A DNA stretch of 61,292 nt, the filler included, from Basidioascus undulatus (lineage: Eukaryota), in the NCBI GenBank assembly GCA_000826855.1. It is 9 parts of 9 records of this genome, joined end to end, with 100 filler letters (N's around TTAATTAATTAA, not from the genome) between each part and the next. Parts side by side here need not be neighbours in the genome. Positions count along the whole stretch, not along the records: positions 13,539 to 38,870 come from JTLS01000216.1; 8 more parts are not named here. The stretch is one strand, 5' to 3'. Position numbers and translations under genes: made by a program. Positions 1-61,292 of this stretch are shown one piece after another. The notes beneath the pieces were generated by a model. It did not search any database, had not been told where the DNA came from, and saw only the letters and a program-made list of their open reading frames with translations. Positions within the stretch are counted from its first letter, which is position 1; each line of letters starts with the position of its first letter.

Positions 1-973
1 AGCTGATGAGGAGGGAGGGGACGGACAGTAGATCCGCCGGATGGGCCCGGCGCTGATTAGATTCTTGCAGAGCTTGGCGGTGGGGTCGAGCTCGTGCGAG
101 GAGCCTGAGAGGGTTGCGTCAGCGTCGGTGGTGAAAGGCGGTGAAAGTGAAGGTTGGACGAACCGACGATGACTGCGAGGGTTGAAAAATCGTTAGAATA
201 GTCAGTCTCGGAAAGGGCACTGTGAATCGTCAACGTACATGCACCACCGTGACTGGAAGGAGCGCAGATTTAGCTGTGCGGTGGCTCGTTTCGAATGTAG
301 TGACGTACAGATGCAAGATGACACGTTCGCCAGGCTGAAGCGGCGGCATGCCCTCATGGCGATGCTTCTTTCCCGCGTAGAGGAAACACGGGGTTCTCAT
401 CGACTCGACCTGCGCCTCCCCGGTTCAGCCAGCACTCGCAGAGAGAGAGGCATCCAAACTGCACACTCACAGCAAGGACCTTCTTCCCGCCCTTCAGCCA
501 GTCCCACCCGCTCGCGCCCTTATCGCCCTCCGCTTGCCTACATCGCTCCACATCACCCATAACGTTCTTCACCCAGCCGTTCCCGACCCACTCGTCGGAC
601 GCGGGCGCACACCAGATGAAGTGCGTGTGGCCGAGGAGGAACGCGTACGGCGCGTGGCGCGGGTCGCGGCCGATGATGTCGAGCTGGCACGCCGCGACGA
701 CCTTCTGGATGTGCCTGTAGGTCCGCACGGCCAGGCAGCGGAAGAGCGGCCAGGAGGGGCGAGGACGCCGGGAGCGCAGGAGCTCGTGCACCGCCCAGTA
801 CGGCATGAGGAGCCCGATCGTGAGGAAGACATATGTCTGCGGGCGGGGTTCGTTCATTAGTGGGAGATGGACAGTGAGGCTGCGGGTGGACAGACGATGT
901 AGAGCGGTTTGAATGGGTGGTACGCCCATATTCGATCGGTAGGCACTTGATCGAGAATGTTGGCCGAAGGCAT
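1..973 (-). CDS. Alpha/beta hydrolase, HSL/Abhydrolase_3 family esterase (multi-exon, 3' truncated by window start)
   Basis: Spliced reading MPSANILDQVPTDRIWAYHPFKPLYI|TYVFLTIGLLMPYW...RPRPSW...GERVILHL|HGGA; HGG oxyanion motif sits on a 14-nt exon; GT-AG introns. Confidence 0.8.
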
Positions 974-1278
974 CGTGCGAGATGGTCAGAGGGTCCGGGT
1001 CAGATATTGACGAAGAGGGGCAGTGCGCCGATGGGCATCGAGATGATGATGATGGTCAGTCCTCAAGAGAGTGATCAGCAAAACACTGCCCGTCTATGTG
1101 CCTCCGGGCCAGGGGAGGGATGAGGTATGCGAGCAGCGGAAGGGGCAGGTTCTCTATGGGGCCGTGGATCGACGACGGGACTTTTGACGCTCAGGGCGCA
1201 ACCCAGCTGGGGCGCGGGGCGAGGCGCGACTTCCACGCGCTGCCCCCGTTTCTATCTCGCCATCACCCAGCGCGCACA

Positions 1279-2024
1279 ATGTCTAGCGGACTATCCCTCG
1301 TACGCCTTTCTTCCGCATTAAACAACAACACAAACAACAGGCTCACAGCGAACGAGCGTTGGCTTTGTTCCAGCTCGACAAGTCCCAGGAGCAGGCCGCG
1401 GAGGAGGAGGTTACTTGGGGTGCGTGTCGAGGCGTCTTTCTCGCTTCGCTTCGCGGAGGGGTGTGCTGATGAGGGAGAGGGGCGGGCAGAGGATCAGCAG
1501 CGCATCAACTCGTTCTCCAAGTTCAATAAGAGATTGCAGGACTTTGAGGAGGAACTGGCAAAGAAGAAGGTGCGTCATGTACTTCGAACGCTGAGGTCGC
1601 GCGAGCTGACCATGGTGCGGTGCGGCGGACGGACAGCAAGAGAAGGAGTACCTGGATGACCTGAGCATGGAGCTCGAGCTGGCGGACGAGGACGAACAGG
1701 TCCTGTGCGTCCCCCCACCCCCTCGCGCACCGTCTTCCCAGCACCCTCACCCCCTTCCGCAGGTACAAGCTCGGCGAAGCCTTCCTGCACCTCCCGCTCC
1801 ACCGCGTGCAGAAGCTGCTCGAGAACGACGCCGAGGCGCTGGACGAGCAGATCGACACGCTCAAAGCTGCGGTGGACGAGTGCGAGGGCGAGATGAGCAA
1901 GTTGAAGGTGCTGTTGAAGAGCAAGTTCCAGGTGCGTCGGACGGGACAAGGGAAGGGAGAGAGAGGAGGAAGGAGCTCATTCGTGAGGTGCGGGCGGCAG
2001 GACGCGATCAATCTGGAGCCGTGA
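1279..2024 (+). CDS. GIM3: Prefoldin subunit 4
   Basis: Exons give EEVTW|EDQQRINSFSKFN...ELELADEDEQVL|YKLGEAFLHL...EMSKLKVLLKSKF|DAINLEP*, the PFDN4 signature. Confidence 0.93.
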
Positions 2025-2705
2025 TGAGTAAATGAATCATGCATAAGCAACAAACACAGCCGACTGCCAGAGTCGGGCGGCATTGGCCACGGCGATGACA
2101 CTGACTTCGAAGTCGCTTCGGGCGCGTTGCTCACTCGTCGCTTCTCGGTCGCACATGTGCACTCGACCTGGCCGCACTTTTATCGAATCAGACACTAACT
2201 CGATCGCATATGTTCGATGCTGCGCCGTCCTCGCAGTGGGAAGACGTCGCTTCATTCCGATCTCCCATCCCATATTGCTCATGTCTCCCAACTCCAATCC
2301 GAGGCACCATCGTATTTACTTCGATCATCGGCACTCGCTTCTCGCTCAGTTGTCGAAGCGAACCTCCCATTTCCCAGACTTCTCTGTATCTTTCCGGCAC
2401 TTCGGTTCCTAACGGCGCCTTGGTCGCCTAGGTGTCGGCCGATCGGCCGCCACGTACTTCGCTTTCAGTGCCCTGTCATCCACTGGTTCTTTCAGGAAAC
2501 TGGCGATTGCCCACCGTCGTCCATCCTAGGTGGATCAGGCGCGGTTCCTGTCTCGTGCCGGGCTTTGCTGTGACATGCAATCACGCCATGACCGCTTCGC
2601 GTCCTACTTTCAGTCGGAGGGAAGAGGCGGCGCTGCCGCAATCACACAATCTGCTCAAGTGCTTCCCCCCGCACCCTCGCGCATTCAACCCCCCTCCCCC
2701 CAAAC

Positions 2706-4421
2706 TCAAGCGCCCAAAAACCCCCCTTCCAGCAGCTCCCCCAACCCCTCATCCGGCTGTCTCTCCCCCCTCCCAAAGAACCTCCCCACATCCTCAAACA
2801 CCCTTGTGCGCTGCTCCCTCGACGCCGGCTCGTTCGCGCCGTCTTCCACCCCGACGCCGAGGGAGGAAGACCGCGCGAGGTGCGCCATGAGCGCGCGGAA
2901 CGTCTCGGACTGCGCGGGGTCGGCGTGGTCCACTATGGCGGAGAGGTTCGTTTGAAGGTAGAGCAGCGCTTCGGCGGGCGGGGAGGAGCGGCAGAGCTCG
3001 AGGAATCTGGTGCGGGACGCGGGAAGGGGGGGTCAGATGAGGAGGTCTCAGCGAGTTGATTGTTAAGGACACAAAACGCACCGCTGTCGCCGGACCATAA
3101 ACTTCGCGCGGCGGAGTACTTCCTCCGCGGACAAGCTGCTCAGTCCTCACGATCAGCTCGTCCTCCCCCCTGCTCAATCGCGACATCTCACCTCTTCAAC
3201 CCAACCTCCCACAAGTCGTCCAGCCGTACGCTGCCCTCCTCCCCCGGATTGCCCCCAAAGACCCACTCCACCCCCCTCCTCTTATCCCTGACCATCTGGT
3301 GCGCGTACCGCCCCTCCGGCTCCCACTCGCCCGCGACAGGCTCAAGCTCCGTCCACCCCCCGTCCGCTAGGCGCCAGACCCAGAACGACTCGCCCGAGTA
3401 GAGGTGCACTTCGCGGGCGGAGGCGTCGTACGTCGCGCGCTGGGCGAACCCCTCGGGCGAGGGGAACGGGAGGAGCGTTGAGGTGGAGGATGAGAGCGAG
3501 TAGGACCACGTGGAGGTTAGGAGGGCATCGTCGCGCTGCCAGGCGGGAGGGGGACGTTAGAAGAAGAGGGGAGTGGAGGGGAGATGGACAAGACGTCGCA
3601 CTTGTCCGGCGAAGATGAGCAGTTGACGACCGATCGGGTCGTGCAGCATGATGTGTCTATCCAGCTCCAGTTGTCAGCGGAGGACAGAGAATCAGAGAAG
3701 ATTGCTCTTCTTACCCGAACCTCGCAGGCGGTCGCGGTGCGGCTGCAGGAAGCCCTTCGGCGACATCTCCACTGCAGAGCGCCTCCCCGTTAAGCGTCGC
3801 ACCTCGCAACAGCAGATCAGCAACACTCACAAGACCATGATCCAACTTCTCCCGAGAATATCGTACTGCGCCAAAGCAGGAGTGTCAGAATGGGCCGCCG
3901 AGCGAAGCAGCGCCGAGTGGGCGCACCTTGAACATGCCGGACAGGACGAACGACCCGTCGATCTGGAGGCACTTGCCACCGAACAGGTAGAGGACCTTTC
4001 GACGCTCATATATATCAATCCCCGTCGAAAGAACAGGTGAGGTGATAACCCACCTGCTCATCGCTACTCAAAACCATCTGATGATCCCAGATCGTTTTCG
4101 GGCCTCCCTCCGCCTATCCCCTCCCTCGCGCATCAGTCCCCCTCTCCCCTCTCCTCTCCCCTCAACTTCCACTCAAAAGACGAACCGACGTATCAGCCGA
4201 CAGCCGCTCCCACTCGCCCCTCCGCGCGCCGCGCGTCGCATACCTCCAAAAGTCGTTTGAAAGGCTCTCCGACCCGGGCGGGGCGAGCTTCCCCCCTGGC
4301 CCGAGGGCTTGGTAGAACTTGCCGAGGAGGTAGATGTGGCCTGTGCGGTCGTCCTGCCCCGGAGAGGGGGGGTGAGCGGTGCGAGGAAGGTGGGGGGGGG
4401 TAGGGGGGGGGACGGACAAAG
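2706..4421 (-). CDS. Muskelin-like kelch-repeat protein, C-terminal part (5' truncated at contig end)
   Basis: GRYAHQMVRD...WVFGGNPG...RLDDLW kelch blade followed by VDHADPAQSETFRALMAHL and RTRVFE, typical of the muskelin C-terminus. Confidence 0.85.
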
Positions 4422-4521
4422 NNNNNNNNNNNNNNNNNNNNNNNNNNNNNNNNNNNNNNNNNNNNTTAATTAATTAANNNNNNNNNNNNNNNNNNNNNNN
4501 NNNNNNNNNNNNNNNNNNNNN
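4422..4521. other. Artificial contig linker N44-TTAATTAATTAA-N44 (also at 8938-9037, 13439-13538, 38871-38970, 43370-43469, 47859-47958, 52340-52439, 56819-56918)
   Basis: Identical 100-nt spacer with stops in all six frames, eight occurrences; genes are cut at these points. Confidence 0.99.
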
Positions 4522-4590
4522 AGTGGTTAACGCGCTGCCCTGCTAAGGCAGTTCCCTCTGGGAGCGTGTGTTCGAATCACACAGGCGTCG
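4522..4590 (+). tRNA. tRNA-Ser(GCT), 5' end truncated by contig start
   Basis: D-loop AGTGGTTAA, anticodon arm CTGCC-CTGCTAA-GGCAG, long variable arm, T-arm GTGTG-TTCGAAT-CACAC, followed by T7 Pol III terminator at 4591-4597. Confidence 0.93.
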
Positions 4591-5068
4591 TTTTTTTGCT
4601 CCGGAGACCAAGGCCCTGCGATGTATATACTTTTTTTTGAGAATGGGACCGAGGCCCGAGCGAGGCGAAGAGATTTGTGTTAACTTGTGTTAGGCTTAAC
4701 TGCATCTACAAGACGTCGCTACCGTCTCAAGGAGCCTCTCTACCACCGAGCTGTTTCAGTAACTTGTCGGCTGGCCTCCCATGAGCTCGGCGACTTGGAC
4801 TTGCCAGTCCGTTATGGTGTCGCTAGTGAATGTACAATTCATTTTCTCCAAGAAATGTCTCCGTAATGCTCCCCAAGATAGACGACAATTCGTATGGCAG
4901 TCGAGCCCAGTGTGCGTGTCATTCCTCGTTACTCATCCGGTTCCGCACTCGCCTCTTCGCATCGAGTGGCGATCTCCCCTCTTTCACTCTCGCCACCCAC
5001 CTCACCAGCCCCACTTAATCCTTTCTTCCTTTTCGAACGTTCTCTCAAGATCCACGGCTTCAACACGG

Positions 5069-5296
5069 GTGCCTTTGCGCACTACCGCTCAGTCCTTTAC
5101 TTCCGTGCCTCTGGGCAACTTCGTAATGTTTCTTCTACCTGTGCCGCCGCGCACTCTGTTCTCCTTCTTTTGGGTGCCTTTCAGCACTCTGTTTCTTTCT
5201 GTTATTTGTGTGCCTTTGTGCACTTCCATTCGGCTTTCTGCTCGGGTGCCTCCGTGCACTACGTTTTTCTTCTTTCCCCGGGCGCCTCTGCGCACT
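5069..5296. repeat. Array of 7 palindromic GTGC-N6-GCAC motifs at 36(33)-bp period with divergent pyrimidine-rich spacers
   Basis: Motif starts at 5069, 5105, 5141, 5174, 5210, 5246, 5282; isolated copies at 5599 and 5709. Confidence 0.8.
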
Positions 5297-6090
5297 GTTG
5301 ATCATGCCTGTCAGAGCGTTGGAGATACTAACCCTGTGTACTCCATTAGCTTCTATCACACTACCGACGACTATCAATCAGTCACAAGGTGTACTCGTTC
5401 CTCGTTCGCTATGCTTCCGCCCACTACGTTCGTCTTCGTCCCTGGTTCTTCTGCCTTTCTTCGTTCTGGTTGGGACGTCTACTACAGCATGCTTCTGTAA
5501 TGACGTCACCCCACCTTTCGTGTGGTGTCGTTGTACTCCACCCTTCTTCCTTCCTTTCTTCCCTCAGCTTCGCTGCCTCCGGCTCTCAGTTAGCAAGGGT
5601 GCCTCTGGACACAATATCTTGACTTTGACTCCCCTCACACAGATTCTAGCAAGAAAAATTGTCCTTCGATATTCCCCTAATGTTGCTGAGTAAGAATTCT
5701 GCACACCGGTGCCTCGGCGCACATCGTTCTCCTCCAACGGGCCTCTGGCCACTCTGCACTTCGCATGACCCACCCGAACATCTTTTCTTGGTTGTTTAAG
5801 TCTTCAATCCTTGCGGTAATTTTTATTCCTTAAATTCCATTCTTCCTATTTCCTTCTTCTGTCCAGTGCGCCGTGCACTGCGCCGCCGTTGGTTCGCTGT
5901 ATCGGGCGACTCCGGCGCTGACCATCCGCTCATGCACCGCCATATCCGGTGACTCTACCTTCTCGTTCGTTCAATTCCAAAATATTGAGTAAATGAGCCC
6001 AAGTAGTACGAGGTGTTGATGAGCCGGCTGCCTTTTGCTTTCACAGTCCCCGATTGCGTTCCGAGGAACACACAGAACAACATGTTAATC

Positions 6091-6162
6091 TCCTCGTTGG
6101 TGTAGTGGCTAACATCGGGTGTTCTCACCGCCCAGCCCCGGGTTCGATTCCCGGACGAGGAA
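6091..6162 (+). tRNA. tRNA-Glu(CTC), intronless
   Basis: TCCTCGT/ACGAGGA acceptor stem, anticodon arm GGGTG-TTCTCAC-CGCCC, T-arm CCGGG-TTCGATT-CCCGG, short T-run downstream. Confidence 0.96.
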
Positions 6163-7555
6163 TTATCTTTTGCTTCTCTTCCTTCTGCTCATCCCCTCCC
6201 CTGCTCCTTCCGCATCCTCCTCTTTCTCACCCAGCGCAGGCCGGGCTATCCTTTTGACTTCGGCAGGTGGCCGTGTCACATGCATGGTAGTTCCGGCCCG
6301 CTCTGTTCTGTTCACGTTTATGCGGTCCATACGAACGGAACGAAACGAGCGAGCACCGCACCCGAGTGAGGCACGCGAGAGCGCCTGGGCACACGAACAT
6401 GCTGCGAGGAAGATGAGAGGCAGCGTAGGGGCGCAGCACCGTGTCAAGGGATTTGGCACGCCAAGCAGAACACCTCCGCTCGGCCTTCGCAAGTGAGCGA
6501 GCGGGATTTACAAGGTTAGTCCCAAGCATACAGGCTGTCCACCTGCTACGCGCCAAGTGCAGGTCGGCCTTCTCCCACAAGCACCGGCCGACGCCGCCAA
6601 GCCACCGAGCCGTGCGTTTCGGCCACGACGCTGCTGTGCGCAGGGCGCGAGTTCTCAAGTGGGACGGGGAGACAGCAGCCTGGATCACGTCCTGCCGTGT
6701 ACAACGAATCCACGGCTGTGTGGGTATCGGACCGGTGATTTGGACAGCGTGAGGCAATGAGCACGTTGGGATTGCGGAGAGGCTGGCGTGCTCTTGCTTT
6801 GGCGGAAGAGACGGTGGTCCACTGAGCACACGGAGGGAGACGAAAGTTGCAGGAGTGAGGAGAGTCTGGTGTACCTGCGGGTAGGACGCACTTCGATCGA
6901 CGGCATGGAAGAAGACAAGTCAGGATCCGACTGGAGCGGTCGATGGTTCGACGAAGATAAGAAAGGGGCGGTGGCGTCTGCAAGGATGGAGACGTGCAGG
7001 GCGAGCGAGTTCCGTGAGCCGTCCCATCCTCGCTCGGCCGCAGGCAGCGCAGAGCATGGCATTCACCGAACGAGCAAGCGCACGAGGCATTGAGTCGACG
7101 GGCTGGGAGGCAAAGAGGGAAGATCGGGCCATCCTCGAATTTACATACCCGACGGGATGACGGACTGTACGACGGGAACGAGGGAGACCGAGGCGGTTCA
7201 GGTAGTTGCCAGCCAGCCGGGTTGCAGAGGGAAAGGCCGGAAGGCGGTATACGACGGGGGTGCGAAGGAGGCGAGAATGAGGCGGTGGGTCTCGAGCGAA
7301 TCTGTGGGACAGCTCCAGCGTCCTGCCCGGCGCTCCACCGACGCAGGTAGCCGCCCGACGTGCCCGCCCGCAGGTGAGAAGATCCGTTCGCGCCCTCCCA
7401 CTCCGCCCAGCCTGGAACGATGGTACAACGCCCCTTGCTTTGTGCTATGTCAAGGCGTATCTACAGAGGTGCACCCACCGGCGTTCCAGGAATAAAAGTC
7501 CCCTTCCTTCCTACCCCCCTCCATCCTTCCCTTCCCTTCGCGACCGGAAGCCGCC

Positions 7556-8094
7556 TCAGGTCTCCATCGCCTCGCCGTTCCCCTCCGCCTTGGTCTCCGC
7601 GTCGGCGGCGCGGATGAAGAGGACGTTGTTACACCTGGGGGAAAGCAGAGGTCAGCGTACGGGGAAAGGAAGGGAAAAGGGAGAGGGAGTGGGAGTGGGA
7701 GTGGGAGGGTGGTGGTAGGGAATTGGGGGAAGGAGGAAGAACGCACCGAATGAACACCTCCCCCAGCGCGCCGTTCGACTTCCCATCCTGGAACTCTTCC
7801 GTGTTCGCGAGCTGCCAGCCACCCACTCACCTTTCAGCCCAAGGAGAAGGTGGGGAGAGGGGTAGGGAAAAGCACACCTGCAAGTTCATGTACGCGTCCG
7901 TTGACACAAGGTATCCCTTGTACTCGAGCCCCCACTTGAGGCGGATCTGGACGGTCTTGCCCGTCAGGTCGGACAGGAACGGGCGCGGGTTGACTGGCTG
8001 GACCTGCACGTTCCCAACATCCCCCAACCACATCAGCCTCCTGCTCCCCTCCTACTCCTCTCCTTCGGTGTGAGTGTGAGCGACGCACCGACAT
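7556..8094 (-). CDS. SMX3: Small nuclear ribonucleoprotein SmF
   Basis: [73 protein letters not shown]. Confidence 0.96.
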
Positions 8095-8309
8095 AACGAG
8101 CGGAAGGTTGGCGAGAGTGGAAGGGGCGCCGCACCCACTGCTGGAAGGACGCGCTCAATTGCGAAGGTTAGGTTCGCGCACTTGACCGCGGGTTCGCACG
8201 AACGCGCACACATAAAGACGCGTTCTGCCTTGTCCTCACATGGACGCTCAGACACCACGCTCCATTTCCACTTCTACCAACTTGACCAACATCGATACCG
8301 CACACGGAG

Positions 8310-8937
8310 ATGTCGGATAACGAAGGATTCTCTGGAGGTGGCGGAGGGGGGCTGGACGACGATCTCAGCCTGCCGAAGGCGACGGTGGAGAAGCTGATCA
8401 AGGGTGCGTTTCTGTCTCATTGCCCACCTCTGCATTCCTGGGACTGAAGGGCTGAATGGGATGGTGGGTGCGGATCAGAGATGCTCCCCCCCGACGTAGC
8501 CTGCGCGCGCGAGACGCGGGACCTCCTCATCGACTGCTGTGTCGGTGCGTCGCGTCCTTCTCCCCAGCAAGGCGGACGGGCTGAGTTTGTGCGTGTGGTA
8601 TGTATGGGCAGAGTTCATCCACCTTGTCTCGAGCGAGGCGAACGAGGTGTGCGACAAGGACTCGAAGAAGACCATCTCGCCTGAGCACGTCGTGTCGGCG
8701 CTCAAGGTCCGTCGTCTCCTTCCTTCCTCCTCTCTCCGTCAACCCCTTGTGTTTTCTGTACCTACATGGCGGGCCTGATGAATGTGTGGGGGTTGTAAAC
8801 AGACTCTGGGATTCGAATCGTACCTTCCCGAAATGGAAGAGGTCCTGAAGGACCACAAGGCGCAGGCGAAGGTCAAGTCTGCTTGGGTGCGTGGTTGTCT
8901 CCTCTCCCTCTCCTCCCCTCCCTCGCGCTCCCCAAGC
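8310..8937 (+). CDS. NCB2: Negative cofactor 2 beta (Dr1), histone-fold protein; 3' truncated
   Basis: DDDLSLPKATVEKLIK|EMLPPDVACARETRDLLIDCCV|EFIHLVSSEANEVCDKDSKKTISPEHVVSALK|TLGFESY. Confidence 0.96.
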
Positions 8938-10266
8938 NNNNNNNNNNNNNNNNNNNNNNNNNNNNNNNNNNNNNNNNNNNNTTAATTAATTAANNNNNNN
9001 NNNNNNNNNNNNNNNNNNNNNNNNNNNNNNNNNNNNNCTGGGTTGTATGTGGTGGATGCTCATACGAGAAGGGTTTCAGTTTGATTAGATTTGGAGAGGG
9101 ATCTATGAGTACTTCAGATAGTGATGCTGAAGGTGCAGCTGGACGACAGTGCTGTCTACGGCAGCTGCGTGGCGTGTCGCTTTGAGAGCCGGCCTGATGC
9201 TGACCCGCGGGGCTCAGTCGCACTTCCTCTGAAGCTGGGATTTAGTATGTTGTAATATCTACCGCTCAAAATGATAAGTTGTGAGACGGCAATCATCCCA
9301 GTCTTTATCTAGTCTGGCAATGCACTCCTCCATCCTAGCTCTTGTAAGAGACCGCCGTACAGGCCCCATCAGTATTATGGCTGAAACTAGGATGTAATAT
9401 GAGAGCTTCATCCTCAATCAGTGGACGATACCACGATACAACGGCAACTTTGCTAAGCAACACTCTTGCAAGCGTTCCCTTCCGCGCTTGCCAACCGATT
9501 ACCTAGCACCAATTATTATCACCAATCCACATAATCATAATAATGGTAAAAAGTCCCTTTAAGTGAAATATCAGAGGCCCCAGACTTAGGCTTCGATCCT
9601 GACTGCACCACGCTGCCATTGCCACTGGTAACAGGCCCTTGACTTTGAACGACTTGCAGTCGTGTTCTCCTAGCGTCCTTAAGGACAGTGCAGGAGAGTC
9701 TCCTGAGAACTGAAACCTTCTTTTCCCTGAGTATGATGCAAGCTTCGGAAACAAGGAGCAACAAGGGCGAGTCAGTCAAACTGCCCTGCTGCGTCTCGCT
9801 TTCAGGGCTTGCATTGCCCAATCCCCTTTGATGATGCTGCTCAGTAACCAGACCACGTCGGGGTAGTTATACTCAAGCCAATCCCTCAATGCACTCGTAT
9901 CCGAAAAAGTAAGTGTACTTCCTGACAGGATGGCCCAGGCGCGACGAGATCCTGCCACTCAGCCGACCGTCGCTAAGCCTCAACCTCGAAACACTCACGC
10001 CCAAGCACTCCCAAACGTCAGCAAACTACCGTCCATTCTTCAATTCTTAGTCCCCTTCTCGCTAGGAAGAAACGCTGGGGGGGGACGGCACCTGACCGGG
10101 GCAGGTGACCGATAGTCTGCCTCCGGCATTCTCACGCTGTCGCTTCAGGAGCCAACAAGACGCTCGTGTGTCTTTCTACTCTCCTCTCACTCAGCACTCC
10201 CCATAAACCAACGCACAGAGCCAGCCTCACGAACCCATCAAGCACATAAACAAGCAATCACTCAAG

Positions 10267-10625
10267 ATGGACGCCCCCCCCCGCCCGTCCGCGCCGTCGG
10301 CCGACCTCGCCGGCTCGCCGACGAGCATGACCACGACCGACGCGCCGCAGCGCCTCCGCCGCCACTCGAACTACTGGCTCATGGACCTCTTCCACGATTG
10401 GGAGGAGCGCAAGGGCCACAAGGCGCCCACGGGCAAGAAGTTTGTGCGTCCTTCCTTTCTTCCTAGCCGCGAGCGGTGGTGAGACTGGAACGTTGATGGG
10501 ATTGGACGGGGGTGGGATAGGACGTGATCCACGCGTGGGACGTCGCGCATGGGACGGGCAAGACGCTCGAGGAGTTCAGGATGGAGGCGGAGAAGATGCT
10601 GGATGAGTCGGCGGTGGAGGAGTAG
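10267..10625 (+). CDS. Small hypothetical protein (~94 aa, two exons)
   Basis: High-GC3 reading MDAPPRPS...HSNYWLMDLFHDWEERKGHKAPTGKKF|DVIHAWDVAHGTGKTLEEFRMEAEKMLDESAVEE* across a GTGCGT..TAG intron. Confidence 0.7.
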
Positions 10626-12100
10626 ACGGCGAGCGGGGAGGGGTGGGTGGCAGCTCGAGGTGAATCGTACAGTATCGCACGTCGCATTGGAGATGGAAAG
10701 GTCAGATGGAGAGGTTCGAAACTGGGTTACGGGTTCCGATGTTGCAGTTTCTTGAAGACCAAGTGAGATCAAACGTGTGTTGTGGTACAGCTGTGTGTTT
10801 GCTGGGGTCGCCGCTGTGGGAGAGCATATATGGTTGTCGCCTGATGAGTGAGCTTTTAGTTGGCTTCGAATTATTTATGAATGGCCGTACGCCGACCCTA
10901 AAATGTGCTTTCGAATCTTAGGTGCGAAAGAGATGGAGGGGTGTATTCGAGACTCAGAAAGCGAAGTGACGTCCCGAGGACCCAAGCAGTGGTGCGGGTA
11001 ACCAACTTTTTCATTAACCGCTTTTCAAATTACTCGTGAGGTTTTCTGTGCACTGTTATCGAATTACTCTGGAGGGGATGCACAAGAATGAAAATGAAAG
11101 AACGGGGCGCCCCTCTTCGATGGCATGTTGAAAGGCTCGCTGTCCCTGACCTGACGGAGGTGCCTTATCGTCGGGCGGCGTTGACTTTTGCATCTCGATT
11201 TCCCTTCCCGAATTGTGTCTCTACCACATTTATAAACTACACCTTATCCCACCAAGCGACTGCGGCTCACTTGGCAGCGCGGTGCAACACAGCCGGCGGC
11301 GCGTCGGGGCCGGACGTCTCAAACCGCTCTGCTCAGGCGTTTTCCGTAGTCAAAACTGCACAAAATTCCTTGTAAAAATATTACTTTAGATCCGACTATG
11401 TAACTATGTATTCTTCTGTGAGTCCGGGGGTACTCTCGCCGAAAGGTTCGCAAAATACTTCGAAAGCGGGCAGCTGCAGAGTCTTGCGGCGGACGGGCGG
11501 GCGTGTCGAATGTCAAATTGCGCCGATGGCGCCCAGGCTCATTTCGCAGCCGCGCACCCTCCGCCGCGCCCGTGGCCCGTCCGTCTGACCGTTTCCATCG
11601 CCGTTGATCCATTATTGCTCCCCACCACCACACCACTCCTGCCACCTACCCTCACAGCGGCGCCCATACCAAGGCATTTCCCCACCGCTCCCTGCCACAG
11701 AGCCTCAAGGGAATTCGAGGCATAGATCTGCGTCCCGAGGTGAGTATGGCGCAGCTGCGATAGCGGGTCCAGGGCAGCTCGTGCGACTCGTGCGAGCAAG
11801 GCCCGCTGTTGGATGTCCGAGCTGGAACGAGATGGCTGATTTAAGAACCTGGCTGGTCTGAGCAGGTCGCTCGCTCTCTCCTGCGCTAGTTGCCAAGCAC
11901 AGGCTGCGCACACTCCTGGGACGACTCAGACTGCGTAGCCACCGGGGCTCGTTGCTCCTCCAACGTCCACCTGCCACCTCTCGCAGGGCATTGAACCACA
12001 CTCCTTCCAACCTTTCCTCGTTCGTCTTCCTCCCGTCCTCCAACCATCCCCCGCAGCGCTGGTTCGCTGACGATTCCGATCAGACCTTCCACCGCCCAGC

Positions 12101-13438
12101 ATGCCCGCGATCGGGATAGTGAGCTCGCGCTCGTCGCGAACAACGCTGATTATCCTCCTCCCGCTCATCCTCCTCTTCGCGACGCTCTTCCTCCTCGCGG
12201 CGCTCTTCCTCATCGCGTACCTCATCCTCCGCCGGCGCAAGCGCCGCATCGCGCTCGCCGACCTCGACGGCCCGCTCGACCTGTCCCGGCAGGAGGACGA
12301 CGAGGGCCTGGCGGGCTGGGGGATCGGCGAGGCGGGCGGGCAGCAGGTCGCTATGGCGCGCTGGGCGGAGACGCTGGACGAAGGCAGACGGGCGGGATGG
12401 GAGAGGGCAAAAGGTGTGGCGCTCCCGCACTCTCTTGTTCTCGCTGGGGTCACGCTTCCTCACGCGGTAGATTATGGCTCGCAGACTTCCAATTGCAGCA
12501 CCCCCCGAACTCTCAGCCGACGGGTATCACGCTCTCGCAGTTCCTGACGATCCAAGAAAAGGGCGTGTCGGCATGGTCGTTCGAGCCCGACTACGAGTCC
12601 GCGCCCCCGCTGTTCGTCCAGTCCCGGACGGAGATCACCTTCCTCGCGGACGGCGAGGGCATGGCGCCGCGCGAGGGTGGCGCGTGCAGCGTGCAGAGCA
12701 ACCTGCCCCTGCCCCGCCTGAACGAGTGCTACTACTGGGAGGTCAAGCTGTTTGAGCTCAGCGAGGGCACGGAGGTCGCGATCGGACTCGCCACAAGGCC
12801 GTATCCGTCATTCCGGCTTCCTGGTGCGTCTTGCTTCTCTTGGGCGGCGAATGGGTGGGCGATCGTCTTACATGATGGGAGGCCGAACGGATTGAACAGG
12901 CTGGAACAAGTACTCAGTAGCCTACTCCTCGACCGGCGAGACGTACCACAACCACCCCTTCACTGGGCACCCGTCCGGCCCGCCGCTGCACGAGGGCGAC
13001 GTCCTCGGGGTCGGCTACCGCCCGCGCACGGGCACGGTCTTCTTCACGCGAAACGGGAAGCGGCTCGACCCGCCGGACACGTTCACCGGTCTAACGCGGC
13101 ACGACCTCTTCCCGACGGTGGGGACGACGGGCGCGGCGGTGCTGCACGTCAACCTCGGCCAGGCAGGGTTCGTGTTCATCGAGGCGAACGTGAAGAAGTG
13201 GGGGCTCGCGCCGATGATCGGCACGCTCGCCCCGCCCCCCGCGTACGGGAGCGAGGGCGGGAGCGTCCTGTTGGAGCGCGGGCTGGCGGGCGCGCGGGAG
13301 GGCCAGGCGGGCCAGGCGGCGCAGGAGGGCAGCGCAAGTCCAAGGAGGAACTCGCAGCGCGCTAGACGCCCGCCGCCAAACAGCACGCCGGACAGCGTCG
13401 TCGGCTCGCCGCACCCGCACCGCCCCTCCCAGCTCCGC
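12101..13438 (+). CDS. SSH4: Ssh4-family SPRY-domain membrane protein (Rsp5 adaptor); 3' truncated
   Basis: N-terminal TM helix, PPNSQPTGITLSQFLTIQEKGVSAWSFEPD, SVQSNLPLP, YYWEVK, GLATRPYPSFRLPG, FVFIEANVKKWGLAP. Confidence 0.93.
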
Positions 13439-13538
13439 NNNNNNNNNNNNNNNNNNNNNNNNNNNNNNNNNNNNNNNNNNNNTTAATTAATTAANNNNNN
13501 NNNNNNNNNNNNNNNNNNNNNNNNNNNNNNNNNNNNNN

Positions 13539-16314
13539 GTGTCGGGCGCGGGGGGCCGTGCGCTTGCGAGTCGCGTCGGGCGGAGGCGGCCGGGGCGGCC
13601 GGGGCGTACAAGTGGCGGCCGGCTGAGGCGGGCGGCGGGCCGGAAGGGGGGGCGTACGAGTCGCGACGGGCGGAGAAGGCGGCCGGTGGGGATGGAGATG
13701 GGCGAGGCGAGGGTTCCGGTGCACGCGGGGAAGAGCGCGGCGGCGAGCGCGCATGCGAGGTCGCGGATGACGACGGCGAAGAAGCGTGGATCCCGCTTCC
13801 CGGCCTGGCGAGGGCGTAGGGCCCCTCGTCCGGCTCGATGCGGTGTGGCGGGTCATACAGAACCTCGGTCTCCTGCGGCTTTGCCTTCTCCCTCTCCGTC
13901 TCCTCCTTCGGTACCACCGTCGGGCGCATCTTCCTCGGCGTATACGCCGTGAGCCCCTGCTCCGGCTCCGCCGGCTCGGCAGTCGCGACGGCCGAGTACA
14001 CGCCGCGCCACCAGGCGAGGATCCCGCCCTGGTGCGCGGGGTCGTGCGGGTCCTCGTTGCGCGCCCGCCGCTCGAGCGACTCGCGGAACTCGGAGCTGAA
14101 GCGCCGCGTCGCGGGGAGGGCGGAGAGCTGGTGCGGCGGGGACGCGCGGGACTGGGGCAGGGAGAGCTCGCGATCGTGCTCGTGGGGCGAGTGATAGTGG
14201 TACACGTCTGCGAGGTGGTGCTGCACGTGGTGGTGATGGCCATGGTCGTGTCGGACGAGGTAGTGGTGATGGTGACTATGCCGGGTGACGCCACCATACC
14301 CCAACGTGGGCGGCGTGAGCGGCTCACTCTCGTCCGCGCCCACCTTCTCCTTCTCCACGCTCTCCGCCTCATGCTCGTGCTCGTGCTCAAGCGGGTGCCT
14401 CGCGAGCAGCCGCCGCGCGTCCTCGATCCCGCTGTCGGCGTTCGGGGCGCGCTGCCGCCCGCGCCCGAGCGCCTTCTCCATGTCCGCCTCGCGCGCCTCG
14501 CGGAGCGTCGGCTTGCCGCCGCGGAACATCCACCGTGAGGAGCTGATCATTTCGGAGCCGAAGTCGCGGAACTGGTGCCCCGTGATGTGTAAGCGCGGGT
14601 AAACGTGCGAATGGCGAAAGTAACAGATGAAGGGCGCACGTCGTAAGCGTGCAGCAGCGACACGATCCTTGACGTCCGCGAGCGGTCCGGTGTGCGGTAC
14701 GGCAAGTACCTGCGCGTCTCCCGCAGTCCATCAGGGCCAAAGCCGGAAGGGGATGCAGGCAGGAGGAAGCACGCACGGGAACGCCTTCAGATGCGCGAGC
14801 GCAAAGAAGCACATCTCGAGCGTAAGGAGGATCGCGCCGATCCCTGTCTGAATCTCGAGCGAGGACATGTACTTCGAGTCCTTGATGACGCCGAAGACGT
14901 CGAGCGCGGAGAGCAGCGTCGCTTGCCAGAAGACGATGAAGATGAGGAGCTTCACCGAGCTGAGGGGTGGGTCGGTGAGGGGAATGGGGTTGGGGAGGGG
15001 AGGGAGGGGGAGGAGAGGAACGTACATGAACTTCAGAACCGGCTTGTACGGCTTCAGGTGCTCGTCCATGGTGATCACGAGCTGGACGACGGCGTACATG
15101 GCGACGGTGACGCTTTACGCCCACCAACACCTCAGCGTCCGCGCCCTCAGACACATAGGGGTGGGGGAAAGGGAGAGATGCGAAGGGACGCACGAGATGG
15201 AGATGATGATGATCACCCACACGTGCCCGAAGACAGGCGACCACGACTCGACGCAATAGTAGTTCCCGACGGCTTGGGCGATCACGGACCCGATGGTGCA
15301 GGCCGCTTTTGCCCCACGTCTTCTCTTTAGTCAGGTGCTCTCCGCTGTGGGAGGTGAGATGCATAGGGGCTCACGCCGCAGGATGCAGTACTGCAGGACA
15401 CAGATCTTTATGACCCAGAGGAAGGACATGCCATCCTGTTTCATTCGTTAACGAATCAATATGAGTGAAGGGGAGTATGGGAGGAGGGGGGCTTGCTTTG
15501 GGCTTCCGCATCTTCTTCAGCGGCCAGGCCCAGTGAAACTCGTTCATGTCGAGCTGCATTGGGACGAACGTGTCAGGGCGGTCGGAAGGGGCAACATAAA
15601 GAAGGAATGACAAGCCTTCATGAACGCTTTCTCCTGCTCCTCCTTTGTCTCGCCGATGTAGAGCAGGAACAAGTAGAACAGCGAGGTGAGGACGATCGCC
15701 TCGTAGCCTGGTCCCGCCGCGCGGATCTGTCAGCTGCGCATGCGCGTGGAGAAAAGAGAGCAATGGGACACTCACAATCTCTTATCAATTCGTAATATAT
15801 AGCCTTTCCCGAACCTGATAAGCAGATGGAAACGATGGTTGGGACTGGAGAAACTCACCTGGCGGAACTGGATGAATGAGAGCCAGGAGACGAAGCTGTA
15901 CACGAAGACCATAGATAAGCAGCGGATGATGTGCCGCTGCTGCTTCTTGTGCGTGTAGAAGATGAGGTGCTGTCCGTCCGAGGTAAGTAGGTGGGGTGCG
16001 AAATGACGGTAGGGTACGGACACGGTCGATGAGCCAGAAGGAGACTGCGGCGGGGCGTCAGTGCTGGGGTGAGGGAGCGGAGCAGGGAGGGCATGGGACG
16101 ACGCACTGCAGCTTCCGACGACCGTGAATATCCCAGAGACGATGAAACCGACGTCTGTGCACCACGCCTTGCCCCTAAGCCTGCGTCTTCCATCCCACTG
16201 CAGCTCCCGGCGCGCGCACTCACAGCGCGCAGGGAAGTCGACTTCGCCGTCGCCGCGCCAGAAAGGCGTGGTGTCGTGCGGCTTGTGTACGATTGGGCAC
16301 GTCATGTTGACCAT
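13539..16314 (-). CDS. Organic solute transporter OST-alpha / TMEM184 family; 3' truncated
   Basis: QQRHIIRCLSMVFVYSFVSWLS, YEAIVLTSLFYL, KICVLQYCIL, KPVLKF..VKLLIFIVFWQ, EMCFFALAHLKAF. Confidence 0.92.
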
Positions 16315-16913
16315 GGCTGGCGAGTATTATGTTTCGAGTTCGAGAGTTCGAAAGTGGTCGGGAGGCCGTGAGGGTCGTTAGGCGTGGGAAGTCGTGCGTC
16401 GTTGGCGAATCGTGAGTCGTGAGTATCGTTAGCAGTGCGCAGGGCGCGTGGAAGCGCCTGCTGTTGAGAGAAAGGCCAGGAGCGGGAGGAGAAGGAGGAG
16501 GAGAAGGAGTTGATGGCGAGGAGGCAGCCAAGAAGGTGCAGGGGGTTAATCGAAGCCAGGCACAGGCGAAGCCCCTATCCTGCAAGCTGGAGTCTGTCGC
16601 GTCGACCAGTCAAGTATACAGTTGAATCGTATTCTCACTCGGTGATGAGTCGTGTCCAGGTCAGCATATTTGGTCGCCTTCATATCAATGTTAGCGGTAG
16701 AGTCGTTGATGGAAGTAAGAGTTGAGGAAAGAAAGCAGAACTCGACAGGGTGTTTTGGACACGCGAAGCGACGCTTACAGTCAAGCCCTTTCGGTTTCAA
16801 AGATTCTCGGAACTGCCGAAATACAGTTGTCTGCATTCAGCGCGTCCCGAGCGCGTTCGCCTTGTCCGCATGCACTCATTCGCTCCTGCCATACCTCCTC
16901 CTCGCCAACAAAA

Positions 16914-17990
16914 ATGCCGACCTACAACGCAGCAGACTACATCGAGACCGTCCGTCTCCCTCTCCCTTCCAACTTCATATCCCCCTCCTACCATTTCCCC
17001 ACTCCCTTACACTGCCCCCGCCCCCCCAACAGGACACCGGCAACAAGGTATCCCGCAAGTCCAACATCTGCGGCGCAGTCAACATCATCCTCGGCGGCAA
17101 GACCATCATCAAGCCGAGCGCCATCATTCGCGGTGATCTGCGCCGCGCGGGGCCACAGCAGGCGATTGCGGTCAGCATTGGGAAGTACTGCATGATTGGC
17201 GAGGGATGCGTTGTTAGGCCGGCTTATAAGGTGCGTTCCCATCACCTTGCTTTCTCCCCGGTTTGTAACTGAAGAAGGTATGGGGACAGACGTATAAGGG
17301 GTGCGCCATCTGTTCTCCGACAAACACCCACCAAGGAGACGTCGCCTGACTGCGAACGTTGTGGGGAGTGGATCGCGAGCAGGACCTTCAGTTACTACCC
17401 CATCAAGATCAGCGACCACGTATCCATCGGCGCGGGGTCCGTGATCGAAGCCGCCGCAATCGGAAACCACGTCGAGATTGGAAAGAACGTTATCATCGTG
17501 CGTCTCCTCCCCCTCTTCCTCCGCCTTCCCTCTTCCCCTCTCCCCTCACCCTCTCTCCCTCACCTCATCTCCCTGTCTTCCTCTGGTGCTGATGAGACGT
17601 TGCGGGGAACAGGGCCGCTTCGTCGTGATCAAAGACTGCGTCAAGATAGCGGACAATGCCGTCATAGCGCCCAACACGGTTATCCCCTCCTTCAGCCACT
17701 TTGCCGGTTCGCCAGGTACCTTCACTTTCTTTCCTCCCTCCACCCCTTCCTCTTCCTGCTTCGCTTGTTTCCCTGCTGACGCGCAATTCGCCTGATCCCA
17801 GCGCACCACATCGAGGACCTCCCCGAGGTGACGCAGGACCTCGTTGAGGCTGCTAGCAAGTCGTACTACCAGAGCTTCCGCCCCGCGGCGGGTACGTTCA
17901 CATTCTCCGCCTCTTCCCACCTCCTACCACCTAAGTTTCCGACAATTCTGAACTGACTGAATGCCTTGGTGCGGGGCTGCAGCTGGCTAA
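16914..17990 (+). CDS. DCTN5: Dynactin subunit 5 (p25)
   Basis: YIET|DTGNKVSRKSNICGAVNIILGGKTII...IRGDLRR...FSYYPIKISDHV...IEAAAIGNHVEIG hexapeptide repeats. Confidence 0.95.
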
Positions 17991-18520
17991 GCGGCGAGCC
18001 CTCGGGACGGGACGGCGCGGCGCGGCGAGCGCACCGAGACCCTCGCCCCCGCGCGCCGATCGGGCCTGGCGCGGCGCTTTCCGCCAGCCCGCCGGCGCAC
18101 GCTGGCGCGCCGTGGATTGGGTGTGTGTCATTATGCGGAAAGCTTGGAATGCGGCAGGGCTGGGGCAGGGAGGAGAGGGCAAGGGCGGTGTTGAGGAAGA
18201 AATCGGACGTCGATGTCTAGGGAGCTGTTGAACTGCGTCCAGCATACAAAGACTAGCTTGCTCTCGCCGCTATGGTGGGAGCGCAAGAAATACTGCCACT
18301 GCCACTGCCACTGCGGATAGGCTTCTGTTTCTGGGACTCTGAAGCGTGGCCTCGAATAATCTGGGTGTAGTGAGCGCTTGGGCACCGCCCTTCTACGCGG
18401 CGACCGGTCGTTCGCGATGCTGAACTTTCCGAGCTGGTATGTCATTCCCACTTTGTCACCTTTCTCATTCCGATTTCTTGAAAGCTGAGATTGGGCTGCG
18501 GTTTCCTCAGCAGTCCGCCG

Positions 18521-19140
18521 GGCCTATTCCCTTCGACGTGTTCGATCTTCCGCTACCTCGTTGAGCCACCGCCCGTAGAACTTCTCGATCGTCCTGTTTC
18601 GCTTCAGCCCCTCCTCGTCAGTCGGACATGATACCGCCTCGGCATGAGGATCGCCTAGTTGCGCTGCGCGCTCACCCACTCGCGTCAGTACTCGCCGCTT
18701 CGCTTCAACGCTCTGTCGGAACCCGCTCTTATTCAGCCTCACCCTCGATTCGCCTCGTCCTCATCTATCGGGAGTCGACCCTTCCTCCCGCGTTCTTTTA
18801 CCTCTTACAAGCCGCCCTGCCTGTTCGGGCGCTCGAGCTTCAGCTGCACGATATCGAGCCCCTCGCAGTGGGCGACATCACCGTATTTGACTCGCTCACA
18901 GGCACGCATCAGCGCAGATGTGAAGAGGCTCGCCACTGCTTGTTTACCCTTCCAAGTCTGCTGTGCTGCTCCAACATCGAGGAGATCATCGTATCCTCCT
19001 CAAACAGCATCCTCACGCGCGGGAGATCGAGCACTGGCGCAAGTTCCGCATCCGCCTCGCCGATACGGAGGGTACGGAGGAGCAGCGGCTCGAGGAGCAC
19101 GAGATGGGAGGCGATGCTCGCGGCGGGCTGGGGAAAGAGA
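18521..19140 (+). pseudogene. Decayed F-box-like gene, copy A (frameshifts, internal deletion)
   Basis: Shares blocks such as CGCTCTGTCGGAACCCGCTCTT and CCTCTTACAAGC with copy B at 20620-21470, and related blocks with copy C; the VSRTW codon is mutated to TGA. Confidence 0.7.
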
Positions 19141-20619
19141 CGATGTCCGAGAAATGTGCGGTCAACCTTCATTCAACTGCGGACTCGCCGCACCCTTTAC
19201 GCGCTATCATGGCTACCACGACCAAAGACTGCCGCCCCTGCCGCCATTATTGTCGGCCTTTCCGGGTCCTCTATATGTAATAGGCCCAGACAGGCTGGTC
19301 CGTAGATATTCATGCTCCAAGTTGTCCACGCTGCAATCTTGCCCCTGCGGCGGTTGCTGCCGAAACACTGCTGTTGAAAAGCAAATCCCTACACAGGATC
19401 CATGTCTCAAGGAAAGAAAAAAAGATGACATTGGAATCTCTGCAACTCTGAGGCGGTCCCACAGACCACAATTGCAATACTCGGTGTAATCCCCAGTACA
19501 GGTTGGCGATCGAGGTGGTGAGGTCACTCCAGTGGCAGCAGGGGGCTGTGCTAAGGCAACAGGTTGGCGCCGACAAAGTAAGCAGGTGGCTTCAGTGTCG
19601 AACATGCAGCTCTTCCGAAGATTCCAATTATCAGCAGATCAGGGTCGGAAAATTCATGGTATCCAACGGCCAAGGCAGGCAGGAGAACACAGGAGATCTA
19701 CAATTAGAATAACTTTGCCTCTTCTGGTCGATCTAAAGGACGACTTCCTTAAGCACCGGATTTTATGGGACTCGGTTAATATTGGTACGAAGAATTGGGA
19801 GAAGGACGCTCAGATAATCTTCCAGCAACAAAGGGACCCGAATACACTGCGGCAGGCGGCATGACATGATGCTCAAGAAGACAAGAACACCGAATTCTGG
19901 AAACAAAAAACAAGAAAATGCATGCTATTGAATCAGTACGCTTGGGCACTTAGATAACTTTCAGTCCTCAGCGGTACAGTGAAAGTGGCACAGCATTAGG
20001 AACGACATCCGAAGCGAGTTGGAGAACGGAACTCAGGGAGACGCACCTTCTTTCATTGATCTCGCCATCAAGTTGTCTATCCAAATATCTGCCTAACATA
20101 TACCTTGCCATGTCCTGGACCTCCATCAACCGCTCCCCGTACTGCACATGCGTTATTTACGGCGCCCTGCTGTTAACGGGCGTGCGCGCATTCTGGGAGG
20201 CTGCCACGTGCCCGCTCTTCCACGACCGCATCCAGAAAGGCTCCTAGCGGCTGTGTGGATCTGCATTGTCCTGTATAGCGCTAGGGATAGGCACTGTGGG
20301 TACCTCCTCTTGCTGGACAGGACGCCGGAACTGATCCTGCTCCTTGGGGATTCACACGCGGCCGGTTGTTGCGTAGTTCCAAAGCCGCTCCTCAAAATCT
20401 TCAACTAGCGACACCCCAAGACAAGATCAGGACTGGTTCCAGAATCTCTCAACAAAGCTTGACAAATAACTTACACATTGCTTCTGGCACGGCGCTTTCT
20501 TCTGCATAGACGTCCGTCGCTCCGTCCGGAGAACCTGTCCAGTCGGTACGTCCCCACTTCTGCATGTTTGATTTGCAATCTTTTGTGCTCAGTTGGGCTT
20601 TTTCTTATTACAGACGCAG

Positions 20620-21470
20620 GCCGTTGGCCTACTTCCTCCCGACGTGCTCCTCGCGATCTTCCGCTACCTTTTCAAGCCGCCGCCTGTGGAGCTTGTCAAG
20701 CACCCAGTTTCGTTTCTGGCCCTCCTCGTCAACCGTCGTGGTACCGCCTCGGCATGCGGGGCCGTTATTCCCGCTTCGCCCTCACCGACTTGAGCTAGTA
20801 TTGGCGCTTCGCGTTTACGCTCTGTCGGAACCCGCTCTTGCTAAGCCTCACCCTCGATCGCCTCGTCCTCGTCTGTGAGGAGTCGGCCCTCCCTCCCGCG
20901 TTTCTTCACCTCTTACAAGCGGCCCTTTCCTGTTCGGGTGCTCGACTGCAACTCCATGGCATCAAGTACTTCTCCATCCATGACTCCAACCTCTTCACCG
21001 ATCTTGCGGGCGTGCACCGTAGGAGGCTGGATGAGGCCATCACTTAGACAGCCTTCCTGACCTACTGCGCTGCTCTGGGATCGAAGTGTGTTCCATAGCC
21101 GCCTCGGATAGTACCCCGGCTTTGTGGCGGATCGTCCGCGGCTCTGCGTGCCTGGCCTCGCCCGTTGCTCCGTTCGTTTGGTGCGCACGCAGACGCTCGG
21201 GGGCTCTTGTTGGATGAATAGAAACAGAGCTTCGAAGTGCGTCTTCGGAATTCTGCCGGGCCTGCGTTTGACGGTCGACGTCACCTGCACGGGGGATTGC
21301 AAGGCGATTGCTGAACTTAGCGAGGAGAACCGCCTTCCGCTCAAGATCGGAGACCAGCGCGGCGAGTCTTGCTTCCGCATTGTTGGGTATGGGACACGAA
21401 CGAACAGCGGCTCGAGAGGAAGTGCGACATCCGGGAGACCATGCTCGCTGCGGGCTGGGAGGAAGGTACG
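20620..21470 (+). pseudogene. Decayed F-box-like gene, copy B
   Basis: LLPPDVLLAIFRYLFKPPP...WYRLGMR F-box-like start; reading broken by frameshifts; DCKAIAE block shared with copy C. Confidence 0.7.
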
Positions 21471-22207
21471 CTGCTTCGTCATTTGCCCCGCATAGGATTG
21501 TTTGCTGACCCTTTCCTTCGTCGGACGACTGCACCGAGGAGTAAGCGGGATCGGTGAAGCCTTCTGTGGCGCTGGGCGGTACGGTTGGTTTCTGTGGGTT
21601 TCGCTATTTCGCGCATGTCGGGTTTTGTGGCCAAGCGTTTGTAGCCCTGGGCATCATTGTAAAGTACAACAGTGCTGCAGGGAAGCAAGGTGTTCGATCA
21701 ATACTTATCAGCGGGCACCTCACTCGTGCCCACGCGAACCAGTACACTGTTTGACTTCCATCCCCCCAACTGCACTCTTAATGGCATCTGCCGTCCAACT
21801 AATATCCTTCGAACAGGGATTTCCTCAATTCTGAGAAAGACCTTTAGAAGACGCAAACTTTTCCTCAGCCAAATTCAATCAGCTTCCTGAAAGACCCAAA
21901 CGCTGCTAGCGGCAGTTGGCAGGACGTGCCGCCACTGTTGTCCTGCCCCTTAAACATTATTCGCGACAGGATTCCGGACCGCGATACGTAGTTTGTCTGC
22001 CTTCGTGTGAAACTGGAATTTCTATGGCCGTTCATAGGGTAAGCATGGTAGCATACGCACTCAAATGACAATTCCCCGTGTACTTACTTGCTAACACAAG
22101 TTCGTTGCTGGGAAGACATCTCTAAGCCTTCTCGCCGTCGTCACAAAGCGAGTGAAACATGGGTCGCATCCTCTGCATTCAGCATGTCGCACATCATCGC
22201 GTAGCAT

Positions 22208-24007
22208 TCATCCTCTCACGTCCACTGTCTCATTCGATACAGGATACACCCCCGCACCGCTCTGCAGATCCCCGTGCAGGTCCCCGATCTTCCACACCTG
22301 CAGACCCTCCCCGTCCGACGGCAAGGGACCCAGCGTGATCCGCTCAACCTCCACTTCCTCCTCGCCGTCCGACGCAACCGAAGTGGCTGATGAAGTAGGG
22401 CTGGGGAAGTGGCGGCTTCCGGAGGTGGTGAGGAGCAGGGGTAGGGAGGGGTGGAAGGAGGCGGTGGAGACGGTGTCTGCACGTGCGCAACGATGGATGG
22501 AGTGAGTGGTGCCGCGCAGCGTTAGCAGACTGAATCGTGTAAACGCACCGGTAGACGCTTGAAAGGTGAAGGACGGGGCAGCCTCGGTCCCATCCGATGG
22601 AACGGTCTGAAGATCGAAGACCGACACGCTGCCATCCTGCATCCTCACTCTCGTCAGCCTCGCCAGGGGGCAAAAGACGTCGATAGACTGAGCGCACCGT
22701 CCCGCCTGTTGAAACACACCGCCCGTCAGGGCTAATGCTGAACCCCAAGCGCTGGTTTGTCCGCCCCGCACGCGGCAGCGTCGCGAGCGGCTGCGAGACG
22801 TCGCGGAGGTCGTAGAGGAGCATGTGCAGCGAGTTACGCATGGCGATGAGGAGGGTCTCGGGAGTAGGGAAGCGGACCTGGTGCGAGCAATACGTAAGCG
22901 TGAGCGAAAATGCATGAACGCGAAGAAACGGGGCTGGACAGCGGAATCGAGCTCACCTGAGTGACCCCGGCGTCGAGGTGCGTGATGAGGATGTGCGGCT
23001 CTGCGCCGGACTTCTGGACGGTGTAAAGCCCCACCGAGCGGGAGAAGGAGCCGGCGGCCAGAAGACCCGAGTAGTCAGGGCTGAAAGACAGGCTGGAAAT
23101 GATGCCTATGGGTGATCGTCGCGTGAGATACTGATACCGGCTGAACTTGTAAGTGGACATTCGCACCTTTCTGACCGGAGCGCGATTTTCGGGACGGCGT
23201 AAGCGGAACATGCGTTGGTGCCTCGCCCGGCGCGTGCACGTCGAAGACGTCGATGGCGGATTCCGTCGCACAGTAGATCCTGTGTATTTGAGGTTCCCGA
23301 AAGGGTCAGCGTGATGCAAGCCCCTATCGCAGCCGACGCACTTCTCTCCAGCCCAGTCAAACACCATGTCTGCAGGCGCAACGAACCGCTCGCGGTGGTC
23401 CTCGAGGGGGTACGTTGCGCGCACAGCGCCCGTGACCCCGTCCAGCAGATGGACAGGTTGGTCCCGCACCGCTGAGGCAAAGCAGAGCGACCCGGGCAGG
23501 GATGTGGACCCGAAGGGGTGGAATGCTGCCGATAGGATTGGTGCGGGTTGCGGGGAAGCCAGGAAGGGTGTGAGAGTCAGGGTGGAGCGGAGGAGGTCTG
23601 GAGGTCTGCATAGCTTTGCTCGTTAAGATCGAGATGGATCGGAATAATAGATATGTGAACAGCGTACAGCTGAAACAGGCGATACGTCCGATCTTCTGCA
23701 TGAGTGAGAATAGTCTGCCCGTCCGCCGACCTAGGGGACAGATGTAAGAACTTGAGTAGCTGTGCAGCACGTAAAGTGATGAAACACACCATTGCGCCGT
23801 TCGAAAGAAGTTTTTCTCGCCGAATTTCGAATTGCTTCTGGCGGTAGCTCGAGCAGCAGCTGCCGGGCCAGATGCGAAGTCATAGACGGGCAGCTGCCAG
23901 GCTGGTGCTGAAGCCGCCGAGACAGTGGAATCGATAGGTCCGCCAGCTGGAGCGGCGACGGACTCGACAGTGAGTGATTTAGTGGTTTCTATCGAAACTT
24001 CAGCCAT
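22208..24007 (-). CDS. SWT21: WD40 protein TCAB1/WRAP53/Swt21 family
   Basis: NFFRTAQW|SADGQTIL, RDQPVHLLDGVTGAVRATY, GIISSLSFSP, RTNQRLGF, ASFHPSLPLLLTTSGSRHF. Confidence 0.88.
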
Positions 24008-24561
24008 GTCAGTGTGCGCAACGGTGGTGAAAGGTGTTGAAAAGGAAAGGCGGCGCTCGTTTGCGTCCAAGTGCTTTGCGCCAGGGTTACGGGTGTCGAC
24101 TTGTGGGCTGCAGCTGGCTACGCTGCACGACCACATTTCTTCACATTTCGGCAATCGCAGTCCAATGCTATGAAAATAAGAATCACATTAAAACCTTCGA
24201 CGTCTAAGATTCGGCCCACATAGCGAATTCGAGCCAGCGTGTCGAGTTCGAGCTATACTCGCCCAACTCACCCATCGATATTGTGACGGGAGACGCTAGC
24301 TGTTTCCTCTGGATGCCTGCGGTAGAGCTTGAAGTTACTGCAAACTTTGTTTTTCCAAGTTACGAATTCGAGGGACAACGGGGAGACAAACCCTCCCCAC
24401 TTCAGCGGCTAAGTGTTGCGATCATCTTCATGTCTTCAGCCGCACTTTCCTCAACACTCTTTTGGATTGCTTGATCCATTGCGAAAGCATTCAGAAGCAT
24501 TTTGAAGGAAGAAAAGAAGACCATGGCTAATATTCAAGGTAAAATTACAATCAACAAACCC

Positions 24562-26371
24562 TCAACAATGTCCGAGGCCGCTCATCTGCTGAACAACTTT
24601 CTTTCCTGGTGTCCACCTCGCAACTAACGCAAGGATCACAGGAGAGAATTCTTGCCTTGTGGCGAGGGTGGGGCTGGCGGCGCCTGAGATTCGAGGTAAC
24701 GTGAGAGAGGAGTATGAAGGTGGCTTTGAAAGCTTACGTACCCGGTTTGCCTTTTCTTGCCTGAGCTGCTTCGGTAAGAAGAAAGCAAGACCGAGAAGAT
24801 ACAGCCCGATGAGAAGCTTGCCAGCGCCCGCCATTTCAGCTAAGTATTGCTTTCCTGTATTGAACCAACGTACCAAGGCCCACCCAAGGAGCAACCACCG
24901 TGGCCAGCCGGGCACGTAGTCCCATTCGCCAAAACCGAGATATACGTTCAGGCCAGCCAGAACGAGCAAGACGATGCCAACGAAGACATGAAGCCAGTTC
25001 TGGATGGGACGGTGGGCGCGGTTTCTGAACTCGACTAGTGAGTTCCAACTCTCGTTTGTATGAAACGAAGAAGACGAACGACTTGTTGGTCGCATGCGCA
25101 TATTGTCCCAGGCCGAGCTGCAGCAGGAGGAGAATGACTAGCGCAAGTCCGAGGCGCTGGTGAATGTGGGAAGATTGAGTAATCTATGAAAACATAACAA
25201 GTGGAAAAGTCGTACCTGGTGCGTCGTAACGAAATGCATGGATGGGTCGTTTAGGTGGACGCCGGCGACAGCCGTGGCGAAGCCGAGCAGCACGAGTACG
25301 AGAGTGGCCGTCGATTGCAAAGCCCTGTGCCAGCGGAACCACCCGCCTGAGATATATTATTCAGTCAAATTCTGAGAGGAACAGAAAAAAAAGGCCGGCG
25401 CGACGCACCCCACCGATGCCTTGACAGTCGTGGGATCAGGACAGCGATCGGCGCCACCACCACCCAACCGAGAGCCATAGCCACCGCGTGAACGGCGATG
25501 AGGCCTGCGAAAATGGAGGCCCATCAATATGACCTCGTTCGTGTTTTCAGTAGAATACAGAAATACGGTAAGGCATCGGCCACGCTTGAACAGCTTGGAC
25601 AGCAGTGTTGTTTCGAGATGGGATCAAGAAGGTCTGTCCGGCCGGCAGAGGCTCTGTTGGATCGATCGAGCGCACATCAGCATCTACTTGAGATACTCAA
25701 AAGAAGCTCAGAATGCTTAATCGTCATGTTGAGCCGGAACTGGCCCTTCTCAGCATGCTCCGTGAAAGTCGAGTCAGCGCTGCCGGGGTTGGAGGGCAAG
25801 CGCGGCGAGAAGGCCCAGATGAAGGGGGTCTGGTCGGATGGCGCCGTCGCTTCGGGAAGATTATAGACTGAAGCAGAACTCAGAAATTAGCCAAGAAGTA
25901 CGGACGCACAAGGTCTGGGAAGAGCTCACCGATAGTGAACTGCCCAGCTGCCGTCGAGGTTGCGCCATCGGTTTCGGACTCGTTGCCCCTGACAAGTTGG
26001 GGAGTGGGAAGGCCTGAGTCAAGCTTAGGAGGGTTGTTCGCGGTGGTCGTCCGTTGCGAGAGTGTGAAAGAGTCTTGGAACGGGTACGCGACCTGTCGAC
26101 AACGGACGCACGGTGAAACTCAGCGTGTGGAGGGGCCTCCTCTGCAACACGCAACACGCACCGTGATATTGCTATCTGCCATTCGTGTACCCCTACCCAG
26201 GCCCACCCATCCCGTGCTACCCGGGGCGACAAGCGTATAGCGGGTATGCGAGCCGTTCCACACCGCGCTCGCGCAAACGGTGTCGCCGCACCACGCATCG
26301 CCGAAGAACTGACGCTGCGCGAGGCCAACAGTGGCGAGGACGAGGAATGGAAGGTGTATCTTAATGTTCAT
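24562..26371 (-). CDS. DOMON (CDH cytochrome-like) plus cytochrome b561 membrane protein
   Basis: Signal peptide, GWVGLGRGTRMADS DOMON motif, TM region with WFRWHRALQ, HFVTTHQ, RPIQNWLHVFVG; 3' end approximate. Confidence 0.85.
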
Positions 26372-27110
26372 TTCTCAAGTCTCGTTCGAAGTGGAAGAAG
26401 GTGCTGTGGTGGTTAAGCGGGAAGGAAGGAAGCTGAAAGTCGGATCCAAATCGCAGTCCCAGCTTCGCGGGAGTCGCTTGGCTGCAAGCTTCGTTCCGTT
26501 GAGGAAACTGCGCCTCCGATAAGCGACCTCGACCACTCTTGTATGGATATGACGAAATATCTTGGCAAATAACACAACGTGCATAAATGCCGCAAGGCCT
26601 GTACGCCGGAGGATCACTGCGCCCTCAATATGAGGTGGTCATACAACGCTGCTGCGGTGGGCTGAGAACCGACCGCATGCGCGCGTGCACAGGTTGTCGC
26701 TTGCATAACCGAAGCCTTGGCTACGGGCCAAGACGATGGAGTTTCTAAGGATGAGGATCCTCGGAGACGGTGCTGCTGAGCGATCAACCGTCAGCGTACA
26801 AGACTCGACTTACGTTATACAATGGCCAGCGTTTCCAGGTCCTGCCGTATAGCGTGAAAGCGGAAGAAGGGATAAGGTTTCAGTTAGCCCCCGGAGCACA
26901 AATCTTCCAGTAGCGCTTTTTTTACCGATACCGTGGCTCAAACCAGAGGCGATAGTTCAGGACGAGTGGCGGGGCAAAATGTAGAGCTAACTTCAATCGG
27001 CAACGGAAAGAAACAGTATCGCATATAGTGTTTTAACAACTCTTGTCACCGCGAACGCCTGCAGTACAATTTCATATCTAATCTGCGACACGCCGTAACA
27101 ACAAGCGGCC

Positions 27111-28842
27111 TCATTCCTTCAACACCGCGAACGACCCCCTCCCGTCCTTCTCCAGCCGTTCCCGCAGCTTCGTGCGCTCGAACGCGACAGCAGGAGTGAG
27201 CACACCCTTGGGTATCTGCTCTTTCTCCTGCAGGAAAGTCTGAAGGGCTGCAACAAAAAGGATGGGCGTGGCAACGTATCCCGCCTCCCCGCCAGAGATA
27301 CGAGTCGTGACGCTGACATCAGGAGCTGTAGTCGCGGAGGGAGGGTTGGAGGAGGAGTAGCCTGTAAATTTACCGAACTAGAGCTTCAGCGCAGTGAGAA
27401 CAAGGTAGTAGATCAGTCGCAGCGTTCGTTACCTGACGCGATAAACGTCTCGGACCACGTCGTCGTATCGAGCCTGCCCCAAAATGTCAGCTTCGATTTG
27501 GGCAAGAGTCTGATGAACCGCTCCTACTGCTCCTGCGTCGGTCCCGTACGCTTGACGAGCCCGAACGTGAACAGGCCAGGATACCGCAGAAGCAGCGTCC
27601 GGCCCCAGCCATAGCGCGCCAACGCGCTGAACACGGAAAGGTACAGGACGGTGAGGAGGAGGTACCGCAGGCGGGGGATGACGATGTATGCGCCGAACTG
27701 GACGGGGGAGGCGGTCGAGGGGGAGATGTGCGGCTGCAGAGTCTGCGAGAGGCGGACGATCGCGGGGTCTGCGCCGAAACGAGAAAAAAGAATCAGTGGA
27801 GGCTGTAGGTTAGATGCGGAGGGATGGAGGCGCACCGGCAAAGAAGTAGGGAAGAAGGTAGCCGCGGATGCGCAGGTCGCGCAGGAGGAAGCCGTACTTC
27901 GGCTTGGGAGGGGGAAGGCGCTTCCCGACGAAGGGCGGGCGGCCGTACTGCGCCGCGAGAGCTTTGCGGATTGGCCCGAGGTTCTTTGCCGAGCCGAATC
28001 CATGAACAGCCGCTTCGTAAGTGGTGAAGTTGACTGGCAGCCCCACCAGTTCAGCAAACCGCGAAAGGGGGAGATCGAGGGAAAGACGAACTCGCGACGC
28101 CCTTCGCTCCCGGGTAGATCTGGAAGAACATCTCGACGCTGCTCGGCGTCGCGCCCTTCTCCCTTAAACGCTCCTTCGTGTCCTGTACGCCGAGCTCGCA
28201 CGGCACAGAGTCGAACGCGGCCGCGTGGATGATCGAGACGCCCGCGGCGGAGGCGGACGCGTGCGAGGAGAGGTGCGTCTTCTCGACGAACTCGGGCTCG
28301 CCGCAGAGGTCGAGGTAGTGTGTAGCGGTCGCAATGCACTGGCCGAGGTTTCCGTGAGCAGGACGTGGTTGGTTCGAGGTCGCGCGATACTCACTGCGTC
28401 AACGACGGGTTTGCCGAGGAAGCGATAAGGACCAGTACAGTTCAGGATCACTGCAAAGGGCCGTGACCAGATGCAGGGGGAAGCGCATGTCATTCAAGAA
28501 CATACCCTGAGTGCTCGCCGTCACCGCCCTCAATCCATCCTCGTCCTTGATGTTCACCACCTTCTTCAAAGGCGCATGCACGCCCGCCCATTTCTCCTTC
28601 ACCGACGCCTCGATCTCATCCAGAGCTTGCGCGGAGCGCGCAGCGATAGCCTTCGACAAAGAAGAGACATATTCTATTCAGCACGCGTCGGGCGACACTT
28701 CGCGGAAGACGCGTACCCAGCTGAAGTCGTTTGGGAAGCGGTCGGCGTGCGAGCCTAGCTCGGAGCAGAGCTCGTCGATGACACGACGAGCTGTGAAGCC
28801 CGTAGCACCGAGAACTGTCACAGTAGTGCGCGAGTCCGCCAT
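27111..28842 (-). CDS. Saccharopine dehydrogenase-like oxidoreductase (SCCPDH family)
   Basis: VLGATGFTA Rossmann motif, VILNCTGPYRFLGKPVVDA, AFDSVPCELGV, NFTTYEA, AGYVAT, KGVLTPAVAF. Confidence 0.9.
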
Positions 28843-29356
28843 CAAGATGGGTATGCGAGTGGGGAAAGCCCCGAGATGATAGCAGGAGTAGAGGAGAACC
28901 AAAGGAGGACGGCGTGGACGCATCAAGCTTGGTGCTTTTCCGACGCGTGCCGGCTCGGCAATTGAGTAACCGAATATTTCACCTCGGTGCTCCTGCTACA
29001 TATCCATCTACAACGCTTGGAAAAGCGATTCAAGCCGGAAAATATCGTGTACAGCTTAAGAGCAAGCGCGAGTTGAGGGTGCGGTCAATGGGCACAATGT
29101 ACTAAAATGCAGCAGACTATGAGCAGACGTCCTGGAGTGCGGGTTACCCTTCGTCGCTTTTCTCGCATCCCATGGAGGGTTCCAAAAGCATCTATACCAT
29201 ATAAGGTATCAAGATGGTCGCATAATTATACAAAATTACGAGCACAGCAAGCTCGGGTATCGTGCGTGCAGTGCCACAATGCGTCCGTCGCGGCGGATTG
29301 TCGCTGCTTCACTTGGTCTTGCTCCTGTTCACCCCCTCAAAATGTCAGAAACTGTA

Positions 29357-30907
29357 CTACACGCGAGAGGAGAGGGACGGAACGCGCAGCATCCTCATCA
29401 ACGCCGCGATGCCCATCCAGCCGAACTTGTCCGGCGGGTAGCAAACGTAGAGCAGCTCCTCCTCGACGCCGAACTTGCGCTGCATCACCACGGATATCAG
29501 CCACTAATGCACGCGTACATCGAAGGATGGCTGTCGAAGACGTACACGGAAGTTCCCGCGCTTCGTGAGTCCTGTCGCGCGAACAATAGCGCTGTAGGCT
29601 TTGGAGAGCCACGTAATTTTCCAGCCCTGGCCAAGCGCAAGGCCTTGCGTGAGCTGCGCGCGTGAGACGGGAAGCGAAGCGAGCAAGAGACGTACGCCCA
29701 TGTTCTCCACCGGCTGCAGCTCGTCCGCAGCGCTCGTGCCGAACGTAACGGCGTGCTTGCCCTCGTCCCGAAGGGTCTCGATCACCGATGCGATGAGATA
29801 TTCGGACGTGCCTGAGGACGCGAGTTTCAGGATGTTGCTGCGCCGGAGTGGGCAGCCGGGAACGAGGGGCGACGCACCTTTTGGAGAGCCCGGGAACTGC
29901 AGAGCGTTCTTGATTTGGTAGGAGTCGTCCTTCAGCCTGAACAGCCGCCGGGGATCAGTCAGAGGGCCAGGGCCGGACAATTGAGATATTTGAGGAGCGT
30001 AGCGCACTCAGCGAGAATGCAGATCCCCACGACCTGGAATGCCCAACGCGACATAACAGTTAGCGGGGGTTTCCGTGCGTGAGATGGGCCAAAACACACC
30101 TTGTCTTCCACCCGAGCCAGCCAATACCTGCGGTGCTCTTGGTCGAGCCACGGCTGAAGCGTTGCCTGTTCGAAAGGAGTTTTGATTGGGTCAGATGCGG
30201 AACAAACGGGATGGAGGAAAGGGACACACGGAGGCGATCTGAATGCCCGAACGTTCGGATTTCCACTGCTCAATGCCCGCCTCGATCTCCTTCTTCACCT
30301 CCTCGCTCAGCTCGGCGCCTGTCTCCTCCGTGACCTTGACGCCATCGCGCTTTGCGCGGCGAACGTTGTGCTTGAGGTCCTTTGAGTTAAGCTTGACCTC
30401 GTCAGGATGCAGGACGTCCTCCTGCAACACGCGCAACAGTAAGAATCGATGCGCGAGAACGAAGTGATGGGATGTGATGAGGGAGTGCCCACCTTGATGC
30501 AGGTGAGCGCAGCCCAGCCGAGATGGGCAAGGACGTGCTCGAGCTCCTCGTCGACGCAGCACCAGAACGGGTAGAGGTTCTTCTCCTCTGTGAAATGGAT
30601 GAACTCCTTCACGACGCGCTCGAGGTCCTTATTGTTTTTACACAGAGGATTGCCCCAGGCGATCGCGTAGCCGTCCTACAAGGGAAGGTCGCGCATCTGT
30701 GAGCTACAGGGGACGACCGGGAGAAGAGTGGACGGGAGGGGATCTCACGCTCTCCATGTAACCCTGCACCGCCGGCGACTCCTCCGAATGGGAAGAACCC
30801 CTCCAGATATCATATCGAGGCTCAAGCCACGCCGTGGCTGCAGACTCGCCGTGGCGAGCGATGAGATCGGCCACGTCGGCTTTTTCAGAAGGAACGCCGT
30901 TGGACAT
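29357..30907 (-). CDS. Free-standing DUF2156 (LPG_synthase_C) aminoacyl-tRNA transferase, ErgS/ErdS-transferase-like
   Basis: LIARHGESAATAWLEPRYDIW, AIAWGNPLC, YQIKNALQFPGSPKG|TSEYLI..VTFG, TGLTKRGNFR|AKFG..LYVCYP; no aminoacyl-tRNA synthetase domain fused. Confidence 0.85.
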
Positions 30908-31634
30908 CGTGGTGGATTGAGTGCTTTGGTTGTGTGAGGGTGTAAAGTGATGAACCTAAGGGTATTCGTGCAAGGTGAGTAAAGGAGCGAAAGAGCAGCA
31001 GTGCGTCGATCAAAAGTTGTGCGTGAGACGAGGCCGAAGAGGTGGAGCAGCGCATCGCTGACGGAAGGTGGAGCGTGAGCGTCGAGAACTGGCTCGAAGG
31101 TGGGATGACGCCATCTAGACTCCGATAAGACACGCGTTTTTTTATAGCTGTACGCGATCAGTTACACGTGCATAATGCAAGGATTAATGTTTTCGTCACA
31201 ACTCACAAGCTCATGCCGGCGTGGGAGGCGCTGATCGTCATGATGAGGGCGGCGACCGACCGCTCGCTGGTGGACGAGGCGGACGTTGGTCACTCTAGCC
31301 GCCACGTGCCGCTCGAAACGTGCTGCAAGAACTGTTTGATGTACTGGTTTTGAATTTCAAGAACAATTCATGATTGTGTTGCTCGAAGTGTACAGTCAGT
31401 GCGGATACTGGTGCGGATAGTGGCTGTGGCGAAGGAGCCAGGACGAGGAGTCGGGATCACCCCTCGTCGGCAGTCAACCTCGAGCATTACCTCGGGCCGA
31501 CAACCTTGGGATACAACAACTGTAAACCGCCCGGTACATCAGACACTAGGCTTGACTTGTCCCAAATTGCATCAAGAAGCGGTGAGAAGTCGGCAGTCGC
31601 TCGAATGGCAGCCATTTTGATTGCGTCAAAGAGT

Positions 31635-31643
31635 CTATATTTC
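31635..31643 (+). promoter_or_regulatory. TATA-like element upstream of the permuted tRNA
   Basis: CTATATTTC about 50 nt upstream of the 3' half; position fits an external Pol III promoter (inference). Confidence 0.4.
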
Positions 31644-31689
31644 AAAAGGAAGAGGTCGTTACCGTCAGTTTGATCAAACGGTAGTCGGG

Positions 31690-31762
31690 ATCAGGGGGTT
31701 GCAGGTTCGATCCCTGCGTCGGTCACGGCCGGCTGGCTCAATGGTAGAGTATCTGACTACGA
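31690..31762 (+). tRNA. Circularly permuted tRNA-Arg(ACG): 3' half 31690-31725, 1-nt spacer, 5' half 31727-31762
   Basis: Swapping the halves gives a complete 72-nt cloverleaf: acceptor GGCCGGC/GTCGGTC plus A73, D-arm GCTC-AATGGTA-GAGT, anticodon arm TCTGA-CTACGAA-TCAGG, T-arm GCAGG-TTCGATC-CCTGC; TTATTTT follows. Confidence 0.88.
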
Positions 31763-32199
31763 CTTATTTTGTTCCTTAATAGGTTTTCTTCCTTTTGACA
31801 GGGTGCGCCAAGAACCAGTCCGTTCAATAGACACAGTTCCTAGGAATCAAAGCTGCGAAGATGTCAAGAGACAGGTTGGAATAGCCCTTGCCTGCACAGG
31901 AAATTTAGCAATGTTTTGTACAGGTTTGGGAGCAAGAATAGCCCCATGCACAGCTGTATTGGGTGTAACGGAACGTTGACAACAGGCAGCACCAGCAAGT
32001 CCGGCAGCCAGGTCTTGTACATGAGGTCGGATCATCGGCTACCAAAACTTGTAATTGTAGCCAGGGCTATCCATAATAAGATCGAAGAACAGAGCGCATC
32101 GGACACCCTCGAGCTCGTTCACTCGTCAGCTGTTCCAGAGAATAGAGATGTTAACGTTGCGGTAGTACGGTGGCGGAGCTTCAAGGTAAACACCGAAGC

Positions 32200-33050
32200 A
32201 GCTCAGCTTCCTCCCACCCCGCAGCGAGCATCGCCTCCCGGATGTCACCTCCTTCTCGAGCCACTGCTCCTCGATGCCCATTGTATCGGCCAGGCGGATG
32301 CGAAACTCGCGACGCTGCTCCTCAATCTCCGGCAGAAAGCGACTCTTCCCCTGGCGTTCCGCAATCGCCTTGCAGTCCTCCACGTAGGCCATGTCGAAGG
32401 TCAAGCGCGGGCTCGAGATCCGCCAAATGACGGCATCAGATTCCCAGCGGTGTCTGTCCATCCAGGAGCCCGCGAGCGTCTGACCTGGCATCAGCGAACA
32501 GCGCAGTGGGCAAGACTCGGTACCGCGCTCAGGCCTTCGATGACGTTCCCCAGGACTCCGTCGCTACGAGACGCGGCTATGATGCACTCTTCGATGCCGG
32601 CACAGCACAGCAGATTTGGAAAACTCTCCCAGCAGTGGCGAGCGTCTTCGTATCTCCGGAAACGAGACTGTAAAAGCGAGGTGAAGTCGTCGACTTCGTT
32701 GTCTTCAAGCCGGAGAAGCTGCAGCTCGAGCACTCGAATCAGGCAGCGCCGCTTGTAGAGGTAGGAGAACGCGTCCAGGAGGGTCAACCCCGACAGACGA
32801 GGACGAGGCGATCTAGGATGAGGCTCAGCAAATGCGGGTTTAGACAGAGCGTCCGAGGCGAAGCGCGAGTGCTGTCCTGAGTGAGTGAGGGCGCAGCGCG
32901 AGTAGGCAACTCGCATGCGAGGCGGTACCATGTCCGGCTGACGAGCAGATGCAGCAGGGAGACAGGACGCTCGACAAACTCCAGAGGCGGCGGCTCGAAA
33001 AGGTACCCAAAGATCAAGAGAAGCACGTCGAAAGTGAGTGGCCTCGCGGA
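32200..33050 (-). pseudogene. Decayed F-box-like gene, copy C
   Basis: LTFDVLLLIFGYLFEPPP...LLVSRTWYRLA...TLCLNPHLL; frameshifts and stop; homologous to copies A and B. Confidence 0.7.
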
Positions 33051-34320
33051 CTGAATTAAAGAAAAAGAGTGTACTCTTAGCCTATCAGGAAGCACATGTG
33101 GTGCCAAGGGTCATTGACGCACCAATTCAGGAAGTGCAGCGTCACGAGCGACCGGAGCTTGCGCCTGCGTGCGTTTCACGGGCGCTTGTAAATCTTCATG
33201 GTAAAGAATATGACTAGATCACCACATACCCTTATTTTGCCTCAGCGAACTGCAGGGCACCGATCTTGAGCAGCGGCTTCCTCACTGTCCCCGAGTGTGG
33301 CGCGATGTCAAACACGCCAGGCAAGCGAACCCCGGTCCAGGAGAGGGCTCACGTTCAGGTATATAGACTCTGACTAGCGCCACAGCTACTATAAGATAAA
33401 CAGACAGGAGTATGCCGTCAAAGATGTGGCCGATGTCCAGCGGGCGCGTCGCAGCCTGCCAGACGAAGAACGGCGCCGCCGCCACCATGCTGATTGTGCA
33501 CAAGAAATGGAAACTGGGGAGCCTAATTGCGAGGTATAATAACCCTGCTAGATGATTGAAGGGTTTATCGAGTCGAGGATGGGGCGAAAGTGAGGATGTC
33601 CTGGAGTCGGGAGTGGCGGTGTGCGGTCAACCGTTGGGGCCAGGTTTGCACGCGCACTCGCGTAACGCAACATCGACTTCTCACGTACAATCGGAGCTGA
33701 AACTCTCGTTTGACACAGTAATTTCATTTGCGGACGCCCTTCCGGTGCGATGTTCTTCGGAGCCTGTCGCCGTCTCCTGCCGCTGCTGAGATCAACTTGT
33801 TCGCGCCACCACTTTTCTTACACGCGGCCCACTTTCTGACTTCGCCCTTCGGCTACAAAATGGTCTGGTAGAATACCCTGTGTAAGATCAAAGGCTATTC
33901 AATGGAGGTAGTCACAACGCGACGTAAGTGCGAAGCCGTCGATCCACACTAATAAGTACAAGATGTGATCGTCCTGAGGTGAGTGCAGAGGATTTCTATT
34001 GAAGGCTGCATGGGAAGGTCTCGTCTATACACTGCAGTATCTCGAAGCACTGCGCTAGGTAGCCAACTGTAACTGCGAGGACTGCTCCCAGTCTGGCTCC
34101 CGGCCTTAATGTTGCTAAAGCGCCTCTATCCTGGTTTCTTGATTTTATTTGGTAGCAAAAAAATGCTTCAATACCATGTAGCTTTATGTGCTACAGGCGC
34201 GGAGACGACGACAAGGCGCAATCGGCTGCTTGCGCATCGTGCAGCGGCTCTCACAGACACCATAACTGCAACTTACTCGAATCATCGCCCCAACATTCCC
34301 CCAACCCCTTTTCGAGCCTC

Positions 34321-34948
34321 TCATTTCTTCCCCACCGTCTTCCCCGTGACCTCCCGTACCCTCTCCCAGACGGGCCCCTGGTCACCAAAGACCTCAAACT
34401 CGCCCATCTGCTCCTCCTTAGGCCCCACCGGCTTGTGCACGACCGCCGCCGCGGGGACGGTGATCGGCTGCTTGGAGGGATCACCGGCCACAACGTAGCT
34501 GACCTTCATCGTCGTGTAGACGTGGTAGGGCGCGATGGAGACGCGGGTCGGCCTGCGCCCATGTTCCGATTCAGCGTGCCATTCCAGCCTGAAATGCGAA
34601 GGAGGTGATCACTCGTGCTTGATCGAATCAAAGTGGGGCAAGACCTCCTTGTAGACCTTCTTGATCTCATCGAGCCCTTTGAGCGGAGGCTGGTTCCCGA
34701 ACCGCGCCGTCGCGTCTGTCCCGTCCCGTTCCTTCATCTCTTAGCGACACCGCCCTCGACCCAACCCCAATGATGCTTGCAAGAATAACAGAGGGGGAAA
34801 GGGAAAAAAATGGGGGCGCACCGGGTTTGAAGAACCCCTCAAGCGCATCCAAGTTCTTGCTGTCGAGCGTCTGCAGCAGTCGCGCGAGCCAGTCCGCCTC
34901 CCAGAGCTGCACGCCCGCGAGCTCGAGTTCGTCCTGCGGGTCGGGCAT
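34321..34948 (-). CDS. SnoaL-like / NTF2-fold protein
   Basis: WLARLLQTLDSKNLDALEGFFKP|DATARFGNQPPLKGLDEIK...IKHE...VSYVVAGDP..ITVPA..FEVFGD.GPV. Confidence 0.82.
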
Positions 34949-35205
34949 CTCGGCAGTTCTTGTTCCTTCCTTGTCGTTGGCGTTAACTGAAAAATGCTCG
35001 AGGGCAGCAGCAGCGGCGAGGCAGGTGGTCGTGAGCGAAGCGAGAAAGGAGTGAGTGATGCAGCGACTGCCTGCACTAGGTTCCCGGGTGCGAACCCAAC
35101 TGTCCAGCCGGCTTGACCAAATTGCCAAAAAGAAATAAAAAAAATCCCCCCAAAAACTCAATGCAGCAGTGCGCCCTCGTCCTCAGCCCAAGCTCCCCAT
35201 TCCCT

Positions 35206-38200
35206 CTACTCCTCCTCGCTCCCCTCCCCATCCTCCTCCTCATCCTCGCTCACATCCGCCATCCCAGCCTCCCGCATCCGCGCCTTATCCCGGCGGCGCT
35301 TGGCGCTCAGCTCCTCGAGCAGGACCAGCAAGTCCTCCTGCTCCTTCTGTGCGTCCGCCTCCTTCGCGCGCGCCTCCCCCAGCTGCGCCGAAAGCGCCTT
35401 GGTTTGCGCCGAGAGGGAATGCAACTCGTTCGCGAGCGTCGTGGTCTGCGCCACCAGTCGAGGAATCAGTACACACTTTGGATTTTCTCGTTTGAGAGTG
35501 AAGGGGAGACGCACCTCTTCCTCATGCGCCCGCGCCATCTGTCCAAGCTTGTTCTGCAGGTCCTCGAGCTCCGCCGACTGGTTGCGGACCGTCTCGCGGA
35601 GCGAAGCAATGAGCGCGTTGTTCTCCGCGTTCTCCGCTGCGCCTGCGCCCCGCTCTCCCGTCGCTCAGCTGTCACTCCTTCACTTTCACCTTCCACGCCG
35701 GACGACTCACCCGGCCCACCCGCCTCCTGATCCGGGTCCGACAAGATCGCGCGCTGGATCAAGACTACCCATCCCGCCCCACTCCATCTTTCAGCACTTT
35801 TCCTCCTTTCCCCTTCTTCCCTTTCCCCTCCCCTCTCCCTTTCTCCACACCCCGCTCTGTCCCGTCCCCGACCCCCCGCACCTACCCGCGACCCGACCCA
35901 AACTCACAGTAGTTCCCCTTATAAAACTCCACGAACGCCCAATCCAACCACAAATCCCCGCCCACCACTACACCGCCCTCGGGGGAGGCCGGCACCTCGC
36001 CGTGGAGCTCGAACGTATCAGGCGTGACGGCCTTGAAGCGCGCGTCCTCGCGCAGGCGCGCCATGCGCGAGACGAACTGGTCCGCGCCGATGTTGGTGTG
36101 CAGGATCGGGTGGAGGATGGCCCTGAGCGTTCGGGGAGAGGTCGGGTCAGCATGGGGATCGGGAGGAGCGAGCGAGGTCGAAGGGAAGGAAAAAGCAAGG
36201 GAGGAAGGGACGAAGGGAGGGAGGAAGAGAAGGAGCAACGCGTGCCAAATCATGGAGAAGGAAGGAAGGACGGGAAAGGACGCAACGACGCACCGCGTGA
36301 TCACCCCCGGCTCCCTACAAAAATGGTAGCAAATGCCCAACGCGAACGCCGCGAGCCCACTGACAAGGGGGTCGACGCCGGCGTAGGCTTTGATAGGCTG
36401 GATGAGCTGTTCCCTCCCCCCCCCAAAATACCACTGCATCAGTTCCCCATCTCCTCCTTCCCCTCTCCTCCCCTTCCCATTTCCCCTCCTACAAACAAAG
36501 CCAAGCCGGAAGGAGCGGGCAACGCACCACCGACAAATTACTGCTCTCTCCCAAAACCTCCCTCACCGTGCCGGGGCTCTCCCACATCCACGTACACAGC
36601 ACGACCAGGTATCCTACGCTAATCCTCGCCCAGTCCCTCACCCCCACCCCTTCCTCCTCCTCGCCCCTATCCCCGGCGCGCACCCGCGCCCCGACCTCCG
36701 CCTCCTCCCTCGCAGCGAGCATGAGGTTCCCCACCACCCCCTGCAGGAGCGACACCTCCTCTTCTTCTTCGTCCTCTTGCTCGGGGGGGGAGGAAGAGGC
36801 AGAGGGGGAGGGGGGGAAGAACGGGATGGCGCGCGCGAGGGCCTTAGTCTGCTCGGAAGAGCGGAGGAGGTGCGCGAGGAGGAGGTGTGGGAAGGGGGTG
36901 TTCAGCGCTCGAACAAAGGGGAAAGCAGGGAGGAACTACCGACCCTCATCATCCACACCCGGCCCGACCTCCGGCGGCGCAGTCATAGTCTTGACAATCC
37001 CCATCTTGGCGTCCAAATTCCCTCCCACAAACGCCTCGAACGCCGCCAACGCGGCGGCACGCAGCGCGAGCTCCTTCACGCCCCTGAGTGCCTTGTCCCC
37101 GTCGATCGCGAGGGCGATGAGCGCCAGTACGGCCGGGCGAGGCGGGAGGCGGGCGAACCCCCCCTCGGGGAGGGAGGCGATGGGGCGGAGGATGAGGGAG
37201 GATAGGAGCGCTTGGTTCGGCGCGGAGAGGGCGAGGATGGAGGAAAGGGTGTTGAGCGCCTGGGCTTTGAGAACCGAGGGTGCATTGCTCGCGAGCGCCA
37301 TCTCACAAAGACACTGGGTCAGCCCCGCGGACAGGATCGCGCTCCCCCCCGCGCCAGCGGGCGTCGACGACGGGCCGGCGAGCATGCGCACGATCGCGAG
37401 CACGAGCGCCGCGTTGACGACTTTTTGCTCGTTCCAGTATTGGACGGCAAAGTCGTCTGCCGCGGGAGAGGCGGAGGCGGAGGGAGGGGGGTAGAGGAGC
37501 AGGGGCGGAAGACGGCGGAGGGAACCCATTTCGCGGAAAAAGTTCTGTGCTCCGCTGTGTTGTCAGCCCACTGCGGAAAGGGGACCGGTGACCAGGGAAG
37601 GCAAAGGGACGAGAAGGGAACGAGGGGAAGGGGCCAGGGGAAGGAGGGATGGGGGGAAGAGGAGGAGGGGACGAAGAAGACACACCTGGTTCGAAACGTT
37701 GTACTGTAGGAGTCCCTGCACAGCGGACAGACAGTCTTGAACAACGATCCCGCCCTCGATCCCGCCTTCTTGCTCGACAATGTCGAACAGGCGGTCGAAC
37801 GCGCCCTCGAAGGCGGCGATCTTTTGCAGCTCGGCACTCGCGGAGGCATTGGAGGAGACGAGGTTGAGTAGGAGGAGGAGCGCCTCTGCTCCGTCCGTTC
37901 CCACCGTCTCAGCATCTCCATGCAGGGCCGAAGCGGGGGAAAGAGGAGAGAAGAAGGGAAGAGGGATGTGTGTTGGGAGGAGGGGAAGAAGGCAGAGGGG
38001 AGGAGGGCAGGACGCACCGTTCCGCACCATATCCCTCTCGCCAAGCATCTCCATCAGCACTGCGACGCCGTTCGGCGCGGAGAGCACGAGCGCCTGGACC
38101 TGTGCGGGCCGGGAGGAGAGGAGCAGGCCGAGCAGCTGGAGCGTGTAGAAGCGGACGTAGAAGGCGGGCTGGGCGAGGAGGTGCAGGAGCGTGTGGACGG

Positions 38201-38785
38201 GGGGGGTCTCGCGGGGAGGCTGGGGCTACGTTTCAAAACCGCATCAGCTTTCTTCCTTTGCGCAGGAGTAGGGAAGGGGAGGGAAGAGACCCACGTCGAG
38301 AATAAGCGCGCTGGCCTTCAAGCCCGGGTCGTTCGGCAGCGGCTTGCCGCCCTCCTCAGGGATGGACTCGCACTCGCACAAGACAGAAAGGGTCTCGAGG
38401 AGGGGCTTGGCGATGCTCTCGTCCTGGGGGGCGTCGCGGGAGAGGGCGGAGAGGAGGGAGGGGAGCGCGCGGGAGGTCACTTCCTGTTGGTCACCCCATC
38501 GCAACCAGAGCCATCCCAGTCAGTCAGTGGGAGGAAGGGGAAAGGGAGGGAAGAGGGAGAGGGGAGGGATGGTAGGTAGAGGAAAGTGTGCACCTCCCGC
38601 CAGTCCCTCGCCATCCCCTTCAGCCCCAGCACAGCTGCCCTGCGGTCGTCCAGCAGCATGCCATGGTCCAAGCGGTCGCAGAGCTTATCGATCGTGTCGT
38701 GCGCGGTCTGCGGCGCGGAGGACAGGTTCGACGCGAGAAGCGAGTCGTTCACCCGGTTCAGGAGCGAGGAGAAGTTGAGGTTCAT
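35206..38785 (-). CDS. USO1: Vesicle tethering factor Uso1/p115
   Basis: QTAHDTIDKLCDRL..DDRRAAVLGLKG, FYVRFYTLQLL, LQKIAAFEGAFDRLF, GGIVVQDCL..LLQYNVSNQ, C-terminal KEQEDLLVLLEELSAKRRRDK and acidic tail. Confidence 0.95.
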
Positions 38786-38970
38786 CGCCGGACGATGATG
38801 ATGGGTGAGGTGAGGGTGGATGGGGGTGGGGAGGGGGGTGACACGTGAAGTCGGCGGGGGAGGAGGCAATNNNNNNNNNNNNNNNNNNNNNNNNNNNNNN
38901 NNNNNNNNNNNNNNTTAATTAATTAANNNNNNNNNNNNNNNNNNNNNNNNNNNNNNNNNNNNNNNNNNNN

Positions 38971-40473
38971 CGCCCGTCTGGACATTGTGCCAGTACGTCT
39001 TGCCGTCCGCTGAGCGGTGCTCGGTCTAACGAGGGGGGAGGGAGACGGACCTCGGAGAAGACCTTGCGGGAGGCGGCCTGCGGGGGAGGTGCGCGGGCAT
39101 TAGGAGATAGAAGGGAGGAGGGGAATGGGAAGGGACGTACGAGCTTGAGAAGGTAGGTGGTGTTGGTCTTCTTGTACACGGTCGTCTGCGCCTCGCCGGT
39201 CTTAGGCTGTACCCACCCCAGGGCACAAACCAACCCATCAGCGTCTTCCGTCAAGCGAAAGAATCCCTGGAATGGCCTGGAGGAAACGACGCACGTGGTT
39301 CTCCTTGTTAGTAGAGACAAGGACGTCGACGCCGAACACGTCGCCCTCCTCGAAGTTCGCGACGTCGACGTCGCCGCGCCCGCCGCCGGCGGGGTTGATG
39401 ATGATGCGCTTCTTGCCGTCGATGACGTTCTGCGACTGCGCGCACGAGAGCTGGCCCTCGACGGGCGCGGCTTCGAACGGCTTCACAGCGTCCGCGATGA
39501 TCTCCGTCACCGCGAAGTTCTTCTCGCCGATCTACGTGGGGGCAGGTGGGGTAAGATTAGAGTTGAAGGGGGAGAGAGGGATGTAGGGAGAGGGGGGAGA
39601 GGGAGAGAGAGTGGGAGGAAGGAAGGGAGGGTACCTTGATAGTGCGCAGGGCAGCCTCGGCAGCGGTGTACGCGGCCTTGATCACGTCCGCCTTGGGGCC
39701 GGTGACGGGGTCCTCCTTGGACGCGCCGACGACGATGGTCTCGGCCGCGATGGAGGCATAGCCGTCGACTGAAAGTTGGGTTGAGGGTTGAGCGGCGAGA
39801 GAAATAATGGAAGGAGTGGGTTGGGCAGCACGGACTCTGGGCACCGAGCTGGAACTTAACGACGTCGCCCTTGGCGAGGGTAACGGACGCGGAGGCGGTG
39901 TCGGTGCTGTGATGTGGGGGTGGAAGAGCGTGAGAGGGAGAGTAGGGAAAGGGAAGGGGGGTAGAGCGACGGACGGGAGGGGAGAGAAGTGGGAGATGAC
40001 GTTGTTGACGGAGACGCAGGTGGGGAACGCGAGGCCTGCAGGACGAGGACGAATGTGAGCCAACTAACTCCTCCCCGGTGATGTACATGAACACACCCTT
40101 AGGAGGAATGGGCTTCTTGTTGTTGTACACCTACGCGACCCCATCCCAGTCAGCCTCCTCTTACTCCGCACCTTTCCGTTCCGACGGCCAAGCACCTTCG
40201 AAGTCTCCGCCTCGATGAGCTTGTCGCCCTCGACGCAGAGGTCGATGACCTTGGCGCCCTCAACGGCAAGCGCAATAAGCTTGTCCGTCGTGCGCTTGGT
40301 GATGTCCGCGGCGGTCTTGTACTTGGTCAAGCTGCAAGCAAGCAGTGATACTGCGCGTCAGGTGGGGTGTGGGTGTGCGGAAGGTGTGCGGGCGGGACGG
40401 ACACGACATCGGTGAGGATGGGCTCCTCGACGGGCGCGGCGGGCTTAGTGTCGGCGGCGGCGTCGGCGGACAT
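38971..40473 (-). CDS. Ebp1/PA2G4 curved-DNA-binding protein (M24 fold); 3' truncated
   Basis: LTKYKTAADI...DLCVEGDKLIE...KG|LAFPTCVSVNNVISHFSPL...GDVVKFQLGA|VDGY. Confidence 0.92.
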
Positions 40474-41133
40474 GGTGGTAAGTACAGAATTGTGTGGGTG
40501 TGAAGAGATGGGAGTGTGAGGGTGTGGGTGCGTAGAGGAGAGCAGAGGTGTGCCGAGAGCGTCTTCGCGCGGGCAAAATCCGACCGATTGACCTCATTTC
40601 GCATTTCCCAACGACGCGCCTTGCTATGAAATGAGCCATCGGCGGTAATGCCCTGCATCGTCTTTCACCTTTGACAGGCACCACTTCGTTCATCAACAGC
40701 GCTCAGTATTTGGAATGCTGAGAATCAATATGCACTCTCAAGCTAAGGCATGGCTGCAATCCTTACCGAGCGAGTGCGGGTCCGTTTCGTCTGGGCAGTC
40801 AGACGGACGGTCGTGCTCTTCGACCCTCGCAAATGGCTGGTGGACCAAATTGCTCTATCCAATTGAGAGAGACTGCATAGAACGCTTGTTCCATTCTGAA
40901 TCAAGCCGGTACATTAAATGAGACGCCATAAGTTGCAACATGAAGGGAGCCGCCAGGAACTCCTGCTCGATGCTTTCGCAGCTTACCTAATGGGTTAGGG
41001 TTTCGCGACACGGTTCGCTCGACCGCACACCGCGCCTTCTCTCGACGTCGTTCCGAGCCTTTCGTCGGCATCCCAAACTCCTTCCCTTCCCCGCTTCCCC
41101 CTTCTCTCCCCAGCCAACAGCATCAGCATCAGC

Positions 41134-43369
41134 ATGGCCGCCGCCGCCGCACCGCCGCCGCCGGCCCCAGCCGGCGCGGGCTCCAACTCCAACTCGTCCT
41201 TCAAGGACAAGGTGCGTCTTCCGTCTTCGCGCGTGCGAGCGGAGAAGACCCGGGCTGACTTTGGGGGGCTTTCTCGCGGGCAGGGCAAGCCGATGGAAGG
41301 TGCGCTGAAGAATGTGTGGGATGTGCTCTGGTAGAGGAGATGCTGATTATGGGGTGTGCGGGCGAGCAGTTCGGTTGTCTAACATGACTGCTGCGAAAGG
41401 TGCGTGTTCGTTGAATAGGATGCCCGTCTTCTCGAGCGCGCTGATGAGCTTTTTGGGGATGGCCAGCTGTCAGCGATGCTGTGCGGACTTCTTTGGGGCC
41501 GAAGGGGATGGACAAGATGGTGAGCTATCTCTCGTCCGGCGACCCGAGGCAGGAAGACGATGGGCTTGGGTCGCGTAACATAGGCCCAGACCCACTCGCT
41601 CTCTTCTCTAAATCGCACACCCCCTGCCCTCATGAACGACGCTGATTTGTCTTTTGTGTTTCCTGTTTGGACGAACAGATTCAGACGGGCTCGGGCGAGG
41701 TCATCATCACGAACGACGGCGCGACGATCCTGAAGCACATGGCTGTGCTGCACCCTGCTGCGCGGATGGTGTGTCCCACCTCTCCAGCATCTCGCATCTC
41801 GCGGGCGGAAGCTGTGGGTTGACTTAGGGTTCCGGGGCGGGGCGCACAGCTGGTCGAGCTGTCAGCAGCGCAGGATGTCGAGGCGGGTGACGGGACGACG
41901 TCCGTCGTCGTCCTCGCCGGCTCTCTGCTCGGCGCAGCTGAGAAGATGCTGCAGAAGGGTGAGTTGCTTTCCCTCTCTATGAGGCATTCCGGGCTAGGAC
42001 GGGGACTGACGGAGAGGAGAGTGATAAGGCATGCACCCGACGATCATCGCCGAGTCGTTCCAGGCGGCCGCCGCCAAGGCGGTCGAGTACCTCCAGCAGA
42101 TCGCGATCCCCGTCGAGCTCAACGACCGCGACAGCCTCCTCCGCGCCGCCTCCACCTCCCTCAACTCCAAGGTGCGTCTTACCTCTCACTCTCCCCTGTC
42201 CAGGGAAGAGCGCGCGTCAGGGGAGATGATGCAGAACAACTTCTTTATCATCTGTTACCTTTCTCCAACCGAGAGCTGTAGCTCGTGCGGATTAAGAAAT
42301 CCATGTCCGCTGACCCCCTCGCGCACTCTCCCTCGGCATCCCAAAGTTCGAAACACAGGAAGAGGAAGAGAAGCTGACATACAATGTCTGCGGCGCAGAT
42401 CGTCTCCCAATACTCCTCCGTCCTCGCCCCCATCGCCGTCGACGCCGTCAAGCGGCTCGTGACGCCCGAGTCGACGAACGTCGACCTGCGTGACATCCGC
42501 ATCGTCAAGAAGGTTGGCGGCACGATCGACGACACCGAGCTAGTCGAGGGCCTCGCGCTCGAGCAGCACGTCGTCAACGCCGCCGGCGGGCCCACGCGCA
42601 TGGAGAAGGCGAAGATCGGCCTCGTCCAGTTCCAGCTGAGCTCGCCGAAGCCGGATGTGAGTCTTCCAGGTTTGTTTTGGTCGGGCGTGCGAAGCGGGGA
42701 AGGAGAGGGGGAAGAAGGAGAGGAAGGGAGAAGAAGGGGAGGGGAGGGGAGGGAAAGGAAGATGGACGGATGCTGGAGCGGACGCGGGGGAGGAAAACGA
42801 GAGGACGGGCAGAGGAGGAGGTGCTAACGGTGCGCGCGGGTGATCAGATGGACAACCAGATCGTGGTGAACGACTACCGGCAGATGGACAAGATCCTCAA
42901 GGAGGAGAGGCAGTACCTGCTCAACATGTGCAAAAAGATCAAGAAGTCCGGGTGCAACGTGTTGCTGATCCAGAAGTCGATCCTGCGCGACGCGGTGAAC
43001 GACCTCTCTTTGCACTTCCTCGCCAAGCTCAAGATCCTCGTCATCAAGGACATCGAGCGCGACGAGATCGAGTTCATCTCCAAGGCGACGGGCTGCAAGC
43101 CCATCGCGGACATCGAGGCCTTCACCGAGGACAAGCTCGGCCAGGCCGACCTCGTCGACGAGGTCCAGGCGCATGGCGCGAAGGTCGTCAAGATCACGGG
43201 CGTCAAGAACCCGGGAAAGACGGTCTCCATCGTCTGCACCGGCGCGAACCAGCTCGTCCTCGAGGAGAGCGAGCGCTCGCTCCACGACGCGCTCTGTGTC
43301 GTCCGGTGTCTGGTCAAGAAGCGGTGCGCCCCCATCACCCCCCCCTTTCCTTCCCCTTCCCCCCTCCAC
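41134..43369 (+). CDS. CCT4: T-complex protein 1 subunit delta; 3' truncated
   Basis: [84 protein letters not shown]. Confidence 0.97.
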
Positions 43370-43469
43370 NNNNNNNNNNNNNNNNNNNNNNNNNNNNNNN
43401 NNNNNNNNNNNNNTTAATTAATTAANNNNNNNNNNNNNNNNNNNNNNNNNNNNNNNNNNNNNNNNNNNN

Positions 43470-45506
43470 CGCTCACCCCCTTCCCCCTCCCCTTGCCTTC
43501 CCCCTCCCCGGCACCCGCATCCTCGCCCGCAAGCAAAGGGCACACGCCCATCTCCTCCCAGCCCCTCCACACCTCTCCCACCTTCTCCTCCGCTTGACCT
43601 CCGGAGAGGACGAGCAGGTACAGGGCGTCGAAGCCGCCCGCTGCGTGGGTGCAGAGGGCGTTAGCGTTGGTTCTGCTCCAGGAGTAGAGAAGAGAGGAAG
43701 GGAGGGTGGAGGGGGAAAGGCGGGAAGGAGAGGGGAGAAGTGGAGAAAAGCAGAAGAACGTACCGCCCGGTACTCCACCACCCAGCACCCCCGGCACGGC
43801 CGCGCACGCGTCGAGGAGGCGCGTCTGCTGCGGCGGCTCGATGGGCACGGAGGTGAGCGTCGAGAAGGTGCGGAGGTGGGCGCGGATGGTCTGCTCGCCG
43901 AAGCGCGGGGTTTGCGAAAATTAGTCCAAGAACAAGAGGGGGAAGAGGAACGGACGGGAAAGGGAAGGGGGACGGACCGACAGCGTATCCCGCGCTTGGA
44001 CAAAGAGCCTGGTTGCCTCTGAGTCGGCAGTCCACTGCTTTCACCCATTCTGTCAGCGGCCCGCGCAGCAAAGAAAGACGAACTGAAAAGATGGAAGAAA
44101 TGTGTACCTGATCGGCTGGGATCCCAGCGAGCGCCTTGACAGCCGCGTCGTACCCCTCTGGATCGGCAGCCGACGCGTCGGCCAAAAGACGGCACGTCTG
44201 GGCGAAGCAATCGTTCGCGGAAGAGAGGAGAGAGTAGATCTCGGATGCTGTGCGGGAGGGTTAGTTGTTTTCTGGCGGACAGACGGACCGACACAAGGGA
44301 GGTAGGGGAAGGGAGGGGGATGGAGATGGGGATGGGGATAGAGAAAGCAAAGGGGAGGGGAAGGAGCAGCACCCACCCTTCTCCGGCTCTGCCTTTCGCC
44401 ACGCAAGGACCTTCCCGACGAGCGAGGGTGTGTCCGACCCGGCATCGACGTCGGCGAGGAGGAGCTTGACGCCCCGCGGGAGGGCGATAGGCGAGGCGGA
44501 CTGGTCCCAGGCGGGGTTGGAGGGGGAGAGGGTGGAGTGGAGCGTTTTGGGAGTGGGGTCGACCTGAACGTAGGCGGGAAGGTAGCCCATCTCAGCTTCA
44601 AATATAAAAGTGCGGGGAGGAAGTGAGGGAGGATGAGGAGGTAGGAGAACGCACCTCAGAGTCCAGCAGCCCCTGAATGACCCCCGGCCCAAACCGCCGA
44701 TAAACATGGCTCCCCCACACCGCCGAGCTCACATCGAATCCGCTCCCGACCTTGCCCTGCGCGCGGCAATGCACATACTGCGCAGCATTATGCGCCCACT
44801 GAACGCCCTCGCGCGTACGCAGGTCCACAGCGCGCGTGTGCGCGAGCAGGGCGGACACGAGCGAAGTGATGAGCGCCGCAGAGGAGCCGAGACCGGTCTT
44901 GTGCACTTTGGCGAGGGTGGTGGGGAGGGGCGTGAAGGGGGGCAGCTGGGTGAGGGACTGGCGCGTGGGGGGGAGGGAGCGGGCGAGTAACTTGCGGAGG
45001 AGGGGAGATTAGACCGGGGACGGAGAGGAGAGGAGGGAGAGGAGAGGGAGGGGGACACACTTGGGACCGCTGGGAGTAGAAGTCGTTGTCGCCTAGGATG
45101 GAGATGTCCAGTCCGGAGGAGAGGACGGCGTGCAGCTCCTCAGCGGGGACGAGCGCGCTCGCGAGCCTGAGCGTCTGCGACAGGGCGAGGGCTACAAACT
45201 TGTTCCCTGGTCCCTCACTACCCCACCCCCATCAGCTCGCCTCTCCGCCTCCCCCTCGCAAACGCAAACGCACTTAGTCTGCCGGACCCCCCAATCATCC
45301 CCGACCACGTACACCCACTCTGCCTCGAGGAACTGCGCGCTGCGCACACGGATCTCGCGCGGGGAACCAGAGGAGAGAGGAGAGATGGATGTATAGAAGC
45401 GCGAGTCGGTCGCGATCACGAGGCCTTTGTAGGACGGGTCGAGGACAAGGTAGCCTCCGGCGAGGAGCACCTTGCCGGGGGCGGAGACGGTCGTGGTGCG
45501 GGACAT
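43470..45506 (-). CDS. ERG8: Phosphomevalonate kinase; 3' truncated
   Basis: VSAPGKVLLAGGYLVLDP, KTGLGSSAAL, HCRAQGKVGSGFDV, GSDTPSLV, VPIEPPQQTRLLD, GGVPG|AGGFDA. Confidence 0.96.
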
Positions 45507-45900
45507 GAGGGGGGGTATCGGATTAGGGTTGGGGTATAGGGAGTGGACGTGTGGAAGGGGTGGTGGTGAGAGATTATAGGGTAAAAGGGCAGGTGTAAGG
45601 GATGGTACGATGTGGGCGAGCGAGCGGGGAAGGCGCTGGGCCGTGACGGTCTGTATGAGCACAACGCCAAACAACAACTTAAAAGAGCACATGGCTATAA
45701 GACTCTTCATGCTTTAATTAGTACACCTCCAGCAATCTGTCAGAGAGAAAACCTTGAGCGTGACAGTCAACGGCGGTCGTAACTGAGTCTCAGCACGCAG
45801 CGGCCACCTTGAGCACCCAGCTTTCGGCATCATCGCACTACTCGAGCCTGGAAGGAGACCCACCAACAGGGAACGATGAAACCTTTTCATCGTTCATGTA

Positions 45901-45964
45901 CAATTTTTTCAATTGCCGAATGATCGCACATGCAATTTTTTCAATTGCCGAATGATCGCACATG
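45901..45964. repeat. Exact 32-bp tandem duplication
   Basis: CAATTTTTTCAATTGCCGAATGATCGCACATG twice. Confidence 0.95.
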
Positions 45965-46890
45965 GTCAGCATCCCGCAAGAAGCCCGAGCTGCACCGTCA
46001 GCAGCAAGCTGTCGGTCCTTCAGATCCGTCCGGACTGCCGGGCCATCTAAAGCACGTAATACTACAAATCTGCCCATGGAGCAGAAGACTGAAACGCACT
46101 CGAAAGTTTGCCATGTCAGGCGACATCCGGAAGAGCCTCGCCGTAGAAGACTGTCCACGAGGAGACTGCCAGCGCAGACAGCCTGCAGCATTGGATTGCT
46201 AGAGATTTCTTCCGTTCTTCATCATATCTTCAACACCTCCCAGATGTAGGCATCCACTATCCACTGCTTGCAAGTTACAGCTGGGCATCAGCTGCTCATC
46301 AGGCACTGCAGGCACCCGCACGCCGTCCCCTGCCCCTCCGCCGTACCTCGCACCGTGCCTGAAACGGCGCAGTCGCAGTCCGGTCGTCGTCCACCATGAA
46401 GCATCCCAACTTTCAACGCCTCACGGGGATCCTCATCCTCGACCATGTCCGGAGCAGCTGATGGCGCACAGCCATCACTCATTGCACTTGCCACTGGGCG
46501 GGCGGATTTGTGGCGATGATGACAGCGTGAAGCTCCATCATCGGTTCCGAGTCGTCGCCGAATCAGCATCGTAAGAGAAGCTCTTCGAGTCACAGACAAA
46601 TCTACCTCTTCAACATGGAACTCCAATCCATTCTTTGTCTGCTGTGTGGCATAAATCGTCGATTCACGGACATCCCACAGGGCGTTCCGGGCTTCCGATC
46701 CTGCCCGGACGCAAGTGTGTTTTTTAGTAGTGAACTGTATAAGAGAATGTAAGACTAATCATCAATTGTAAGCAAGCAATACTATGGTTTTCGACTGAAG
46801 TCTTTTAATTTGAGCCTAAGGCAAGCCCCACGTGAACGAATGACGGGCTCGGCCCCCACGCCGAGCACACGCCCACCATGAGGCCGAGCG

Positions 46891-47858
46891 GTGCGCTCGT
46901 CCGCGAGGCAGGCTCCGAGCTCCCCATCGCCAGTTGCGTCCTCACCATCATCACCACCATCACCACCTTCCCCCTCCCCATCCGCACCGCCGCCGCCCCC
47001 GACGCCGTGCGCGATGGGCACCAAGACGATCCACGCACTAACGTACCAGCACCCGCCAGTGTTCGTGGAGTCTGGCTCACCCTCCCCATCTCCGCCTGTC
47101 TCGCGGACGCCCAGCCCAGGGGGTGCAGCGCTCTTCCGGCGGCGGTCCGATCGCCTGAGCCTGCCCGACCCGCACATCACCCACGCGGAGCTGGACCGCT
47201 CGTTCGCCTCGGCGTTCAGTAAGCCGTATGTACATCCAGGGGGCGGGGGTTCCGGCTCAGGGCTGTACCACCCCCCTCATACCTACGCGCACACGCACGG
47301 GTCCTCCCCCCTCGCGCGAGGGCCGTCGGGAAGGAGACAGCCCCCGCAGCAGAGGTGGGCAAGCGAGGCGGTCGAGGACGGGGAGTTCCAGCTCGCGACG
47401 CGGGAGATGCGCCGCCGGAGCCTGAGCGCGGAGCAGCAGGCTGGGGACATCCGGCGGCGGAGCATGGAGCGCCGTGCGGCGGGGCTCGCGTGGGAGTCGT
47501 GCTCGAGCGAGAGCGAGCATGAGGAGGACGAGGACGAGCAGGAGGCGCTGACGGGCTCCTCACACGGGTACTACCACCCCCCCTCAATGTCATCCTCCCG
47601 CCCCGCGAGCCGATCACACACCGCGATCCCCTCGCACCTCTACCTGTCCTCGTCCTCGCTCGCGCGCACCTCCTCAACAGGCTCCAATTGGCGCCCGCGC
47701 TCGTACCACCTCTCCCCCGCGCACACGCCGCTAGACGAGGCGGAGGAGGAGTACGCGTACAAGGCGGTGCACGAGCCCGTGCTCTCCTCGTCTCTCACCG
47801 ACTCGTTCGGGTCCCTCCCTTCCCCCGCCCTACACACCCCGCCGTCCCCCCCCCCCCC
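46891..47858 (+). CDS. Hypothetical Ser/Pro-rich protein (start possibly ATG 47014); 3' truncated
   Basis: Long uninterrupted high-GC3 ORF, low complexity, no recognisable domain. Confidence 0.55.
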
Positions 47859-50318
47859 NNNNNNNNNNNNNNNNNNNNNNNNNNNNNNNNNNNNNNNNNN
47901 NNTTAATTAATTAANNNNNNNNNNNNNNNNNNNNNNNNNNNNNNNNNNNNNNNNNNNNGAGCTCCAAGCTGCGCTACTCGAGAAGGCGCTGGCAGCGACG
48001 TTTGCGGGCGAGGGGTTAGTCGCGGGGTGGGATCGCGTTTGGTGATCCCGACTGGGCGCTGTCAATTTATACGCAGAATGACTCTGGACGCTTTGGGCTT
48101 TGGACCTTTGGCTTTCGTTCATGTTCCCCTTCTTCGTCTTTCGCTTTCGCTTCGCCCCTTCCCTTTTCTTTTCTTCTCCGGGTTCAGCAGCGCCGCTTTA
48201 TTCGTCTGTTCGTTGACCAGAACACTACTCGCTAGAACCAAACTCTCGACCGCCAAACCGCTTCCCCGCTCCCCGTCCCCGAGTTCGCCCCCACCCCTCC
48301 CCTCCGCTTCGCTCGTCTTTGATCATACTACTGCAGTATATCTTTTCGACATTCCCCCGACACCCACTCGCCCACACCCAAGTGTTGTCTGTTTGTTTGT
48401 ATGCTCCTTCATTCCCTTCGTTGTTTTGCTCGATATCGACCCATTTGAACGCATACCGCTCTTGTTACAGTCGTGCTGCTTACGATGTGGGATCCCTGAG
48501 CGGGCAACTCTGGTTGCCTGTAATACCCGATAGTTCAGATTTCGCTCGCCGTACAACTCCCTAATGTACTTATGCTGAAGGCGTCCTTTGCGTGCTATTT
48601 GGTCTAACGAAAACAAGTTTTGCGTGCGCGGACTACCGCTGCAGCCAGCGGGGACGGTGGTTGCTTACGTGGTGACTGTTGGAGCTTTAAAAATGCTCTC
48701 CTCTTCCTCATCAGATATTACACTGTCGTACCCAGATGCACAGGTATGTTGTCAGCCTGTACCAGCCGCAGAAAAACGGGTACTGCCTCCCGCACTATCA
48801 GCCGGGCGCGGCGCCCAACTGCGGCGAGCACGCCACTGGCACTTTCGACTTCCCGGACGGTCCGGCATCGCAGTCGTTTGGCCAGCAGCGATGGTCGTTC
48901 TCTTGGATCTAGGAGGTGTGCGATGGGCGGAATTGGGCGACCTATCTGCTCTGGCTTTCATAGAGATGGATATGGATTCGCTTTGGGACTCGTGAGGAGA
49001 AGATAGACTCTGATTATGCGTATGGTAACGAGAACTGGGAACATTCCTCCAGCAAGTCCGATCCAATTCTCGCATTCAGCAAGCTCCTTAGTACCATCTT
49101 CTGGATTGTGCCGCGAGCATACAGCGCACTCACAGCGGCATAGGTTGAGCAAAGTTGAGCGCACTGCGAGTCGCCTTGCAAAGCATTAAAGGACGATGGG
49201 AACATCGAGCAGGCACTGCACGCGTTCGAGAAGCCCGTAAAGGTCACGGCTAGACCGCACCGCAGTACTCACGGCCGACGACATCGCGATGCGTTGCAGT
49301 ATGGCGGAGGAGGTACATTTCTAATCGGAAATGTTACTTGTTGGAACCGTTACACATCAGGCACGGCGCGCTCTGAGCGAAGAATAAATGGAGCTAGAAT
49401 CGCAGTTAGGCACAGCCGTTGCGTTCAATTGTGAGACGTTGGACAAGCGAAGATTTTCCGGATGTGAGTGCATGGACCATGGTAACTGAACGACAGTAAG
49501 CCGTAAAAGTTTGTATGCAGCGACTCACCCAGTCTCCCCAGCATCCAGCCTCCCCAGCACCCCCACCCATCGGCCCTTACCGACCGTCCCCGCACCGCCA
49601 GAAGACTCGCCAGCGCAGTAACTAGGCCTGATCACCGCGTTCAGATCAGATGCGGCATCCAATAGGTGACGGAGGGATTAGAAGCTCCAGATTCCTTCTA
49701 CTAGGAGATTCAAAGTTAATTTCAGATCAATCCGCCGAGCTAGAACGCACAAGTGGCTGCGACTCGCTTGCTCGTCCTTGCGTTGTCTCTGGCGTTGACA
49801 ACTTGAAGGGGGAACGCAACCCACCCAAAACCTCTAGCGGTTTCCTATAAATAATTCCCCGAACAGAGTATGGTCGAAACATCGAGCAGGCCCCGGCACT
49901 GGTACTGTAAATGCTGATCCCGAAGGCGGAACGGCAGCTGCAGTCTCAGTCCCGATGGGCAACCGTGCGTGTGCAGGGGACTGGACAGCTGCAGCCCTTC
50001 GAGGAAATGGCATGAGAGGAAAGAATGGCTAGTGATGCACTCGTGCGAGCGATGCCAGTCGAGTGGACGCTGCCTGTTGCTGCCTAATTGCCAAGCCCTA
50101 TATTCAAAGCCCTCTCTCTCTTTCCCCGTTCTGCTCCGCACCCCGAAATCACGTCAAAATAGTATGGTGTGGTATATGCTTCGTCGCAACTCTCCCAGTC
50201 AGTCATCGAGCAATCCTTCATCAACCCCTTCTCTTTCCCTTCTCTTCCTCTCTCCTCAGTTGGCTCCCTCCCCAACCCGAACCCAGCGAGACGAAGCGGG
50301 GAGGCGGGTGGGCGAGCG

Positions 50319-52339
50319 CTACGCATGCATGTCGCTCGGGTCCGCGCCGCCAAACGTCCACGCCGCGGCGGCGTCGAGGTCCTCGGGCACGGACTCTTGC
50401 ACGGTGATGTCGTCGCCGAGCTGGACGACGGCGGTGTTCTGCGCGCGTCCCCAGGACAAAGCGTCAGCTCCTCGCTCTTCATTCTCCATTCTCCATTCAG
50501 AGCGGGCGAAAGGGAAAGGGAAGGGGAAAGGGGAAACAAGTGGGGAGATCGGGAGAGCGGAAAAGCAAGTGGGGGAGAGAGAAATGAACACGCACCAGCG
50601 AAGTAGTAACCTTAATCGCCGGCTTGCCCGGCATATAAAGCGTCGGCTCTTCCTCCCGCTCCTCTCCCTCCTTCTCCCCCTCCTCCCCCCCATCCTCCCC
50701 ATCCTTCCCTACCGACTCGATCCCCTTCCCGCGGTTCGAAGCCCTGACGAGCCGCACGATGTTCTTGGCGGCCACCTCCGCCTGGAACCACGCGGTGTGC
50801 CCCGCCTTGATTGCGCCAAAGGCGTCGGCTGCGTCGCCGATCACGAACTGCGCGGAGGGAGAGGCGGCATCCGTCGTCAGAAAGGGGGAAGGAGACCGGG
50901 GGAGGACGAGGGAAGAGGAAAGACGAGGGAAGAGGGAGGGAACGGGGATGGGGAAGGTAGAATGGAGCAGGGAGCAGGGAGGAGGAAGACGGAAGAAGGA
51001 AGACGGGAGAAGGGGGAAGGGGGAAGGAACAGGCAGGGAAGGAAGGTGAAGGTGAAAGGGGGAGAAAGAGAAAAGAGGGAGACGTAAGACGCACGATATT
51101 AGGGTACGGACTCGGGCTGATCTCCATCCTCTCCATGTCCTCCTCGAGCCCTTGAAGATCGGACGACGAAGACGCGCGGGAGGATGTAGGCGTAGTGTGC
51201 AGCGACGCGAGCTGCATCGTCCGCGTGACCTTTGCGAGGCCGGTCTGCGGGTCGACCGAGGAGGGCGAGAGCGAGGAGAGCAGGGACGTGTTGGGCTGCT
51301 GGCCGGTGCAGAGGAGCTGCGGGGGCGGTCGGGAGAGAGGGTGAGCACGAGGGCGAAAGGGGGAAAGAAGGGACGGAGAAGGGAGAGAAAGTGAGAGGGA
51401 AATGGAGAGGGGGGATAGAGGGGAAAGAGGGAGGGGGAAGGGGATGTGGGAATGGGGCAGAGGGGCGGAAAAAGAGAGAAGAAAGGAAGAGCGAGAAGGC
51501 GGTGAAAGGAGAATGGACAGAGGAAAAGAAAGACAAAAGGAGAACGACGACGCACCAGTAAATCGCACTCCAATTCCCGTCCCCCCCTCGTCCTGACCCT
51601 CCCCTCCCTGACCCGTCCCTCCCGGTCCACCGTCGTCCGCTCGTCGAGCACGATCCGGTCCTCGAGGATGATTTGGACGCCGAGCGCGCGCAGTTGGCGG
51701 AGGATGAGGTCGTGCATCTGCGGGTCGAAGCGCGGGAGGAGGCGGGCCCGGGAATGCACGAGAGTGACGTGATGAGAGGAAGAGTGGTGGTGCGCTATGT
51801 CGGAGGCGGACTCTGTGGGAGGGCACGCGGGTGAGCAGCGGCACCAAGAAGTGGGAGAAGGGTGAGAGAACGTACGGATCCCCAGCGCCCCCCCGCCCAC
51901 CACCACGACGTTCCTCGCCTCCCTGACCAGCTCCTGCCGTCTCTTCAACCACTGCACGCCCGCCTTCTTCGTCCCCCCGCCCCTCTCCTCCTCGCTCATC
52001 TCGAGCGGCTGTGGCATCCGACTCCCCAGTGCATACACCATGTAGTCATAGTCCACCTCCCTTCCCAAGCCGTACTCCTCGAACGCGCGGCTGAGGGTGA
52101 CGGAAGAGGCTGAGATGGACTCGACGGTGGCGTGCAGGATGAGGTGCCTGTCCTGTGCCGAAGGCGGCGGGTTGGAGGGTGCGGCGTCGAGCAGGATGCG
52201 GGAGGCGGGGTCGGAGGAGAGCGCGGAAGGGGAGGAGGGCGTGGGGTGCGAGGTGGAAGAGGAACGGGAGCGCAGGGCGGATGGGGCGGAGGAGGCCCGC
52301 TCGGCGGGCGGGGAGCAGGAGGGGGAGAGGCGCACATAG
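50319..52339 (-). CDS. AIF/AMID-like FAD-dependent pyridine nucleotide-disulfide oxidoreductase; 5' truncated
   Basis: YDYMVYALGS, VVVVGGGALGI, VTLVHSRARLL, CTGQQPNT, FVIGDAADAFGAIKAGHTAWFQAEVAAKNI. Confidence 0.9.
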
Positions 52340-52439
52340 NNNNNNNNNNNNNNNNNNNNNNNNNNNNNNNNNNNNNNNNNNNNTTAATTAATTAANNNNN
52401 NNNNNNNNNNNNNNNNNNNNNNNNNNNNNNNNNNNNNNN

Positions 52440-53963
<1,524 letters not shown>

Positions 53964-53979
53964 GACGCTCTTCCATTCC

Positions 53980-54052
53980 GCTCGCGTTCGGGTTGAGATT
54001 GCTCCGCTCGCGTTTGGGTTGAGATTGCTCGCGTTCGGGTTGAGATTGCTCG
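53980..54052 (+). repeat. Three tandem copies of GCTCGCGTTYGGGTTGAGATT just downstream of the CLA4 stop
   Basis: Seen directly; 21-26 bp units. Confidence 0.9.
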
Positions 54053-55249
54053 TGCTTCGTGGGGCGGGGACCTGCCGGCATGCGCCTGGTTGTTCGCCCG
54101 TCAGACTCTTTTGCACATTGTGTCTTTCGCTGTCCATCTTGCATGTATCATTTCACGCGGTTTCGGTCCCGCCGTCGTCTGTGGTGAACACGTGCTCGTG
54201 CTAGCTGAGCAGTGAGGACTGAGCTGGGACGGTGTGGAGGTCGACCCGCAAAAGCGAGATAAAGTTTGCTCGGTTATTAAAGCCATGACTCGGCAAGAGG
54301 GACAATGGGGGAAGCAGGCGCTCGTTACAGCCGTTCGAATGTCCAAGTCCGCTCCGCGCAGACGCCCTGCAGTGGGTACCCTCACGGCCAGTCCCTCGTT
54401 GCACCATCTTTGACGGGCCAGAGGTCGTGTAGTCGCAGTGTCTGCGCGAGTGCGTTCTAACGCACAGTCGATCTCTGAAGACCTACATAAATCTACCACA
54501 ATCCGCTGAGTCACATTGACAACTCCAGCTGCGGGTTCTCAGAGCCACGGAGTCGCACAGCTCGCCTTGCAGGGGAAGCCAGCAGCGCCACGTTCACAGC
54601 TGAAACAGTGAACACTAAGCGAGCAATAAATGCATAGAAGGCGGTCTCAATCGTGCCCTCGATATGCTGTTGTTGGGCGTTTGAAATGAGCTGAACTACA
54701 GGTATTACTGGATCGGGCAACTGCAACGGGCGTACGCGGGTAGGGCTTGCGGTACAGGGAAACCTTCTTGGAGACATTTATCATCTGGCTGCGACAACCA
54801 ACTGATGCTCGTGTTCAAGCTTCTTGAGCCCCTTGGTGGGAGTGTCCGCTGTCATATCTGCTGTCAGGACATAAACAACCTTGCTCACCATCGGCAACGA
54901 GCTCACTGATGGAACACTGGATTCTGCGCAAGTGTTTTTGCACCCTGGTTGTCACCAAAGAGTATCATTGTGCTGGGTGACTTACTTGGTGTCAGGAACT
55001 GAGCTTGGCCGGCCATGCTGAGGCAATTTACTGTACCTGTGCGTCTTTAGAGCGTTTCAAATTCATAACCCTTCACTGATGCCCAAGAGCAGACTCGACA
55101 ATCACTGTCTCGTCCGAATGGGTCGTTGAGAGTACGTCCTCAGTGCTTGAGTCTCCGGAATAGACTGTACGGCCCAGTGCCGTGCCTGAGAGTGCTGGCA
55201 TGCTGATTCTGACCTTGACCTTAAACAGCTCAGACCAGATACGGGTATG

Positions 55250-55985
55250 AGCAATCGTGGACGCAGCCTGTCAACCTGGTGACGACCACGCTCGTCGAAG
55301 TCGAGAACTGGCCGAACCCGACCTGTGCAGTGTGTCACCTTTCCTCTTTTCTTCTCCTGCCTCGTCCGTCTAAACGCATCCTCACAGCCAACCTGGTGCC
55401 AACTCTCCCCAGGAGGCGGACGCGCCCCGGGTCCCTGCGCTCTTGCCGTACGCATCACAGCTCTATGCCGCTCTTCCTCGTGCACCTCACTCACCGACGG
55501 GGGCACGCAGTACTGGACGCCTCTAGCCGACGACCCCCGCTCGCCGAACTACGTCCCGCCGACGGTGACGAGCCCCCTGGCCGGAGGAGACCCTCGCGAA
55601 CGCGTACCAGACGCTGGACTACGACCCGTACGCGAGCGCAGCGCCCGCCCCCGCCGACGTCGACCCCGCCGCATCCTCGCCGACTGCCGACGCCGTTGCT
55701 CCCCCGCGAAGCAGCGTCTCTCTCAGCTATGGGCCTGTTACGTCCATGTACACCAGGATCGTTTCGGCCTCTCCAGCGTCGGCGCCGGACAGCGCGGCCG
55801 CCGCCGAGGGCACGGCCAACGCAGCAGCAGCAGACACGGCAGACAGCGAGGGCTCGACGCTCGACGGCACGCAGGCGTTCGCCCGAAGCAGGACTTCCAA
55901 GTCTGAGGAGGGCAGCGGTTCCACCCGCTCTGCGACGCCGCGCAGACTCAGGGATCGTCTGGCGCAAGTGCAGGCCTTGCGCTGA
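55250..55985 (+). CDS. Possible hypothetical or decayed Ser/Thr/Ala-rich protein
   Basis: GC-rich coding-like segments (TQYWTPLADDPRSPNYVPP; SAAAAEGTANAAAAD) in different frames; start unclear. Confidence 0.3.
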
Positions 55986-56503
55986 GCGTCGGCGGGGTAG
56001 TCGTGGGCCTGCTCGGCGGGGCTTTGGTGCTTTGACTCGCGATGTCCCTCGACATTTGTTGGACTGGCTATGTTTGCTTATCGCACCTTACACAAGATAC
56101 GCTCCATATGCATCTATGCATCCACTACGTACATGCCGAAGAGCTTTGCTCCGCGCGACTTTAAGCGAAAGCGACGGTCTCGCTGATGTCCGCTCATTCC
56201 GAACACTCGACTTGAAGCCATTCGCGTCCTGCATTATCTGCGGAAACAATACTGCATCACTGAGCATGTAGCAATGCGTGGGTGTTGCCCCCGTAGGACC
56301 CGCGAAGGGTGGCCGTCGTCCCAGCAGCCAACCGCACGATCACGCATGGTTCCCAAGCCAAACACCCATGGCTCCCAGGCAAGCACCCATGCCCCGGAAG
56401 AATCTAAAAGTTTCGTTTTTCAATCACTTGACTTCGCTATCATCGTACAGAACTAATCAACCCATTGTCCCTCCTCCGCTCCCGCCAAGCCATCGCACAG
56501 GTC

Positions 56504-56818
56504 CTACAGGTTGGCCTTGGTGACGAAGTCGACGCCCTGCCGTATCCCCTTCATGGTCAATCTCACAGGAGCGGGGGGTGGAGGAAGACGAGGGAGAGGT
56601 GGGGGGGGCAGACCTTGGCAATGTTCGCCTCGAGCTCGGGAATGGCCTCCGCCAGGAGCTTCTTCTCGTAGTCGGTGATGGAGCCGAGGGGGTTGAGCTT
56701 CTGGACACCCTCGGGCTGTTCGTTCGTAGCCGAGCACAGAGAACATCATGAGCAACTCGAACGGTCGGTAAAGAGGCAGAGTGACATGAGTGGGGGAGAG
56801 GGGGGACGTACGCCGAGC
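56504..56818 (-). CDS. Malate dehydrogenase, C-terminal fragment
   Basis: LG|PEGVQKLNPLGSITDYEKKLLAEAIPELEANIAK|GVDFVTKANL*. Confidence 0.9.
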   Translation of the reverse strand, partial: ARRTSPLSPTHVTLPLYRPFELLMMFSVLGYERTARGCPEAQPPRLHHRLREEAPGGGHSRARGEHCQGLPPPPLPRLPPPPAPVRLTMKGIRQGVDFVTKANL

Positions 56819-56918
56819 NNNNNNNNNNNNNNNNNNNNNNNNNNNNNNNNNNNNNNNNNNNNTTAATTAATTAANNNNNNNNNNNNNNNNNNNNNNNNNN
56901 NNNNNNNNNNNNNNNNNN

Positions 56919-57101
56919 GACGGAGGCGGAGGAGGAGGACGAGGAGGGGGTGCGCCGGCTCGAGGATGCGCCGGAGATGGATCTCCCACCGGACTTGGTT
57001 GAGCGCGGGCGGGCGTCAGCGCGGGCCACGGAGGGCGCGTAGTAGGTCGTGTAAGGGAGTTCCTGAGGTGCAGCAGCCAGGGAGGATGCGTCCTGGCCCA
57101 T
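56919..57101 (-). CDS. N-terminus of a hypothetical protein (MGQDASS...), truncated
   Basis: High-GC ORF start running into the linker; Gly2/Ser6 fits N-myristoylation. Confidence 0.45.
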
Positions 57102-60100
57102 GCTCGGTGAGTGAGGGGGAGGATGATGGTGGATGCACTCAGCGTGTGCACCGGGCTCGCGCCGCCGCTGCCGGCCTGCCCGTGATAGGGTGCACCGATA
57201 GGAAATTATAAAGAAATCTGTGCATTCGGAGAGACGAGTGCATGTCGGGCGAAGCGGGTGAGACGATAGCAACTTAGCAGGACGCGCACGGACAGCAGCT
57301 GCTGCAGCGCATGCAGGGCCGCGCGCTTCAACGGCACAAACCATGCGGGGTAGTCCCGAGTTTATGCCGACTACGCTTTGGAAAGTATTCAAATGCAACG
57401 GCTTTTGGTCCGCGTTTGGAAAGGCTGGCGAAGATTTTCTTGTGGAAACGATTGACATGCTAAGTGAATGGTATTGCATCAGGAGAAGGAAGAAGGAAAA
57501 ACGCGACGATGCGAGTGCCGACAGCGTGACAACCTGAGCCAGCCGCATGGCCATGTCCTTTCTTTGCCCTTGCCTTTATTCATGTTTAATTGCTGCCTTT
57601 TGACAAAGCGCCGTACTCCATTCTCAGAATGTCCCGAATACAGGGATTCTTTTGGACAGAAGTAACAGACTTTACGCTCATTTAACCTGCTCCACCCCCG
57701 ACACACTCTCCAGAACTCCCGACCCCGCCTACAGCCCAGACGCTCGCAAGCCGGTCCCAGCGCCCCGGCCTCAGCACCGATCGAACTTGGAGATTCCGAC
57801 GATTCAGAGGAAGACGCGGACATAACGGGACGTTTCAGGGCTGGTACGCAGCGTGCAGAGCTCACCTGACGTGTCTCGACAGGTGAATGTGAACGATCGC
57901 GTGACGGAGTTATGGGAGAAGGAGCTCCTGCTGAATAGGTCTGTGCGATCGCTCGGGCTACAGTTGCTTAATGTGCAAGCTGATGAGGACTGCGAGCGCA
58001 GGGCCAAGCGTTGGAGGTCAAAAGCGCGCTGGAAGAGCTGAAGTGTAACGACGGCGCTGGGTCCACTGATCAAGAAGCTCACCTCCAGTACCTCGAAGTG
58101 GGAACTCTTCGTTATCCTAGCATCTGGGGATAATCGCTCAAATCCTCGTGACAGGATCTGCTGAAGATCCTCGACTATGACGCGGTGGTCTGCCACGTAA
58201 GCTTCTCCAGATCCATGAAAGGCTCTTCAGCGTCGTTGTACATGTCGCTTAAAGTCGCTTTGTGGCTCGCTCGCAGTGCCAGCTCTTGGAGGCTTGTCTG
58301 GGCTGAACGACTGCACCGTGGACCCTCCGGGGGTGGGCCGAAGTTGTCGCCGAGCAAGCGCAGTAAGCTTTTCAGGGCGAGGTACCTGAGGGCGACGCAG
58401 GGGAGGAGAGGGAGAAGGAAAAGGACGAGCCTGAACCTCCACCTCGGCGGACGAGCGGGCGACTGAGGCACAAGGACTTGCTTGAAATTACAAATATTGC
58501 CTGTCGTGCTCCATCAGTTGGGGGATGTTCCTTAATCAGGTCAGTCGGGAAATAAACTCCGATACACTCTGGGAGTCCAAGTATATGCACAAACGTTTGT
58601 TCGAAAACGATCACGCCGTGCGAGCGTCGCAGTCTGCGAAAAGTTGGTTCGGCCTGGCGGCCTTGGGACATCGTCATAGGAATCACACGGTGACCGTCTC
58701 AGACAATTTTGCCAGATAGGATGGTTTTCTTCTTTCCTAAACCTGATGTTCTTCATCACGGCTATCCGGGTGCCCAGTAGCATGGACGTCAGCGCTGCTG
58801 CGAGCTTCATCCATCCTTCTGCGCAGCTGACAGGGGGGGCCTGTATCACTACCAACGGGATGGACTGTTGAAAAACAGATACTTATAGAGGCACTGGCCC
58901 CCGGTATGGCAGGGATCCTGTGCCAGGGATCCTGCGCCAGCATGGCTCGTAGCTAAGCTGGCTGTCCGTTGAACGCTCGGCGGCTAGCTCGCCCTCACAC
59001 TTGTGAATTGCACCATATTTTGGCTTAGCTTGCAGAATTCTAGAATATTTTCAAGTTTGAAATATGTGCCTGCATTTCGCACCGCATCACTCAGCAGAGG
59101 GAGGCGAGCTCCTGGTGGCCGATACGTCAGGCATATTGTCCCGGGTCCTGCCCTCTCTCCCATTGCAGTTGCTCAATCTGGAAAAAAGGGGAGCAATTCC
59201 TGAGACCCAAAAGATCTTGAATAGCTTTTCTCATATAGGGGCATACTGGACCTGTAAGGGCGGTTAAGAGACTGCAGCAGAAGCGCATGAGGTAGCCTGC
59301 GATCGCTCTTGCTAGTTCTCCCTCTTCTTCTCCCCTAAGAGCTAGCGATGCAGAAACTGATTGATTGTATTCTTTGTATTAAATGAGGGTAAAGTGTCCT
59401 ATTTTTCTAGAAGCTGATTCTCGTCACCCCCGCTGCGATCGAGACCGTCACGCTCGGAAAGATCGAAGCTGCGCTGGAGTTGTGCAGATTTTAACGGGCA
59501 TACACACCGGGAGTTTGTGCTCTGCTGGTATCAGGACGGGCTCGTTCCGTAGACGCGGTAAAGCGTGAGGATGAAATGCATGTGTGGAAGAACGATGCAC
59601 GGTTAATAAAGTGACCTCCTCCCCGTTCCCCCCTCGGCAGCGAAGTGTCCGTGCCGTCTTCACCATCGGGAATCGGGCGAGGTCGAGTGAAGATGAGCTC
59701 AAGAAGGGGAAGACGACGGTGTCCGGGTCAGGTGAGTTGCGGGTGAATTGAAATGCGATGAGAGGAGGAGGAGGGAAAATGGAGGGCGTGGAGCGGGTAA
59801 GGAGGTCGAGGGCTGAGTCGAGCTCACGTTGCACCGCGAGTGAATGAACGAGGTGCGGCGATGCCGAGAGGGATCCCAGTGGGAATACGGACATGAATGC
59901 GAGGCTGAACAGATGTAGAGGTCAGTTTATGGCGAGGACGAGCAGCGACAAACCGAGGAGGACGAGTGCGAGATGAAGTTGAGCGGGAAGACGGACGGCG
60001 GCAACTCAAAATAGCCTGCACGTGCACACTACCGCCGAGCACGTGCGCAGAGAACTCGGAGACTCTCGAATGACGCCTCGCCTCGAGAGGACGAGCTTGA

Positions 60101-60235
60101 GCTCTGCACTGCGATGCCAGCCAGCTTTGTCTTCTCCCTTCACGACCATCAGCTTTGGTGCACGACCATCAGCTTTGCGGGTGCGAGTAGAACACAGGCT
60201 TAATTGGTATATGCGCCTGAAGGAAGGAGGGGGGC

Positions 60236-61292
60236 ATGAAATTCGCACGGTACGTTCTCTGAGGTCTTCGTACGCTCAGAGCTGGGACTGGAGGAGCTGA
60301 ACGGGTTGTGGCCCCCTCACGCAGATATCTCGCGGAGAACGCGACGCCAGGTGAGTCCCTTCCTTGGACCATACCCGCTCCCAGCACCTCACCCTCCCCC
60401 GCTCCCCGTGAACACAGAATGGCGCCGTGCCTACGTGGACTACAAGCGGCTCAAGAAGATCCTCAAGAACGTGGTTAAGGCGCGGGAAGCGCCCTCGCCC
60501 CCCTCCCAGCCCGTCGTCCCCGGCGGGCAGGCTAGCCCACTGACGGAGCGCGTCGACCGCGCCGACTACGGCGCGATCAAGAGCGGCACGCCCTCGCGCA
60601 CGCCATCGCGAGTGGGGAGCGTGCGCCGCGTCCGCAGTGCGCGGAGCCTCGAGGCGGCCGCGGGCGCGGAGGCGCTGGCGTCTGAGGAGGAGGAGGAGGA
60701 GGGGCAGAGGGAGGCGGAGATTAGGAGGCGGAGAAGGGAGAGCAGGAGGGAAGGCGCACAGCCGAGGGAGAGGAAGGACGCCCTGACGAGCGCGGAGAGG
60801 AGCCCGAGGTTGGAGGAAGACGCGCATGGGTCGGGAAGGAGCGATAGTGAGTTACTTTTCTGGGTGCGGTCTGGTGCTTTCTGGTCGTTATGGCAGCTGT
60901 CCGTAGCGAAGGAGGATATGGAAAGGGGAGTACTGACCCGCGATGCCTTTCTAGGCCACCTCATCCCCCCTCAAAAGCTGCAAGACCGGATCCGCTCGCT
61001 CCCCCCCGCGGACCAGCAGTTCTTCGCTGCGCTCGATCAAGAGCTCGAAAAAGTCGACTCCTTCTACCTCGAGCGTGAGGCCGAAGCGCAGCAGCGCTGG
61101 CGGCTCCTCTCCCAGCAGCTCGCAGCGCTGGCACAGCACCGCAAGGCGTTCTACTCGAAGGGTCCCGCGTCATGGTGGGCCGCGCTCAAGAGCGCGTGGC
61201 AGGACCCCAAGCCGAGCGTGATCACGCGCACGCTGCGGAGGAAGCCGCCGAGGACGGACTGGCACCTTCCTGGGGAGGGGGAGGAGGGGACG
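60236..61292 (+). CDS. SYG1: SPX-domain protein, Syg1/XPR1 (SPX-EXS)-like; 3' truncated
   Basis: MKFAR|YLAENATP|EWRRAYVDYKRLKKIL...FFAALDQELEKVDSFYLERE...LSQQLAALAQHR. Confidence 0.85.

Follow-up and report, generated by a model that had tools for sequence, protein, structure and literature searches.

A type II permuted arrangement of tRNA-Arg(ACG) halves, and a candidate transcription unit around it, in the basidiomycete Basidioascus undulatus

The DNA analyzed here (the window, 61,292 nt from Basidioascus undulatus) consists of nine contigs joined by linkers of the form N44-TTAATTAATTAA-N44, eight of these contigs being ~4.4 kb in length. The largest piece, at 13539-38870 (25.3 kb), carries a tRNA-Arg(ACG) whose two halves stand back to front on the + strand. 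The 3' half (tRNA positions 38-73; 31690-31725) comes first and comprises the 3' strands of the anticodon and acceptor stems, between which lie a variable loop of 5 nt and the T arm, and the discriminator A. A single C at 31726, in the place of C74 of CCA, links discriminator A73 to G1 of the 5' half (positions 1-37; 31727-31762), which contributes the acceptor 5' strand, the D arm, the anticodon-stem 5' strand and the loop sequence CTACGA. The B box (GGTTCGATCC, beginning at 31704) lies in the T arm of the 3' half, and the A box (TGGCTCAATGG, beginning at 31734) lies in the D arm of the 5' half, both on the + strand. An earlier, sequence-only reading of this DNA had given the order as 3' half, single C, 5' half, and its coordinates for the three match exactly; it had also placed the site in mid-contig, and the unit is indeed ~18 kb from the start and ~7 kb from the end of its piece.

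Both halves are exact and complete, with no base missing or doubled, and the break between them falls at the canonical intron site, 37/38. When the halves are swapped, or when the 73-nt unit is doubled, ARAGORN calls a 72-nt tRNA-Arg(ACG) in which all four stems are paired throughout (acceptor 7 bp, D 4 bp, anticodon 5 bp and T 5 bp). Four of these pairs, 2:71, 6:67, 10:25 and 27:43, are G-U. The reconstituted molecule has U8, A14, G18G19, U33, a GTTCGATCC T loop and, drawn from different halves, the residues of the A15/U48 pair. CCA is not encoded in the unit at 31690-31762. On the unswapped 61-kb window ARAGORN makes no call at the unit, its sole call being a tRNA-Glu(CTC) at 6091-6162. When up to three mismatches are allowed, 23 nt taken from the 5' half and 24 nt taken from the 3' half have a single site each in the window (0 expected for either, from 100 shuffles). 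The intact, fully paired tRNA obtained on swapping, the A15:U48 pair across the halves and the lack of any second 5' or 3' half in the window had all been anticipated, and hold up. In its architecture the unit corresponds to a circularly permuted tRNA gene of type II (37/38).

So far, permuted tRNA genes have been recorded in a handful of unicellular algae, in one nucleomorph and in a single archaeon, where they are explained by promoters that are independent of the internal A and B boxes. A 2014 review tabulates 34 of them, from red and green algae, one nucleomorph and Thermofilum pendens; according to this source type II predominates, eukaryotic intervening sequences are 5-74 bp in length, and the sole 1-bp case is archaeal (PMC3978253). 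That no fungal example was known had been part of the original claim, and it agrees with the table of that review, from which a fungal case is absent, and with passages of a 2026 review (PMC13578239), which still name algae and archaea only. The literature searched, as titles and abstract openings among the matches listed, yielded no fungal permuted tRNA gene.

With the type II genes of Ostreococcus, Micromonas, the Bigelowiella natans nucleomorph and Cyanidioschyzon merolae (Soma 2007 and Maruyama 2010, as reported in PMC3978253) the unit shares the 3' half in first place, both halves on one strand with ends at 37/38, a CCA that is not encoded, and a leader and trailer that can pair. In contrast to the algal genes as that review presents them, it has a fungal host, a 1-nt link (5-74 nt in the algae) and no strict bulge-helix-bulge; it is one locus rather than a set, its Arg(ACG) identity is absent from the review table, and a 12-nt inverted repeat brackets it. 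The permuted tRNA-Tyr(GTA) of Thermofilum pendens (Chan, Cozen and Lowe 2011, via PMC3978253) is the only listed gene with an intervening sequence of 1 nt; on the other hand it is archaeal, has its junction at 59/60, encodes CCA (which gives an acceptor loop of 5 nt, as against 2 nt here) and contains an extra intron.

The contig that carries the unit has ordinary eukaryotic genes. Frames on it are for dynactin subunit 5, Uso1/p115 and an Ost-alpha-like transporter, with a further frame showing weak likeness to the C-terminal domain of lysyl-phosphatidylglycerol synthase; other pieces of the window carry SPX, SPRY and pyridine-nucleotide oxidoreductase frames, and the last of these has its best protein match in Wallemia (46% identity), followed by Mycena, Trametes and others, all basidiomycete, as would suit a basidiomycete-like source that has no close sequenced relative in the protein database searched. 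The unit seems, on the basis of reading frames, one weak Pfam match and third-position GC, to lie in a gap of ~1 kb between two minus-strand genes, one of them the gene with the lysyl-phosphatidylglycerol synthase likeness. For the gene at 32126-32563 third-position GC is 0.72 on the minus strand and 0.60 for the overlapping + frame.

A B-box scan of the window yields 19 sites, three of them with a 5-bp T stem: the permuted unit, the tRNA-Glu and a tRNA-Ser(GCT) truncated at the edge of its contig. No further permuted tRNA is found among the 19 sites, and 31000-32500 contains no B-box-like site besides that of the unit. An ordinary gene with a long intron was considered and rejected, in that ARAGORN with introns finds the tRNA-Glu only (at a relaxed threshold, intron mode returns 142 calls that are plainly noise). 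At gathering thresholds Rfam leaves the whole window blank, but the tRNA-Glu itself scores 49.2 bits in E-value mode, so this blank is uninformative. The suggestion that the fungus might possess a permuted-tRNA system is partly supported: the architecture is of type II, and the flanks (described below) show further features that a gene would be expected to have and that the earlier reading had not mentioned, but a single locus is seen.

A TATA-like box, TATATT, occupies 31636-31641 on the + strand, which puts it 54 nt upstream of the 3' half. On the other side, the trailer (31763-31786) opens with CTTA, followed directly by a run of four T residues (31767-31770), and additional T4 runs at 31784-31787 and 31793-31796 give the three runs offsets of +5, +22 and +31 from the 5' half. 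The halves themselves are separated by one base only, so that promoter or terminator signals between them are absent. Algal permuted genes also have a TATA-like box upstream and a T stretch downstream, and the type II genes among them are described as having the box ~50 nt upstream, the T stretch after the 5' half and no signals between the halves (PMC3978253). Taken as putative signals, the upstream box and the downstream T stretch of the unit fit the layout of a permuted gene.

Frequencies of these features were estimated at control positions taken from the same window. Among the AT-richer control positions, 1.0% (17 of 1697) have a TATAWW site 30-65 nt upstream, and the + strand of the window has 14 such sites in all. 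A T4 run begins no more than 10 nt away at 1.6% of all control positions and at 4.7% of the AT-richer ones, and clusters of at least three T4 runs within 40 nt are seen at 0.12% of the AT-richer positions (n = 1693). About eight flank features were tested, however, two of them yielding nothing, and the fitting ones are reported, so that these small fractions overstate the case. The normal tRNA-Glu gene, the one complete ordinary tRNA gene of the window, has no upstream TATA, so that such a box is not a local rule. In fungi more generally, some tRNA genes are TATA-dependent, and TATA-bearing yeast genes are transcribed in vitro without TFIIIC (PMC3978253). The apparent minus-strand coding at 32126-32563 provides weak evidence that no + strand protein gene is obviously served by TATATT. 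Separately, it may be observed that TATATT might serve a neighboring minus-strand gene.

The T runs have parallels at the other RNA genes of the window. The tRNA-Glu gene is followed by TTATCTTTTG, and the nearest T4 of the permuted unit occurs in the same TTAT..TTTTG form; the tRNA-Ser(GCT) fragment, at the start of its contig, is followed by T7, with T8 41 nt further on. Such runs therefore do follow polymerase III genes here. (CCTTTTGAC was considered as a motif shared downstream of RNA genes and was discarded, the third of its three occurrences in the window having no visible RNA gene beside it.) Upstream of the 3' half, an A-box-like sequence, TGATCAAACGG, at 31671-31681 on the + strand, begins 33 nt before the B box; its likeness to an A box is weak (9 of 14 positions identical to the A-box region of the unit itself, at an estimated p of ~0.06).

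The leader (31654-31689, + strand) contains a palindrome, GTTTGATCAAAC, at 31668-31679, and ends with GTAGTCGGG at 31681-31689, whose pairing partner, TCTGACTAC, lies at 31752-31760 in the anticodon stem and loop. A duplex of the 25 nt preceding the 3' half with 31750-31770 is computed at -12.7 kcal/mol, a value that 1.1% of the control segments (n = 10856) equal or better. Pairing with the anticodon region is typical of eukaryotic tRNA introns, and an anticodon-intron pair beside a 3-nt bulge is a requirement of the eukaryotic splicing endonuclease. C32 of the unit can pair with a G that precedes the 3' cut by three bases, and GG|A then stays unpaired. In other respects the eukaryotic endonuclease acts as a ruler, measuring from the tRNA body (PMC4090602).

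The predicted folding of the short precursor is less clear-cut. Its minimum-energy fold is not a cloverleaf (and z-scores are weak, at -1.25 and -1.59): with the RNA free to fold, the leader pairs with the anticodon-stem strand, while the T arm and the closed acceptor hairpin are retained. Enforcing the cloverleaf gives -29.7 kcal/mol, as compared with -32.9 kcal/mol for the unconstrained fold, and leader and trailer then add a closing helix of 5 bp, AGUCG (31683-31687) with CGACU (31760-31764), beyond a 3-by-3 loop, GGA/CUA. In this enforced fold the 3' cut lies within the 3-by-3 loop and the 5' cut lies inside the helix. A strict bulge-helix-bulge was tried and rejected: its central helix would consist of C-G, U-C, A-U and C-G (three of four paired), its outer helix of one pair, and adding these pairs yields no gain (-19.9 vs -21.3).

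The entire unit is bracketed by a perfect 12-nt inverted repeat, with its 5' arm, TCAAAAGGAAGA, at 31642-31653 and its 3' arm, TCTTCCTTTTGA, at 31787-31798 (both given for the + strand); the 3' arm contains the third T4 run. Arms of 12 nt are reached at 1 of 1629 control positions of the window, and arms of even 10 nt at none of 654 AT-richer ones. The stretch 31636-31804 is predicted to fold as a four-way junction that the repeat closes with a stem of 12-13 bp, with z of -2.8 for the + strand and -5.2 for the - strand. No target-site duplication, flanking direct repeat or A-tail was found at the unit, and no second copy of the inverted-repeat unit exists in the 61-kb window; of the marks of a miniature inverted-repeat transposable element (terminal inverted repeats, target-site duplication, many copies) the first is present, and a transposon was judged improbable on the strength of the target-site duplication and the second copy in the window that are missing. 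The inverted repeat is not well explained by any of the readings considered here.

The same data bear on whether the joints might have been created in assembly or amplification. The genome is a fragmented draft (as the eight ~4.4-kb contigs of the nine attest) and tRNA genes are short repeats, which is the kind of sequence and the kind of assembly in which an artefact might be looked for. It is nevertheless very improbable that the unit is one. The site is 18 kb and 7 kb removed from the ends of a 25.3-kb contig, the flank signals and the inverted repeat form a coherent unit around the joints, and the collapse of repeats would be expected to exchange the flanks of tRNA genes rather than to invert the order of halves or generate an A-C-G1 joint.

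The bracketing repeat and the closed acceptor stem raise a different question, whether the unit specifies a decoding tRNA at all. It might encode an expressed, tRNA-shaped RNA in which the acceptor, a hairpin of 6 bp capped by CACG, stays closed, and which acts by way of its tRNA-like elbow; or the 157 bp at 31642-31798 might be a small cassette bounded by the inverted repeat, a mobile or structural element. The repeat is far above chance and the four-way junction, with its z-scores on both strands, would suit either version. For the RNA version there are natural and artificial counterparts. The Rfam model of YrlA (RF02553), a tRNA-like Y RNA of bacteria, aligns with the unit from end to end (31671-31778; 42.5 bits, E 3e-8 with 451 nt searched). 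The alignment arises from a common arrangement, since in YrlA, too, a stem strand is followed by the T arm, a closed acceptor hairpin (6-7 bp), the D arm and another stem strand. The majority of YrlA RNAs have been characterized as permuted tRNAs whose acceptor loops are closed (bioRxiv 10.1101/312249). A tetraloop-capped permuted tRNA has also been engineered as a mimic of nicked tRNA; like the unit, it is a single strand that starts and ends in the anticodon loop, with an acceptor closure of about four bases (PMC10159003).

In spite of these likenesses such an RNA or cassette is decidedly unlikely. The YrlA score is far under the gathering score of 69, the host is eukaryotic, the 48 reading frames scanned (13 + 35, covering part of the window) yielded no Ro60/TROVE domain, and a 2015 review of Y RNAs reports that no fungal candidates had been identified. 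A complete anticodon loop can be recovered from the fungal unit, whereas YrlA is described as lacking one (bioRxiv 10.1101/312249), and a mimic needs no exact seven-base anticodon loop split at 37/38. The engineered molecule, for its part, is an artificial construct, based on a bacterial tRNA-Leu, for the binding of RtcR, a kind of sensor of which there is no hint here (PMC10159003). For both versions, the T4 runs at 31767 and 31784 would halt polymerase III before the 3' arm of the repeat, and the cassette must also contend with the missing target-site duplication and the single copy in 61 kb.

The most likely single reading is that this is a working, single-copy, type II permuted tRNA-Arg(ACG) transcription unit, to which we would assign a probability of roughly two in five. 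It is favored by the conjunction of an exact split, an intact tRNA, a TATA box, a trailer resembling a terminator and a leader resembling an intron, for of these a relic predicts the leader alone. The unit would then be laid out as TATA box, leader of ~25 nt, 3' half, one C, 5' half and T-run terminators. RNA polymerase III would start ~25-30 nt past the TATA box, perhaps aided by the A-box-like element of the leader ahead of the B box, and would stop at the T4 runs. The RNA would adopt the fold of a tRNA body, its acceptor stem closed; the tRNA splicing endonuclease would cut after A37 and before A38, and tRNA ligase would join the ends. RNase P would cut on the 5' side of G1, so that the linking C at 31726, which may be read as C74, would stay behind. 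Since the link is one C, this cut would leave A73-C74, and the CCA-adding enzyme would have to supply CA only. A34 would become inosine by deamination, the fate of this base in every tRNA-Arg(ACG). A closed acceptor stem is not in itself a barrier to such processing elsewhere: the YrlA of Mycobacterium smegmatis, whose closed acceptor stem is of 7 bp, is reported to be cut by RNase P and then given CCA (bioRxiv 10.1101/312249).

RNase P may act first, in which case the precursor would be a two-piece molecule with, in effect, a pre-nicked intron, in place of the circular intermediate of the algae. This route would be the more workable of the two because fungal splicing can be cytoplasmic; the yeast splicing endonuclease is located on mitochondria (PMC3978253). 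The basidiomycete Cryptococcus neoformans has introns in 132 of its 143 tRNA genes (PMC4090602), which implies that such lineages rely heavily on their splicing machinery.

Several observations weigh against a working gene. The order of the A and B boxes is the reverse of the normal one, and the tRNA-Glu gene lacks a TATA box, so that TATA-driven transcription is not evidently the habit of this host. The A73 and the C leave an acceptor loop of 2 nt, as compared with the 5-74 nt given for eukaryotic permuted genes (PMC3978253). The inverted repeat lies outside the proposed transcript and is unaccounted for by the model. The predicted folding also counts against it, in that a strict bulge-helix-bulge does not form, the 5' cut falls inside a helix, and the short precursor has a minimum-energy fold other than the cloverleaf, with weak z-scores; the two G-U pairs in the acceptor could mark early decay. 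Genes for tRNA-Arg(ACG) are multi-copy in the known fungal examples, and a permuted copy may therefore be dispensable. The scheme in its complete form, in which a deep-branching basidiomycete makes tRNA-Arg(ICG) by an RNase P-first, C74-retaining and circle-free route that ends in Trl1-type ligation, from a gene that is TATA-driven despite its reversed boxes, is to be regarded as doubtful; it would give a new route of maturation and the first permuted gene outside algae and archaea.

If the unit is expressed, it would be the first permuted tRNA gene of a fungus and would have the shortest link of any in eukaryotes. It would follow that the polymerase III, splicing endonuclease, ligase and RNase P of a fungus can process a back-to-front gene, and that standard tRNA scanners undercount fungal tRNA sets. 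The question of how permuted genes originate would also acquire a tractable setting, as basidiomycetes can have introns in most of their tRNA genes.

The principal competitor of the working gene is a young, non-functional by-product, derived either from a tandem pair of intron-containing tRNA-Arg genes that has lost its outer exons or from the reverse transcription of a permuted or circularized pre-tRNA and its capture by the genome. Its perfect appearance would then be due to its recent origin alone. Both routes have been proposed as origins of permuted genes, in published models A-C (PMC3978253). The complementarity between leader and anticodon region would, on this account, have been inherited from the parental intron and have no present function, and the perfect 12-nt inverted repeat would fit a former intron hairpin that had come apart at its loop, or a newly arrived cassette, its perfection suiting youth as well as selection. 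One copy is seen in the window, the internal boxes are reversed, two G-U pairs lie in the acceptor stem, and the 1-nt link is tighter than in any working eukaryotic example of the 2014 review (PMC3978253).

What the by-product does not predict is a TATA box and a terminator-like trailer; a former intron of a polymerase III gene, persisting as the trailer, should lack three T4 runs. Nor is there a vestige of the outer halves. Resemblance of the leader to a D arm and of the trailer to a T arm was considered and rejected as such a vestige, the local alignment scores between flanks and halves being equaled in 32% and 85% of the control segments (n = 3967). The target-site duplication, A-tail and second copy that might accompany insertion are lacking in the window, as noted above, and the marks of a tRNA retro-pseudogene in general (A-tail, target-site duplication, missing signals, disabling changes) were looked for with none seen, which a very young copy would also accommodate. 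We know of no circularization of RNAs by a fungal tRNA ligase, and count this against the by-product. On these grounds a by-product is judged somewhat unlikely, though a possibility to be taken seriously; if the unit is dead, it would be a rare snapshot of the first step in the proposed pathways of origin.

The state of the tRNA sequence itself can be gauged by comparison with an ordinary gene. In one scan of metagenomes with a 27-nt piece of the 5' half, one locus was matched, an intron-less tRNA-Arg(ACG) lying in the 22%-GC DNA of an unrelated organism. The reconstituted tRNA is identical with it at 59 of 72 positions, including an unbroken run of 33 nt across the D and anticodon arms. This match implies that the halves come from a true tRNA-Arg(ACG) lineage and that the conserved core is without sign of decay. 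The 13 differences are distributed over the acceptor and T stems, position 9, one base of the variable loop and the discriminator. G10-U25 and U27-G43 are common to both tRNAs, and the ordinary gene lacks the acceptor-stem G-U pairs 2:71 and 6:67; these two could represent early decay, or simply the form that is proper to this tRNA.

The metagenome locus that is matched by a 27-nt piece of the permuted fungal tRNA-Arg(ACG)'s 5' half (L001; a contig of 22% GC) contains an ordinary, intron-less tRNA-Arg(ACG) gene at 1465-1536 on the minus strand. A 33-nt core is identical between this gene and the permuted fungal unit, and a run of five T residues lies a few bases 3' of the L001 gene.

The joint between the permuted unit's 3' half and the leader, the segment directly upstream of it, is crossed by one copy (31683-31693) of an 11-nt exact direct repeat, AGTCGGGATCA. 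The other copy, at 31449-31459, forms part of the loop where a small hairpin folds, its arms being 31442-31451 and 31459-31468. Direct repeats of this length are expected by chance at ~0.1 per 900 nt (a rough estimate), and this one may be without significance.

A search of the whole window against Rfam at gathering thresholds returned no matches, even though the ordinary tRNA-Glu(CTC) gene at 6091-6162 exceeds the tRNA threshold when the same tool is run in E-value mode. (What this means operationally is that, because tRNA-Glu scores 49.2 bits in that mode against a threshold of 29, the blank whole-window result is unreliable; perhaps the N linkers or filters are its cause.)

The window is built of nine contigs, eight of ~4.4 kb and one of 25.3 kb, joined by linkers of the form N44-TTAATTAATTAA-N44 (4422-4521, 8938-9037, 13439-13538, 38871-38970, 43370-43469, 47859-47958, 52340-52439 and 56819-56918), so that adjacency across a linker carries no meaning. 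One contig start truncates a tRNA-Ser(GCT) gene, leaving its 3' part at 4523-4590 on the plus strand (RF00005, 33.9 bits, 5' truncated); on account of this truncation the fragment is not called by ARAGORN. It is followed directly on its 3' side by T7, and by T8 another 41 nt downstream. One contig ends, immediately ahead of a linker, in a G-rich run (4381-4421) that includes two runs of G9 and may reflect low complexity at an assembly end, or else a repeat.

Follow-up and report, generated by a model that had tools for sequence, protein, structure and literature searches.

In the present study, a locus in a basidiomycete fungus is described that is probably a working circularly permuted nuclear tRNA-Arg(ACG) gene with its junction at 37/38 (type II), belonging to a multi-copy family. 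The locus lies in a window of 61,292 nucleotides, the whole stretch of DNA that was analysed. Reading of 31500-31950 showed that the two halves of the tRNA stand back to front on the + strand, with positions 38-73 first, a one-base spacer next and positions 1-37 last (Table 1). Because the back half of the gene comes first, its RNA must be cut, joined and reopened in order to work. The earlier note on this DNA had placed the break one base 3' of the anticodon, at the canonical eukaryotic intron site, and both sequence reading and ARAGORN agree, with A37 at 31762 and A38 at 31690. After rotation of the halves by coordinates, ARAGORN returned a tRNA-Arg(acg) of 72 nt with a clean cloverleaf, although the permuted gene was not detected by this program in the unrotated window. 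All arms form in the rotated tRNA (21 of 21 stem pairs), and the fold is thus clearly beyond chance; the conserved nucleotides U8, A14, G18G19, U33, A37 and GTTCGATCC are readable in it. Several of the features by which type II permuted genes were defined (Soma 2007) are present here, namely a 3' half upstream of the 5' half on the same strand with a spacer at the acceptor boundary between them, and, from regex searches, an upstream TATA-like sequence, a downstream T-stretch and a spacer free of terminators, as it is a single C. The acceptor, D and anticodon arms that make up the mature domain of a Sen/TSEN substrate also form, with a caveat for pair 1:72 in the uncut chain. No further permuted unit was found elsewhere in the window by a regex for the T-loop and A box.

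The window consists of nine contigs joined by N44-TTAATTAATTAA-N44 linkers, and the tRNA lies well inside the 25.3-kb piece at 13539-38870. The remaining whole pieces are approximately 4.4 kb long, and the first and last pieces are cut by the window ends. Since the linkers join separate contigs, genes across a linker are not true neighbours.

Table 1. Positions of the permuted tRNA-Arg(ACG) gene and its parts, of the other tRNA genes and of the linkers in the window.
Feature	Position	Strand	Basis and remarks
Candidate upstream Pol III promoter, TATA-like TATATTT, 48-54 nt before the first tRNA base	31636..31642	+	Regex and reading; putative function
Leader 3' part AAACGGTAGTCGGG, in the predicted role of the 3' portion of an intron; predicted removal at 31689/31690	31676..31689	+	Reading; soil contig X4 identical except A31677>G
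GTAG, complement of anticodon-loop C32-U33-A34-C35 (31757-31760); candidate anticodon-intron helix	31681..31684	+	Five bases before A38
tRNA 3' half, positions 38-73: anticodon-stem 3' strand, variable loop, T arm, acceptor 3' strand, discriminator A73	31690..31725	+	Sequence reading, ARAGORN on rotated halves, stem-pair check
B box, within the T arm of the 3' half	31704-31714	+	
Spacer C between A73 and G1, single base	31726..31726	+	Sequence reading
tRNA 5' half, positions 1-37: acceptor 5' strand, D arm, anticodon-stem 5' strand, anticodon, A37	31727..31762	+	Sequence reading, ARAGORN on rotated halves, stem-pair check
A box, within the D arm of the 5' half	31734-31745	+	
Anticodon ACG	31759-31761	+	A37 = 31762
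Trailer CTTA, then T4 (31767-31770), Pol III terminator-like; predicted removal at 31762/31763	31763..31770	+	Reading and regex
Apparent tRNA-Ser(GCT), class II, ordinary order, 3' two-thirds only, T7 terminator	4522-4590	+	Cut by contig start; Rfam tRNA partial, 19.8 bits
tRNA-Glu(CTC), ordinary, intron-less	6091-6162	+	49.2 bits, E-value mode
Linkers	4422-4521, 8938-9037, 13439-13538, 38871-38970, 43370-43469, 47859-47958, 52340-52439, 56819-56918		

Comparison with ordinary genes supports the proposal of the earlier note that this gene looks like an intron-containing tRNA opened inside its intron. When metagenomes were scanned with the 5' half as anchor, 20 loci (approximately 15 distinct sequences) were recovered, every one in ordinary order. 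The five closest relatives (L003, L008, L012, L014 and L018) are on eukaryotic metagenome contigs and represent four distinct sequences, L008 and L012 being the same; their exons are identical to the permuted tRNA at 64-65 of 72 positions. An intron of 8-11 nt at 37/38 is present in all five, and among the other 15 loci L015 alone has an intron at this site. The tetramer or pentamer GTAG(G), the complement of C32-C35, occurs in three of the five introns, four bases before A38 compared with five in the permuted leader. The trailer of the permuted gene starts with CTT, and the introns of the closest relatives start with ATT or ATC. Upstream TATA-like runs and T4-T5 terminators are likewise common to these relatives and the permuted gene, whereas the relatives are collinear with a closed intron hairpin and the ends of the permuted transcript fall at the loop of that hairpin. 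Given the 37/38 introns and the shared GTAG, the permuted precursor corresponds to the precursor of its relatives with the small intron hairpin opened in the loop. In the JGI metagenome contigs, a pattern made of a T arm followed after 14-30 nt by a D arm, as at the permuted junction, gave no matches, which counts against the proposed gene.

The same comparison speaks for selection on the tRNA. The permuted tRNA differs from its five closest relatives at 7-8 positions, which alter four stem pairs, and all four still pair in the permuted tRNA. Pair 7:66, which links the two separated halves, shows a two-sided compensatory swap from G-C to C-G, and a T-T mismatch at 6:67 is repaired. This compensatory change suggests selection on the tRNA fold and was counted in favour of a working gene. 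In addition, CGT, CGC and CGA make up 27 of the 69 Arg codons in four Pfam-supported exon stretches, so the cell needs a tRNA-Arg(ACG).

The pairing of the leader with the far end of the transcript was also analysed, and the complementarities pointed out in the earlier note were confirmed as sequence matches. AGTCG (31683-31687) and CGACT (31760-31764) are perfectly complementary in antiparallel orientation, and GTAGTCGGG (31681-31689) pairs with TCTGACTAC (31752-31760) through seven Watson-Crick and two G-U pairs. With the cloverleaf fixed, the AGUCG:CGACU register gains 7.3 kcal/mol, but the 5' cut falls inside the helix; the GUAG:CUAC register (R3a) gives -2.2 kcal/mol, keeps the anticodon stem and leaves a 6-nt bulge. 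The 9-bp register gains 8.3 kcal/mol and displaces the anticodon stem. G31687 does sit at -3 from A38, as had been noted, and its proposed pair with C32, leaving a 3-nt GG/A bulge, is possible; this pair is not favoured, as it makes the fold 1.4 kcal/mol less stable than the bare cloverleaf. The candidate partners of C32 are G31687 (-3) and G31684 (-6), and the sequence gives preference to neither. G at -3 is found in none of the five closest introns, which have G at -4 or -5 instead, and a pairing base at -3 is absent from four of the five; L015 has G at -3. The unconstrained fold of the precursor adopts the AGUCG:CGACU register, but the fold of the whole precursor is unremarkable (z = -0.87, 38 of 200 shuffles as good). 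The leader gain of -7.3 kcal/mol with the cloverleaf enforced was matched by 44, 71 and 196 of 1000 shuffled leaders of 14, 20 and 26 nt, respectively. In other words, leader complementarity by itself is only marginally above chance, and the comparative evidence weighs more. TSEN has been described as using a ruler mechanism on the tRNA body (TSEN54 on the acceptor and D arms) together with one proximal anticodon-intron pair (PMC10485636), and its local sequence requirements as relaxed (PMC10485636, PMC4090602). Since the enzyme uses mainly the tRNA body, a weak local motif is no strong objection. The idea that the leader is a decayed copy of the gene's own D arm and A box is a weak one, as the local alignment score was matched by 1137 of 2000 shuffles; an alignment of the trailer with the 3' half was matched by 1550 of 2000.

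The order of the halves also affects transcription. With the B box in front of the A box, the start of Pol III is probably directed by the TATA-like element, and in published permuted genes transcription is described as driven by an upstream TATA-like element, owing to the inverted order of the A and B boxes (PMC3978253). TATATTT is also present in the soil contig X4, immediately before its aligned part, and TATA-like runs are found approximately 30-45 nt upstream in the five closest ordinary relatives. At the other end, other copies of the permuted gene have TTTTTG or (CTT)TTTGG directly after A37. With regard to transcription, two points count against a working gene. First, a B box before an A box is unsuitable for TFIIIC. 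Second, no TATA-like run is present in the 70 nt upstream of tRNA-Glu(CTC), which is the only ordinary tRNA gene of the window whose upstream region can be read. A bacterial promoter and terminator scan gave nothing and is inapplicable to Pol III. Upstream of both the permuted gene (31630-31642) and the ordinary tRNA-Arg(ACG) of L018, AGAGTCT is followed by a TATA-like run, at a distance to the first tRNA base of 53 nt in the permuted gene compared with 33 nt in L018; this may be a shared upstream promoter element or may be due to chance.

Herein, we propose a maturation pathway in which the layout of the gene is what is observed and from which we infer every step. Pol III would start upstream of the 3' half, probably via the TATA-like element, and would stop in the T-run of the trailer. 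The transcript would fold as a normal tRNA body, with its open ends where the loop of an intron hairpin would be, and the 3' end of the leader would pair with the anticodon loop, placing the 3' cut site in a bulge adjoining the anticodon stem. The Sen endonuclease, measuring from the tRNA body, would cut at the two predicted removal sites, and a Trl1-type ligase would join A37 to A38, resulting in a circle of 73 nt. RNase P would cut between C31726 and G1 and thereby open the circle. The leftover 3' C would either be trimmed off, by tRNase Z or by an exonuclease, or stay in place as C74, to which the CCA-adding enzyme would add the rest. Finally, deamination would turn A34 into inosine, as happens in tRNA-Arg(ACG) of other eukaryotes. 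For a basidiomycete host, Trl1 is a better fit than RtcB, as most Basidiomycota are reported to be without RtcB (PMC3400036). This mechanism is not new; it is the published Soma/Maruyama pathway, in which the splicing endonuclease cuts at a BHB-like junction, ligation produces a circle, and RNase P and tRNase Z then open it (PMC3978253).

The most unusual part of the gene is the one-base spacer with its two-base acceptor loop. Contigs of four public runs (X1-X4, DNA-like) were aligned to 31400-32000. In these, the spacer was read as a base other than C in 0 of 3210 cases in X1, 0 of 955 in X2 and 0 of 93 in X3, and it is T in the soil-metagenome contig X4. A73 and C31726 form a loop of 2 nt, which is forbidden by the energy model, and thus pair 1:72 must open in the uncut chain or in the circle; the earlier note was therefore right that the spacer poses a question for RNase P and RNase Z. 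A 2-nt acceptor loop is without precedent among the 34 permuted tRNA genes tabulated in a 2014 review (PMC3978253), and it might block RNase P, which counts against a working gene. Because the spacer is C in every X1-X3 copy, we speculate that it could serve as C74 after the RNase P cut, making tRNase Z unneeded, but the U spacer of the soil relative speaks against a general use of this kind.

The strain in this loop also bears on an alternative to the circle, in which RNase P, with or without tRNase Z, cuts the spacer first, and Sen and the ligase then act on a two-piece substrate, held together by the 7-bp acceptor stem and tertiary contacts, as in archaeal split tRNAs. An early cut would relieve the strain of an uncut chain in which 1:72 is forbidden, and TSEN54, which reads the acceptor stem, may favour a stem formed before splicing (PMC10485636). 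Despite these points, we consider this order of events unlikely, since in red and green algae the circular intermediate has been detected experimentally and the intervening sequence is removed last, as described in the 2014 review (PMC3978253).

For the proposed permuted gene, the aligned runs point to a multi-copy family. X1 and X2 are possibly the window's own source and hence not independent for this locus. The X4 contig, 151 nt in length, covers 31644-31785 in one piece with five differences and keeps the permuted order and the one-base spacer, and its C28>U exchange leaves the pair with G42 intact. Two longer contigs, one of 18.5 kb in X1 (record 3) and one of 4.2 kb in X2 (record 11), carry 31689-31772 with seven differences, and these differences mark another locus with the same order. 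The contigs flanking the gene in the window end at 31712 and resume at 31740, as expected for a repeat. A junction-crossing unitig at 31696-31748 has a depth of 298 in X2, compared with 17-19 in the flanks, and one at 31696-31751 has a depth of 473 in X1 (flanks 43-49) and 175 in X2. The junction-spanning pieces thus have approximately 10-17 times the single-copy depth, although such contig depth ratios are a rough stand-in for copy number only. In each of X1 and X2, 17 of 55-56 contigs fit partly and run into different flanks, and long contigs from other loci cross A73-C-G1 (31719-31762, 31725-31769 and 31695-31751). From the depth and the differing flanks, there are probably about ten or more permuted copies. 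Similarity between the copies ends at 31675-31695 on the left side and at 31762-31775 on the right side; the last 7-15 bases of the leader are common to several copies, being kept from 31675, 31677, 31680 or 31683 onward, and the trailers vary, yet T-runs directly follow A37. Among the pieces listed for runs X1-X4 at 31400-32000, which are filtered records and not the whole genome, the ordinary joint of 31762 to 31690 is present in no contig. Because pieces down to 25 nt were reported, an ordinary copy with similar exons should have shown, and its absence among the listed contigs is suggestive, not conclusive.

Such a family might also be non-functional, consisting of relics of tandem duplication or retro-copies of a permuted or circular pre-tRNA, with ordinary genes elsewhere supplying the cell. 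The copies do share a unit of approximately 85-100 nt including some leader and trailer, as a retro-copied Pol III transcript would, and an X3 contig with a 63-nt period points to truncated or tandem units; moreover, contigs of the runs, not the full genome, were examined for ordinary copies. Nevertheless, we regard this explanation as rather improbable. The cloverleaf is perfect and has a compensatory change across both halves, every visible copy retains the T-run after A37 although the trailers are otherwise different, and no joined ordinary copy is found among the contigs aligned. Furthermore, the shared unrelated body and tail of SINEs and retro-pseudogenes are not seen among the copies listed, whose flanks diverge at once. 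If the permuted copies are working genes, a stronger proposal may be advanced, which we hold only tentatively and with some doubt: the whole supply of tRNA-Arg(ACG) might come from about ten or more permuted genes with no ordinary copy, which would make this the first permuted tRNA of fungi and of opisthokonts as a whole, and a single RNase P cut might leave A73-C to be extended by the CCA-adding enzyme, with tRNase Z unneeded.

The closest known systems are the type II permuted genes of Cyanidioschyzon merolae, Ostreococcus, Micromonas and the Bigelowiella nucleomorph, which share with this locus the 3' half placed first, both halves on one strand and the junction one base after the anticodon (Soma et al. 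2007; Maruyama et al. 2010; PMC3978253). These genes are also described as having an upstream TATA-like sequence, a downstream T-stretch and no encoded CCA, as here, and their leader and trailer might fold into a relaxed splice motif at the usual position of introns (PMC3978253). The present locus differs from them in its fungal host, in being apparently multi-copy and in being known from gene sequence alone, and its spacer of 1 nt contrasts with spacers of 5-74 nt in the eukaryotic cases (PMC3978253). Thermofilum pendens tRNA-Tyr(GTA) is the sole published permuted tRNA with a one-base intervening sequence according to these sources (Chan, Cozen and Lowe 2011, PMC3218864; PMC3978253), but this gene is archaeal, has its junction at 59/60 and also has an intron, and it encodes CCA, so that its acceptor loop is longer than the 2 nt found here (PMC3978253). 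The removal of such a short T. pendens spacer is left open by the review (PMC3978253). The 34 tabulated genes come from C. merolae, two Ostreococcus, two Micromonas, the B. natans nucleomorph and T. pendens, and Arg(ACG) is absent from that table (PMC3978253). Permuted tRNA genes are also reported in Auxenochlorella (PMC12633428), and a 2026 review places permuted genes in algae and archaea (PMC13578239). Permuted tRNA genes have so far been viewed as a peculiarity of a few algae and one archaeon. In the searchable literature, which reports algae and archaea only, no fungal permuted tRNA was found. Thus, the novelty lies in the fungal host, in Arg(ACG) as the isoacceptor, in what appears to be a multi-copy family and in an acceptor loop of two bases.

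The host assignment agrees with the protein-coding content of the window. A dynactin-5 exon (Pfam DCTN5) at 16649-17269, on the same contig as the tRNA, has named matches that are all fungal and mostly Basidiomycota, with 44-70% identity. Two matches on further contigs of the window agree with this: a CCT4 exon shares 86-92% identity with Tremellomycetes yeasts, and an oxidoreductase ORF matches only Basidiomycota. The tRNA contig therefore appears to be fungal and Basidiomycota-like. According to the 2014 review, eukaryotes with 37/38 introns and upstream promoters could have permuted tRNAs and most do not (PMC3978253), and in the basidiomycete Cryptococcus neoformans introns are reported in 132 of 143 tRNA genes (92%) (PMC4090602). 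A fungal case, in the phylum to which this yeast belongs, supports the repeated origin of permuted genes by duplication of intron-containing genes. The host is close to well-developed yeast genetics, in which Sen, Trl1, RNase P and the CCA enzyme are all manipulable. With a loop tighter than in any of the 34 tabulated genes (PMC3978253), the tRNA offers a natural substrate for studying RNase P and tRNase Z on a strained circle. In addition, because standard tRNA finders miss permuted genes, fungal genomes seemingly without tRNA-Arg(ACG) merit a second look.

The best Rfam match of the locus is YrlA (RF02553), which aligns end-to-end over 31671-31778 with 42.5 bits and an E-value of 2.5e-8. YrlA has the same order of T arm, acceptor-like stem and D arm, closed by a stem of both ends, and with the full model aligned the locus might be read as a tRNA-like non-coding RNA of this Y-RNA-like kind that never becomes a decoding tRNA. 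This is very improbable, since the score is below the gathering threshold of 69, YrlA is a bacterial and phage family that is not a decoding tRNA, and the complete anticodon arm kept here (U33, ACG, A37) is not required by the aligned YrlA model positions. The match more plausibly reflects the shared permuted architecture and is a structural echo consistent with a permuted gene. At gathering thresholds, Rfam gave no matches in the whole window; tRNA-Glu(CTC) is also missed, so this result is uninformative.

Finally, an assembly artefact joining parts of two ordinary tRNA genes is next to impossible. The window is a draft stitched from nine contigs, and the repeated nature of the tRNA makes Logan contigs end within it, but unitigs of 53-56 nt cross the junction and the permuted order is not an assembly artefact, since single contigs of separate runs (X4, X1 record 3 and X2 record 11) span the unit.

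In the aligned runs, two loci stand out. One (X1 record 4 and X2 record 12, 31695-31751) crosses the permuted junction with five differences and loses its similarity on either side precisely at the start of the anticodon stem; this may mean a decayed copy or a permuted gene for some other tRNA. The other is the X3 contig with the 63-nt period (record 17, 93 nt), which aligns to 31718-31742 and then to 31680-31747, its D arm (...AATGGTAG) running directly into TCGGG and the 3' half. This arrangement points to a tandem or truncated permuted unit at another place in the genome, and it is a hint that an upstream tRNA 5' half may have given rise to the leader.
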